A stretch of 64,000 nucleotides of DNA from Cirrosporium novae-zelandiae (Eukaryota): assembly GCA_026023565.1 (NCBI GenBank), contig JAPETS010000003.1:1364001-1428000 (forward strand), in the 5' to 3' direction. Of the stretch, positions 1-64,000 are shown piece after piece. The notes beneath the pieces are model-generated. The model ran no database searches. It was not told where the DNA came from and saw only the letters and a program-made list of their open reading frames with translations. Every line of letters starts with the position of its first letter. Position 1 is the first letter of the stretch. Both the position numbers and the translations under genes were made by a program.

Positions 1-1159
1 AGCTTACCAAACTTGCAATACATCGACCACTTTTTGGTCTACCGTTACCTGCTAGCCTAGCTATGACTCAGCCTGACTGAAACGTAGGAATAGTGGTGTA
101 CTCTATGATGCAAGTCGGACTGGATAAGGCTACCTAGCTAACTAAAACTTGGTTTGATGCACGCCATCCATCAACATGACCATTGACCACGGACCAACTT
201 CTCAAACCACCCTTACCCATTTCGAGAGATTATTTGATTTGAAAACTCGCTTAATCTAACCCCATTTCCCCTTCTCCCAATCCGACAAAACCGAGGAAAC
301 TCCTCCATCCAGCATTGCATGTGGCATATAGAATAGCAATTGGCATTGTCCCGTTTGCCCTGAACAGAACCCGGGAATTTAAATTATCGGGCGAGAGCCT
401 CAGCGAATCGTTGTCCTATTGTTGACTTGTTTTTTTTTGATTGATTTTTTTTTTCATTTTTCCATCTTGTAGTGATAACGCTTGCTTCGGCTATGTCGGG
501 TGTAACATTTTCTTAAAAAAAAGGTTCAATTACCTTTTTAAGCGACATCGATCCAGTTCGACGTAATTAGAGTACAAGTAGAGAGGTTGGACGGGAGAAA
601 GCTATCTAGGTACAATCTGGATACGTCGGAACGTAGACTGGTCCCCATTGTGATGGTGAATGACGCTGGAATTTTTTGCTCTGCTACTCTAAGCTCTATA
701 AGCTCTAAGTCGTCTTTATTTAACCATTCCAACTTGGTTTCGATAAGGAAAGTTAAGAGACCAACCAGGTGACGATAACACCGAATCTGTAACCCGTGAG
801 TGTAAAAACGTCACTACGGCGCTCGGTCCCTTGCCTTGCTGGAGGGCAGCGGCCGGAGCCTCACCTCCAAATGACGGAGTTGGAAAAACTTTAGGCTCAT
901 TCACTTACTATTCATCGGTATAGCATAACCCACAAATCCTAAGCAGATCCATGAGAGCCGTGAATCTCTAACAACAGTTTGAAGTATAGGTCAAGATAAA
1001 GGAATAACGTCTCGTAGCGAACTGTAGTATTTAAAAACTGTTCAAGCATTGTCCGTAATCGACAGAAAAACCAAAGAGCAGAGACCGGGGGCCGGGGCCG
1101 AGATTGCAGGAGACATTTATATCCCCTAGAATGTACCACTACATCACAACCAACTTAAT

Positions 1160-1923
1160 TCACCTTAGAACTGGACCGTATGTCCCATTCTCGAAGTTCT
1201 TCCATACAGTGGAGGAATCTGGCCAGGCTCGCACAATAACCCCTCTTTTATTCTGGCCTGAATATCCTGTCAGAGCCTAATATTGGTGGGTCGGGAATAG
1301 AATTATCACTGACGACTATAAACAGAACCACGAGGCGAATACAGTCCTCTCTTGAAGCAATGTCTCACTGCAACTATGGTCTGGTCTTGTGGGACTGAAA
1401 GGGCAATTAGGGCTAGAATAACTGGGACTTCGCCCACAAGTTGTCGAGTTGCTTCGCTTTGATTATTGGTGAGTCTTTTGTGAGCGTCAACCAGAAGCTC
1501 ATTCGCCCAGGCAGGGGCTGGACTCGTAATATTAACGTGCTGATATTCTCTAGCATAACCCACGTATGCGTAGCCGTTTGCCATATGAGAGAACGAGAGA
1601 GGTTGCCAGTCGTATGTGATATCGTCAGAGGGTCTGCTGGTAGCATCATGGGGTAGAACGAAAATGAGACCAGCATTATAATACACGGAACACACATAAC
1701 AATGTTCAGAATTAGACGGAGAAGCAACACTGGTCACTTGCACCCCATTTTCCTCACTCTTCCAGTGATAGAACGTCTCTGAATTTGTGATAACTCTGCT
1801 ATCCCCCATTTTCGGCGGTCCATCTGGACTAAATTGGTTCTTGTGAGGTCGTGCGGATTCATCCTCACGTATCTCCCTGATGCTAAACTTGAAGCCCACA
1901 GGCTGTACTGACTGAGTACTCAT
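1160..1923 (-). CDS. Hypothetical protein (~235 aa, 2 exons)
   Basis: A 205-aa ATG ORF is extended by intron 1258-1313 (GTCAGT...CTGAC...TTCAG) into a last exon ...RQNKRGVIVRAWPDSSTVWKNFENGTYGPVLR* (TGA 1160-1162). No domain recognised. Confidence 0.6.
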
Positions 1924-4900
1924 GATAAAGGTATGTTAAATGTGTTGAATGTATCAATAGAGGTGTGTAATTTCGAGAAGATCTGGAACTCGGGAGAGGC
2001 GAATACTAGAATTTAATCATATCATGCTGATTGAGGAAGTAACTTGTGTGATCGTATGACAACCCTTTTTTTTCGAGACCCTCCATTTCCAAGCACGAAA
2101 TTCCCCTTGACAGTCATCCCCTAGTAGAGTCTCCAATAGTTATCGGTCATCTTCAGATGAAGCTCGGTATAATTTGAGTTTCCGTCTTCCGTGGGATTGG
2201 AAAATACATGCAGGTATACCCTTGGTAACCACACTCACTTGGCAAAGCCATAGGGCAAGCTCAGTTGTCCGCATGGGCAATTTGACACAACCCATTTGCA
2301 GAGTAATAAGAATAAGAGAACTAAGGGGATTGATCCGTCGAGTGCCTCGTCCGAGATGTCCCCTTGAGAAGTCGTTGATTGGCACATTAGATAGCGGCTA
2401 TCATTACCAGCCCCCCTACGAGGTATCAACCGGAATCGTCAGGCCTTCGAGGCTACCAGAAAATATCCAGTGCCGGCCGTTAAAGTCGTCGGTTCATGCC
2501 AAGTATAAAATTAAGGACCGAGATGAAGATCAATATTGATAGCTTTCATCGTCGATTCAATTCTATCAAAAGCTTCCCGTTGGACCCCATAAGGCGCGCA
2601 GTGCGGTACGGAAACTCCTCCTAACCATTGTTAGTCGCGTAGCATTGTCTCCGAAAGCTATCCCCATTTCATTCGTTCCAGCTTCTAGAAATATCTGACC
2701 AGATCATCGATACTCCTCCTGGTCTTTGTGGGTCAAAGAGCGGTCGCCCCCACGTGCAATTCCTCGACGATAAGTCATAAACTCAAATTTCTCCCATACG
2801 TTGTAAAAGTTAAAAAGTATTGCGTAACTTACGTTCATAAGACCAAAGTAACGGTTCTAATCCAGAAACAGTAAACCCTCCATTGCGAAAAGCAAATGCT
2901 TACCCTGTGAGATGCCTACTAGCCTGCTAGTTCTATATAGGCTTCCAATGCCAGGTTCGTCCTACCCACACCGAGCTAACCCTCGACTCGAGTTTGCCAC
3001 CGCAAGCAACGTACGAACCAACGAAACGCCGATCGAGATCTCATCACAAGGGCCTTGAGTATCACTGGAGATCGGGTTGGAAGATTTTCAATAGGTGGGG
3101 TTGTGTTGTCTCTAAATACCACTCCTCGATCACCCTCCTTGCTCGCAGATAGCATGCATAAAACCCTAATTTGAATACCGACGGGCCCTCACGCTTAATC
3201 TCATTTAAAGAATAGTCTTTGAGAGGAGACTTTAATTTGCTATAGCAGCCACAAAGCTGAGGTAAGCTGGGCATATCACATTCCAGTTACCAAAATACGA
3301 GACATGCTGAGGACGACGGGATGCAAGCTGTTAACCTGCAAAATGATTGTGAGGGCAGAAAAAAATAAAAAAAATAAAAAAAATCACGGAAGGGCCAAGA
3401 CAACGGATGGTGAATACTAGTTGCATCTTAGGATATTGGTGGTACATAAATATGTCCGGGAACCAAAACTGATCTCCACAGAGCAGAAAACCTCCATAGC
3501 TGGTTTCTGCATAGCAGAGCCCCAGCTCAAACAGGAACCAAGTTTGCAACCAATCGAAATCATCATCGGCGTGCAGAATAACAAATAAATAAAGCTCGGC
3601 GGAGTTGAATGAAACGTGGTTGAGGAAGTGTGGAGGGGCGACGTTACAGGAGACCACAGTTAATCTATGCCCAGCACTCAGCAGTCATGAGATTATTGAA
3701 TCATCTGCCTAACCAAAATGTGTCATCTAGTGAACATACGACGCAAAAAATCCTATCCTGTTAACAATATTCAAACGTGTACGAGCTCTTGCGATCGAGA
3801 GGATGTAGACAAGGACATGTCCATTGGAAAGTCCTTGACCACACCGGACAGTGTCCAGCAAATATCTTAAATGTTGGAGACAAGGAGAAGACGATTTCCG
3901 TTGCGTCTCAGTCCAATTGAGGTTGATTGCCATTGTCAAGAGGTGGTCTGTTGTTGAGGAGATGTTAATGGGGTGCTGTGCTAACTCCCGACTACGCCGA
4001 GGGAATATGAACACAAAGCTTTAATTGTCTCTCAGTCATCTCGACACAAAAATAATAGACGACGGAAAGTCCATGATGCATTGAGGAAAGGGGAAGAGGA
4101 TGGGTAGGTGAGTGAAGTGGCTTAAAGTTCTGGTGTCGTATTAATCGGATAAGAGGACTCATTGGAATTCGATGGGGAAGGATCACGGAAGAATCTCAGG
4201 TTGGGTCGCGTATTGCCATTCGTGTCTCGAGATATGAGAATGATGGAAGAAAGCTGGCGGTCAGGTCAAGGAAGTCGAAATCATGGAAAGATGACGAATA
4301 GAAAAGTTGAGGAAGGAGAGTTGATGAGATACATAATGTTTTTTTTTCAGTTGGGGGTCTAAGCTCACCGCGGCTCTTGAGCACATCAACGTCCTCAACG
4401 TTGAAGAGTTTCCCAGATGCACTCGAGACATTGGAAAACATTCCTATGAAAGTTCCCTAACACACCCGCCGAGGCTGGAAAATTTATCACCAGATCTTTA
4501 AAGTACTTATGTATCCAATCCAAGGTATAATACTCATGATCAAAAGGGAAGAGAATGGATATAGCAAAAGATATGGCTTACATTATTCAATTGAAGCCCT
4601 TTCCCGAGGTTTCCCTGTCATTCTTCCTGTGCGCCAGATCCATTTTCATTGGCAAATACCTGAGGTACATTGATCTACGCCTTATTTGGCCCAAGTGAAA
4701 AGTATCTTTTTGCCTCCACAAGTACCTAGGTGCCTAGGTAGTTATCACGTAAACCAACTTTTCATATTTCTCCATCATCTATTTACTCGAATAGCTTCCA
4801 TCCGAAGCCCTTTTTTTCGCTACATAACCTCCCCGTCCCTTCCTATACGTAGTATATAATGAACATTCACCATCAAGTCCACTTGACCCCTCGGAATCCA

Positions 4901-5188
4901 GCCTATTTGATAATTGCCAAGGCCACCATCCCTTCATCATGCTCTCATTTGTAACCGCAATTAACATTTTCCGCCCAAGGCACATAAAAACAGCTTAAAC
5001 CGGAGTGGAGAGTCCATAGATATAACAATCCCAAAACATATAGAGGTATCATGCATCCGTCATCCATCCATTTAGACGTCCGTCCTGCAGAGATGTCGCA
5101 AAGGGGTAAAAATAAACAGCAAATCAAGTGTAGCTACCAAAAGTTTAATCAAGAAACGAAGTCAAAGAATAAACTTCTATCGCACAAT

Positions 5189-8100
5189 TTAACCACCTAT
5201 CCCACTACCCCGTTTTCCCTGACCCGGGGGTGTGCCAATCCCCATAAAAGGATTGTTCTGCTGCTGCGGTGGGGCCATACTTCCTGATGGTTGTTGTTGT
5301 TGTTGTTGCTGTTGCTGCTGCTGTTGTAGTTGAGATTGCACCACATCAACGACAGAGTTGATATTCGGACCTCCTGGCATGCTGGTAGTGAGGCCTACTC
5401 CACTGCCGAGGGAAAGGGGATTTGGGTCTGGGAGATTGAACCACATTGGCTGATCCGTGTATTGGTTTTGAACGTAGGTATCCCACGCACCCTAAAAGAG
5501 TCGGGACTATCAGCAGGTCGCAGAAAGCTTCTATTATTGCAGTGGATTTACAGGAGAATGTAGAGAGAAGGGGAAAAAATAGAGGATGACATACCCAATC
5601 AAGATCGTTGCTCGGAAAATCCGTGCCACCCCCGGAAGAACTGTTGAAAAATGAAAACGGGCTGGGGGCATTCTGACCAGTACTCTGATCCAGAGTAAAT
5701 GCAGGAGTGAGACCAGAACTGTTAGTGGAGGGTCCATCAGGCATTGAAACATTTGCATCCGGCGTTGGGGCACCCAAGCGCTCAAATAAGGACGCCGTAT
5801 TCGGTGTCATCCCGCCACTACTCAGCATTCCAAGTGTCATAGCGGCTGAGCGTTCGGGCTGTTCATCTTGTAGAGAATAATGGTGATTATTGCCACCTAG
5901 ATTATTTGGCAATTGAGGGAAAGAATAATTAAATGGTGGATTATTTTGTTGTCGCTGGCTTTCGGATACAGGGCGTTCTAACATATCAAGCATAACCGAT
6001 AAACTCGAGGAAGCTTTCCAAGCTTCCATTGATGTGTCTCTAAGATCGTTCCAGATATCAAGCGTATCCTTTAGAGCGGTGATCATATCGTCTCGTTTGA
6101 CCATATTCCAACTATAAAGGTCATTACTCCCATTCCGAGGATCGGTATGTTGCTGAGCGTAGTATAGATCAAGAGAAACAATCATGGCAGCCATCAAGAA
6201 GTCATGACTAGTCATCGAGTTGATGAACCATTTCATTGATCTCATTCTGCCTGCGGGTCCGGATTCCCGATGTAATGTCTTTTGGTCCCTTAGAAGCTCC
6301 ATAGATGCCTCAATCGCTGATCGCCGGGAGTGAGCATATCGGTGATTTGTTCTTGCCCTGCAAATGAATTTTCGATGAAGTACGCACAGAGATTTATTAT
6401 ACAGTTGTCTCAGATTGAACCGTTGCATGATCAAAGCAGCAGGATCCAGAATTTGGTCTTCCATTGGCCTAGCTACAAGGTGTGGAGGCACCATGCTGTT
6501 AGCTTCTCGTAACTCTGTATCTAGCCTCATTATATCTTCATACGAGCAAGAAGCAATAGAATGTGCTTGTTCAACGATCTTTCCAAAGGCAAAAGTTATT
6601 CTTGCTTTAGCAATCATGTATGATACCGGTGTGGCCTCGGAGGATGGCCGGGAAGGTGGCAGCTCTTTCATGTCTTCGCTGAGCTCGTCATCATATATAT
6701 TTCGAGGGAGTTGCGTATCACTATCGCCCAAGCGAATCATTGCAGGTAGCGCCATCTGAAAGGAGAATAGGAGGTCTGATTGACGAACAAATGTCCAGAC
6801 CCTCCTTCGCATCTCGCCCTCAAAAGGAGTAATGTTTTGGTAAGGTCCCGGATCTCGATGATAACCCATTCGCATAGCCAGCCTGGCTACAATCCCAATA
6901 AGTATCCATACACTGGTTTCTGGATCTCTGCTGCGTGCATATTCTGTGCCCACATAAAGCACAAGAGCTTCAATTGTGAAGTTGTTTGGTTTCGTATAGT
7001 CACCTAATAATAGGCACTGTGTCGCAAGGCCTCTATAGGTTTGTGCTAGATCCAAGGATTTCCCTCGAAATTCTGGGGGTTCGTCACCGACTCTGTTGTA
7101 GGAAGTCATCGCAAGGGATAATACAGCAAACAGTTGAGCGACCCAAACAATACTAGTGTTCATGGGATCAGCCCAATAACGCTCGTACTGTAATGGTCAG
7201 CCTATGTTCTAGAAGAAGGATTCGAAGGCGGGAACATTTCAAGGAATGGTAGGTATTTTGGATTCCGCGTATTTTAAGGGTAAAATTTGCAAAAAATATC
7301 TTCACCAAAATCTTGAAAGGTCCAGAAAGGGTATTCTTACCTGTTTCATGAATGTTGGAGGATGAAGAATATCTGGGAATGTGTTAGAATGTGTTCGCAA
7401 TGGGGAGAAGAAGGTTAGACATACGAACTGCCGGGTCGTAAGAGTTCAAATATCGCCCTACCATCTTATCGGTCGAATGTTTTGACGGCATAGCAGCCAG
7501 TATCTCTTTTTGGCTTAGAGGTGGCGAGGTGCCAAACAGAAAAGGAGAGCGTGATACATCCTGATTACCTTCTTGAAAAGCTTGGACCTTGGCCATCTGC
7601 TCCGTTACTTGTTTCTTGTGTTCTGCATAGTAATTTTTTACTTCTGCAACCTGTCAAGGCATTAGCGGTCGATGGAATTCGATGAGACGAATCTTGTCTC
7701 TCACCTCGTGAAGGATAGTTGCCCAGTGATTATCACCATAGTAGAAAGACTGGTTGTTAGCAACTTTCATCACACCAAGAGATTTAGCAACCTGATCTGT
7801 CTCACTCTCTTCGCCTTCATCGTCTCTCGCCATAGCATCGTCACCGTCATCTGGAGGTGAAAATTCATTAGATCCGGTCGCGGTGGTAGCAGACAAAGCT
7901 GCAGCGGCGGCTGTAGGGCCAGCAGATTGAGCACCATTTGTCATGAGTGATAAAACTAAGCCTTCTAAACGGTCAATACGATGTTGCATCTCATCAGAAG
8001 AGCTGGAAGAGCCATGACTTGACGGGTTCTTCTTTCGAGTACTAGGCGAGGCGTAGGAGCAGGAGCTTGGCTCTCCTCTCCTAACGCAGTTCTCGCACGG

Positions 8101-8344
8101 CAGTGCTCGATTGCATTTAAGCCTAGTAATCAGTCAGCATCGAAAAATGAAAGCATAAAACAGCCCCAAATGATAAGATCGGACTTTAGAAAAGGGGATG
8201 AAAGATGGAACATGCGTACTTTCGATGCCGACAGGGACCACAAGAAAGTGGAACTCTGTTCCGCTTCCTCACAACTCTATGCTGAGCATCGGGGGAATGT
8301 GCTCCTACGCTAGAGGAAGTTGTTGAAGGTGGTGTAGGCGTCAT
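5189..8344 (-). CDS. Zn(II)2Cys6 fungal-specific transcription factor with C-terminal polyQ
   Basis: ATG 8344 MTPTPPSTT...RKRNRVPLSCGPCRHRK|LKCNRALPCENCVRRGEPSSCSY (binuclear cluster split by an intron). Middle homology region (ARLAMRMGYHRDP, EMRRRVW) lies in the 605-aa ORF. Last intron 5492-5594 joins ...NDLDW|GAWDTYVQ...QQQQ...GIGG*. Confidence 0.93.
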
Positions 8345-10446
8345 TTTGCTAAAAGTGGCGCTGAACGAAGAAAGGATATGATGAAGAGAGAAACGATGAC
8401 CAGAATGATAGCACGTTTAGTATCCACGGAGACCTCTAGATGTACAGAGGCGGATGGAAGCAATGGGCTGCTGAGGCAAAGATCGTTTGACCAATACCTG
8501 TCCAGAGAGGGAAGGAGTAAGCGATGCAATGTGCTGTTGTCCCCGAGCTGAGCCTACGAGAGCTAATCCCGTAAAATCAAAAGGTAGGGTCACCCAGTAT
8601 GATCTGCCTGGTCGAACGTAGATTGGCTCCTTTTGCCAGCCCTACTGCATATCCCCTTGCGGAGGATGCGCTATATGAAGCAACTCAACTGCTTTCTTCC
8701 TCTCCAAAATTACACCTAGATGTTCCCGCGTTTGAGGAGTCGCAACACTAAAAGGCGCTCCCCACCCCGCGACGGCAACCAAAGCTTATTGCCCTTGTTC
8801 AAGGCCGTTTGCTGTTGCTTCAAATGAACCAGCTGGCTAGTCCGATGGAATTTCAACTCCTTCGTCGCTCTCGGACGAGAGCTAAAGGATCGCGCAGCCT
8901 GGTTGAATTGTTTTCACACCGTTCTTCGTGCCACTAGTTGCCACCGATATATATTATCAACTTCAGCTGAGCAAACTCGACACACGTATGGAGAGAACCA
9001 AAGATCCGCTCAGCGAGTAGGGGTAGAACGGAAGCGTCTCTCTTAGATTATGTGAGGCAAATTTCGATAGTTAATGGATATGTGGTCAGTCTCTTGTCGA
9101 GTTTTCGCAGGCATATGCGATATGATGAAGCGCAAAAAGGACTCGATTTCGAAGCCGATCCTGGCAAGACCACAATGTCAGCATGCCGCCACGAACGAAA
9201 GCAAAAGCAAGCAGAAAACACAGCCTAGCGGAAGCACGAGGAGAGAACAAATTTACTTTGATTTCAAATTGGAAAGTTGGTCGCCGAATGTTCAGTTTCT
9301 TTCTTTGGTAATCCTTGAAGCACAAAATGCGTGCGCGGAGGTCGGTGATGGGACGACCGAATGTTCCGTTAATGAAGAATCAAGGACTTTGCAACTTGAC
9401 TATTTTCCTTCTAGACAATCACAACGGGATGGTTGAGTGGCGATCTATAGTCAATTACAGTTCATGAGGGGGGGTCTACTTGAGAGGCTATCGATGGAAT
9501 AATCAAAGACGCGGCTCAGAGGGTGCCTAGGCTTCCTTATGGACCATAAACGCCAATAAGAGCTCGGACAGAAGATTTAAGATGATTACAAAGGGAACCT
9601 AAATCAGTCAAGCGTGATAGGGCTTGGCTTTGACGATGAATTTGGCCTATAACCCCTTTCAAGTCCTACACTTTGGCGAATATCTATTGTAGGCCTCCTC
9701 GTTGATTTTCTTGTTGCCCTCGTGCAAGCCCGTCAGCTTTCAGCCATGGTTAGAGGCTCACTTGTTCCCCCCATCGGAGAAATCTAGTCGGATAACGGTC
9801 CGCAACGGCACGATTAATCAACCGGCCGAATTCCCAAGGCAGCAGGGCAACTTTCGCTCCTCGTTAAGTCCGTGTGCACCTCGACGTCATGGCGTTTGCT
9901 TCGCTGACTCGCTCAACTGATCAAACGCCCTAACTTTATTACAACCTCCTCGGTCCTTATGTACAGTACTGTACGACTCCAGTCCTGCCCGATATATCCA
10001 TTCCCCTAGCTCGGATGAATCTTAGACGCCATCGACATCACCCTCGGCACCGCTAGGATGATCGACTCAAGCATCAAAGTAAATTAGAGTGTTCCAGGGC
10101 TTATCAATATTTAGACTAAACCGAATTTATGTTTCTATTTTGCGCTAAATTTCAATTGAAGCTGCGATGGAAAGAAATTCTTATTGACGGCTACCTACAG
10201 AATCTTGCCTTTCTACTACGGAGTACAGACCTTCCTGGTTTCTTTTAGACCCTGGACCGGATGAGGAACAACAGTATAGAATTACAGAAGAAATAGCCAT
10301 CAAAGATGCGCTCTCCCATCCCCCAGACTAGTAATTTTGTGACTAGACGCTAGCAAAGGGCACATTAGATTTGACGGGCTAATGTGTTTATTAGTCAATG
10401 CTTTACTAGGCAAGTGACAGGTAATGCACATACTTAAGAGTGTTAT

Positions 10447-12474
10447 CTATAGAAAGCTCTTGGTGAAGCTCTGGACAACGTCTTTGAGCTGGGCCTCAAG
10501 GTCCTTGCTGAGCGAACCCTCCTTGTCAATTCGTCCGAGCAACTCTTGCTCGTTGCTCTTTAAGTGAGCTAGGAAATCTTGTTCCCATACGAGGATTTTG
10601 TTGACCGGAACACTGTCGAGGTGGCCGTTAACGCCAGCATAGATCAGAGGAACCATCTCGTTGACGGCCATAGGCGAGTATTGCTTCTGCTTCAAGAGCT
10701 CAGTAAGACGTTCACCACGGTTGAGGGTCTGCTTGGTGGCAGCATCAAGGTCAGATCCGAATTGAGCGAAAGCGGCAACTTCACGGTATTGGGCCAAGAA
10801 GAGCTTCAGAGAACCAGCGACTTGCTTCATGGCCTTAAGCTGTGCGGCAGAACCGACACGGGAGACGGAAAGACCGACATTAATAGCTGGTCGGACACCC
10901 TTGTAGAAGAGTTCAGCTTCCAAGAAGATTTGGCCATCGGTAATTGAAATGACGTTAGTGGGAATGTAAGCAGACACATCACCACCTTGGGTTTCAATAA
11001 TAGGGAGAGCGGTGAGAGAGCCGGCGCCATTCTTCTCGTTCAATTTGGCAGCACGCTCTAACAATCTAGAGTGGAGATAGAAGACATCACCGGGGTAAGC
11101 TTCACGTCCTGGAGGACGACGGAGAAGCAGAGACATTTGACGGTAAGCAACAGCCTGCTTAGACAGATCGTCATAGATGATAACAGCGTGCTTGCCATTG
11201 TCACGGAACCATTCTCCAATAGCGCATCCAGTGAAAGGAGCAATATATTGCAATGGAGCAGCTTCTGAAGCAGTGGCGGCAACAACGATGGAGTATTTCA
11301 TGGCATCGTTCTCCTCTAGAGTCTTGACCAATTGGGCAACGGTGGATCGCTTTTGTCCAACAGCAACGTAAACACAGTAAAGCTTCTTGCTCTCATCGTC
11401 GGTGTTGTTGAAACGTTTCTGGTTAAGAATAGCATCAAGAGCCACAGCAGTCTTCCCGGTTTGACGATCACCAATGATAAGTTCACGTTGGCCACGACCA
11501 ATGGGAACCATAGCATCAACAGACTTAAGTCCGGTTTGGACAGGCTGATTGACAGATCGGCGGGGTAAAATACCAGGAGCCTTCAACTGAGCACGGCGCT
11601 TCTCGGTAGTCTTGATTGGGCCTTTACCGTCAATTGGGTTACCAAGGGCATCAACAACACGTCCAAGCATAGCAGGGCCAACGGGAACATCAACCTATCC
11701 AGAATCTGGTAAATACAGTTGTAGTTGAGGGCAAATAGGTAGTCTTACAATTTCTCCCGTTCGCTTGACAGTTTCGCCTTCTTTCACAAGACGATCTGAA
11801 CCGAAAAGCACAACACCGACCTGTCCAGCTTCCAAGTTCATGCACATACCCTTAACACCAGAAGCAAATCTAAATATTTGATCAGTATTTGAAGGGTCAT
11901 ACGGGTTTAGTGAAAGTTTTATAACTTACTCCACAAGCTCTTCAGCTTGAACATTGCTCATACCATGGACACGGGCAATACCGTCCCTAGTCTCAAAATT
12001 AGTGGTTGAATTCTTTTCATATATTGATAGTATCGGAATCCCTAAGGCTTCCAATGTTTATTGAATGTTTGTTGAGGTCATACCCGACGGACAGCACACG
12101 TCCAGTCTCAGCGAGGCCAGCCTCTTCCTGAACACCTCGGATTCTTTGTTCGAGGATTGATGAGACCTCAGTAGGGGACGCCTTGGCTTCCGCAGCGTAG
12201 GTTCGGACTTGCTTGGAGGCACCAGAGAAAACCGCTGGCGCGGAAGAGCGAGCCTGAAACGAGAGAAAGGTCAGCCAAAACGACCATTACGGGCGCATTG
12301 GAAGTTCAAAAGGGTTGCAAAGCTCGACCCAAAAGCCGATAAAGTGATACTAGAGGATATCGTTGTCCTTGATAAGGCTTTTTGGAGGATATTGACACGT
12401 ACCGCAACGATCCTGCCAGTGGCAGAGATTGCACCGGCAGCCCGGGTAGACTGTCGTAAAACGTTTCTGAACAT
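10447..12474 (-). CDS. ATP1: Mitochondrial F1 ATP synthase subunit alpha
   Basis: Presequence [21 protein letters not shown] at ATG 12474, several introns, Walker [33 protein letters not shown], ends FTKSFL*. Confidence 0.99.
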
Positions 12475-12941
12475 TTTGTACCGCAACTTCAAAAAAGGAA
12501 AAAATGTATTAGTGGGGTTGCGGGTGCAATTGACAATGGATGGAGGGGAGAGTGGTGGTAAGCGTTGTTGGGTTGAAGTTGGAGGTCAAGTTCTGTCGTT
12601 GATGGGAAGGAGAGGACCCAATCGAGCTAACCTCGCTAGTGAATTCCATTGGAGCGAGTCTTTGCGAAAGGTTCCGGCAGAGTTGGACCCATTACATAAT
12701 CCCCCACTGTGAAGATAAACTTGCTCTCGGCCTCAGGTAGAAATTTATAACTACATGGAATGTATTGATCCATGCTACCTATTAATCCTATACCGTATTT
12801 CATATCTACTACAATGTATAATACTCTTTAGTCCCCTTGGCCCCTCGTAACCCATCTTTCTTTTTTCTTTTTTCTTTTAAAAAAAACAAGTCTCCAATAC
12901 GTCGGTCTTCCTGAAAATCATAGCCATATATCATTACACCC

Positions 12942-14614
12942 TTAATCACTTCTTGGCTTACCCGACCTTGGCCGTAATAAAGGCTCATTCACGGACTCAT
13001 CAATAGGGCAAGGGTCTTCGTCGTATTCGTGCACTTTCATATCAATGCCCACCCAGAATTTCTTGCCTCTCCACTCTAGACTCATACCTCCGAAGACCGC
13101 CCAAGCCCATATCGGGAAAGCCAGAATCTCTCGTCCCAACCAAGCTGCAAGCCATTGTTTAAATGGTCTTCTTGAATACGATCCTAGCGGACGAGCGAAG
13201 GAGGGTGTATACTGGTCGACTTCAACTGTTCGCGCGGAATGTAGTAGAATATAAAGCGTCCAGTCGAGGCATGCCCAAAGAGTTACACTCACGATCCAAA
13301 ATGATGAGAACGCAGTCCATGTCTGAGGAATACCAATACATTCATGGATCCATGGAAGAGTGGTAGCGGCAAAAGCGCCGTATAGAGAACAGAGAAAGCT
13401 TTCTGTTCCTGGTTCCACTAGAGTAGCAGCCATAACAGTAAACTTTCTGACACGAAGCCACCGCGCTCTTCGAGCGATGTATTCTTTCACACTCATGGAT
13501 GCCATAGGTTGCATAGCTATATTCCCAAAAACCAACGCGTGCTTACCATATACCTCCCCATCTTTCTCTGCGGCAAGTTTGTGTTTCCAGAGAGTGTCCC
13601 CAATAAGATGGTCCTCGCAGATATTGTCGGAGAAGGTGTCAATCCCAGGAGGCCGTACAGCATCTCCTGCAGTAAGCTCATCCAAGTGGGAGCGACGAAA
13701 CATAGTTGATTTGCCCACAATGCATGGTGCGACCAAGACCGTGTTTATAGCCGTATAGAATTTTGCATGCGACGAGGAGAAGAAAAGCTCCTCCAGCCTA
13801 CCACCGCCCATCCCTAGTATGCTAGAGAATCTGGATTGGTTTATATCATGAATTTGGAAGACATGACTAGCAGTACTTGAAGAAGCGACATGAATCTCTG
13901 GCCCATCCTTTTGATGAAGGAGTCCTCGCATCTCGGCAGAAAGCTCTTCACCATCCACATCTATGACCATCGGTAGTAAATGGACGAATTTGTATTTATA
14001 TCCAAGTCCTTCATGCGTGAAACCGCATAATTTATCTACCATCCGTCCTGCGACACCCTTTCCCACCCAGGCATTGCAGTCAAAGATCCAGATGATGTCA
14101 CTCTTGGCTTCATGGTACGCTCTGCTCATGTTTCGGATTTTTGGATTTGGTCCAAGTTTATTTGCACCTTGACCATCGTGCGCAAATTCATGGTCCTCTT
14201 CTTCAACGTATATTTTAGTTTCAAAGGCAGGGTGTCTCTCGGCGAGGCGCTTAAGGATGGGAAATGCGGGGTCATCATAAGAAGCAACACAGAAGCAAAT
14301 AGTCAGCTTATTGCGAGGATATGTTTGATGATAAGTTGCAGCCAGGCATTCGTAGAGGCGAGGCTCAAGGCCTTTAACTGGACGAATGACGGTGATGTGG
14401 GGAATCTCATAACTGGGGAGGGAGGGCGAGATGGGGGGCGGTGGTGTCTTCGAGTACCATCTTCTTCTAGAACGACGTTAGAAATGATCCTGAAGACAGC
14501 GCAAGGTATTGCGATCACGTACAGCTGGGTATATCCAATAATGACAACAATTGCGATGAAGATATACCATACCAGGCAGATGGTCGCAAGTAGCTGGACC
14601 CATTTGTAAATCAT
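12942..14614 (-). CDS. GCS1: Ceramide glucosyltransferase (glucosylceramide synthase, GT21)
   Basis: N-terminal TM ([31 protein letters not shown]), one intron ~14467-14522, then [40 protein letters not shown] and [11 protein letters not shown] motifs of the family. Confidence 0.93.
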
Positions 14615-15222
14615 CGCTAATCTGAAAAGCCGATGTTGAAAAACACCACAAAACTCACGGAAGTTGGGAACTCCAAAGTTCTCTATGTCGGATAGTCCAA
14701 CAACCACAACTAACTGATCCTCAGGGACGGTTGTTTACCAGGGTTTACAAGTAGGGAAGGGCGCTCAAGTCGATCAAATCCATCGGGACTAAATTACGGC
14801 TTCGGGCTTTGAGGCTTTTTCATAGGGGGAATGGAAGGGTTTTTATTAATTTCTTACTTCAGATCAGCGGATATCCGTGCTCTCCGAAACTTGTTAATTA
14901 TTGCTGTTACCCACATTCCAATCTTCCTGGGTTTCGGATTTCTAGGATCTGAATTTTATCCAGGACACCAGAAATGCAACGCCGATGCTTCATCTTCGTG
15001 ATTATTTTTGTATGCGCTGTCTGCAAACTGACCCTTTTTTTTTCTGCTCATACTTGCTCAACCCCAACAACTAACAAGCCTCGGATGCAACGCCATGGAT
15101 ATATTAATACAGTTCTTCAGAAAATGCTCGTAGTATATAGCCGAAGTTGCCACGCATCTGCGCCAAACGCTTTAAATAGACACAAAAGTCGTTGAACATA
15201 ACACATTGTAAATCATCAATCG

Positions 15223-16752
15223 TCAGCGCTGTGAGCGTCCCAAAGTATACATCCACCCACGCTTGCTCGGACTTTGAGGGCTATCCACCAATGATTCCCC
15301 ATCCTCAATCATATCAAAGGACACACCTTTAAACTTCGATTTCCCCTTGTTAATAGAGTTTGTCCTCGCACGGTATTGTTTAACCCGCCTTCGAGTAATG
15401 AAAATCATAGCGATCAAAGTTAGTAGAGCTGTTCCTCCAATGACCCCACCGAGCACAGCGCCAATCAATCCTCTTGTGGCGAAGGTGTGATTTGGGAGCA
15501 CATACGCTTTTGGGACAGTATGAGGGCACCATGTCTTTGGAATGATATATGGGGCTTCTTGGTCGACTTGTGCTAAGTGGAAAGTGTCATCATCATAGTT
15601 CACCATCAGATACACTTCGCTCAAATATGACGCCCCGAGGACGAAGGAAGATTTGTCGTCTTTTTGTCGCTGAGCAATAGGTGATATTCCAGATATGTTT
15701 GAAACAACCTGCGAAGGTAATGATATAGTGAGTGGTCGTGTCATGTTCCTAAAACCATGCGACAAAGTGATATTCATTGTACCATTGAAAGGCTTGGTGA
15801 CTCTGAGCGATCCATCAATATTATCCGAAGGGACAGCACCGAGAGCATTTATAAATGCCTGTGTGACTTCGTATGGAAGGGACATGGGATACTGGTCCGT
15901 GGTAATTTCTGCATCGAAGCTCATTTCACCCATCCCGTCACTCAAGTCACCTAGCAAGGATAAATTATGGATAGACCCTGAAGGGTCATCCAAAATAATA
16001 TCTGAGACTGTAACTCCAAGCCCGCTGGCAAGAGAGTGATTAAGTGTGAAATTATGGACTGGCTCGATAAACCGCCCAGAATCGAAGCCACCAAAAGTGA
16101 TACTCCCATTTATGTCTCCAGTTGCTCGCTTGAAGCCAGTGCCTACGTAGAATGAATATGCGTGAGATGCACTGAGACCCATATCGAATATTCTGGTCAG
16201 TAGGGTAGAGTTAGGGCCTAGCCCGACTATCCCCGGTTCCGCCGAGCCCCCCAATATCACTTCTATAGGCATATCGGTGATCCTTGTCGATTTCGCTGGA
16301 CTCGTTTGGAAAAAGTGCGTAAATAGATCGAGACCATCGAAGCCATGGACAATATCCGACGAGGCAAATGGCGATTGCAGATCTTGAGAACGGTAGGTTT
16401 TATCTTTAGTCCAGCTATAATTCATTAGTTAGGGAGAGAAGCAACGCATGGCAAAAGTGCCTGACCTAGAGGACCGATTCATTTCATAAAACCCATTAGT
16501 ACTAATGGCGCAATCCGTGAGATTGCTATGCTGACAGAAATTTATATCGGCCACTGAAGTTTCATTCCTGCTCAGAGATGCCCATGAACTCTGATTTTGT
16601 GACGGAGTGCCAACTCCTATAAAATTCCCATATTCGAATATTTCTGTCCCATGAACCTCACGATAATGGGCATCGATATAAATGGGTTTGATTGAACAGT
16701 TAAAAGCAAGGGCTGACCCCGATAGTATAAGAAATATCGCAACTAAAGACAT
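15223..16752 (-). CDS. Membrane-anchored pepsin-like (A1, yapsin-like) protein, probably catalytically inactive
   Basis: Signal peptide, IGVGTPSQNQ, GIVGLG, YSFYVG, GSITFGGFDSGRF, FVLGASYLSEVYLMVNYD, C-terminal TM plus RRR. Intron 16415-16465. Neither D-T/S-G catalytic motif is present. Confidence 0.8.
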
Positions 16753-17962
16753 GATAACGGCAAGAATCAGAATGTTGGCTCCTAGGACGCTGCTAAAGCA
16801 TCATCTAGTAAACTAGGAAGACTCGAGAAAAGAATGGAAGGCAAGCCATGTAATACCAAAGGAAGGATCGAGTAGATTCCAAGCACCAAAGCCTAAAATC
16901 ATAGAAGGTTCAGATTTCTTGGACGGGCTCATAAGCATCTCCGCATCTGATGAGAACTGGCCGTCCAATGGTTCAATCAAATGTGAAGATTGTCCACTTA
17001 TAGTAAGCAAGGCTGGACGCGACAGCCGTAGGATAAGTATGAGGGAAAAGTAGATGGCCATCGTGTCAGCATTTGATGCAGTCGTGGCAGCCCAAGTTGC
17101 ACTGATGATGGAGTGGATGGCGTGGGCGGCAAATGACGTTGGACTCTTTTTTATTCAGCTGCTGCGAAGGTTGACAAAAATAGCCGACTGATATAGCGAT
17201 CTACACCCGAAGGATGAAAAGCGTCATGACTACTCGAGTACTTTTTCCGTGGCTAATATTAGGGCTGGCCACTTACGTGCCTACTCTAGAGTGCGGTGTT
17301 GATGGAAAGAAAGTATGAAGATAACATACTGTGCATGTGTTGGCGGAAAACTGCGGAAAGGAAGGAAGAAGGGAAAGCTAGTACTATTAAAGTAATAGTA
17401 TGCACTGCACAGACCAGAGCTACTTTGCTATATCATAAGAACCTTAAGACTTCAAGACTCGAAACAAAGGTCGATCAAACAAGATTATAGAGCATAACGT
17501 CAGCTACTGTGTGGTAATGCTCCTTGAATAGCAACGGCCGACGAGTCATGCATAATCCTCCAAAACTCCACGCTTCCAGAACCTGCGCCAGTCGCAAATG
17601 CATCAAACCTAAAAAAACACAAGTATAAAGACCAGCCTCGACATATGTGTCACCTTATAACAAATGCCCTGCCTCCATAGCACAACGATGTAGGATAAAG
17701 AGGGCCAGCCTTTGAACATATAACCCGACCATCATATTTTACCCACTGCCAGATAGCATGTTCATGCATTGCAGGGTAAAATACTAACATAAGAGAGCGC
17801 AGATAAGCGGAAATGTAATGAAGAGGTCCATGCAGTTCTTATAAGAGCTAAGAATAACATCTTATGAGCTATCAACCGGAATTATCTCTTGGCTACCATG
17901 AACTGACTGTCCCCACACTATGGCTTATTTCCCAACTCTGGTATGCATTTAGACATAACACG

Positions 17963-20060
17963 TTAAGTATCTTTGGATTCAATTAGAACCCATCTCTTAT
18001 CAGCTTCTTTCCCGCCAACACGTTCTGCAACCACTCCTAAACTATCTTTGATGACGTCTTTGGGAAGTTTGGGGAATCTGTGAAATGTAAGACTAAGTAT
18101 CACTTCCATTAGGTGCTTGACTTACACCTTCTTTAATACTTCAACCAGACCCGCCTTTGTCAAATCACTACCTTGAACGGCATTTTTGAAAGCAGGAAGC
18201 ATATCCAGAGGCACCATCCTTTTAGGAGCTTTGGGGGGCCTGTTCACAAGTTGAGGCCCTCCAAGCAGAGTTGTGGCTCCAGCCAAAGTTGTTGAGCATA
18301 ATTTATTCAAGGGAGCAGATATAGAGTGCTGTAAGCTATTAAAGGTTGTATTTGTTCCGCTAATCGAATGCATAGGCATTCTCGGGGGTTGCATAGAGTT
18401 GCCACTTTCATAGATAGGGTTAGCGGAGGTTGTTCCAGCATCAGAAGATTCCCAGTAGATGGTCGAAAATGGATCGATAGGAGGATGCGGGTTTTCTACA
18501 GTAGCAAATTGATAAGTAAACCGATATAGAAAAAGGTGTTATACGAACTTACCAAGAATGACCTCCAGCTGATAGCTATCAAGATGAAAGCCAGGAAGGG
18601 TATTGCTAGACCGGTGAGGATGTGCTCCCCGGGCGTCTTCCCAGAGAAGTCCACTGCACCAAGGTTCCAGATCTCCCGGAACAAGCCGTCTTTTTCCAAC
18701 AGCAGATCCTTCTTCTTCATCGTCAAGAAAGCCTTCCATATCTTCATCGCCTTCATCACTCATGGCATCTTCGTCTGGCTCAGACTCTAGGTCTTCGCCT
18801 TCTCCAGGTTCCTCCCATTCTGCTTCAGAGTCATAGTCGTAGTTGATGTCAGAAAGAGCTTTCTGAAACGGATTCTTGCTCAGTTTCTGTACGGTCTTAT
18901 CCGAGACCTTTTTAGAAAATGTTCCATTATAAGGCGGTCTCACGTCTTGTGAGAATTCAATGTGCTTCATAGGAATATTTTTGAGCAATTGAATGGGAGT
19001 CTTATGCTTCGGCTGCTCTAGATTTGTTAAATCGATAGGACGATCAGTAGATCCTTGCAATATCATCAAGTCTTTGACCGACCTACACCCAGGCCGTTTC
19101 CTTCTACGTGGGAGAATATGGAGAAGTTCGTAGATACTTGTCTTTCCCGGGGAGCCATCATTGGGAGGCTGGCCAATGGAGGAATCAAGCCTCTCCTGTA
19201 CATACAACGAGCCTTCACGATCACGCTCAAAGCGATTCCAAGGTGCAAGGATGGTGTGTGACTGAATGAAGAATGATGGAAAATATTTTTCATAATCAGT
19301 TTGTTTTTGTTTCTCTGGTGAAAAGCTTGGCTGAGAGACCGAGATTTGGGAGCTTGTAAAGGATTTATCAGAAATGATCTCTGAAGTCTGTGGAGTAGAT
19401 AGAGTTTTGGCAGGTGAACCAGAGCCCTTCGCAGGGGTTTTAAAGAAAGAATTCAGTCGTAGTTGGGACTACAAATATTATTATTAGTAATGTTGAAACT
19501 GATAGAAGCTAAATCAAGGCATTCCCTACTCTGTCTTTCTTATTCTTTTCCTCCTCCTTCCTCCGTTTTTCTTCTTCTTTCTGATGCCTCTCTGCATCTC
19601 TCAGGCGTTTCTTTTCTTCTCTTTCCTGATCCCTTTTCTGTTTTTCAACGTCTTTGAGTCGCTTTTCCGCTTCTTTCCGTGCCTTATCCTCCTCCCTCTG
19701 TCTCTGCTTTTGTTCTTTTTCAATGCGTCTAAGCTCTTTCTCTGCCTCTCTTTCCGCGAATGTAAGTTTCTGTTTTTTAGCTGGAGGTCCAGTGAGATTG
19801 TTGCTATGAGAAGGGTCTCCATGGAGAGAGCTTGGGCCACTCAAGGCCGGGGAAGTTTGGCGGCTACTGAGTTCACTGAGGTCGCTGGTAGTAGATAGGC
19901 TCCTACGACATTGGTCAATATTCGATTGCGACCGAGCAGCTGATAATTGCTTGTTATGCTCGCGATTGGTTAAGTCAGCGATGTTTAGCTGCTTGTGGTC
20001 ATCTGAGAAGGGACGCTTCGTTCCTGTTGGAGTAACGTTTGACACCTCAGACGAGCTCAT
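17963..20060 (-). CDS. RLF2: Chromatin assembly factor 1 large subunit (p150/Cac1/Rlf2)
   Basis: K/E/R-rich coiled coil, spliced QLRLNSFF PIP-like motif, MKHIEFSQDVRPPYNGT, NYDYDSEAEWEEPGEGEDL acidic domain, C-terminal winged-helix region ending KRWVLIESKDT*. Three introns. Confidence 0.93.
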
Positions 20061-20222
20061 GGCTGCTTCTGGTAGACCTAGAATTCCGAATAACGCTCGG
20101 AGAGGGTTTAATTATCGATTATCGGCCATGAACGTAGGTTGATATCACGACTGAATGGGGGCGTGGGGGGTTGGTGCTTCGTTTTAACTTGTAGATTCAA
20201 TCGAATTCGCCATCATCTCGAA

Positions 20223-20264
20223 ACGCGTCGCTAAATTGGTTTCGCGCCCTCTGTCATCACGTGA
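20223..20264. promoter_or_regulatory. MCB (ACGCGT), SCB-like (CGCGAAA) and E-box (TCACGTGA) cluster upstream of the CAF-1 subunit
   Basis: ACGCGT 20223-20228, TTTCGCG 20240-20246 and TCACGTGA 20257-20264, 160-200 bp upstream of an S-phase gene. Confidence 0.6.
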
Positions 20265-20708
20265 CTATACACTCCACGGTTTACACAGACACGGCGAAAT
20301 AACCCATGATACAAACCAGTCTTGGCTCACATCTCTTTCTATTTGGAGAACCCTTAGGTGACTGGTAATCCTCCTAGGCCCAATCATTATTGCCAACTAA
20401 TATTAGATCACATCTACACGATCAAGCATTTATATTTGAACATTCTTAGTTCTCTCTGGTTACTGCAACGCTTTCACATCTGAATAATAGTAAAGTTGTT
20501 AACTTGATTATATTGGTATATGAATCAATCGCGGATTATTACTTAGGTATATCCATCCATAACGTGCCCTATGCCCCAAGCCATACCCAGCTAGCAGTAG
20601 CATTAGAAAGATATATGCTGCCAGTAGTGATCTGTCGCTGGGTACCATACTCCGTATATCATGCCGTGTCTCACAAATAAAAACCCATGCGCTATACCAT
20701 AACTCCTG

Positions 20709-21730
20709 CTAATCCGAGTCAGGGTTTGCAATAAAAAGCTTGACACCACCCATAGACATTGTTCGGTCATCCACACTTCCTCTTCTCCTCAACTCGTCTG
20801 CGCTCTTGCTGTCCTTTTTCATATGCGCACTACTTGGTGCTTGCATCTTTCCAATATCTCCAAAGCTATTCTCCCTCTCCCCCATGCTTGCACTGTCTTC
20901 ATTACTAATAGATGGCGCAAAATAATCATTCTCCATTAACTGACCGTCTCTGGGTACTGGGGTTTCAGCCAATTCCGGAATATCCAGTGTAGAACTTTCA
21001 CCATTCGGAGGTGTACTAGCCTGGCTGTATCTCCCTGATGGTCGTTGGTATCCACTTGGAAATCTCTTGTGACTGCCTACTGAACTTTTTCCACTACCAC
21101 TTCTGTGATGAAAGTATTTTTCATTTGTGCTTTCTCGATCATCTTCGATATTATCATCCCCAACCTCACTTGCGCTTAGCCGCATGGGCACCCCTCCACC
21201 AGCAAGATTAGCAGGAGTGTATTTCTCGGCCTTGGGGGCTCCATGATGCCATTTTCTCCCCATGCTTATAGTGCCACTAAGCATACTCCCACTCCCTGTA
21301 CTGTTTCTTGTATTTGGATTCGATGCTCCCACAACCTCTCTTGTAGCGCGTAATTTTGCAGCCTTGTTTTGCGCCACTAATCGTGGATCTTCATGTTGGG
21401 CACGATCACACCAAACGGTAGCTTTTTGCTTGCGCATGAGGGCCACATAACCTAGTGCGGGGCTACTCGAGCGAGAGGAGCTACTGCGGCGGATTGTTAT
21501 CGAGACATTGGAGGGGCTGCGAGCTGGTCCGGGTATATTGCCAGTCCCAGCAGACGACGACGTGGAGGTTGTAGCATTTGATGGATGTCGTCGGGCTGTA
21601 CCATAAATATTGCCATAAGGAGGAGATGAAGGTATTTGATTTGGGTTTGGAGGACCTGTTGTAGGAACTATTGAAGGGAAGGTGGTGGAGGAACTTGTAC
21701 GAGTTCGACTGTGATAAGTGGCCATTTGAG

Positions 21731-21770
<40 letters not shown>

Positions 21771-21944
21771 CTGTTGCTGCTGTTGCTGCTGTTGCTGCTG
21801 TTGCGGGGTGGCGGATATTGATGAATGGTGTTGGCGGTTGGACGTGTAAGAGGTGATACCGGAGGATCCGTCAAGGGCTGGTATGGATACAGGTTGAGCT
21901 TTGCGAAGCGTTAATCCGTAGGAAAGCCCAAGATTTTCAACCAT
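20709..21944 (-). CDS. Low-complexity fungal protein with polyQ tract
   Basis: Single long ORF. First ATG at 21944 (alternative 21725). Conserved-looking blocks YVALMRKQKATVWCDRAQ, GVPMRLSASEV and C-terminal LRRRGSVDDRTMSM...LFIANPDSD*. Confidence 0.8.
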
Positions 21945-22406
21945 TATCTTGGGTTCCACCAAGTGCTTTTTGTTGTGATGAAGAATAGAATACAGATATC
22001 AATTCCCTTTTGTGGATTGACAAATGGGAATAGCTACCGAAGTCACGAGAAAATACAACAGGGAGGGGGGCGGAGGTTTTTGGGTGGAGATATTGCTTGG
22101 GTGGGTTGGGTTGCACGCAGGTCGGTAGGTCGGTCGATCGGTCGGGATATAACGACGTCACTTCAGATTAATGTACAATTTAACAATTTCAGGTAAATTA
22201 TTCGAGAGGTTCAAAGTAGAAAATAGCAAGACCAGCAAGCTTTTTAAGGTAGAAGTGATAATTTGAGTTAAATAAGATATTTTGGTATTGAAGGTGGTTT
22301 TAATCTTGGGGGCCGGATACTTTTTGTTTTTTGTCTTTTGTTTTGAGGGGTGACTTGTTTTGGTATGTGGGCGTGTTGGGGTGTGATAAGGTGGGTGTGG
22401 GTTGGG

Positions 22407-22508
22407 TGTATGTATGTATGTATGTATGTATGTATGTATGTATGTATGTATGTATGTATGTATGTATGTATGTATGTATGTATGTATGTATGTATGTATG
22501 TATGTATG
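22407..22508. repeat. (TATG)n microsatellite, about 25 units, followed by a (TG)n tract to ~22548
   Basis: Perfect tetranucleotide repeat visible in the sequence. Confidence 0.97.
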
Positions 22509-22570
22509 TGCGTCAGTGTGTATGTGTGTGTGTGTGTATGTGTGTGTGTTGTTTTGGTGGTGCTGTATGG

Positions 22571-22640
22571 TGCCTGTTGTAGTGCCCGTTGTAGTGCCTG
22601 TTGTAGTGCCTGTTGTAGTGCCTGTTGTGCCTTATTGTAG
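22571..22640. repeat. 12-bp minisatellite TGCCTGTTGTAG, 4 full and 2 degenerate copies
   Basis: Visible directly. An (AAT/AAC)n tract follows at ~22738-22779 and (GACA)n at ~22874-22893. Confidence 0.9.
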
Positions 22641-25439
22641 TGCTGTCGTGATGATAATGCCTGTGATGAATGGTTTTGGTTTCTTTGATTTCTTTGGTGG
22701 TTCTTTGAATTTCAGCTCTCATGGGATATTGACTTTCAATAATAACAATAATAATAATAACAACAATAATCATAATAACTGGTGAGTTTGGCTCCTCCCC
22801 ATGGCTTTGAGGCTTGCGTTTTTGTGACCTGGCCAGTACGAAAGGACCCTGGCGTTTTCAGATGGCCTTTGCAGACAGACAGACAGACAGACAGAACGAC
22901 AGGCAGCCAGAGCTTTTTACAGCTTTAACTTAAGTTACTTACATCAGTTGGACAAGCCTCATCTAACTAACTAACTATGAAAAGTAATAAACTGACCTGA
23001 CCTCGGGAGTGGAGCAGCTTGGAGGATTTTTTTTTGGTCTTGGTCCCCTTAGTTGTAAGCAAATGAGACTGTTGCATTTGGATCAACGGCAAACCCGGCA
23101 CTCAATGGACCAAAATGCAACGGATATAGTCTATGTCTTAAATATTCGTTTCTTGTTCATTCCGTCATTCCTTATTCGGACCTAATCGACGACGACTTTT
23201 GCGCCAGGAATAGGTAGAGAGAATGTCATCGCCGACATGACATTCATCCACACGAGTCAGCCAGCCCCCGGAGTATACTTAGCGACAATGAGGCCACACA
23301 AAGCAACAAGCTTGGAAAGCAATTGGATCCATCATCTTGATGCTTTCGTGCCTTTTACCCTTAACTCTATTGAAACTTTCAACTCCAAATTTCCAGGACT
23401 TCTCTCAACTATGTGCTATGTATACAGTACATGTACCTTTTTTTGATAATTTGATAACAAAACAGAGTTTGGTCCAAAGTTCCCCTGGGCGCTTGGATAT
23501 CCTCGTAGAATGCTAAATGCTGAATGCTGAATGCTGGATGCTGGATGCCTGAATAGCTTTCCTCTAAATGTCTCATTATCCCACCACCAATCATTATCAT
23601 ATTCAACTCGCCAGCTTCAACTATAATTCCTTCCTCCTTGACACCGCCATGTCTTATTCTGGTTCAAAGAACATTTCGAACTTTTCTTCTGCTGTAGTTC
23701 GCCGTGCGCCACTCTACCGCCCAATGTCACACCAAAAAATAAATGTCTCGCTGACCCGCCTGCAGTAATTAATGGCTTCCCACGTTTTTTTTTTTTTGGA
23801 ATTTTGTTGCTTGTGACCTGCTGGCTGGCTATAGGTGATATATGCATCACTCACTTTTTTTTATTTTGATTCCCTTGGTACCTGTCTATCATCTTGTTGG
23901 GAGCACGTACATGCTTAAGCTCGTCCTTGGCCTATATGTGATGGCCTTATATATCCCCCCCTATGACGTTTGATTCCTTGATCCTATCCTGTTTTTTCCA
24001 CTAACAGGATAAACCCCAGTCAAATAACCTATTTTTTTTTCTTTTTCCTGTCCATTTTTGCAACAAAAGCTTGGATACCCTAGCCACTTTTCTATAGTTA
24101 CACTATAGATTGATTGAGTGATAACATGCTTTTTTATCGCCCTCACATACGCACACACACACACCTGCCAGAATGTGGTCAATGAGAATACAACTTAAAA
24201 CTTGATGCCAAGTACTTTACTTTAAATGTACAAACATGCTCAATAATGACTATAGCCTAAGTCCTCGACTTCTTCCTCCAGACCTATTCAAGAATATCAG
24301 ACTAAAATTATGACAGCATACCAGAAACCTGATCAAACCCCTTCCTTCTCCTTCTCCTTCTCCCCCTAGATTTTTTCGTCACTGCCATGCAAATAATTAT
24401 TCTTTCATCAATTCACTACCAAGATTATTTCCCTTGACCCCACCAACCCAAACCACTAAACAATTTAATAACCCGTTATTTCAAGAAAAACATCAAATGA
24501 CCCTGATTAAAAAACGGAGAAAAAAATACAAAAAACAAACTTACATAACTACATACTTTCAATGCAGGCACAACTCTCGCCGGATCAGCGATCATCGCTG
24601 TACTGTACATGTGCCCAAGTATGTAAAGTGTCCTGCAGAAACGGGTCCCCATCTATCCATCCATCCATCCATCCGCCCATCCTCCTATTCCCCTAAGCAC
24701 TTAAAACCACACACAAAACAAAACCAACCACGTGATAAAAAGATGGTGGCGGCTTAGTGGCTTCTATAAGTTCTAACGTTGTTGCATTTTGATTAATTGG
24801 CGCTGAAAGTGGGATTTTATATTTGTGTTTGAGTACCTCCAGGCTGTATTCGAATTTTTGTATCCGCATTTGCAACTTTTTTTTGTTGGTTTGCTTGGTT
24901 GTTTATAAGTATCTATGTATAATGTTTATATATATATACATATATAAACCCATATCATAGTAGTCTATTAACAATAATGTATATTCTAGTTCTAGAAGAA
25001 GAAGAAAAAATATTGATGCTTCTCTTTTCCCCTCCTTTTCTTCCATTAGGGCAAATACCATTTAATTATACATACATACATAGATGTCAAAATGAAATGG
25101 ATTACATTTTATAATAAATACGTAGCATCTATTGAAAGAATTGCTCCTCTCCATATCATCATCATAATATGCTCGTAGGAAACTTATTCAAACCAACTTA
25201 GTCCTAGAGTTAGAAAGATATTTCATCCATAGCATACTTTATCTAAATATGGACTTTTCGTATTCAATATCCCCACTTCAATTCATTCCATTTCATTTCA
25301 ATAGTCGTCCTAGATATCCAGGGGGGCAGAGAGAGAGGGGGGGGGATCTTCAAGTCCAACCCTTCTAGGTTTTTTTTTTATGATCTGTCCTTCTTTGCAT
25401 ACCACCCAAACATAAACACAGCGATCGTAACAATGAGGA

Positions 25440-26223
25440 TCAAAACCTCAAACCCTCCCTCTTAACCTCTTTCTTATACCTCCTGCCTTTATCTATCATC
25501 TTCACACAATTAACCTTAACCTCCATGCCTACCAGCTCACTAACTCCCACCTTCACAACACCCTCAGCCGCATGCACTACTCCACACAATCCCCAGCCGC
25601 TATTACTGTTATCATGTGGCGTAGAAGTCGAGGCAAAAGTATGACTCTCATGCACAATAATGATGATGATGATGGAACCATATGAGATATATTTGGCAGC
25701 GGCATTGGGGTAAGTGCCGATGGTGCGGTGTTTCCACATGGCAACGGTGGTATATTTGAGTTCGAGGAAGGGGCCGAGAGTGTAGGAGGTGAAGGCAGCG
25801 GTGAGGTGAGCGGGGGTTGTAACTGTCAAGGGAGTTTCCGCTTTTTTAGCGGCGAGTGGATTCGATTTGGGGTGGCATTGGGTCTGTTGGGGAGTAGACT
25901 GGAGTGGTCAGTGTTGTGTTTGAGGTTAGCCGAGGGAGCGGATGGATACTGTATATGCAAACTGCTCCGTGAGCTGGATTGTATTTGAGCCTGACTATTA
26001 GCTATGGAGATGTTTAGATGGTGGAGAGGGGTACTAGATGCTGGCTAGTATGCGGACGATTGCCTGGCCTATGAGATAAAGCCGTACTAACGTAAATCAC
26101 ATGGTTAGTGGTTAATAGGATGCTATAGATATACCACAGAGTATATAATAGTAGAAAATTGAAGAGTCGTACGGGCTTCCCATCTAACCCGTACGGACTA
26201 GGATACTTAGATTGCTGCTCCAT
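25440..26223 (-). pseudogene. Four-exon gene model (~200 codons) interrupted by two in-frame TAG codons
   Basis: Exons 26223-26173, 26086-26035, 25990-25950 and 25898-25440 join in frame. Introns are GT-AG with ACTAAC/GCTAAT/CTGAC branch points. TAG at 26069-26071 and 26045-26047. The 5' half of the last exon has coding-like C-ending codons. Two donors (GTACCC, GTATCC) are weak. Confidence 0.45.
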
Positions 26224-27085
26224 AATACTAATTGAGTAAGCAAGACAATAAAGAAAGTTGCATCTAGCTTTTATAGCAAAGGTCCAGAGGAAATGAATAG
26301 GAAAAGAAAGAAAAATAGATGACGCCATGGTTAAGGGAACTGTTATCGTAAGACTGCATATTGTGGAGGAGCCATCTCGTCGGTAAAAGGTATGATGATA
26401 ATTCATTTTAGTGTCCGCATGTCGCCTTCAGGTTATGGCGGACATACTCGGCAAAAGGTATGGTATATGATGACAAAATGCAACATGCGGAACTTATCGA
26501 TAAGGAAGGTAATGTTACTCAGCTCTAGAGATATTCAAGACGTTAGGAGTTAAGTTGACTCTCCTATCCCTCTACTACCTTTAGGTCATCCGGATTTGAT
26601 GCTTACTCTATTTTAGTAACACCGAAATACCAAGACCTCGAGAACTCCCAGATCATTACTTGTTTTCTTTGTTTGACTAGATCAACCTATGGCATCGGTA
26701 AGGTTCCTGTTCAGATATACAAAACAGTATATAAATATAAGGAAACGCGGATAGGGGGACTGGGGGACTTTTAAACACTCAGTTTTCATCGTTGCAGATA
26801 CACAACATGAAATATCCATCCGTGACTCGAAAAGTTATCTCTCCTAACTTTTTACTCTTCTTTTTCGTCTTCCTGTTCAGACGTTGTACCATCTCCAACT
26901 TAACATGTCGGTACGTTCAAAGGAAATCCTTAGTTACCATATTGGAAGGGGAAATCTTATCGCGACCCCATTCACATATCCAACTCTGGAAATTGTGTCT
27001 CTTGCTTGTTTGTCTGTCCATGACCCTCGTTCAAGATCGGGCTAAAACTAGTTTAGCCGTTCCAGGAAATCAGGGCTCGATATGC

Positions 27086-27809
27086 TCACTTGGCCTTGCC
27101 ATTGTTATGAAACTTCTTAATCTCTTTTTCGACTGCCTTATCAAGCCTCGCCTGCAACTCTGGCCGATATCCCAATGCGAATAGTACATGCATCCACACG
27201 AAGAATGGTGCTAGGAATAGGGCCTGTACAATATTATCTAACAAAGCTGGAGCTCGTTTCTCAAACGCCCCGTGTCCTACAAATTGTGCGATCCATGCAA
27301 TGATATGAATCCCAAGCCCCCAGTATGTTGGTGTCAGGCCGTACGCTGCTGTGAGGTGATTCATCCAGGCAGAGCACGAAATAATGAGGGGAAAGACAAT
27401 AAATCCAGCTACGGGTTCCATAAGAACATAGAGTGTTGCGTAGGTGAATGCGCCAATAGTGTTGACATTAAGTGCGAGATTGGGAATAGTCAACCAGTCG
27501 GGCGTTGGCAGGATTACAGGGCTATTGGATGCCTAGGAGAATGGTCAGCTACGGGGCGACAAAACTGGAAGAAGTGGACGGACGAAGAGGAGCCCGGTTG
27601 CAAAAATCAAAGGTACACAGGTCATATGGATACCAATGTTGACCTGGAGGGGGAGCGATTAGTGAGGTTGGAGGAGAGCCATTGAAGACGAAGGACATAC
27701 TTGATTGTGATGATATTGCCCATACTAATAAAGTGTTAGCAAACGAAGATGCAAGGGCAAAGCATCATGTTCTTACAAAGAGCAATTGTTTTTCGAGGTT
27801 GAGAGCCAT
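27086..27809 (-). CDS. MPO1: Mpo1/DUF962 ER membrane dioxygenase (2-hydroxy fatty acid alpha-oxidation)
   Basis: Spliced MALNLEKQLLF|YGQYHHNQ|VNIGIHMTCVP..., WIAQFVGHGAFEKRAPALLDN, LGYRPEL. Confidence 0.92.
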
Positions 27810-29127
27810 GACTATGAATCCCACCAATCCCACCAAAGTGTTGGGAATGTCTTATTTCGATATAGTGATGGTGAAGAAAGGAGATTTTATTTATCAGTTG
27901 CCTATTAATTGCTTAAGGAGAGACGTTGAATGATGAAGTACTGTGCAGATAGCAGAAGAACTGTACGTATAATTAGGGCCCCGTTCATTCGGCGGTTCGG
28001 TTGGGAACTCGAAATACATTCGGGACTTGTTCTGCGTGGGGGGGAAATCAGAAGTAAAAAAAGATAGGTTTGAAAGTAGAACAACCGTTTTTCTGCCGAG
28101 GCACCAGACTAATTAGTACTTCCCGCCGCTATCCCTAATCAAGATGTTATCATCACTTTTTCATTTTTCGAGTTACAACACCACACAAATCATTTTCAAT
28201 TATATATTAGGTTTTAAAGAGACTTTCAAATTAAATTATTATTGAAAACCAGAGGGTGAGTCGCCTGTTTGAATATGTATTGCGACTCACCTTCAGCCTC
28301 CGAAAAATCATTTTTGGGCAAAATTGTTATAGAACTGCTGTGTTATTGTCTTTTCTGTTAATTGTAATTACCATTAGAATTAATTTTAAATATAAGGCTT
28401 TTTTGCACAGTATATAACTAGTACCTCTTCCTCTGCAAATCTACTCAGTATCCTTTTTACATTACATTTTTAATCCCCAACATAAATAAGTAGGAAGACC
28501 CGAGTTTGTGAGTCCTGCTTATTTTGGGACCAGCGTGCAAGGCTAGTGTGGGGCAAAAAGCTGGTGCTTTGGCGTCAATCACTCCATCGGTCTTTGCTCA
28601 GTCGCAAAATTCAAGGTCACGTGTATATCACTTCGACTTTTCGCGTCTTCACTTCTCTACCATCCATCCTTTTCTATAATCCCGCTCGACAGTCTAGAGT
28701 CCAGTTGTCCATTTCTCGGCATCGACAGGTAATTCTTGCCAGCTCTCTCTTGATGCCCTTACCGAGGGAGTCTGCAAGATTTCCCTTGTCCTTGCGCGTC
28801 GTCATTCATTCTACAGGACCTTGACCTGGATTTAATCCAATCTACTACTCGTACGTTGTCCAACGCTTCGTTGCGTTTGGGCTTAGCTGATCTATAGATT
28901 GCGCTGCCCGAATCTATTGAGCGCGAACACATATAGAACGTGACTAGTGACTAGTGATAGGATAGGGCTGGTTTTTCCATCACATCGCCTACTGTATAAT
29001 CACTACTGCACATTTGAAAACAAACAAACCAAATCTTTTCGAGTTCAACCACAGCATTATCGGTGAAATAAATAAATCAACGCTACGGTCGCTTTTTCCA
29101 CCCCTCCCCACCTTCATCGATATCAAC

Positions 29128-29798
29128 ATGTTCTTCTTATATGAACTCGATCGAGTCATTACACTCCATCCATCCTTCTTCGGACCGCGCGTTAAAGAAT
29201 ACCTAGTCAGCCGCTTATTGGAGGATGTTGAAGGGACATGTACAGGGACATATTACATTATTTGTGTAATGGACGCATATGACATCTCGGAAGGGCGAGT
29301 GGTACCTGGTAGTGCAGTCGCAGAATACACAATCCATTATCGCGCAGTTGTATGGAGACCATTTAAGGGCGAGACGGTAAGACCAAGAGATGCTGAAGAT
29401 TTCCAACCGTCTAACATGTTAGGTCGATGCTATCGTAACTTCTGTCAATCGTATGGGCATCTTTGCAGATGTTGGACCACTTCCAATATTCGTCTCAAGT
29501 CATGTAAGGCTCTCCAACAACGGCCATAATTGTCTTTTCGCGTTTTTTTGACTGACCCTCAAAGCTTATCCCTTCCGAAATCAAATTCGATGCGAATGCC
29601 ACGCCTGCGCAGTATACGGATAACGGAGAACAAGTTATTGAAAAAGGAACACATTTGCGTGTGAAGATAATTGGTACGAGAAGCGATGTTGGTAGCATGT
29701 TTGCAATTGGCAGCATCAAAGAAGATTTCCTGGGGTACTTTCTTCGGCCTTGGACATGTTGAGCATTGCTAACAAAGTCTAGGACCTTGGACCAGTAG
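29128..29798 (+). CDS. RPB7: RNA polymerase II subunit RPB7
   Basis: MFFLYELDRVITLHPSFFGP...WRPFKGET|VDAIV...GPLPIFVSSH|LIPSEIKFDANATP...FAIGSIKEDFLG|TLDQ*. Three introns. Confidence 0.97.
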
Positions 29799-30759
29799 GC
29801 CCTCCTACTATTTATTATCGCGGCCTACAGGTGAATACTTTTCGACGACGGTCTAGATTGATATCTTGAAAGGATCCATGACTTATCCTACTAATTATCG
29901 ATTGGGCACAGTTGCGTCCTCGTCAAGATGCTTATATTCAAAGTCATCCACGACGGCCTTCAAGGCTATATAGATAAGTCCACATTATTGAGACATGATA
30001 TGATCTGGTGTGGCAGAGATATGCGCAACGGCATAAGAATAAAAATTTAAAGAATGGTTACTAGTCGCCAGCATTTGGGAAAAATGGAAGAATTGAGATT
30101 ATCTTTCATTTTGGATCAAGGCAGTAGAGATAGAAGTAAAGCTGCAATAAATTTATATTTTAAAACCCATTGAATCGGCATCAAAGTTAATTGGTGAATT
30201 GAATTTGGAAATTAATTTAAGACGCGTGTAGCCTAATGGTTATCTGCATTTCGCGTTGAAAGCTTATCGCGTGTGAAGCCCTACGTTAATAAATACACGG
30301 TAACTAGAGAAGAACCAAGAGGATCTTGAAATGCAAGCTATTAAAAAACGAAGCCGGTAAAAAATGATACAATGGGCTTGGGGTGGGGGGTTGTTGGCTG
30401 GGTACCAGAGGTAAACAAATGGTAGTTTACGTACCACAGTACCACAGTACCACAGTACTTCCTCCTTCCCTTGCTTCCTACCCAGGAAATCCAAGGGTCA
30501 ACACATTCAAGCTCAAGGCTAAAGTCCCTTTGGACCAGCGCGTTTCAGACATCCCAACCCCAAACTTAACTTCCTTCCTCTCTTCACAACAAACAAATAC
30601 TTTAATCTTCTTGGTCCTTTGTTATTAACCCCCTTCCCCTCCCCCCCTTCTTCTGATATTCAAGTGTTCCAGTATCCCAGTACCACTTCTATACAATCCC
30701 GGGTATATCCTCTCTGAACCGTTGAATCTTTAAAACTGAAGGCTTAGCCATCGCCAAAT

Positions 30760-32458
30760 ATGGCTCTTCAACGCCTCTACCAGACCTTTCTGTCCTCTCC
30801 ATCTGCTGATCTCCTGGCCGAAGATGCTGCCTTTCATTATGTGACAACATTGACTACCATCAACAAAGCTACTGCCATCGCAAAGCATCTCACTACTCAG
30901 AATACCCAAGTCCTAGAGAAGAAACAAGAGAAGATCTTAAACTGTATCGAGAGCCAGAATGCGCTTTGCTTGGAGACAGAAACCACTATTGAATTCCTCG
31001 CAGGTGGAGGTGCCTATTTACCAAACCTCGATGACAACTTTCTGACTGATCGCGTCGTTTCCTTTCCAATCGTAAGTTTACCCTGTGTGCTCTGCCAGAC
31101 ATGTTTTGGAATTACATTAACTCGTATCTTAGATCCACATCGTTCATTTCGACTCCGCGCGGAAGATCAAGCAGATCCGTCTTCATTGGGATCAGGGTTC
31201 CTTGTTGAAGCTTGTGGATGTCATCGGCTCCCGTGCAAAGAATTGGCCTATTCGACTTGGACATGACCAAGCTCGCCTCGTTGCATCTAGTGTGTCTCTT
31301 GTCGACAATGCCGTCCCGGCTGGGAATGGAGTACATACACAGAGTCGAAGCTCGTCACCAAGTAAGCGCAATAATGCTATGAATGATCCACACGCATCCC
31401 TTTCACTTTTTGAGACAAAGGATCATATTCTTGACCGGTCACAACCTGCCGTCATTGCGCCTCGCGCCTCTGCAAAACCGCCACCACGGGATTACCATGA
31501 TCTATTCGTTGGCGGCGATTCAAATCCGAAAGGACCAAGCAGACCAGAAGGCCCTTTCTCCCCCAAGAAAGGAGCTGGCAAAAATTTCCAACCTTCACGA
31601 CTGTTCGATGTAGATGATGCTGACTCTGAACGACAAGGTCCACTACCCGGAAGAGGAGGTCCTAAGAGAAATGATCATTTTGATATAGGTAATAATTCCG
31701 TCGAGGAACCTCGGTCGCCGCCCAAAAAATCCTCTAAAACTCAAACTAAACATGATTCCCAATGGAATTTCGAAGGATTTTCTACTCCTGACAAGGTACC
31801 CACCAAAATTCGAAGCCAAGATGTCCGCCACTTCGGCTGGAGCGAAGAAGATGCCGAAAACGCCAAGCCCCCTGCTGCGATCGCCCAACCCGGTCAACCT
31901 CGTCGAGACGCTGAAACCCATTTCGAATTCCAGGACGATGGTACTCCAGCTCCCGGGCGACGTCTTATTGCTCGACCGAAGACGGGAGCCACGCATAATG
32001 TTAATCTAGGTCTCTACAGAAACAATCTCTACGATGAAGACGAAGCGTCCAACGAGGGTGTCCCACCTGCAGACGCCAAGCCTTTGGGTAATGTTACCAA
32101 CAATGTCTCTCGCCGCAAAGACTTTGATGCCCATTACTCATTGGGAGATAACTCGCCTGATAACAACAAAACGTCGCTTAATGAAAACAATAAGCCTGTG
32201 GCAGATGATCGTAAAAAGGCAGTGAAGATGATGAACTCAACCTGGGATTCTTATGATAACTCGCCTGATGGCAACCGTAAAGAGAACATGAATACTCGTG
32301 CCATTTACAAGACCCACGGAGACGGGATGGGTGGCAAGAAGTCATCCACGAGGCATTGGGGGTTCGGTGATGACAGTGATGTTGAAGTGGATAAACCTGT
32401 TCCAGGGAGAAAGCAACAACAGAAGGCCCTTCAGAATCAGGATTTCTGGGATTTCTAA
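30760..32458 (+). CDS. N-terminal NTF2-like domain protein with disordered, repeat-bearing C-terminus
   Basis: GGGAYLPNLDDNFLTDRVVSFPI|IHIVHFDSARKIKQIRLHWDQGSLLKLVDVIGSRAKNWPIR, intron ~31072-31132, ends QDFWDF*. Confidence 0.82.
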
Positions 32459-33188
32459 TTTCCAAGTCCAATTGTCTATTCAGTGAAGTGAAGCAAGAGC
32501 ATTATATTGATGACGATCCTGTTGCGATTGGCAATGGGGTTTGTGGGCAGTGGTAATGGCATACTTTAAAATCAGTGGCTTTTTCTTCTTGGGATCGGAG
32601 TGGTTTAGAGCGAAGCGAAGATTGATTTGTATGATGTGTTAAAATGGAGTTGAAGTTATGAGGATGTTTTCTTTTTTTCTTTCTTTATTTCTTTCTACCC
32701 TGTGTTTCTACTCCCTCTTGATAACCCTCTTTACATTCTTGACTATGCTTTTTCGATGTACGAAGAACCTTAGAGAATGGCAGAGCAAGAAAATCCAGTG
32801 ATTTTGAGATTGTTTAATAAGACGGTCGCCACTGATTGAAGAGTTCCAGGGAGGAAATTAAATAAATTCTACCGGCTATTAATCTTTTCTCTTTCACTAC
32901 TTTTATTAAACTAGACTATATCTTTTAAATCCGCACAGTATGCATCCCGTGTCGCGTTATGGCGTGGACGCGTTGAACTATCTCTTCAACGACGTCATTG
33001 ACTCTTATGGTCAAGTATCAATAATACCTTTATCAATTCAACGCCCACATGCTTTTATTCACATATCTTCAAATCCTAAGTTTAATGGACCTACAGCGAC
33101 TACTTCACATAGTAATAGTACTCATACCATTTTCGCTAGACGTGTCACCTTTGTCGAGATACCATACGTGATAACTCTCACTCTTACC

Positions 33189-34208
33189 ATGGCTACTAAA
33201 AAGCGCACTCTCGATGGTTACTTCAAATCTTCTCAGGTGAAGGACTCGCCTGCCATACTGGTTGTTGCCAACGATAAACCTCAGAAACCATCCATAGCCT
33301 TCGAATCCACGCTTTCTTCGACACATTCAACATGTCCATTCCCTATCCCCCAGCTTCCATCATCTCTTAGCTCCAAGTTTTCCTCTCTACTTCCTCCAAA
33401 CGGAAAAAACATCACCGATGCCTACGCGTTAAATTGCCTTTCCTTCGCTCCTCTTTTCCCGCATTATCTAGCGCAAGAGTTGTTCACGTTTCTTCGAGAC
33501 GAGCTTCCCTTCTACAAAGTTCGTTATACAATCGCTCGTAGCGGCATCGACACAAGAGTTATCACTCCGCGGTACACCAGCGTCTTCGGTATCGATAGCA
33601 CATCTCTTTTCTCTCCTTCATCCCAAACCGTTATCTCAGCTCAGACATCAAAACCCTACAACTCCAAAGCGTACAAATGTTTTCCTAGGCCCATCCCGCA
33701 ATGCATGCTCCCCCTTCTAGACCTCATACAGCGCGCCACGAATGAAACATATAATTTCATCCTCATTAACTATTATGCCGATGGTAGGGACAGCATATCC
33801 TACCACAGCGACGATGAGCGCTTCCTTGGCCCTGATCCCACCATTGCGTCTCTATCACTAGGGGCGACGCGGGACTTCTACTTGAAGCGAAAACCCGAGC
33901 TCCTTCCTAAAGGTACAAAAGCCGATATTCATAAAATGCCGCTCGCAAGTGGGGATATGGTTCTCATGCGCGGGAAGACGCAGACAGAGTATCTGCATTC
34001 AATTCCGAAGCGGTCGACGAACTTGAAGGCTGGTTTGGAGAAGGAAACAGGAAGGATTAACGTTACGTTTCGTAAGGCTATTTCGAAGGGTGGAACAGAG
34101 AATTATTATCGGTACAATACCGGACGGGGAACAGAGAGTGAGGGAGAAATTTGGAAATGGGATGGACCACAAGGACAGATGGTGAGGTGGGAGAAAGACA
34201 GAAAGTAG
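33189..34208 (+). CDS. AlkB-family (ALKBH2/3-like) Fe(II)/2-oxoglutarate dioxygenase
   Basis: YNFILINYYADGRDSISYHSDDE (HxD), IASLSLGATRDF, YLHSIPKR (distal His), RINVTFR. The likely start is MATKKRTLDGYF (PIP-like). Confidence 0.92.
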   Translation: MATKKRTLDGYFKSSQVKDSPAILVVANDKPQKPSIAFESTLSSTHSTCPFPIPQLPSSLSSKFSSLLPPNGKNITDAYALNCLSFAPLFPHYLAQELFTFLRDELPFYKVRYTIARSGIDTRVITPRYTSVFGIDSTSLFSPSSQTVISAQTSKPYNSKAYKCFPRPIPQCMLPLLDLIQRATNETYNFILINYYADGRDSISYHSDDERFLGPDPTIASLSLGATRDFYLKRKPELLPKGTKADIHKMPLASGDMVLMRGKTQTEYLHSIPKRSTNLKAGLEKETGRINVTFRKAISKGGTENYYRYNTGRGTESEGEIWKWDGPQGQMVRWEKDRK

Positions 34209-34440
34209 CGCAGGAAGGCTGGTAATAATATAAATCCAGAGTTGGATGAATAGAGTATTTTACCATCTGCTGAGATTGTATCAAAAGGGAATCAATTATA
34301 TATTTGACTGGGCGATTTATGCAAGTGAAAATGATTAAATTTGGATCTACCATACTAAAACATTTGCAGACACAGACTGTCTACTCTACATAGGTTGAAA
34401 ATAACCTCCGCACAATAATCGAATATTCAAACATTCCAAC

Positions 34441-34749
34441 CTAATGTCTTCCACCGATCCCCAGCAATCTTTTCCACAAGCTGTTCTCTTCCCTAACCTC
34501 TCGCCTAAAGCGAGATGCGTCAATGAAAAGAACCTGTCAGACCTCCATCAACGCCCACCCTCGCCCATTGGCCGAAGCCAGACATGCGAAAGGGTCAAGA
34601 TCATCACCACTCCCTTCCTCTCCAGAAGGAGAGCATTCCCCATATAGAAGAACGGGGAGTATGTAGGCTTCACTCTAGGACGTCGAGGACATGTAGTCAT
34701 CAGCCAGGATGGGATCTGTGGCTCTTGTAAGGAGCTCAGAAGAGGACAT
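34441..34749 (-). pseudogene. 103-codon frame with internal TAG and TGA, preceded by a possible 5'-UTR intron
   Basis: MSSSELLTRATDPILADDYMSSTS*SEAYILP...ALMEV*QVLFIDASRFRREVREENSLWKRLLGIGGRH*. Stops at 34675-34677 and 34537-34539. Upstream GTACGT...CTAAT...TAG intron ~34772-34843. Confidence 0.35.
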
Positions 34750-37512
34750 TTACTATAGAATTGATTCTATGCTATGAGGACATTAGTATGAGAAAGTCTT
34801 TTATTGGTAGATGGAGAGAGAAATGTAGGGGTTAGAAACGTACAAGTAAAGTCGACTGAAGAATAGAAAAGGAAGAGAGAGAAGTTTTATAGAAACATTT
34901 GTGTGTGTTTACGCTAGAACCAATTGGGGTTAGGGGGTCATTCTGCAGATTTGGTTGGAAATATACGGCAGTCCGCTTGTTGCTTTTCATCCCTAGTCTC
35001 CAATTCCAGAGATCTCGGCTTTAAGTCTTTAATTAGATGAAAGAGGTTGATCGATCATGGATGTAATAGATGATGATTCTCTAAACCATTTATCCTGTTC
35101 TGTTGCAAACTCTTGATCTATGTAAGCTCGACAGGTAAGCTTGCAAGCACTATGTAATATGGTGCATTCTGTTATATTTCTCACGACGACTACTAGAGAG
35201 GAAAGACACTGTATTTTTTCTGCTGTTTCAACTTTAGGTGTTAGCTTTAAGAATTTCTAAACCTCTCAATGAATAAGTACGGATGCCTTTGTTTTACCTT
35301 CTGTGATATTCCATCCGCAATAGTCAAGCATCTCTTTGCTTGTTCATGTGATAATGCAGTCGTATACATGCAATTTTTCAATACATGTTCAACATTCATG
35401 TAGGTTATTACTGCTACCTACAAGACATAAGAGCTAAGCCTTTTTAATTTGGAGGTTTCAGAGGAGTTATTTCCACCAGAGCATAGATAACCTAGTCAGC
35501 CATTTAACAGCGCAAGCAGAGCCAGTCTCGAATTCTCGACCTTTATTACCACCACGAAGCAGAGCACTTGCCTTAAAATTCCCAGAATACTCTCTTACGG
35601 CTTGATTCTTGATATCTCCCGTCACCTCGTTTACGTGATGACTCTGGGCAGCATATGAGAACGTACCTACCTAGGTAGGTACATTATAGGTCATCTAGAC
35701 CATCAGCTTTGTTAGTTTGGTTGTTTTCTCTCTTATTCATTTTAACTTATTTCTATGTGTCCTGATTACGGACTGACTACCCAATCAAGAATCCGATACG
35801 GCCATTAAAATTCAGCTCTTGAGGTGTATGATTCATGTAGAACTGAGACAAAGTTGATCTGAGGGTCGCCCCCCAGGTTTATTTAAGACCCTTCTCCCCC
35901 CATCCCTCTTTCATTTTCTCCATCTTTCCTACAACTCACTCACAATCCTCTACTGTCTATTCTCTACCTCTTCCATCATCCGTATCCCTTTCGCAATATA
36001 CTAACGCTTGGATGCGGGCGTTATCTGCTTTCAGTCCCTTTTGTTTTTCAGGTTGCGGTTTTCGGATAATTTTCCTGCTCTGAGTTTTATATTTGCTATT
36101 TATTTTGCTATTTACACCAGTGACGAGTTCGTACCTCTACGTGGTACTGGTGATTGGTAGCGTTCGATTTCCCAACTTCTTGTATTTGTAAATGGCTTCT
36201 CTGTGCCTTTCTCCGCGCTTCCCGTGTGCCCTTTTTCACGCCTGCTTGTCCTTCATCGTGCCTATATCATGTTCGCTTCTTGTATTTACCTCCCACATAT
36301 AAACTATAATAAGTCCAAGCCTAAGCCGTAGTGCATTAGCTACAAGGCTGCATCTCTATTCAATGCTGATAACCAGTAGCGCTCCCTTTCTCTTCATCCC
36401 CTAAAATATCAAAGAAGAGAGGTGAAGCAAAAAACTGATCCTAAAGCTTTTTTATCAATAGAATTAATGAATAAATAAAATGGTATCTTTAGATGAGATA
36501 GCTTGATTACTTGGTCGATCAATAATGAACTAGTTGCCTACAGTCGTTTTTCGATATTTCTATCTTATGCCTAGTAAACAAATTTATCATCCACTCATTA
36601 ATTAGACTTAGTCTATGTAAAGGGAAAAGACAAAATATATAATTATTATTAGAAACAATCCATAACCACCTATCAACCTCTCTCTCTCTCTCTCCAAAAA
36701 ATGTTCCATCAATGATTTCCCATCCCGCTCGAACCGGCGGACTTTCGGCCCCTTCTCCAAACTCGCGCGAGAGAGAAGAAAAACGAAAAAAAAACCTTCG
36801 TTCCCATGATTGATTGATTGGATTTAGTGCGCCCCTACGTTTTGGTTTTGGCTAACCCACCCTCTATTCCTAATTTTAATTTCTATGTATTATTAGATAG
36901 CTATGCTAAGTATTTGCTAAGGGTTGGATGGTTGGATGGCACGTGGATGGGTTGGATCAAGGTTTTGATTGGTTGGTTTACGAGGGAGATACTACTAGTA
37001 GGTGATGAGGTAATTATTGTGGTTTGTGGTTTTTGATGTGGGGGAGAGGGGGGATTTGGATTAGACTACACTGTCATAGTGGGGAGATACCTCCCCCCTT
37101 GGGATGTAGTAAGATAGGATAGGATAGGATGGTCGTTGTGTGGTTTCTTTCATGCCTGTGTCCTACCTATTTTGTTCTAGAAGGCATTTCTGAATGAATG
37201 AATGGGTTTTGTTTTCGTTGGGGCTTATTGAGAGGGATTGGATTAGCTTGCGTCTTCTTCTGGGTTGATGGATGACTGATGTGATGAGGTTATATGCGGG
37301 AGGGATTATGTTCGTATATTGTGTGGTTGTTTGGGGGGGGGGATGTTTGGTAGTATAAGAAGAACGATGGTTCTTATTCTAGGCATCTATATGATTTTTC
37401 TTATAACTTACTTAGATAGTCTCGGTGGTTCCATATCTAACCCATCGCATTTTACCTACACCAAAGAACCTCCAAAACTTCACCATACACGAACCCATCA
37501 AAACTCCTGAAA

Positions 37513-38784
37513 ATGCTCCGCCTTAGCTCTGACCCCGCCTTCCACTTCGAGCTCCTCCGTGCTCTAGGCGCAGCTCGCTACTCTGGCTCCGACATCGCCG
37601 AGATCCTAGAAGCAGCCTCCCATATCATCCCCGGAGACTTCGAGTCTTGGTATTCCGCCTTCAGCTCCCTGGCCGACCGCGTCGTCGCTCAGGTGGCGTC
37701 CACCGATCCCGAGACCGATCCCATTTCTGTGCGCGATGCTATGTTCCGTGCGGCGACGTACTATCGGGATGCGGATTTCTATCTGCATGGGAAAAAGGAT
37801 GATGTGAGAATTGGGGAGCTATGGAAAAGGCAGACGGCATGTTTTGATAGGGCGATTGGGTTGTTGGAGGTTCCCGGGCAGAGGATTACGGTGAAGGCTG
37901 GCGGGTTTGAGATTCCGACTATATTCTATAGAGCCAAGGATGATAAAGAGCCAAGGCCGACTATCATTATGGGGAATGGGTTTGATGTGAGTTAGGGACT
38001 TTATAATTTTTTGGGGGTCTTGGGTTTTTTGTTGGTGCTAATGTGATTGTAGGGGGCCATGGAGGAAATGCTACATGTCTCTGGTTTTGCGGCCCTGGAA
38101 CGCGGATATAATGTGATTACGTATGAAGGTCCGGGTCAGCCAACAGTTGTGCGCGAGCAGGGTCTTGGATGGATTTCGGATTGGGAGCGCGTTGTGACTC
38201 CCGTGATAGATCACTATACAAGCTTTCCAGAGATTGAGAGCAGCAAAATCGCCTTGCTAGGGTATAGTCTAGGGGGATATTTGGCAGCGCGAGCGGCCGC
38301 ATTTGAACACAGACTAGCTGGTGTCATTCTTATTGACGGTGCCTATGATTTCTATGAGGCAGTTGCAAACATGATGCCACCAGCCGCCCTTCCGATTCTA
38401 GAGTCCGGGGATGAAGAAAAACTTTCTGCTCTTCTTGACGAAGTAAGGTCGAAAAGCACGACGATGCGATGGGCAACTGATCACGGACCTTGGTCATTCA
38501 ATGTTTCTTCTTATAACGATTTTCTGTCTGGTCTTAAGGGAATGAGTATGAAAGCTGGATTGGCAAAGAAGGTTGAATGTCCTGTTTGGACTGGGGATGC
38601 GGAGGAAGACTTGTTCTTCAAAGGACAGGCAAAACAGCTATATGATGAGCTTGAAGGAGACAAGACATATATTATGATGACGACAGAGGAGGGAGCCGCG
38701 GAGCATTGCCATGTGGGAGCTGGTGTACGAATGAATCAGTTATGCATGGGATGGTTTCGGGAGAAGGTGGTGGATAAGAAATAA
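37513..38784 (+). CDS. Alpha/beta hydrolase (2,6-dihydroxypseudooxynicotine hydrolase/PsoB-like)
   Basis: RAATYYRDADFYLH, GNGFD|GAMEE (intron 37987-38052), YEGPGQ, nucleophile elbow GYSLGG, catalytic His in EEGAAEHCHVG. Confidence 0.9.
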
Positions 38785-39145
38785 AAGTGGTGATAGTAGA
38801 TAAGGTAGAGAAGACAGAACATGTTATGGGTTGGAATCAATGTTGTGAATAATTTACAAATACAATATAAATGTGCTCTTATTGACTGTATAGATTGAGA
38901 CTTGAAGATGGATGAAATCACCGACATAAACTTGATGCAGCTAATCATACAGGGTACAGTACAGTACAATACCGTATAGTAACATAGGGTTTCGCCCTAC
39001 CATTAGACGGAGGCCCCCGAAGAGACTGCTGATGTGCAGTGCTGAGTTGAGCTTCAGAAATTTCGAAAGCTCTTGACTTCTAAATTATTCTAGGCCTTCA
39101 ATTATTTAATCTCCTCTCAAAAATTGACAATATTTATAGATAAAA

Positions 39146-41218
39146 ATGGCGAAAAGAAAGGCCGAGACAACTTCTGCTACCCCTCGTTCGCTTTCTCCGA
39201 CAAAAAAGCGCAATATTTCCAACGGTGACGCCAAGTCCCGCTTTCGAGACGGTCTGTTCGACGATCAAGTCCTCCAGAAATACAAAGCTGCTTTTGAGAC
39301 TTCTTCGCCGTGAGTTTCTCAATTGGATTTTGCAATTGATAAAATATGATACTAATAAGTTTCTAGGTACAAGCATGCCGTGATTTCCGGGCTCGTTGAG
39401 CCTTCTCTTCTCCGCTCAGTCCGCAATGAAATCCTCGAAAACATTTCCTTCACACCCAAGGAAACAGACATCTACAAGATTCACCAATCTGGGGACCTAG
39501 CAAACCTTGATGGCCTTGATGACTCCTCTCTATCTCATTTACCATCTCTACTCAAGCTTCGAGATGCGATATACTCACAAGAATTTCGTAACTATCTTTC
39601 CAGCATCTCTGGATGCGGTCCCCTCTCGGGAAAGAAGAAGGATTTAGCTATCAATACATATCTACCTGGCTGCCATCTTCTCTGCCACGATGATGTTATT
39701 GGGAGCAGAAGGGTGAGCTATATTCTTTACCTAACAGATCCTGACAAGCCTTGGAAACCAGAATGGGGTGGCGCATTGCGATTATACCCTACGAAAACAG
39801 TGACCGATGAAAATGGGAAAGAGATAATAATACCCCAGCCAGATGTCGTACTATCACATCCTCCAGCATTTAACCAACTAAGCTTCTTCACTGTCCAACC
39901 GGGCCTCAGTTTCCATGACGTCGAGGAAGTCTACGTTCGCGACGAAAATGAGAATGAAGATGATGATGGGCGGATAAGAATGGCCATTAGCGGCTGGTTT
40001 CACATCCCCCAGAAAGGCGAAGATGGCTATATCGAAGGACTGGAGGAAGAGTGGGTTGCAACCAGTGGGCTTGGACAGCTCCAAGCCAAAACTGGGAAAT
40101 TCGACAAACCACAGCCGCAAATCCAGGTATACGGCACATCAAAAAATAATAATGGAAAAGCAGAAGAGGTAGGTAGCAAGGGTAAAGGAAAAGCCGTAGT
40201 ATCCACCGAGAAAGAATCCGAGGAGTCTACCCCTCTTACGGACAAAGATTTTGATTTCCTCCTTCAATATATCGCACCCTCATATCTAACCCCCGACATC
40301 GCCGAAGAGCTGGAAGAAAATTTCGAAAACGACTCCTCCCTCCGTCTTGACGAGTTTCTCTCTCCTAAATTTACTAAAAAACTTCACGAGTACATTGAAA
40401 AGCAAGACTCCCAGCAGCTCCCCGACAACACCACCAAGGTCGAAAAGGAAACAGAATGGAGCGTCGCCCTTCCACCCCATAAACAAAAATACCTCTACCA
40501 GCAACCTCGAATGACCGGGACCACGGATTCCAAACGAACCAAAACTCCCCTCCAAGAAATCATAGAAAACTTACTCCCCTCTGCTCCGTTTAGGAAATGG
40601 CTTTCGCTTGTGACCGGTGGACCGGCCATCACGAGCAGTAATGTGCTCGCGAGGCGGTTTAGGAGAGGGATTGATTATACGCTTGCAACCGGACTGGATG
40701 ACTGTGATGATAGATTAGAGATTACGTTAGGTATCACGCCAAGCCCCGGATGGGAAGAAGAAGGCGAAGACGAAGACGACACGGACGAGGAAAAAGAAGA
40801 CGTTGAAATGAACGATGCAGACAGTTCTACCAAACTTAAAGAGAAAGAGAACAGCAAACACAAAGAAAACGGCACCTCCTCAAGCAGCAAAGCCAACCCC
40901 AACCCCCCCAAAGCCTCCAACAACAACGACAAAGACAACGACACCGCATCCATCGCCTCTGTCTCAGCCGCCGGTGTCGGCGGCTACGAAGTCTACATGT
41001 CCGGCGAAGACGACTCCGCATCCGTGAAGGACGACCCGGCCGTCTACAACGCGGCCGACGACGACGGCGTGCTGTTTAGTATGGCTGCCGGTTGGAACCG
41101 ACTCAGCATCGTGCTGAGGGATAAGGGAACGCTTAAGTTTGTCAAGTATGTTAGTAGGACTGCGAGGGGGGATCGGTGGGATGTTAGTGGGGAGTATGGG
41201 GTTAGGTGGGAGGAGTGA
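39146..41218 (+). CDS. TPA1: Prolyl 3,4-dihydroxylase Tpa1/Ofd1 (uS12 hydroxylase)
   Basis: MAKRKAE...SSP|YKHAVI (intron 39310-39366), KETDIYKIHQSGDLANLDG, LLCHDDVIGSRRVSYILYL, FHDVEEV, RMAISGWFH, C-terminal VLRDKGTLKFVKYVS. Confidence 0.96.
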
Positions 41219-41691
41219 GATGAGTGGATGGGTTAATGGATGGATGAATTATCTCTCTCTCAGCTCAGTGATTGTATATGTACCTACGTAACTGTCCACA
41301 ATCTCCCTTTCTCTCTACAAAAAAAGAAAGAAAGAATGAATGAAATGACCTCATGATTACAGGAATTAACCCGTCACGGTACTCCTAGGCTTTAAACATT
41401 ACTCAATACCTCAATCGTAACAAGTGGGTGAGGGGATTGGTTGGTGGCTGTTTTTTATAACAAGTAAGCGAGCTGGTTGGTGGGGTTGTGGTTGTGGTGT
41501 TATGAGTATTATTTATTCTCCTGTGATGGTGATGATGATGGTCCTGAGATATCTGGATTTCTGGAAGGAAGGATGATGGTTAGGGTGGTTGTATGGCCTA
41601 ATAATGTCCTCGTAAGTAAGAAAGAGTTCTCTATCAGAAACGAAAGGAAAAGATTAAGGGGTTATATCTCGTCAGGTGATTGCATAGTCAC

Positions 41692-41723
<32 letters not shown>
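41692..41723. repeat. (ATTG)n microsatellite
   Basis: About 8 tandem ATTG units between the convergent TPA1 and kinase genes. Confidence 0.9.
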
Positions 41724-41724
<1 letters not shown>

Positions 41725-41987
41725 ATTGTATTTATTGGTTTCTAGTATACACAAAAGGGAGGGCAGATTTATAGGCTGCAGCGAAACCAACGAGCGAACG
41801 AACGCTATAACAGACTTGTCCATTTCCATTTCCGTTTCCGTTACCATCGACAAATTTCTGGGTAAAAGCACAAGACCGTAGGACAATTAAAAAAAAGAAA
41901 AAAGAAATGCCACATAGGGCAGGGTATGCACATACACACGAAAGAAATCACACGAAAAGCACAGAGAGCAGGTTTTATTCTAACTCT

Positions 41988-44900
41988 TCACTCAAGGTTG
42001 TGGCTTGGGTCGAATCCTACAGGGACGGTGCGCCCGAGAGCGTGATTGCTGGAAGGAGGAGAGGGTCCGGCCATGGGTCCCATTTGGGTTATCTGCATAT
42101 ACTCTACCTCGGGTTTGAAGGGCATTTCATCTATAGGTCGTGACTTGCTGCTGAGGCCATGCGAAATGTTGACGTTGAAGGTGATGAACTTTCCCTTTCC
42201 CTTGTAAAGCTCGATCTTGTCTCCGGTGTAGATCTTCCCAAACATCAACCCGTCCTTAGTCTCGCTCTCCTTCTCTATTGGTATGCCGTTAATAACGATT
42301 GCCCCATTGTCTTTTCTGGTGCTCGCGTAGGCAAATGCGTCTTCTTGCTCATCCCACTCTGCGTCTCTCTTTCCAGCAATGAGGTTCTCGATTGAAGGTG
42401 ACCAGAAGGTGACCTGTAAGCCGTATCGTGGAACATGAGAATCGTACATGTTGGGCCACTGGTGAGTGTTGAATTGACCGCGACCGAAGGAATTTAGGCG
42501 AGCGTTCAGCTCGAAGGTTGTATTAATGAGGGAGCCAGGCTCCGTGACCAAAGTGCCATATCGTGGTTTAGCATCGTCGATTGCTCTTGCAGCAACAGTT
42601 TTGACGGTAACCTCCCCGTTGTGCTTGCTGATAGCCTTATCTTGAGTGATAGGCTTGACTATAACATCGCTACCCCAGGTGGCACCATCTGCGAGAGTCG
42701 AAAGGCCTAAGTCGATTCTACGAACCTTTGGTACCTTAAATGGCCGGTCCTCGTCTTGATTTGGACGTTTGATGAAGGTTTCCTGGAAATATTGTCAGGT
42801 TAATGTTGACGTACCTAAGGAAGTATCCAGAAAATGCATATTCACTTACCCCAAGATTAGAAATTGCCTTGAAAACAATCTTGGAATTCACCTTCTCCTT
42901 CACCTGTTTCCCTTTGCGTGTAGAAGCCATCTCGAGAGCTTTTAGATTAGGTAGAGTGTCCGAGGGTTGAGCTGGTAACAATGAAGGGGGTTTCGATTGT
43001 GAGTTATAGGTGGGATGCATTGAGGATAAAGAGTTAGGAGAAGTGACCTCCGAAGGTTGATACGCGTGTGTTGATAAAAGGATATCCCGCGAGAAGTTTT
43101 GTTTCGAACTGGCAATATCTAATAAGGAAGGTGTCTCATCCTCGAGAACCTCAGAACTGTGTAGAAGAACATCACCTGAGAGATTTGGATGTTTAGTTGT
43201 GAGCCCTTGGTCACTAGGTTGTTGTTTCTTGCTTTTTGTTGCGCCAAACACTCCCGAGCTCTCTAAAGCAGAATGTTTAATCTCACCAAACAAGCGGTTT
43301 TGTTGTTCTGTTATAGCACTCGAAGGAAATTCACTAAACTGCTCCGCAAAGCTTTGTAGAGACGGATAAATTACGTCAGATTCGGAAGGAACGTCTCGAT
43401 TCTCATCTGCGTCCTGTCGAGTTTCAAAGCTCATTGGTTCAGCATCGGTATCTTCCATTCGGTGATCTATAATAGTAAGTTCCAACTCCCCAAGGTCTGG
43501 CGTTGGCTCTTCCTTGAGGCTTATTTGAGACAGTCCAAGGTCATCATCTCGTCTGATCTCTTCTTGGACGGATTCCAAATCTTGTTCCTTTACTTCATCA
43601 GGGATTTCCATTATATCAGGCACGTGTTTCAGCCAGGGATGAGCAAAGCACTCAGCTTCTGTTGGCCTCCAATCTGGGTTTCGAACAAGCAACCCTTTTA
43701 AGAATTTGATGCCATCATCGGAGAGCGCACATCGTTTGAGGGGAACAACGTCTAGATCGCGTGTCATGATATTACGAAGCATGAGCGCCCCTCCGTTCTC
43801 GCCTCTACCCATATATGGAGCATAGCCAGATAATATGTGATACATTACTGCACCGAATGACCACATGTCTACTGATGAATGGTAAGGAGATGACTTCGGG
43901 GCACTGCTTAAGGTTAATCGTTATTATAGATCGTTAACGTTGAAAGCACTTACTGTTCGCCAAAACGACGTCTTCCTACAGCTTCTCCGTTTGCATATCT
44001 CTGATAATCGGGATATACTTCCGGCGCACAGTACAAAAGTGTTCCGCAGAACGTCTTGAGGAAAGTTCCATCGTCCTCTACAACTTTGGAAAGACCAAAG
44101 TCAGATAACTTCACTACCATGGGATCGATTTCTTTGACGAGTATGTTGTCTGGTTTGATATCACGGTGGGTAATTTTCATCCTATGCAAGTAATCTAACG
44201 CATGGAGTATTTGTCGCGATACAGATTGGCCAACTGACTCAACCATTGGATGTCGAGTATATCTGAGCAAGTCACCGTTTTCTATCATCTCCATGATTAT
44301 ATAGAGATGGTCTTTGGTCTCAGCATGGTCAATATATTCCACTATATGCGGCTACGAGATGTCAGCACGCATGTCCGGCCCACACGATATTGAGTGACTT
44401 ACATGTCTTAACCGTTTCATAATTTGCAGCTCGTTATTAACCTTACTATTGAGAATGCCGTCCTTCATGAATTTTCTTTTCTCAAGCTCTTTCACCGCAT
44501 GTGGTTTCCCATCGATCCTCCGAGAGAGCTTGTAGACGGTTGCAAAGGCCCCGTGGCCTATTTGACATACCACATTGTAGTTGGGTGCCCCACTCCATCG
44601 CATACCGCTGTTCTTATTCCCGGAATTGGAATTGGCAAATTGTCTTGGGTCTGCATCGGGTACTGGCCGAATGATGGGTGCGCGAATCTATATGAACCAG
44701 TCAACATGAACAGTACATAGGAAAGTCAAACGACCTTACATTTCCATTCGGATGCCATCCTCTCCTTACAGCTGCCACTTGTCTTCCGGTTCGAGCAATG
44801 CGGGCCAGATAGTTCTTGACATTTTGCCCATATTCCATTTCAACTCCTTCGCGAGAGGGAATCCTAACGATAAACTTTATTTCGTCTTCAGGTTTAGGAA

Positions 44901-45423
44901 AAATGAGCTGGATAATTGAGCTGTTTGGGAGTGTCGTGCATCCAGGTGACTCTGGAGTAGCGCGTTTGCCTTGCAGTAGTTTGTCATCTACGTAAGTGCC
45001 ATTCGTCGACATGTCTTGCAACATCAATATACCATGAACATTCATGAATATCCGAAAGTGTAGGTTACTCAAGCGCTTTGGTTCACGCTCGACAGTTAGG
45101 ACAATATCACATCGTTCTTGGTTCCGACCAAAGCAAAAACCCTGGGAAGGATCTTTAACTTTAGCGGAAATTCTTAGAGCAATATCTCGCGTTGCACCGT
45201 CGTCATGGCCTTCTACTTCCAGCTGTAATTCCTCATTCTGCAGGATATGTTGAGGAGAGTGTCTGGCTGCCCCTGCTACGGCTTTAAGAGCTGCTGGAGA
45301 TGCAGGATGCAGGATGCAGATCACATCAACTGTATCATCTTCAGTCAAGCCTGAATGATGTCTGCCGAGGCGGCGAGGATCAATAAAAGGTTGGGTCGAA
45401 GGCTGAGTTGCTTCGTCCTCCAT
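41988..45423 (-). CDS. chkB: Rad53/Chk2-type checkpoint kinase (TQ cluster, FHA, kinase, degenerate second FHA)
   Basis: MEDEATQPSTQ, FHA (FGRNQERCD, SNLHFRI, STNGT), GHGAFATV, AVKE, HRDIKPDN, DFG, TFCGTLLYCAPE. Intron 42783-42849 joins the 376-aa ORF in frame to the C-terminal FHA-like part (SFGRG...VPRYG). Four introns. Confidence 0.92.
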
Positions 45424-47454
45424 CTTAATATAAGTGACGCGATTGAGTTTTGGTAAGGAGTTCCTGGAAGAATGAGCCCCGAGTTCAAGGATCCAGCTAA
45501 TATGAATGTACACAGGTAGATGATCACGCAGATCATGAATGGCAGAAAGATCAGTGCCAACACCCTGCTGATATAGAGACTATTGCTATCTAGGATGTGT
45601 GCTAGAGCTATGGTAGGTGGGGGGCTGAGAAATATGGAAGAATGTGGCAAAGATGAAGCTTACTTGTGGGTGAAATGACGTGGTTCGTGTCAGCTAGTAG
45701 TAACTGAACTGTTGGGTCGAGCCAGCGAGACCCCCTCGAGTCCGAGTGATATGCTGCGAGCCCTACCAGATACCGTTTGCCGAATTATAACCCGGTTTAT
45801 TGTTCAAGACACAAATCCTTTTATTTTCAGATCTTAGAGCATGACGGCTAGGACTTTGCCTTTGTAGCATCTAACTACCGTAAACACTTTCGCGAAAGTG
45901 TTGGATAGCAGTTGTGTCCCCAGCAACTCCCTGAGATAGAGACGGATTCAGCTTCAATTAAACCAGCAAAGACACGCTGTTATCGAATAGCATTCCTAGT
46001 GGGGCATAAAGGGTGTGGATTCCGCCAAATGATACGTTTGTTCAGATGGTTTGAAAGATGTATCTTGCTGGCCAAATACGTTGAAAAGCGTTGTCCTATT
46101 TTCCTTCAGGCAGTGACAGTCCGCTGAACAAGGCGCCTGGGTATATATATTCCCCTCTTATATTATCTCAATGTTCAAGAGACCAAGTGTATTCTTAGGT
46201 ACAATAATTGAGGGAAGTTATTTTATGAGTCCACCCCGTGATCTCTAGCTACAATACGATGGGAGGAGAGGCGAAGGATAGGGTTGGAAGGGTTTAAGAA
46301 AGACGGCGGCAGATGAAAATTATATAATAGTCTTTGTCAAATGCAGGTAGGGACGCTATCAGAAGAGACAATTTCTACCTTAGACAGAGTGGGTCAGTTC
46401 AAGGTCATAGGTAACTTTCGCAGCTTCGGACGATCCAAAGCTCCCAGAGACAAGAAAGACTCACTAATTGGAAGAAATCATTTATTCATTAATAGAAATT
46501 CATGAAATTCTGAACGAGTGAGGTCCATCTGCTCTTAGGTCCTTTGGTGGGCCTTTGGTCGAAGGTTGTTGATGTCTAAGGAAAGTTGATGAGAAGGCTA
46601 CAGAGCAAACAGCTTTTTGCAGATCAATTACTTGAAGGGGCTTCGTCCCGGTCCGAGTTGCTGACTCTTTTCGAGGTTCAGCCTTGTTGACCAATCGGTG
46701 GATATTTAGCTCCTTGTTCCTGGAGTAACCATATCCAGATTAGCCTCGGTCCAATAGTTTTGCCAAAAGTCAATGGGGCGACCTAACGACCTAGTATGGT
46801 ATGGTTGGTTCTTGGGTGGAATTCTTCAGGCTACCAGAGTCCATTTTATAACAAAATACCACCGTCATTCATTCTCGAGATAACTATTATGGTGAGAGAG
46901 AGTCCTCCTCCCCCCGTGACTATCAATCACATCACACCTATTCAACATCTATCTAGACATCCATCCATCCATCCATCCATCCATACATCATACATGCCTC
47001 CATTTTCAATTTTTCAAGGGAAAAAATCCAAAAAAAAAAACAATACCGATCACTATTAATGGTCGTCTTACCTATCAATCTCTTTCTTCTTTGTCAAACA
47101 AAGACCCGTCTTACTTTCTTTTTGATAGGATCCATGGAACCATCTGGATCCAAGGAAAGGAAGTAACAGACTGTTGGTTACTACCTATTTTCTCATTCCT
47201 TCCATAGTGGTCAGGCATAATTGCACAAAATCCCATTTTTCGGCTCAAGGCTTTGGCTGTGGGCCGACCGGAAACGGTGTGTCAAAGCTCTATTACCTAT
47301 TCTGCTGTCCAACAAAAGCCACCACCATCACCATTTTCTCATGTCTAAATAAATTCAAACTCTTCATACCCTTTAATGAGTTGACCCTCTTTTCATCTCA
47401 TCTCTCTCTTTGAATTCCAGCTGTTCATCTCATAATACTATAGCTGCTCTCACT

Positions 47455-48144
47455 ATGGCCGACGCCTATACTCCAATCCCCAATTGGCAATTCACACTCT
47501 ACATCATTGTCGCCATTTTCTCCTGCAGTGCAATCGCTGCGCTCCTCATTTGGCAGACCTACCGCTTCATCCTCTATATATTCTGCTGTCCATCCACCAC
47601 CCTAGAACACCAACCATCTGATCTCGACAGCCTCGATACCTTCCGCCAAGCTTATATGGCATACCTCTATCTCCAAGACCACCTCCACTCCATAAACCCC
47701 ATCAACGACCGCAGAAAAGTGAAAAATGACCTGGACAGAGCTTCCACTCTCCTCCACCTTCTTCGAGACATCTTTGTAGAAGGAACCTGCCTCAGCCTCA
47801 CCTTACTATCACCCTCCCAAAAGTCCGACCGTGAAGAATCTTATGACCAATTCCTCGCTCACGGCACCCTCCTCCCCATCCGCTCCTTTACTTTTCAATC
47901 CTACAGATCCGCCATCACCTCTACTATCTTTCAGCTCAACCAGATCATCTTCGATGACGTATTCCGCACGTTACAGATGAGACAAATATCACAATCCGGA
48001 TGGTGGAAGCTGCGGAGCGACAATCTAAATGCTCCAGTTGAGCAACTAACTGAGGATATGATGGAGGTGCAGCCTGTCTGGAGACTCCGGAAGGCTGTGG
48101 ACGTGCAGGAGGATGCATTAATCATGGTTGATTACAAATGTTAG
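47455..48144 (+). CDS. Hypothetical protein with N-terminal transmembrane segment
   Basis: 229-aa ATG ORF with coding-like codon bias and the hydrophobic stretch FTLYIIVAIFSCSAIAALLIW. No family recognised. Confidence 0.6.
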   Translation: MADAYTPIPNWQFTLYIIVAIFSCSAIAALLIWQTYRFILYIFCCPSTTLEHQPSDLDSLDTFRQAYMAYLYLQDHLHSINPINDRRKVKNDLDRASTLLHLLRDIFVEGTCLSLTLLSPSQKSDREESYDQFLAHGTLLPIRSFTFQSYRSAITSTIFQLNQIIFDDVFRTLQMRQISQSGWWKLRSDNLNAPVEQLTEDMMEVQPVWRLRKAVDVQEDALIMVDYKC

Positions 48145-48983
48145 TTTGGAGGTTCAAGGGTCTAAAGTTTATGACATAATCAAATAACTTAGAGGGGTTA
48201 ATTCGTGACGAATCATGACCGTCAATGCTATTTTATGGCACACACCTATGCTCCTAAGTATATGCTATTATTGTGCTTCAACGCGTGTGACTCAGAGGAT
48301 GGGCTGTTAGAATTCCATAATTATTGGCTTTCACGCTTGCTCTTTAACTTCAAACACCGAAGTGGGAGGAGAGAGAGATAATTCGGTGTGGGAGGACCTT
48401 TACTGGTGTGCGCGCTCGTATGGTGGTGTTGTGTCATGTCTTATCCTGCCATATCCTGTTATGCCAGGCGTTTGAAGCGCTACTAGCAACGATATTAAAC
48501 GAATCAAAATGAAATATTAATTCATGTCTAATAAACCCAAAGCCAGCGAAATTTCTTGTTTATTTATTTTTGAAACATTTGCCAAGCAATGTTTTTGTTT
48601 TTTATTTTCCAATTATTTCCATTGAATTATATATATATAATAAAGAAGTGAACTCATAGGTCCAATGGTGGAGCGGACTTGGATCTCCTCCCTCCCCCCC
48701 TCCCCACTTCCCGATACCCGGCTAGCTGTGGATAGTAATGGTATACATCCATCTGAATCTCTAAGAGGAGTCTATCTACCTGCTCTATCCTATTCGGTAT
48801 ATAACGCCTATATTTAAAGAAAGAAGTGCCTTTTCCTTTCTCGGACGTCTTTTTGGACGGGTTCTCTGTTTTCCCTTTTTCCCTTTTTGCCCTTGCTCCC
48901 GTTTGCTTTTAGGAGGGGCCTTTTATTTCTTCTTTTTCATTTTCTCTTTGATATCTTTCGAAGTCAAGAAGGCAAGAGAAAAC

Positions 48984-50461
48984 TTAGTAGAGGTTATATT
49001 CTACACAAGGAGCGACAATCTTCTCGCCCTCGGGAACCGAGTTCGCGGCCTTTATGGCTGGATCGTCTGACAGGACGTCGTCCATCACTTTCTCCAGAAG
49101 TGAGATGGCTTCCTCGGAGATTTCTGTCTAGAGGTTAGAGAATACATCCCTTGAAGTTTTGGGGACAGGAGGCGAGATCCTGATTAGATTTAGATCGGGA
49201 ACTTACGTCGATGCACCACCAGCCTTCCCCCCATAACCTTAATCCCCCAGCGCTTCGCAATTCCGATGAATTGATGCACCGTCACATCTGCGGCCGCTAA
49301 ATCAAACCACACCATATTCGTCTCGGTCGGCTTTCCCAACTTCCCGCCCTTGGCTACCCAAGTCGCTGCTATTCTCTTTGCCTTTTTGTGTGATTCAACG
49401 AGATGGCCGCCCTCGCCATTGGGGCCATTTCCGAAGCCTTCGTCGACGGCTACGCGCGCCGCAGCACTGATTATGCCGGCTTGGCGGATTCCGCCGCCAA
49501 TGGACTTGCGGATCCAGCATGCATGCTTGATGAAAGATTTGCTTCCTACTAGGATGCTGCCAATGGGCGCGCATAAGCCCTTGCTGAAACACAATTGGAC
49601 CGAGTCAAAGCACTGTGCAAAGTCAGTAAGACTGCCTGCGCCGGCGGCCACGACTTCCCAGAGCCGCGCACCGTCTAGATGCATTTTGATGCCGTTGGCG
49701 CGGGCAAATTCGGAAATTCGCCGCGTTTCTTCAAGGGGCATGATGACACCGCCGAGGGTGTTCTCGAGGGAGATGACGCGCGTGGGACAGCTGTGAATGT
49801 CGTCGGAGATGACGACGCTGCGCTTGATGTCTTCGAGCGTAAGATATTTGCCATTGGAAGGGACAACACCCTTGACGAGGGCGGCAGAGAGGGTAGCCAC
49901 GCCGCCGGCCTCCCATTCTAGGATATGGCCACGATAGTCGCATAAGACAGCATGAGGTGGCTGCATTAGGTGCGAGCGGAGAGCAACTTGGTTGCCCATT
50001 GTGCCAGACATCATAAGGAGGGCATCTTCGTGGCCAGTTAGGGAAGCAATATGGGACTGGAGGGAATTAGTGGTTGAGTCTTCTCTATACACATCATCCA
50101 TGAGGGTGGTATGAATGATGGCTTCGAGCATGGAAGCTGTGGGGGTTGTTATCGTGTCGCCTTCACAGAGTTGTTAGATACAATAATTTGACAAGAGTGC
50201 TCAATTGAGAAGGATAGTATATAGGCCCAAGTCGGCGAGGTTGTCTTGAGCGCTAAGCGTAGCTCTAAGCTTCCAGATAGCTTGGCCATCAATTGAAGAT
50301 ATTGAACCACATAGCTCTATAGCGGGACTACTTCTGAAAATGGGAATATCCTTACTTCTAAAATCAAAAGCAGCTGGTCCAGGAGTCTGCCAATTGTTTA
50401 CTTTCCCATTGGTACCGTTGATTCCATTCGCCACCTTTTCTGATGTATCGATTGACCCCAT
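48984..50461 (-). CDS. GLY1: Low-specificity L-threonine aldolase (PLP-dependent)
   Basis: FDFRS|DTITTPT, MDDVYRED, SGTMGNQ, SLENT, HLDGARLW, CFSKGLCAPIGS (PLP Lys), RLVVHRQ|ISEEAI. Two introns. Confidence 0.95.
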
Positions 50462-51561
50462 TGTTGAAGTTGACAAGTTGATTGCAGGGTAGGGGCTCTG
50501 GCCGCACACAAACGTAGTAAAAGGAAGGCTTATTTATAATGGCTCACAGTTCAAATATGAGGCTTCGATTCTTAAGAGGATGGATCCTATACAAAATAAC
50601 TAGAGGTTAGAGATAGCTACTAACGAGCAAGGAGTGAAAGAAGCGTTAGTCCAAAATATATATGAGCATACCGGAAAATAAGAAACAGACTTATGAACAG
50701 AAAAAGTGTAGAAAAGTAAGCAATAGGTAGATAGAAAGAAAGAAGGCTATTAGCATTGTTCGAGGCCCTCAGGCCGCTTAATAAAGGCGTCTTCATGAAG
50801 AGTCATAGTCATCCATTGCTTCAGTTGTGGTGTGTCATACCGGAGCAATCGGAGCGGAGCTTGGAAAGACACTTGATGGCCATGATGGGAAAAGATGGCG
50901 GCTGTTGAGAAAGAATTTTAGCCTTGGTCTTCTTTGAAAGCTTTCATTTGTTACCTTTATCGATAAGGGTTTAGCGTTGCTTCAAAATAAGACACCAACA
51001 TACTACAATTCTCTAATTATATAAGCCTCTCCACCTGGAAGCGGTTGCAAGTGGCTCGGGACCCTATTAAAGTAACCAAACCAAGGGGCAAGGTGGATAA
51101 TCCAAGGATTTCAGAGATATGAAGTCTTTGAAGGACGGTGAAGACCTTGACTCAACTACAATACCCCAGTATAGTACAATATACTAACTATGAACTAGTC
51201 TACCACTTACGCAGCGAACACATCTGTCTTATTTGTAAGTGCGCGTTTAAGTTAGTCAACAAACATGCATGTTCATTTCATTTGGAAGCGCGTCAGTTGG
51301 CGTCAATGGCGTCAACTGTTAGCTGTTAACCGTTAACCGTTAATCTCACCACGTGGTCACTAAGCCAAGAAGGGACTCCCTGGAAACCTCCGAAGGGACC
51401 CCACGGACCTCTTCCCAAATTAGGATTAGATGAACAAGCAATCCTGGCTGATTCTTCGGACTTTTGCTCGGACTTGACCAAACACCATCTCAATTTCTTA
51501 TTTTCAATTGTCTAACAGCACCTCAACGTCTTGTTAGCTCCATCTATTCATTTCCTACAAG

Positions 51562-54500
51562 ATGGACGAGCCTAATGTCTACCACATCGCTGGAAGTTTA
51601 CCAAATTTCTCTCCCACAGCCCAAGATGGTCAGATGACATTGCTCTGTCCCAAAGATGGAACTTTTCTTGGCCGTTATGTAAACCGTTGGGAAAAGGTCT
51701 CCAACTCTTACTTTAGACCATTAACTCCCGAAAGAAGCAGAAAAGATTTGGGCTTGAATGCGTCTAAGCAAATTGTCGGTGCTGCTGAACACTCTCAGTT
51801 GGCTGGCTGGTAAGTCAAGCCCCATCACCTCCGATTCCTCTGACGGTAATTATATTTATACCGATATATTCCATATCTGTATATACTGGGATATATTGTT
51901 GTCACTGCCTCCATTATTTTCTTGCCAAGTTTCAATCCTCGAATTTCTTTAGCTGTTGACTGTAAGACACTTGCTGGTAATAATAATTATTAACACTTCA
52001 AAATGTGCTTCTAATTCTGCCCCTGTCTACATTTCTTCCTGTTGACTTCATGGAAACCTAATATCTTATGTGAACTTCCAGTATGATATTAAATGTTAAC
52101 TAACGCCTATTTTAGCAAAATACAAGAACTGTCTTGCAAGAAGTGCAACTTGTCGCTGGGAGTCAAGTGCATTGGAGCTCCTGACATTAAGCACCATTAC
52201 AAGTAAGCCCAACACCGTGTCTCTTTCATTTCTTCAATATAGATATTTATATTCTCATCTTCTTTATCTAACATTGGTTCCTGTTGCCTACCTTTATCAA
52301 CGAAGCTCGCAATTTTTGACCATCTACAAAAGAGACCTGCTAAGACTTGTCTAGGGGTTGCCGATTTCTCAAACTATATAAGATTGAATGTAAAGGTACA
52401 AAAGGAGGCCAGCCTGTCGAACCAATCATCGAGCAGGACTCCTTTGCAAACCTCGCACCAAAAGGGAGAGGGTCTTCTAATTTAGATAACCTAGGCAATA
52501 CCTCCCATGCCCAGCCAAGCCTATTTCAAAGGCCTGGTGTTCCTATTAGAAATGAGGATGTCGTGGAAGTGGAACGTCAGAGCTCCGGGCAGCTTCAGGA
52601 CAAAACGACTCCCACAGAGCCTCCGTCCTCAAATTCGTCCGTGGTTTCGGCAATAATTGATACTCAAAATAAAAAGATCACCAGAATATCCGATGCTATG
52701 GACAGGCTTCAGGCCGAAATGAATATCGTTCAGAATTCACTTAGAGATCTCCAAAACGAAGTACTGGAACAGAAAGTGCAACATGATCATAATAGAGGCG
52801 ACAGTGGTATAGAAAAACGCCTTGACCTGCTTACGGGAGTGGTTAATAGATTGGCTAAGAATATCAACGATATCGCACCAATCAAAAGAAGAGTCAACAC
52901 TCTAGAGACATCCCACTTAGCTCTATTATCAACCCCAGATCGAGAGTTTCCTCCAATACAGCAGCCGCACAGGACCCGTACTTTTGGTGAGCAACAGATC
53001 GCCGATAGACTTTTTGGGACTCCAGTGGGCAGTGAGCCCTCGACTATTCTGCGACCCCGAGCCAATTCATTCGCTCGTAGCCATCAAAGTACGGTCAAGC
53101 CTTCGAGTAATTTTCTTGATCTATCATCCAGCTTCTCCAACTCTCAGACGGAACACCAATCCCTATACCCACCAAGAATCTTGCCTCAAACTAGCAATGA
53201 TGCTATATTGCAACGCTCTAGGCAATTATACGATTCGTCCTCATTCCAGGTCCAGGAAGGTTCTACACAAGCAACCCCTCTTCAGATTAGCGATAGTTCC
53301 GTTTTTCGATTATCCCATATCAACCAGGGCTCTCATGAGAACCATGAAAACTTCGCTCGTGATCAGATGACAAATAAAGAAAACAGACATGACCAATTGT
53401 CGCGAAGTGGTCTTGATGCCTCGTCAGCTCGAGATCGACACCAGTTAATCCGTAATTCACATGCAGGATGCTTCTTGGACTATTTGAATGGAGAATCGAA
53501 TAGCCGCAACGGTGCTATGGTTACTGAGTCTCATCAATTAGTACCTGTCACTACTAATACATTACGCTCGAACTCAAGTCACAATGGAGACATTCCGACA
53601 TCAGTAGCAGAAACCGTGATAGAAAATGAGAGCGCATGTCCTTCGATAGAAAGGAAAAACCTCTCTGCACCCCCTGTTTCGGATGATCAGCGGATAGAGA
53701 ACAGTTCTGCTGACAAGCTTATTCCAACCATTGAAAGATCCCCGCAACATAAACCAAGTATGATAGCGTCAATTGCGAATCAAAAATCATTGACTCTCCA
53801 AAGCTTGACTAATCTCTATTCTGAGCTGAACGGCAATGGAAAGCGGGAAAATCCAACCTTTTCGTCGACCCCAGAAGTGGATATCCCTGCACAACAAGGT
53901 CTGGATCAGTATTACGATCTAAAGGGTTCTCATCCGGAACTTTCAGAACATACCGATGATCCTCGTGGAAGTGGATCTTATATCTCAAGTGAGGGAGAGC
54001 ATAGACACCAACCCACGAGAGAAAATGTCAGCCCAAAAGATAATGGTAGGAATCATAGCCGATCAAAGCGTATCAGGCTACATGGTCCTACTGATGCTTC
54101 CAATGGGACACCGCAAAACGGAAGTAACGAAAACGAAACCCATACCTCAGACATGGACAAAAGCCTACAAAAAGAGGAATCACTAGGAGAAACGACAGCT
54201 CCGATACCAACTCAACGAATCCCTATCCGAGATAGCGAAGCACAACCCTCAGGTAGAGGTAGAAGGTCCACCCTCTCATCAACAGATAGACCATCGATTA
54301 GTATACCAGCCAGGAGGAAATCCGGGCGATCTGCATCAATGGGACCAACACCACACCGAAACATCGCCACCGGTGCAGCCCCAAGCAAGAAACCCAGCAC
54401 CTCCCGCCGCGGAAAAGCAAAATCCTTACACAAAGCAGTCACTGAGCAGGGATCTCCATCCTCTACTAGACCTGATGAGCAGCTCCTCGCAGATCTCGCA

Positions 54501-54659
54501 AATATTGCAACTCTGTTGCCTCAAGGTAAAAACACATTAGGTGATGATTCTGCAACAAAAGAAGGAAAGTCGTCATTGAATGGACAGGCGCGGAGCAATC
54601 AAACCCCCAGACGTGTAGGCCGACCCCCCAAAAAACGTCTCAGGCAGTCTTATGGGTGA
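51562..54659 (+). CDS. Mis18/Yippee-like Zn-binding domain, coiled coil, long disordered region and C-terminal AT-hook
   Basis: Introns 51809-52116 and 52203-52354 give LLCPKDGTFLGRYVNRW...SQLAGCKIQELSCKKCNLSLGVKCIGAP...KGCRFLKL, then the 770-aa ORF with a heptad region and RRVGRPPKK. Confidence 0.7.
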
Positions 54660-55143
54660 AGAAAGAGGCGGATGCTAATTAAGCCGTACTTGTACGAAAC
54701 AAATCAACTATAGCTGCATTTGATCACCAAGGCCTCGAAGGTAGATTAGAGGACGGATCGGCGTCTTAAAAGCTTCCACACTAACCAGACGAAACACTAA
54801 TTTGTGGAATACTGAGTTTGTATATCGGTATTGTCATTTGATTCGAGTACAAGGGCAGAAAGAAAAAGGGATAAAATGCAGATTGATGGTCGAGAATGAT
54901 GGAAGAAAAGTCTTGGGAGAGGTAATGGACAAAGCGATGGTAGAGGCATAATTCTGAGTGGTCCTAGGAAAAGAGGTCAATATTAAATAACTATGTATTC
55001 AATAGTGACACGTTAACAATACATCAAGGGGAAGAAAAAAAGTACCTTAGTATATATAATAATTGATAGATTTTATGACATTTGCCACTAAGGTGTTGGT
55101 GGGAACTGTGGTACATGTGTGGGTCAAGGATCGGGGATAAGGG

Positions 55144-55168
55144 TTAGTAACCACCGACTATGACGTCA
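55144..55168. promoter_or_regulatory. Adjacent Yap1-type (TTAGTAA) and CRE/Atf1-type (TGACGTCA) sites upstream of pirin
   Basis: TTAGTAA at 55144-55150 and TGACGTCA at 55161-55168, about 290 bp upstream of the ATG. Confidence 0.5.
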
Positions 55169-55455
55169 TTGTTCTGGCTGGTCTTGAGTCTATTTTGCTT
55201 ACGAAAACTTTTATCAGCAAAGATTGATTTTCCTTAATTGAACTGGACTGAAAAGGTACTTTCTAATCATTAAGTAAACACCAATAATCACAGACCTATA
55301 TAGAATTATCACTCTTGTCAAAGAATTGTCATCCTCCTATAAGCAAACTTATCCTTCCTCAATTGCTAACTAATCTTTCTTTCATCGTGGATTGGTCCAA
55401 AAGAATATTCCAGATCTTTTAATTCCTACTATATAAAGCAGGTTTGCGATCTTTC

Positions 55456-56592
55456 ATGAAGACTGTATCATTATTTTTTCCCATCAGCTCCATCCTCGCA
55501 GTCTTCATTGCAGTTTTCGCATACTTCAACAGCAACAGCGCATCTTTTCTGTCACAACAGATTCCTCTAGCCCTTGAATTGGCAGCTCAGAAGATACATA
55601 AAACCCTCCATCAAACAGCAGAAACGACAACCTCCAATAATCTTTTCCCAGACATATCTCTCCACACAACCTCCGAAATGTCCATTCCTCGCACTATTCG
55701 CAAGGCTTTTCTTGCCATTGAGCAATCCGAAGGTGCTGGCGCCCGCGTTCGCCGCTCGATTGGCACCGCCTCCCTGCGCAATCTCTCTCCTTTCCTTATG
55801 CTCGACCACTTCACGATTTCTCCTGGCGCTGGTTTCCCTGACCATCCCCATCGCGGCCAAGAAACAATCACATATCTCCTCAAGGGTGCCGTAGACCATG
55901 AAGATTTCGCTGGGAACAAAGGTACTATTGAGACGGGGGATTTACAATTCATGACCGCTGGAAAAGGAATAATGCACGCAGAAATGCCACGGCAGAATCC
56001 AGATGGAAGTCCCAACGTTGGATTGCAACTATGGGTTGATTTGCCTGAGAAGCTCAAAAGCTGCGAACCGCGATACCGTGACCTACGCGCGAAAGAAATC
56101 CCATCAGTAACTCTCGATGAGGACCGCGTCACCGTTAAAGTAATTTCAGGACAAAGCCATGGCGTTGATAGTGTTCAAGAATTAGCCTACACACCGGTCT
56201 GGCTTCTTGACATTACGATCAAACCTGGTGGGTCAATCACACAGGAACTCCCTAAAAACTGGACCGCTTTCGCATATACCCTTTCTGGGTCTGTTAACTT
56301 TGGCACTGGAACGGGAGCTAAAGCCGTGGGACCTTTTACCAACGTTGTGTTCAATACCGAAGGGGACGTCGTGAATGCCAGTGTTCCCAAGTCATCTGAG
56401 AAGGATGGAGAAGCCAGATTTGTCCTCGTGGCTGGAACTCCACTAGATCAGAAGGTGGTGCAGTATGGACCATTTGTGGTGAATACTCAGGAGCAGGTAT
56501 ATCAAGCTATGATGGATTATCAGACCCATTCCAACGGATTCGAGAGGGCCAAAGGGTGGAGAAGTGAGATTGGGAAGACTATGGCGCATTGA
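55456..56592 (+). CDS. Pirin (bicupin, Fe-binding) with hydrophobic N-terminal extension
   Basis: SPFLMLDHF, GFPDHPHRGQETITY, QFMTAGKGIMHAEMP, GLQLWVDLP, QYGPFV. A second in-frame ATG at 55678 starts the canonical domain. Confidence 0.94.
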   Translation: MKTVSLFFPISSILAVFIAVFAYFNSNSASFLSQQIPLALELAAQKIHKTLHQTAETTTSNNLFPDISLHTTSEMSIPRTIRKAFLAIEQSEGAGARVRRSIGTASLRNLSPFLMLDHFTISPGAGFPDHPHRGQETITYLLKGAVDHEDFAGNKGTIETGDLQFMTAGKGIMHAEMPRQNPDGSPNVGLQLWVDLPEKLKSCEPRYRDLRAKEIPSVTLDEDRVTVKVISGQSHGVDSVQELAYTPVWLLDITIKPGGSITQELPKNWTAFAYTLSGSVNFGTGTGAKAVGPFTNVVFNTEGDVVNASVPKSSEKDGEARFVLVAGTPLDQKVVQYGPFVVNTQEQVYQAMMDYQTHSNGFERAKGWRSEIGKTMAH

Positions 56593-57310
56593 TAAAGGGT
56601 GACATGGATGATTTTTTCTGATATGGGAATTTAGTTTATATAGCACAGGATTTGGAAGGGATTGTTATATCGCGAGGTTGATCGAGGGGAACACTACTAA
56701 ATGTGTTTCTTTAAAACATATATACCCATTTATATGTATATTAATGAAATGATACGGCAATTGATATTATGGTTACTTGAAGTTTTGTTCTGTAGTCGAT
56801 TTTTAGCTATGGGAGATCTCCTCAACTTGGTGGGAGTAGCATTTCGAGAATTGGGATTGGTATTTGCCGGCACAGAAAGGTCTGTGTCGGCGTCCATAAC
56901 ATCAGAAAAAGTGGAAAATAAGTCTTTATGGGATTAATCTGGGATTCTGGGAAGCTTTTGCGGATATCTCCGGCCAAGCTTTAACTCGGTGCCTGAGATC
57001 GCCTGAAATCACCGTCGGCACAATTTTGGTTGGCCCCGTCTTATCGTAGCCCACGATAGGGAATTATTATTATCATCCTCATCATCCTTCACCCTGTACT
57101 CGAGTACAGTACTATCTACTATCCACTAATTATCTACGATTGCCTAAGGCTGAGATAACATTCCGTTTCTTGTGATACTCATCAGTTCACCCCCCACCAA
57201 TCCATATCCTAGGAATATGGCCGAAACCCCTTTGGGCACCATGCCTTATTATATGCCATTGCAGCCATTCCAATCGAATGGCAGGAAGAAATACAACTAA
57301 ATATACAGTC

Positions 57311-59552
57311 ATGGATCAACTTTTAATGCTTCCCTCTTGGGACCCTGAATTATTGCTGGCGATTGTTTTGGCCATAATAACAGCTTTCCTCTATTACCCT
57401 TCGAAGCAGGTCTCTTCTTTTTATGCTGGAAATGCCAAAACTGTTGCTCAATCTTCATCAACGGCTGCTGGAGGAAGTAGGGACATTGCCGCTGCATTGA
57501 AAAAGTCTGGCAAGAAGATTGTTTTCTTCTATGGATCTCAGACTGGAACAGCTGAGCAGTATGCCAATCGGCTAGCCAAGGATGTAAAGGCACACTATGG
57601 GCTCTCGTCCTTAGTTTGTGATCCCCAAGAGTATGCTCTAGCTATCATATTATTATCATTCTCGGGCTTCCTAACCATGTAGCAGGTACGATTTCAACGT
57701 TCTCGACCGAATACCTTCCGATGCCTTGGTCGTATTCATTGTAGCAACTTATGGCGAAGGTGACCCTACAGATAATGCAATTGGCCTTTTAGATTTTCTT
57801 AAAGCGGACACTCTTGACCTCTCTAACGGGGGAAACTCCTTGTCGAACTTACACTACGCCGTATTTGGGCTTGGAAATAGGACATATGAGCACTTCTGTG
57901 CCGTTGGGCGTTGTATAGATGAACGACTTGCACATTTTGGTGCTACAAGAGTTGGAACGAGAGGCGAGGGGGATGATGACAATGTATTGGAAGAAGACTA
58001 TCTTGCATGGAAGGATTCAATGTGGAATGCCGTTGAGAAGACTTTTGGATGGCAGGATGGAGCAGGGACAGTAGTCCCTGATTTTTATGTCCTGGAACTG
58101 CAGAAGAAAAGCGACACCAAGGACGTGTATCTCGGAGAACTTTGCCAACGAGCTTTGACTGGGGTTCGAGGTGTTCATGATGCACGAAATCCATACATTT
58201 CTCCCATTTTCAAGACAAAGGAACTATTCCAAGATGGAGACCGAAACTGTATTTTCGCCGAGTTCGATATCTCTAGCTCCGGGTTGAAATACCAAACTGG
58301 AGATCATGTTGGGATCTGGCCTATGAACCCTGAGCGCGAAGTAGAGTGCCTCTTGCGAATCCTTGGGCTTGAGCCAAAACGCAATGCAGCTATTGATGTT
58401 CAGTCTCTCGATCTGACCCTTGCAAAAGTCCCGTTCCCTGTTCCTACAACATACGAGTGCGCTCTCCGGTACTATCTTGACATTTCGCAGCAAGCTTCCC
58501 GCCAGATAATCCACTCCCTCGCCAAGTATGCACCAACCTCACAAGCCCGTTCAGCGGTCGAAAAGTTTGGCACTGACAAGGAATACTACCTTTCCGCTGT
58601 TGCACAGAATGGGCTCACCCTCTCCCAGGTCCTCATTACTGCAGCCGGGGACCCCCTGAACGCAGATCCAACGCTGCATACTACTAAATACACGGAGTGG
58701 CCTATTCCTTTTGCATACATTATCTCTAGTATCCCCCGTCTTCAACCGCGCTACTACTCTATCTCATCTTCACCACGTCTGTTCCCTAATTCCATCCATA
58801 TTACCGCCATTGTGGTAAAACAGAAGCTTCATCGCACGGCTTCTAATCATTTCTACGGCCTCGCGACAAATTACTTACTAAATCTCAAAAATGCTTCTCT
58901 AGCTAAGGACATTACATCGAACGAAAAGACGCCCAAAGATGAAAGCGCCCCTGTACACAAACTCGAAGGTCCAAGGGGAAAATATAAGTCCTCTATGATA
59001 TATTCAGTCCCAGTTCACACCAGAGTATCAACCTTCCGGTTACCAACTAGTGTCAAAATTCCTATCGTCATGATCGGCCCTGGCACCGGTGTTGCACCCT
59101 TCCGAGCATTCGTTCAAGATCGTGTTGCGCTCGCTCGTAGGGCAAAGGCAAGACATGGGCCTGCTGCCCTCGCGGATTGGGGAGACATGCATCTCTTTTA
59201 CAGCTGTAGACGTGCGGACCATGACTTTCTGTACAAAGACGAATGGTCTTTATATGCCGCAGAATTGGATGGAAAATTGAAGCTCCATGTTGGATTCTCA
59301 CGAGAAGCTGGGCAGAAGAAAATCTACGTTCAAAATCTACTAGAGCAAGAGAGAGAAGATGTAGCAGAAGTGCTTGGGAAGAAAAAGAGGGGATACGTCT
59401 ACATTTGTGGAGATGCGAAAGGGATGGCTAAGGACGTTGAAAGTACACTGGGAAAAATTCTTGCCGGGGCAAAGGGAAAAGAAGGAGATAATGGAGTTGG
59501 TGAGGTGAAGGGGTTAAAAGACCAGAAGAGGATGATTCTAGATGTTTGGTAA
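57311..59552 (+). CDS. cpr: NADPH-cytochrome P450 reductase
   Basis: N-terminal anchor, FMN motifs YGSQTGTAE, ATYGEGDPTDNA and FGLGNRTY, FAD motif RYYSISSS, NADPH motifs MIGPGTGVAPFR and YICGDA, ends LDVW*. Intron 57631-57685. Alternative ATG at 57278. Confidence 0.96.
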
Positions 59553-59797
59553 ATATCTGAATCCTAGGTAGAGAGATAGTGAGATGCAGTCACACGTAAA
59601 ATACACGCTAAGGCTCAATTAGTTAAGACGAGAGTGAAAATAAGGATAATTGTTAATTGGGAGTTAGTCACCTAGCCATCACATATCCGCCCAGTGTTTG
59701 GCCTTGGAGACAAAACCATCGTGACTTGCTTCCACGTTCATTGAAGACCAGAAACCAACAACCAGTCCACTTCTTTAACATCATCATTATCGTGGCC

Positions 59798-61085
59798 ATG
59801 GCCAGACTTCCTGCAGATATTCTCAAGTCGGAGAGAGCCTCTCTCATTGCCTTGAGCTCTACATGCACTTTTTATCGCGCCGTTGTTGCACCTCTAGTGT
59901 TTACGTCTCTAGTATTAGAGAACACCAAACGCAGCGCAGATTCACTACTATCTATAATAGCCCAAGGAAAATATGCTGGAGTTGTACAAAAGCTGGCATT
60001 CAAAGGCTATATCGTAGGTAACAACAGTAAGTGACATGATAGTTCCTGAATCTCATCATTACCTTTGAAGCCCAATTCTGAACAAGATCACAGATAACAA
60101 GGATGATGGTTGTGTAATTTCCGAGGCCCTCAGCGAGGAACTTTTCCCATCGGAAGTGGACCGTCTCCTTTCTAACCTCTCTGTATTCCCTTGCTTAAGC
60201 TAGCTCTCTATTCAAATCTACTCAAGTGATCACTACCAGCCTATGCGTGTTTATGCTGGAGATGTTAAGAAAGCCATCAAGCAAGAAAAGAAGATACTTT
60301 GGCTCCACCTCGCCACAAAGGCTCTAGCTGCCATCTGTCGCGGCGGTGACAAGAACTGCTGGTTCAAAAACCTCCAGCTGCTGGGAATGACCCCCAGGAT
60401 AATTTCTCCTTTCCTTGAGGAAAACTTTCATCGCATGCTCCGCTCGCTTACCGCCTTCACCTTGAAATTGAGTGATAGAGAAGACGGCACATTCAGAGAG
60501 AGAAATTACGCTGCAGACCATTTCGCCTACCGCATGTCGAAATACTTTTTCGACCATTTGGAGAACTTAACTAACTTCAAGCTGTCTGCATCAGCAGATC
60601 CAATCTGCTATGTCCAATATTACTATGGCCTCAGACCCCAACATATGCCGCACCTCCGAAACATTAAATTAACCTACATACTCCTCTGTTCAAACCTAGC
60701 CAGATTCCTAGGAGCACATTCGCAGACCCTAGAAACCATATCCCTACTCAACTGCTTCTGTAGGGTGGCCCCATCTATATTTGACCTAGCCTGGGATACC
60801 CTGTTTAAAACCGTGCGCAACAGCAATCCCCAGAACTTGCGCAAGCTTGAGGTTGTAAACCCATCCAACAGGCAGCTAGAGCAACTGTTATCTAAGGTGT
60901 GCTCGAAGCACGGCCTGCCGCATTCCATGCACTTCAACTACAAATACCCCGGTCATGTTGACAGAGACATCGATGACCACCCGCGGATCGAAGAGAGTTT
61001 TGTGGTTAGGGATGATCACCATGAGTATGAAGCATTGATGGACTTTATCGAAGCGAACCGTGCCAGAGCGGATGCCCGTAAGTAG
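59798..61085 (+). pseudogene. F-box/LRR-like gene with one in-frame TAG
   Basis: F-box-like LIALSSTCTFYRAVVAPLVFTSLVL. Phase-compatible intron 60027-60093. FPSEVDRLLSNLSVFPCLS*LSIQI with TAG at 60201-60203, then open to 61085 with LRR-like LxxLxL segments. The start codon is uncertain. Confidence 0.65.
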
Positions 61086-61619
61086 CCAGCCAAAGAGACG
61101 TGTGTACCACCTCACCCACTTCCTAAGCATTGTGTACCTAAAAACGCCCCCCCTCTCTCTATTTTACGTACTTACAAAACTTACAATATCATCACGAAGG
61201 GAAAAGATTAGAGGATTTTACCCCCTCCCCGAACAGGCTTTATTCTCTAGATATTCTATAGACAAATAAATCGAAGCATTTCCTTCTTCTTCCCCAGTCC
61301 CCCCAGGGCGAAACCCCATATAAAAACTTGAAAACATTATTAATCCCTCCCCCTCCCTTCCCTTCCTTTATATACTTCTAGTAACATCAAATATCTACTC
61401 CACGGTTTTGATTTTCATGTGCTAAACAATTTCTTATTCTTTTTTGTTTTGTTTGTTTTTTAATTTCTCACCCTCTCCTCCCCCTCGAAAGGGTTTTTTT
61501 TCTTTTTTTTAGTTGCGATTCAGCAGTAAAAGAGATAAATATATCTACCCAATTACGACCATAAAAAAATTGATTTTTCAAATGAAACATCTTCCCCCAA
61601 GCCTAACATTAAATTAACT

Positions 61620-63363
61620 TCAATTTACAGAACCCTCATTCACCCCATCATTTACAGGAGGCTTGATCCCATTTGTTTTTATTATGTGGTTCGCCTTCTT
61701 CTTCAAATCAGTCATGACCGGCAACCCCGCCGCCGCCAAATCCGCATTGATTTCATCTAAATGATCTAGGAAATGTGGCTGCACGTCGTCCCACTGTCCG
61801 GGGGGGTTCGGATGCAGGTTCCCGCTGCGGGTGAGAGCGTACTGGGTGATGAGGAACGGGACGCTGATATGAAACATGAAGGCGATGGTACCTTCGCAGA
61901 CGCGCTCGGGCTTCAGCTCGCGCGTGGTGGCGAGCTTCCAGGTCTGGTAGGTCTCGCCGTGGGGCATGAAGCTGGCTTCGTAGCTGAGCCCTCCGGGCTC
62001 CAGCACGTGGGAGCTGCCGCCGTACTTACCATAGATGAGGCCCATGACCTCGGTAGACATGTTGCGGTGGTAATAGGGGGGCCGGAAGGAGTTGGAGGTG
62101 GCGTTCCATTTCGGGGTGAAGATCAGGAAGTCGGAGATGGAGACGCCGGGGGTTTTGGATTTGGCAGTTAGCACGCAGTAGACTGTGGGGTCGCTCTGGT
62201 CTTTTTCGACGGTGGCCGTGTTGATGAATTTTTCCATGGCGTATTTGTAGGGCGCGTAGTTGCCGTGCCAGGCGACGACGTCGAAGGGCGTGTGGTTTTG
62301 GTGGCAGGTGTGCAGCGTGCCGGCTAGTTTGTAGGTGATTTGCCAGGGGCTGGGGCTGGCGGGGTCGATGTCGAAACTTGCGAGGGGGATTTCGAAGTCC
62401 CGTGGGAGCGCCATGCCGTTGGAGCCGATGGGGCCTAGTTCCGGTAGCTCGTAGTGCGAGCCGTAGATTTCTTGGATGTAGCCTCGGACGGGGGCGTTGT
62501 CTGGCAGGGTGACCTTCCACCGCATGCCGGCTTGGAGGATGGCGAGCTCGCCAGGCCGCACCCGCATCCGTCCGAATTCTGTTTGGATGTCTAGTCGGCC
62601 TTCCTGAGGAAGGATAAGCATGTCGCCGTCGTTGCTGCAGAAGGCCTTGTTTCCCATGGATGCGTTCGCCGCATATATGTGTACGGCTAGGCCTTCTTTC
62701 CCCGTTGGGTCGCCTTGGCCACCTACGGTTTTGAGGCCTTGGACGAAGTCGACGGATTCCGAGTCCGGGGGCATTGGGAAGGGGTCCCATGCAAGCTGTG
62801 CGGGAATGTATTCGACATTTTGGTTCATGGGGGAGAAGCAGGATTCCAGCTTGGGATTCTGTTAGATGGGTTCTATCTTCGGGTTTCTGTTTGCTGGCGA
62901 GGACTTACGTCCGGGTTGGGAGTAGCTTTTGTGATTTCATGGTGTGCTACCGAGGGTCGAATTCGGTAGAACCAGCTAGGGAGAGATGGTCAGCATTTTG
63001 GTAGGGACAACAGTAATTGTGAACTTACGCATGCTGTAAGGTTGCACGGCTAGAGACGAAGGAAGATCCGTTCAACTTTTTGATGGGCGCATTAGCGATA
63101 TATCTCCCACAACATAGAAAATTGATTAGTAGGCCCACCTGTTCTGAATATAAGTCATATTTACATTTTTGTGGTGTATTTTGAGCTCTAGGAAGGATTC
63201 CAGGACTGTTCAATAAAAGTAAGCATTCATTTTTCTTTTCTCTCTGGCTATGAACTTACATGGCTTCCGATGCGAATCGATTCCCAAAACCGACTTGATA
63301 GCTATATGGATCTTCTGGAGTTGGAGTTGTGGCAAAAGCACACTTAGCAGTATACCCAAGCAT
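61620..63363 (-). CDS. Homogentisate 1,2-dioxygenase-like protein (divergent HmgA paralog)
   Basis: DPYSYQVGFGNRFASEAI|PGILPRAQNTPQKC...|WFYRIRPSVAH, LPELGPIGSNGMA, FDVVAWHGNYAPYKY, Fe ligands in RPPYYHRNMSTE and MPHG. Four introns. Confidence 0.92.
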
Positions 63364-63690
63364 GGTGGTGACCAATTGACGGGATTTATAGAAATTATTC
63401 ACTTGAAGCGGTTGGAAAAAGATGCTTCCAAGTTGACATTTGAAAAAATATTATAATTACAGTACATAGTTCAATGCTACTCCGATAGGGCAAATAATAG
63501 GCATCGTATTAATCGTCGCCATCTCTGGATTCCAGATTCCAAGAACCTGTCTCTGTGGATATCATCATCGTCCTCCTTGGTGGGGGGGGGGGGTTTCTAC
63601 CGGCAATTGCCTCCCCACTTTGCCTCCCCACTTTGCCTTGAGCATTGGTTCCCTCCGAAACCTCCGAAACCTCCGACAATAGCCGACGTT

Positions 63691-63702
63691 TTATCTGATA
63701 AG
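63691..63702. promoter_or_regulatory. Double GATA site matching the SreA-type consensus ATCWGATAA
   Basis: TTATCTGATAAG about 330 bp upstream of the HGD ATG, plus CTTATCA at 63740-63746. Confidence 0.45.
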
Positions 63703-64000
63703 AGCTCCAGACACGCCAGGCAATCCCGATAGCCATCAGCTTATCACTCAAACCAATAACTGGACATATGAACCTGGAAAGATGATATGTTGTTATCATT
63801 AATATGTACTATGAGAAGAGTGATTGAACTTCCCTTGCTGAATGTGTGTTGTATCTGAGTATCTGTGAGTATCTGTGGCAAGAGTTTAGTCGGAAAATTA
63901 TTCCTCCATCTCCACTCCCATAATGATGTCTCTGCTTGACTCTGCTGTACTCACGTTCTCTGCATTGATATTATGGAAATGCATCTCATATTTTTTCATC

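Follow-up and report, generated by a model that had tools for sequence, protein, structure and literature searches.

A basidiomycete-type NADPH-cytochrome P450 reductase among ascomycete-type genes of Cirrosporium novae-zelandiae: a candidate case of transfer between phyla

Microsomal P450s need the NADPH-cytochrome P450 reductase (CPR) as an obligatory redox partner, and the CPR gene is usually taken to be a vertically inherited housekeeping gene. For the Pezizomycotina, passages of Novak et al. (2015, PMC4368105) describe two forms: CPR1, the main reductase, and CPR2, a paralog that is clustered with CYP630. According to the same passages, CPR2 arose by duplication within the Pezizomycotina, an origin that differs from the one we propose below for the gene studied here. 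The family and domain order of these enzymes (and presumably their chemistry) are those of our protein, and so are the three domains, the length of about 710-730 aa and the N-terminal anchor of the microsomal CPRs of Basidiomycota, the closest of which, among the matches listed, are found in Meredithblackwellia, Phenoliferia, Microbotryum and Rhodotorula. A literature search limited to openly accessible work found no report of a CPR transfer between phyla. The papers found to mention Cirrosporium novae-zelandiae are, judged by their listing, taxonomic.

Here we analyse a CPR gene in a 64,000-nt stretch of the Cirrosporium genome ("the window", by which we mean the whole stretch). A sequence-only reading had proposed that this gene encodes a basidiomycete-type CPR in an ascomycete genome and that it is a candidate for horizontal transfer. 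All seven peptide segments quoted in that reading are found in the translation; the first of them, GLSSLVCDPQEYDF, crosses the lone intron. The gene model (Table 1) gives the NCBI Cirrosporium novae-zelandiae MAG protein P0003 (728 aa) without a single differing letter, and our own spliced aligner recovered the intron and matched the model exactly.

Table 1. Positions of the CPR gene, its parts and its neighbours within the window.
Feature	Position	Strand	Description
CPR gene	57311..59552	+	two exons and one 55-nt intron; 728-aa NADPH-cytochrome P450 reductase (CPR)
CPR exon 1	57311..57630	+	ATG, N-terminal membrane anchor, first FMN-binding motif; last two bases belong to codon 107; start of Flavodoxin_1
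CPR intron (sole one)	57631..57685	+	55 nt; GTATGC donor, CTAAC branch-point-like site, CAG acceptor; phase 2, codon 107
CPR exon 2	57686..59552	+	rest of FMN domain, connecting and FAD domains, NADPH domain, C-terminal ..LDVW; TAA at 59550-59552
Pirin (upstream neighbour)	55423..56592	+	stop-to-stop ORF, likely start Met at 55678; Pfam Pirin and Pirin_C
Two ORFs (downstream)	59657-60034 and 60204-61085	+	family unknown, possibly a single gene
Homogentisate 1,2-dioxygenase (HGD), main exon (downstream)	61620..62861	-	Pfam HgmA_N and HgmA_C

Three Pfam families match the protein, all exceeding their cutoffs: Flavodoxin_1 (PF00258), FAD_binding_1 (PF00667, E 1.8e-56) and NAD_binding_1 (PF00175, E 1.3e-15). 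The order of the domains in one chain (flavodoxin-like FMN, FAD-binding, NADPH-binding) is that of a diflavin reductase (EC 1.6.2.4). Solved CPRs are matched from end to end, with E values from 3.9e-133 (Candida tropicalis, 6t1t) to 3e-120; the others are those of S. cerevisiae (2bf4), rat (1amo) and human (3qe2), and all of them are used here as sequence relatives only. Kyte-Doolittle windows of 19 residues with a value above 1.6 begin solely at residues 4-14, around LLLAIVLAIITAFLYY, which predicts a single N-terminal membrane anchor. The expected motifs are in place (YGSQTGTAE at 74, ATYGEGDPTDN at 127, LGNRTYEHF at 169, RYYSISSS at 462, GPGTGVAPFR at 571, CGDAKGM at 681 and LDVW at 725). 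S465 never varies in the CPR alignment, and C681, D726 and W728 hardly do; we take these Ser, Cys, Asp and Trp residues to be catalytic, with the roles known from the literature on the rat enzyme. As an exception, the protein has a serine where the alignment has a near-invariant glycine, G613. Overall, the gene is intact and codes for a diflavin NADPH-cytochrome P450 reductase with a membrane anchor, which by its homology to the solved CPRs would pass electrons from NADPH via FAD and FMN to microsomal P450s.

The closest matches other than the protein itself, among the matches listed, come from the Microbotryomycetes (Pucciniomycotina) with 57-60% identity, followed by the Agaricomycetes with about 52% (51-54%, again among the matches listed). 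Named ascomycete CPR representatives reach 40-43%, or 37-39% across the full length. The basidiomycete-like identity seen in the sequence-only reading stands, but the closeness to Phanerochaete that it had proposed does not. The insert and the C-terminus that it had named as basidiomycete-like were borne out by the CPR alignment: all basidiomycete-type rows have one insert of 9 residues (in ...ARRAKARHGPAALADWG...) and one of 12 residues (..PLNADPTLHTTKYTEW..), the rows of Penicillium, Capronia and S. pombe have neither, and the protein ends in R-x-x-LDVW, whereas the two Pezizomycotina rows have RYQED[VA]W. Both inserts, LDVW and the intron in codon 107 are common to our protein and the Microbotryomycete CPRs. 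It differs from the latter in belonging to a Pezizomycotina genome, in having a longer branch and in stopping at the tryptophan, so that the final serine is missing.

We calculated a maximum likelihood tree of CPRs from 43 rows and 714 columns (LG+C20+F+G4 by PMSF; support is given as ultrafast bootstrap/SH-aLRT). The window CPR groups with those of two Helotiales isolates, Leptodophora and Cadophora, and with metagenome genes in a small clade of seven genes (100/99), the membership of which had been set by a first FastTree ahead of the topology tests. This clade is the sister of the sampled Microbotryomycetes (99/95) and is not nested in them; it falls together with the Pucciniomycotina (100/96) and with the Basidiomycota as a whole (100/100). 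The Ascomycota CPRs form a clade of their own (100/98), and the window CPR is outside of it. Forcing the seven genes together with nine ascomycete CPRs was rejected by the AU test (dlnL 90.0, p 2.3e-95); the protein does not nest among ascomycete CPRs, a placement that would have refuted the proposal of a foreign origin. By its position in the tree, the window CPR belongs to the Basidiomycota-type lineage and is neither a CPR1 (CprA-type) nor a CPR2 of the Pezizomycotina. Keeping the 14 Pucciniomycotina rows together without the clade was rejected marginally (dlnL 11.3, p 0.036), with a group that was named after the tree was seen. The donor lineage would be Pucciniomycotina-like; anything finer is weakly indicated by trees whose rows include no named Pucciniomycetes, Cystobasidiomycetes, Agaricostilbomycetes or Ustilaginomycotina.

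The branches in question are long: 0.54 for the terminal branch of the window CPR and 0.24 for the stem of the clade, compared with roughly 0.1-0.25 for the Microbotryomycete tips, while the ascomycete rows have branches of 0.86-1.8. Some long-branch effect on the tree is conceivable. It is made less likely by the use of a site-heterogeneous model and by the evidence from introns and indels.

Intron positions were compared in 4 genes of the clade, 3 Microbotryomycete-type, 7 other basidiomycete-type and 9 ascomycete-type CPR genes, using gene models made by our own script. The intron in codon 107 (phase 2) is present in 4/4 clade genes and in 3/3 Microbotryomycete-type genes; it occurs in 0/7 of the other basidiomycete-type and in 0/9 of the ascomycete-type genes. 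An intron at codon 575 (phase 0) is found in two of the four clade genes, in 8/10 other basidiomycete-type genes and in none of the nine ascomycete-type ones, and intron 67.0 is also common to the clade and basidiomycete-type genes. Conversely, the intron at codon 629 (phase 0) occurs in 8/9 ascomycete-type genes and in none of the remaining 14. The window gene has retained one intron, as opposed to 4-5 in Microbotryomycete-type genes.

Compared with CPR1 and CPR2, then, our protein has 37-43% identity, lies outside their clade, lacks intron 629.0 and has two basidiomycete-type inserts. Since three independent types of characters are at hand (the sequence tree, the indels and the intron positions), we read it as a third kind of ascomycete CPR, with an apparent origin in another phylum. 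The gene tree conflicts with the species tree, with statistical support, and the proposal of a basidiomycete-type CPR acquired by an ascomycete is supported by the similarity ranking, the maximum likelihood tree, the AU tests, the intron positions and the indels.

We think it likely that the Pezizomycotina received the gene from a Pucciniomycotina lineage long ago, that few ascomycetes keep it and that it is probably an accessory reductase. The rare ascomycete-borne clade (Cirrosporium, Leptodophora, Cadophora and five metagenome genes) would then descend from a Pucciniomycotina CPR, and the most likely history would be the movement, at the DNA level, of a single gene from a lineage related to the Microbotryomycetes. 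The transfer would be old enough for full compositional amelioration, for the loss of most introns and for a protein divergence of about 40%. After its entry, the gene may have survived in very few lineages or may have been passed on secondarily from ascomycete to ascomycete. It probably supplies certain P450s as an additional reductase.

The distribution of the clade in the recipient group is patchy. In a database built from public genomes, at least three named ascomycetes are among the 120 CPR matches listed: the gene itself, Leptodophora (57%) and Cadophora (53%). In the two Helotiales isolate genomes the gene is located on contigs of 3.7 Mb and 0.34 Mb. A profile search with the clade found at least one further member among the 120 matches listed, and a scan of metagenomes added another locus (L010). 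This clade-type CPR and an ascomycete-type CPR (L078) come from two contigs of Mb scale that share an assembly prefix, an indirect indication that the two types may co-occur in one genome.

Several independent transfers, or a spread between ascomycetes after one entry, are possible in our view, if only tentatively so; they would be a variant of the history given above and do not deny it. Cluster-like gene blocks move between fungi, and the distribution of this CPR is extremely patchy. In three loci of the clade (L001, L007 and L010) the CPR is part of a conserved, cluster-like block whose other genes encode an alpha/beta hydrolase, a P450 and a putative Zn-cluster regulator; Cirrosporium lacks this block, as there is no Abhydrolase_3, regulator or P450 in the window. 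On the other hand, the clade genes form a monophyletic group (100/99) on a long stem (0.24), which argues for a single entry from the basidiomycetes, and its branching does not conflict with the species tree so far as names are known.

In having a P450 next to the CPR in a cluster-like arrangement, these relatives of the window CPR also resemble CPR2 as portrayed in passages of PMC4368105. The window itself differs from the CPR2 arrangement of those passages: no p450 Pfam match was found among the 39 window ORFs scanned, and so an adjacent P450 of the CYP630 type is lacking. A further extension of the preferred history is that the CPR, having come from a yeast-like lineage of Pucciniomycotina, became the dedicated electron donor of a small mobile catabolic cluster (with the P450, the alpha/beta hydrolase, the Zn-cluster regulator and a recurrent link to HGD) that spread patchily among unrelated Pezizomycotina by secondary transfer, with Cirrosporium retaining a remnant of CPR and HGD. 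We find this rather doubtful. In a bolder variant, the xenolog might have taken the place of the native CPR in Cirrosporium. In the preferred history itself, the catabolism of aromatic compounds is pointed to as a possible role by a CPR near an HGD, which was seen in three cases; in Leptodophora the two genes are six locus tags apart, and that HGD is 93% identical to the HGD of Cadophora sp. M221. When the window is compared with the clade loci, CPR and HGD alone match, and they do so in L001 alone; the ORFs in 59657..61085 have no homolog within L001, L007 and L010. Moreover, the window HGD and the HGDs of Leptodophora and L001 belong to separate subclades and are not sisters, and hence the linkage of CPR and HGD is unusable as evidence of shared ancestry and may be coincidental. 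A tblastx comparison of L001 and of positions 44-64 kb of the window with ten other loci (L012, L016, L004, L003, L020, L023, L024, L030, L078 and L038) gave no matches beyond the CPR, and thus no sign of neighbours travelling with it.

The sequence-only reading had also allowed for the gene being an old paralog that most ascomycetes have lost. Here, CPR would have been duplicated before the two phyla split, with the basidiomycetes retaining this copy and the ascomycetes the other one, losing this one nearly everywhere. Paralogous fungal CPRs (CPR1 and CPR2) are indeed known from the passages of PMC4368105, and the clade covers two classes of Pezizomycotina, in which Cirrosporium (Xylobotryomycetes) diverges before the Helotiales genes, themselves grouped together; this topology is compatible with vertical descent within ascomycetes. 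However, this explanation predicts that the clade is the sister of all basidiomycete CPRs, and forcing the 24 basidiomycete rows together without the seven genes was rejected (dlnL 23.1, p-AU 0.0022); the Dikarya-wide form of the claim falls with it. The clade lies inside the Pucciniomycotina, beside the Microbotryomycetes, and among the genes compared the intron in codon 107 is common to the clade and the Microbotryomycete-type genes alone. With so few as the three named ascomycetes among the 120 matches listed, very many independent losses would be needed. We therefore consider an ancient paralog improbable.

Returning to the transfer from Pucciniomycotina as the preferred reading, we asked how the gene is embedded in its surroundings. 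Its GC content (0.473) and GC3 (0.446) do not depart from the values spanned by 11 other ORFs of the window, and its RSCU correlation (0.52) is the highest in comparison with these ORFs, tied with pirin. There is no compositional anomaly of the CPR against the neighbouring window ORFs and, as it is so similar to its neighbours, the composition neither supports the transfer nor dates it beyond "not recent". The flanks had been described as looking ascomycete, which is confirmed for HGD: the window HGD matches M1834_005186, encoded on the same 1,462,218-bp contig, at 100% identity, and its clade of 45 rows contains 21 named Ascomycota and no named Basidiomycota. For pirin the description is upheld coarsely, in that the nearest ESM Atlas clusters of both flanking proteins are mostly labelled Ascomycota, with labels that are coarse and weak for taxonomy. 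The GC3 of the HGD (0.75) is out of line with the rest of the window. Neither of the two downstream ORFs has a Pfam match at E<=1e-5; for the ORF at 60204-61082 the sole match at E<=0.05 is a below-cutoff RBD (E 0.036).

The Cirrosporium record is a MAG. A contig of 14,396 nt from another assembler runs without a break from about position 46,959 to 61,341 through the threonine aldolase, pirin and CPR genes with no differences, at a depth of 360.9 as compared with 362.1 for the next contig; it is a separate assembly, of a run that is probably the source sample and hence the same data. The CPR is physically integrated among genes of the recipient type.

A chimera or contaminant, the other way in which the proposal could have failed, is unlikely with such host-like composition, an ascomycete-type HGD, a second assembly of uniform depth and the same type of CPR on contigs of isolates. 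While the MAG label, the presence of the DNA in one run only (probably the source) and a flank placed by sequence search through the downstream HGD would all allow for a CPR of a basidiomycete yeast in the sample that assembly or binning had put with ascomycete DNA, we consider this very improbable in view of a protein that is just about 60% identical to its nearest basidiomycete relative (among the matches listed), one short ascomycete-style intron instead of 4-5, a GC content, GC3 and codon usage that fit the neighbours, the unbroken second contig, the HGD downstream on the same 1.46-Mb contig, and the isolate genomes, in one of which (Leptodophora) the copy likewise has an HGD in its vicinity.

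If the transfer took place as proposed, the window CPR would be a clean and testable case of a core redox component passing from a basidiomycete to an ascomycete. It would also be a natural experiment in which a foreign reductase is paired with the P450s of its host, and as such it may bear on azole and xenobiotic metabolism and on P450 engineering.

The gene under study is a real and intact NADPH-cytochrome P450 reductase (CPR) gene with two exons. Its spliced translation equals, at every residue, the 728 aa protein P0003, which NCBI names 'MAG: NADPH-cytochrome P450 reductase [Cirrosporium novae-zelandiae]' and places on a 1,462,218-bp contig. Cirrosporium is placed in the Xylobotryomycetes, Pezizomycotina. 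The protein contains the Pfam domains Flavodoxin_1, FAD_binding_1 and NAD_binding_1, has its sole strongly hydrophobic stretch at the N-terminus, keeps the cofactor and catalytic motifs and can be matched end to end with the solved CPRs of Candida, yeast, rat and human (E 3.9e-133 to ~1e-120). It belongs to a known enzyme family, of which it is an ordinary member. The sequence-only reading had cited seven peptide segments, and since all seven are present in the translation, that observation is confirmed. Note that codon 613 (59148-59150) encodes Ser, whereas 14 of the 15 aligned CPRs have Gly (FYSCRR vs FYGCRR), and that the protein ends in Trp (59547-59552), without the terminal Ser of nearly all other basidiomycete-type rows.

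Features of the window and of metagenome loci with CPR genes (L-numbers; coordinates of the respective locus). Intron positions are P0003 codon.phase, from approximate gene models
Feature	Position	Strand	Remarks
CPR exon 1	57311-57630	+	ATG at 57311
CPR intron	57631-57685	+	55 nt; GTATGC donor, CAG acceptor, CTAAC site 10 nt before acceptor
CPR exon 2	57686-59552	+	TAA at 59550-59552
Two adjacent ORFs (125, 293 aa)	59657-61085	+	between CPR and HGD
HGD exon	61620-62861	-	2 kb downstream of CPR, same NCBI contig
Cluster-like block, L001	5063-9243 and 13066-14202
Cluster-like block, L007	1298-4887
Cluster-like block, L010	90-1073 and 4817-8922
Introns, window CPR	107.2 only
Introns, L001 (clade)	81.2, 107.2, 676.1
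Introns, L007 (clade)	67.0, 81.2, 107.2, 575.0
Introns, L010 (clade)	81.2, 107.2, 575.0		81.2 junction looks poorly aligned
Introns, L004, L016 (Microbotryomycete-type)	67.0, 107.2, 169.1, 575.0, 681.2
Introns, L012 (Microbotryomycete-type)	107.2, 169.1, 575.0, 683.0
Introns, L023, L025, L028 (Agaricomycete-type)	67.0, 257.1, 575.0
Introns, ascomycete-type loci	629.0 only		in 8 of 9; none in the ninth

We compared exon 2 with about 5.8 billion protein clusters. Among the 120 matches listed, the closest non-self ones (57-60% identity) are metagenome proteins and named Microbotryomycetes, that is, Meredithblackwellia, Phenoliferia, Microbotryum, Rhodotorula, Sporobolomyces and Rhodosporidiobolus; Agaricomycetes come next with 51-54%. 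Only three of these 120 matches are named ascomycetes: the window gene itself, Leptodophora sp. (57%) and Cadophora sp. DSE1049 (53%). When 50%-identity representatives were searched, Mixia (55%) was found to be the window CPR's own representative, followed by Naematelia (47%), and the named ascomycete representatives (Penicillium, Capronia, Fusarium, Diutina and S. pombe) reached 40-43%. Over the full length, the identity is 53-64% to the other members of the small clade described below, 57-58% to Microbotryomycetes, 53% to Mixia and Gloeophyllum and 37-39% to Penicillium, Capronia and S. pombe. Inserts of 9 and 12 residues are common to the window CPR and every basidiomycete-type row of this alignment, and are absent in the latter three ascomycete rows.

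Phylogenies were calculated with FastTree (229 rows) and by maximum likelihood (ML; 43 rows x 714 columns, LG+C20+F+G4 by PMSF), and both agree on the picture. The ML tree holds 31 named rows, which include the early-diverging fungi Massospora, Basidiobolus and Dimargaris as outgroup, unnamed clade members and three unnamed rows sitting among basidiomycetes; to save time, the other Agaricomycete and unnamed rows were omitted. All nine CPRs from named ascomycetes group in a single clade (ultrafast bootstrap/SH-aLRT 100/98). The window CPR belongs to a small clade with Leptodophora, Cadophora and the metagenome proteins P0004, P0017, P0030 and P0404 (100/99), the sister of which is Microbotryomycetes plus P0005 (99/95), inside Pucciniomycotina (100/96) and inside Basidiomycota (100/100). 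Such a tree with an AU test had been proposed in the sequence-only reading, and its outcome is as expected there: forcing the clade together with the ascomycete CPRs is rejected (dlnL 90.0, p 2.3e-95), although for this and the following p-values the clade membership was taken from the first tree and the ascomycete rows are long-branched. The alternative of an old paralog is rejected in its Dikarya-wide form, as uniting all 24 basidiomycete rows without the clade gives dlnL 23.1 and p 0.0022. Uniting the 14 Pucciniomycotina rows without the clade gives a marginal result (dlnL 11.3, p 0.036) for a group that was named after the tree had been seen.

From 80 metagenome loci, we modelled the CPR genes of 22, and that of the window, with a purpose-written spliced aligner, which recovered the window's annotated intron exactly. 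The intron at 107.2 occurs in all four clade genes and all three Microbotryomycete-type genes, and in none of the seven other basidiomycete-type and nine ascomycete-type genes. In an extended tree (55 rows, quick search) with metagenome loci added, L010 falls in the clade (support 100), L012 with Phenoliferia (98), L004 and L016 with Sporobolomyces (82), and L078, L038, L045 and L043 in the ascomycete clade (99). L024 and L030, two intron-less basidiomycete-type genes on large contigs, form a long-branched pair (stem 0.64) within the Agaricomycotina-side group.

Could the gene be foreign to the assembly? The values of exon 2 (GC 0.473, GC3 0.446) are within those spanned by 11 further ORFs of the window (GC3 0.39-0.75), and its RSCU correlation with the pooled other ORFs (0.52) is tied for highest. 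The other window genes are ordinary fungal ones (ATP synthase alpha, CAF-1, Rpb7, Ofd1, FHA kinase, threonine aldolase, pirin). In a second assembly, Logan contigs of the one run in which the window DNA was found, probably its source sample, cover the region with no differences; one of 14,396 nt (depth 360.9, ~46,959 to 61,341) spans threonine aldolase, pirin, CPR and the downstream ORFs, and the next (14,711 nt, depth 362.1) begins at 61,468. The break (61342-61467) is CT/T-rich low-complexity intergenic DNA, and since depth is equal on either side, it is no sign of misassembly. Furthermore, two Helotiales isolates carry clade-type CPRs on large contigs; in Leptodophora, the gene is six locus tags from a homogentisate 1,2-dioxygenase (HGD) gene whose product has 93% identity to its Cadophora sp. 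M221 counterpart. Composition, the HGD flank, the second assembly and the isolate genomes therefore make the chimera or contaminant considered in the sequence-only reading unlikely.

The named matches closest to the window HGD are mostly Pezizomycotina (66-72%), with Plicaturopsis and Fistulina also at 71-72%, and in FastTree it falls in a clade of 45 rows (97) that includes 21 named ascomycetes and none of the named basidiomycetes. Its exon has an odd composition (GC 0.581; GC3 0.751 vs 0.39-0.62 in 11 other ORFs; RSCU correlation with the pooled other ORFs -0.01) between normal intergenic flanks (0.39-0.45), which could mean that high expression has given it a strong codon bias or that it was acquired more recently. 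Together with Cadophora sp. M221, the HGDs linked to clade CPRs in L001 and Leptodophora make up a tight group of four (L001 16148-17425, P0355, P0297, P0308), which joins the Agaricomycete HGD clade and not the main ascomycete one (weak FastTree support, 78); this might be an artefact, or else a second oddity between phyla. For the ORFs between CPR and HGD, we found neither a credible Pfam family nor a counterpart in related loci.

Upstream of CPR, L001, L007 and L010 have a conserved block in common, which holds an Abhydrolase_3 gene and, on the other strand, a gene whose match to Fungal_trans is weak and below cutoff (E 4.5e-4). L001 and L010 also have in common a P450 (70-86% identity in segments), on opposite sides of CPR, and in L001 HGD lies 3.8 kb downstream of it. 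The window has HGD and pirin; the Abhydrolase_3 gene, putative regulator and P450 of the block were not found there. No neighbours common to the window or L001 and to basidiomycete-type CPR loci were found, and therefore CPR appears to have crossed alone.

The ancestry of the window CPR is basidiomycete, probably Pucciniomycotina and Microbotryomycete-related, and the candidate transfer into an ascomycete genome proposed in the sequence-only reading is supported by similarity, ML tree, AU tests, inserts and introns. The gene was probably gained long ago by Pezizomycotina and kept in very few lineages. We found no report of an inter-phylum CPR transfer of this kind in a literature search. Two Mb-scale contigs that share an assembly prefix and are similar in GC carry L010, of the clade type, and L078, of the ascomycete type, respectively, which suggests without proving it that carriers of the clade CPR keep a native one. 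An extra CPR in Pezizomycotina, CPR2, can be the dedicated partner of a clustered P450, as published work shows (PMC4368105; PMC5307856). By analogy, the role of the window CPR would presumably be accessory and pathway-linked, and may lie in a breakdown of aromatic compounds that leads to homogentisate cleavage. Seen as an evolutionary event, this passage of a core redox partner from one phylum to another is documented unusually well.
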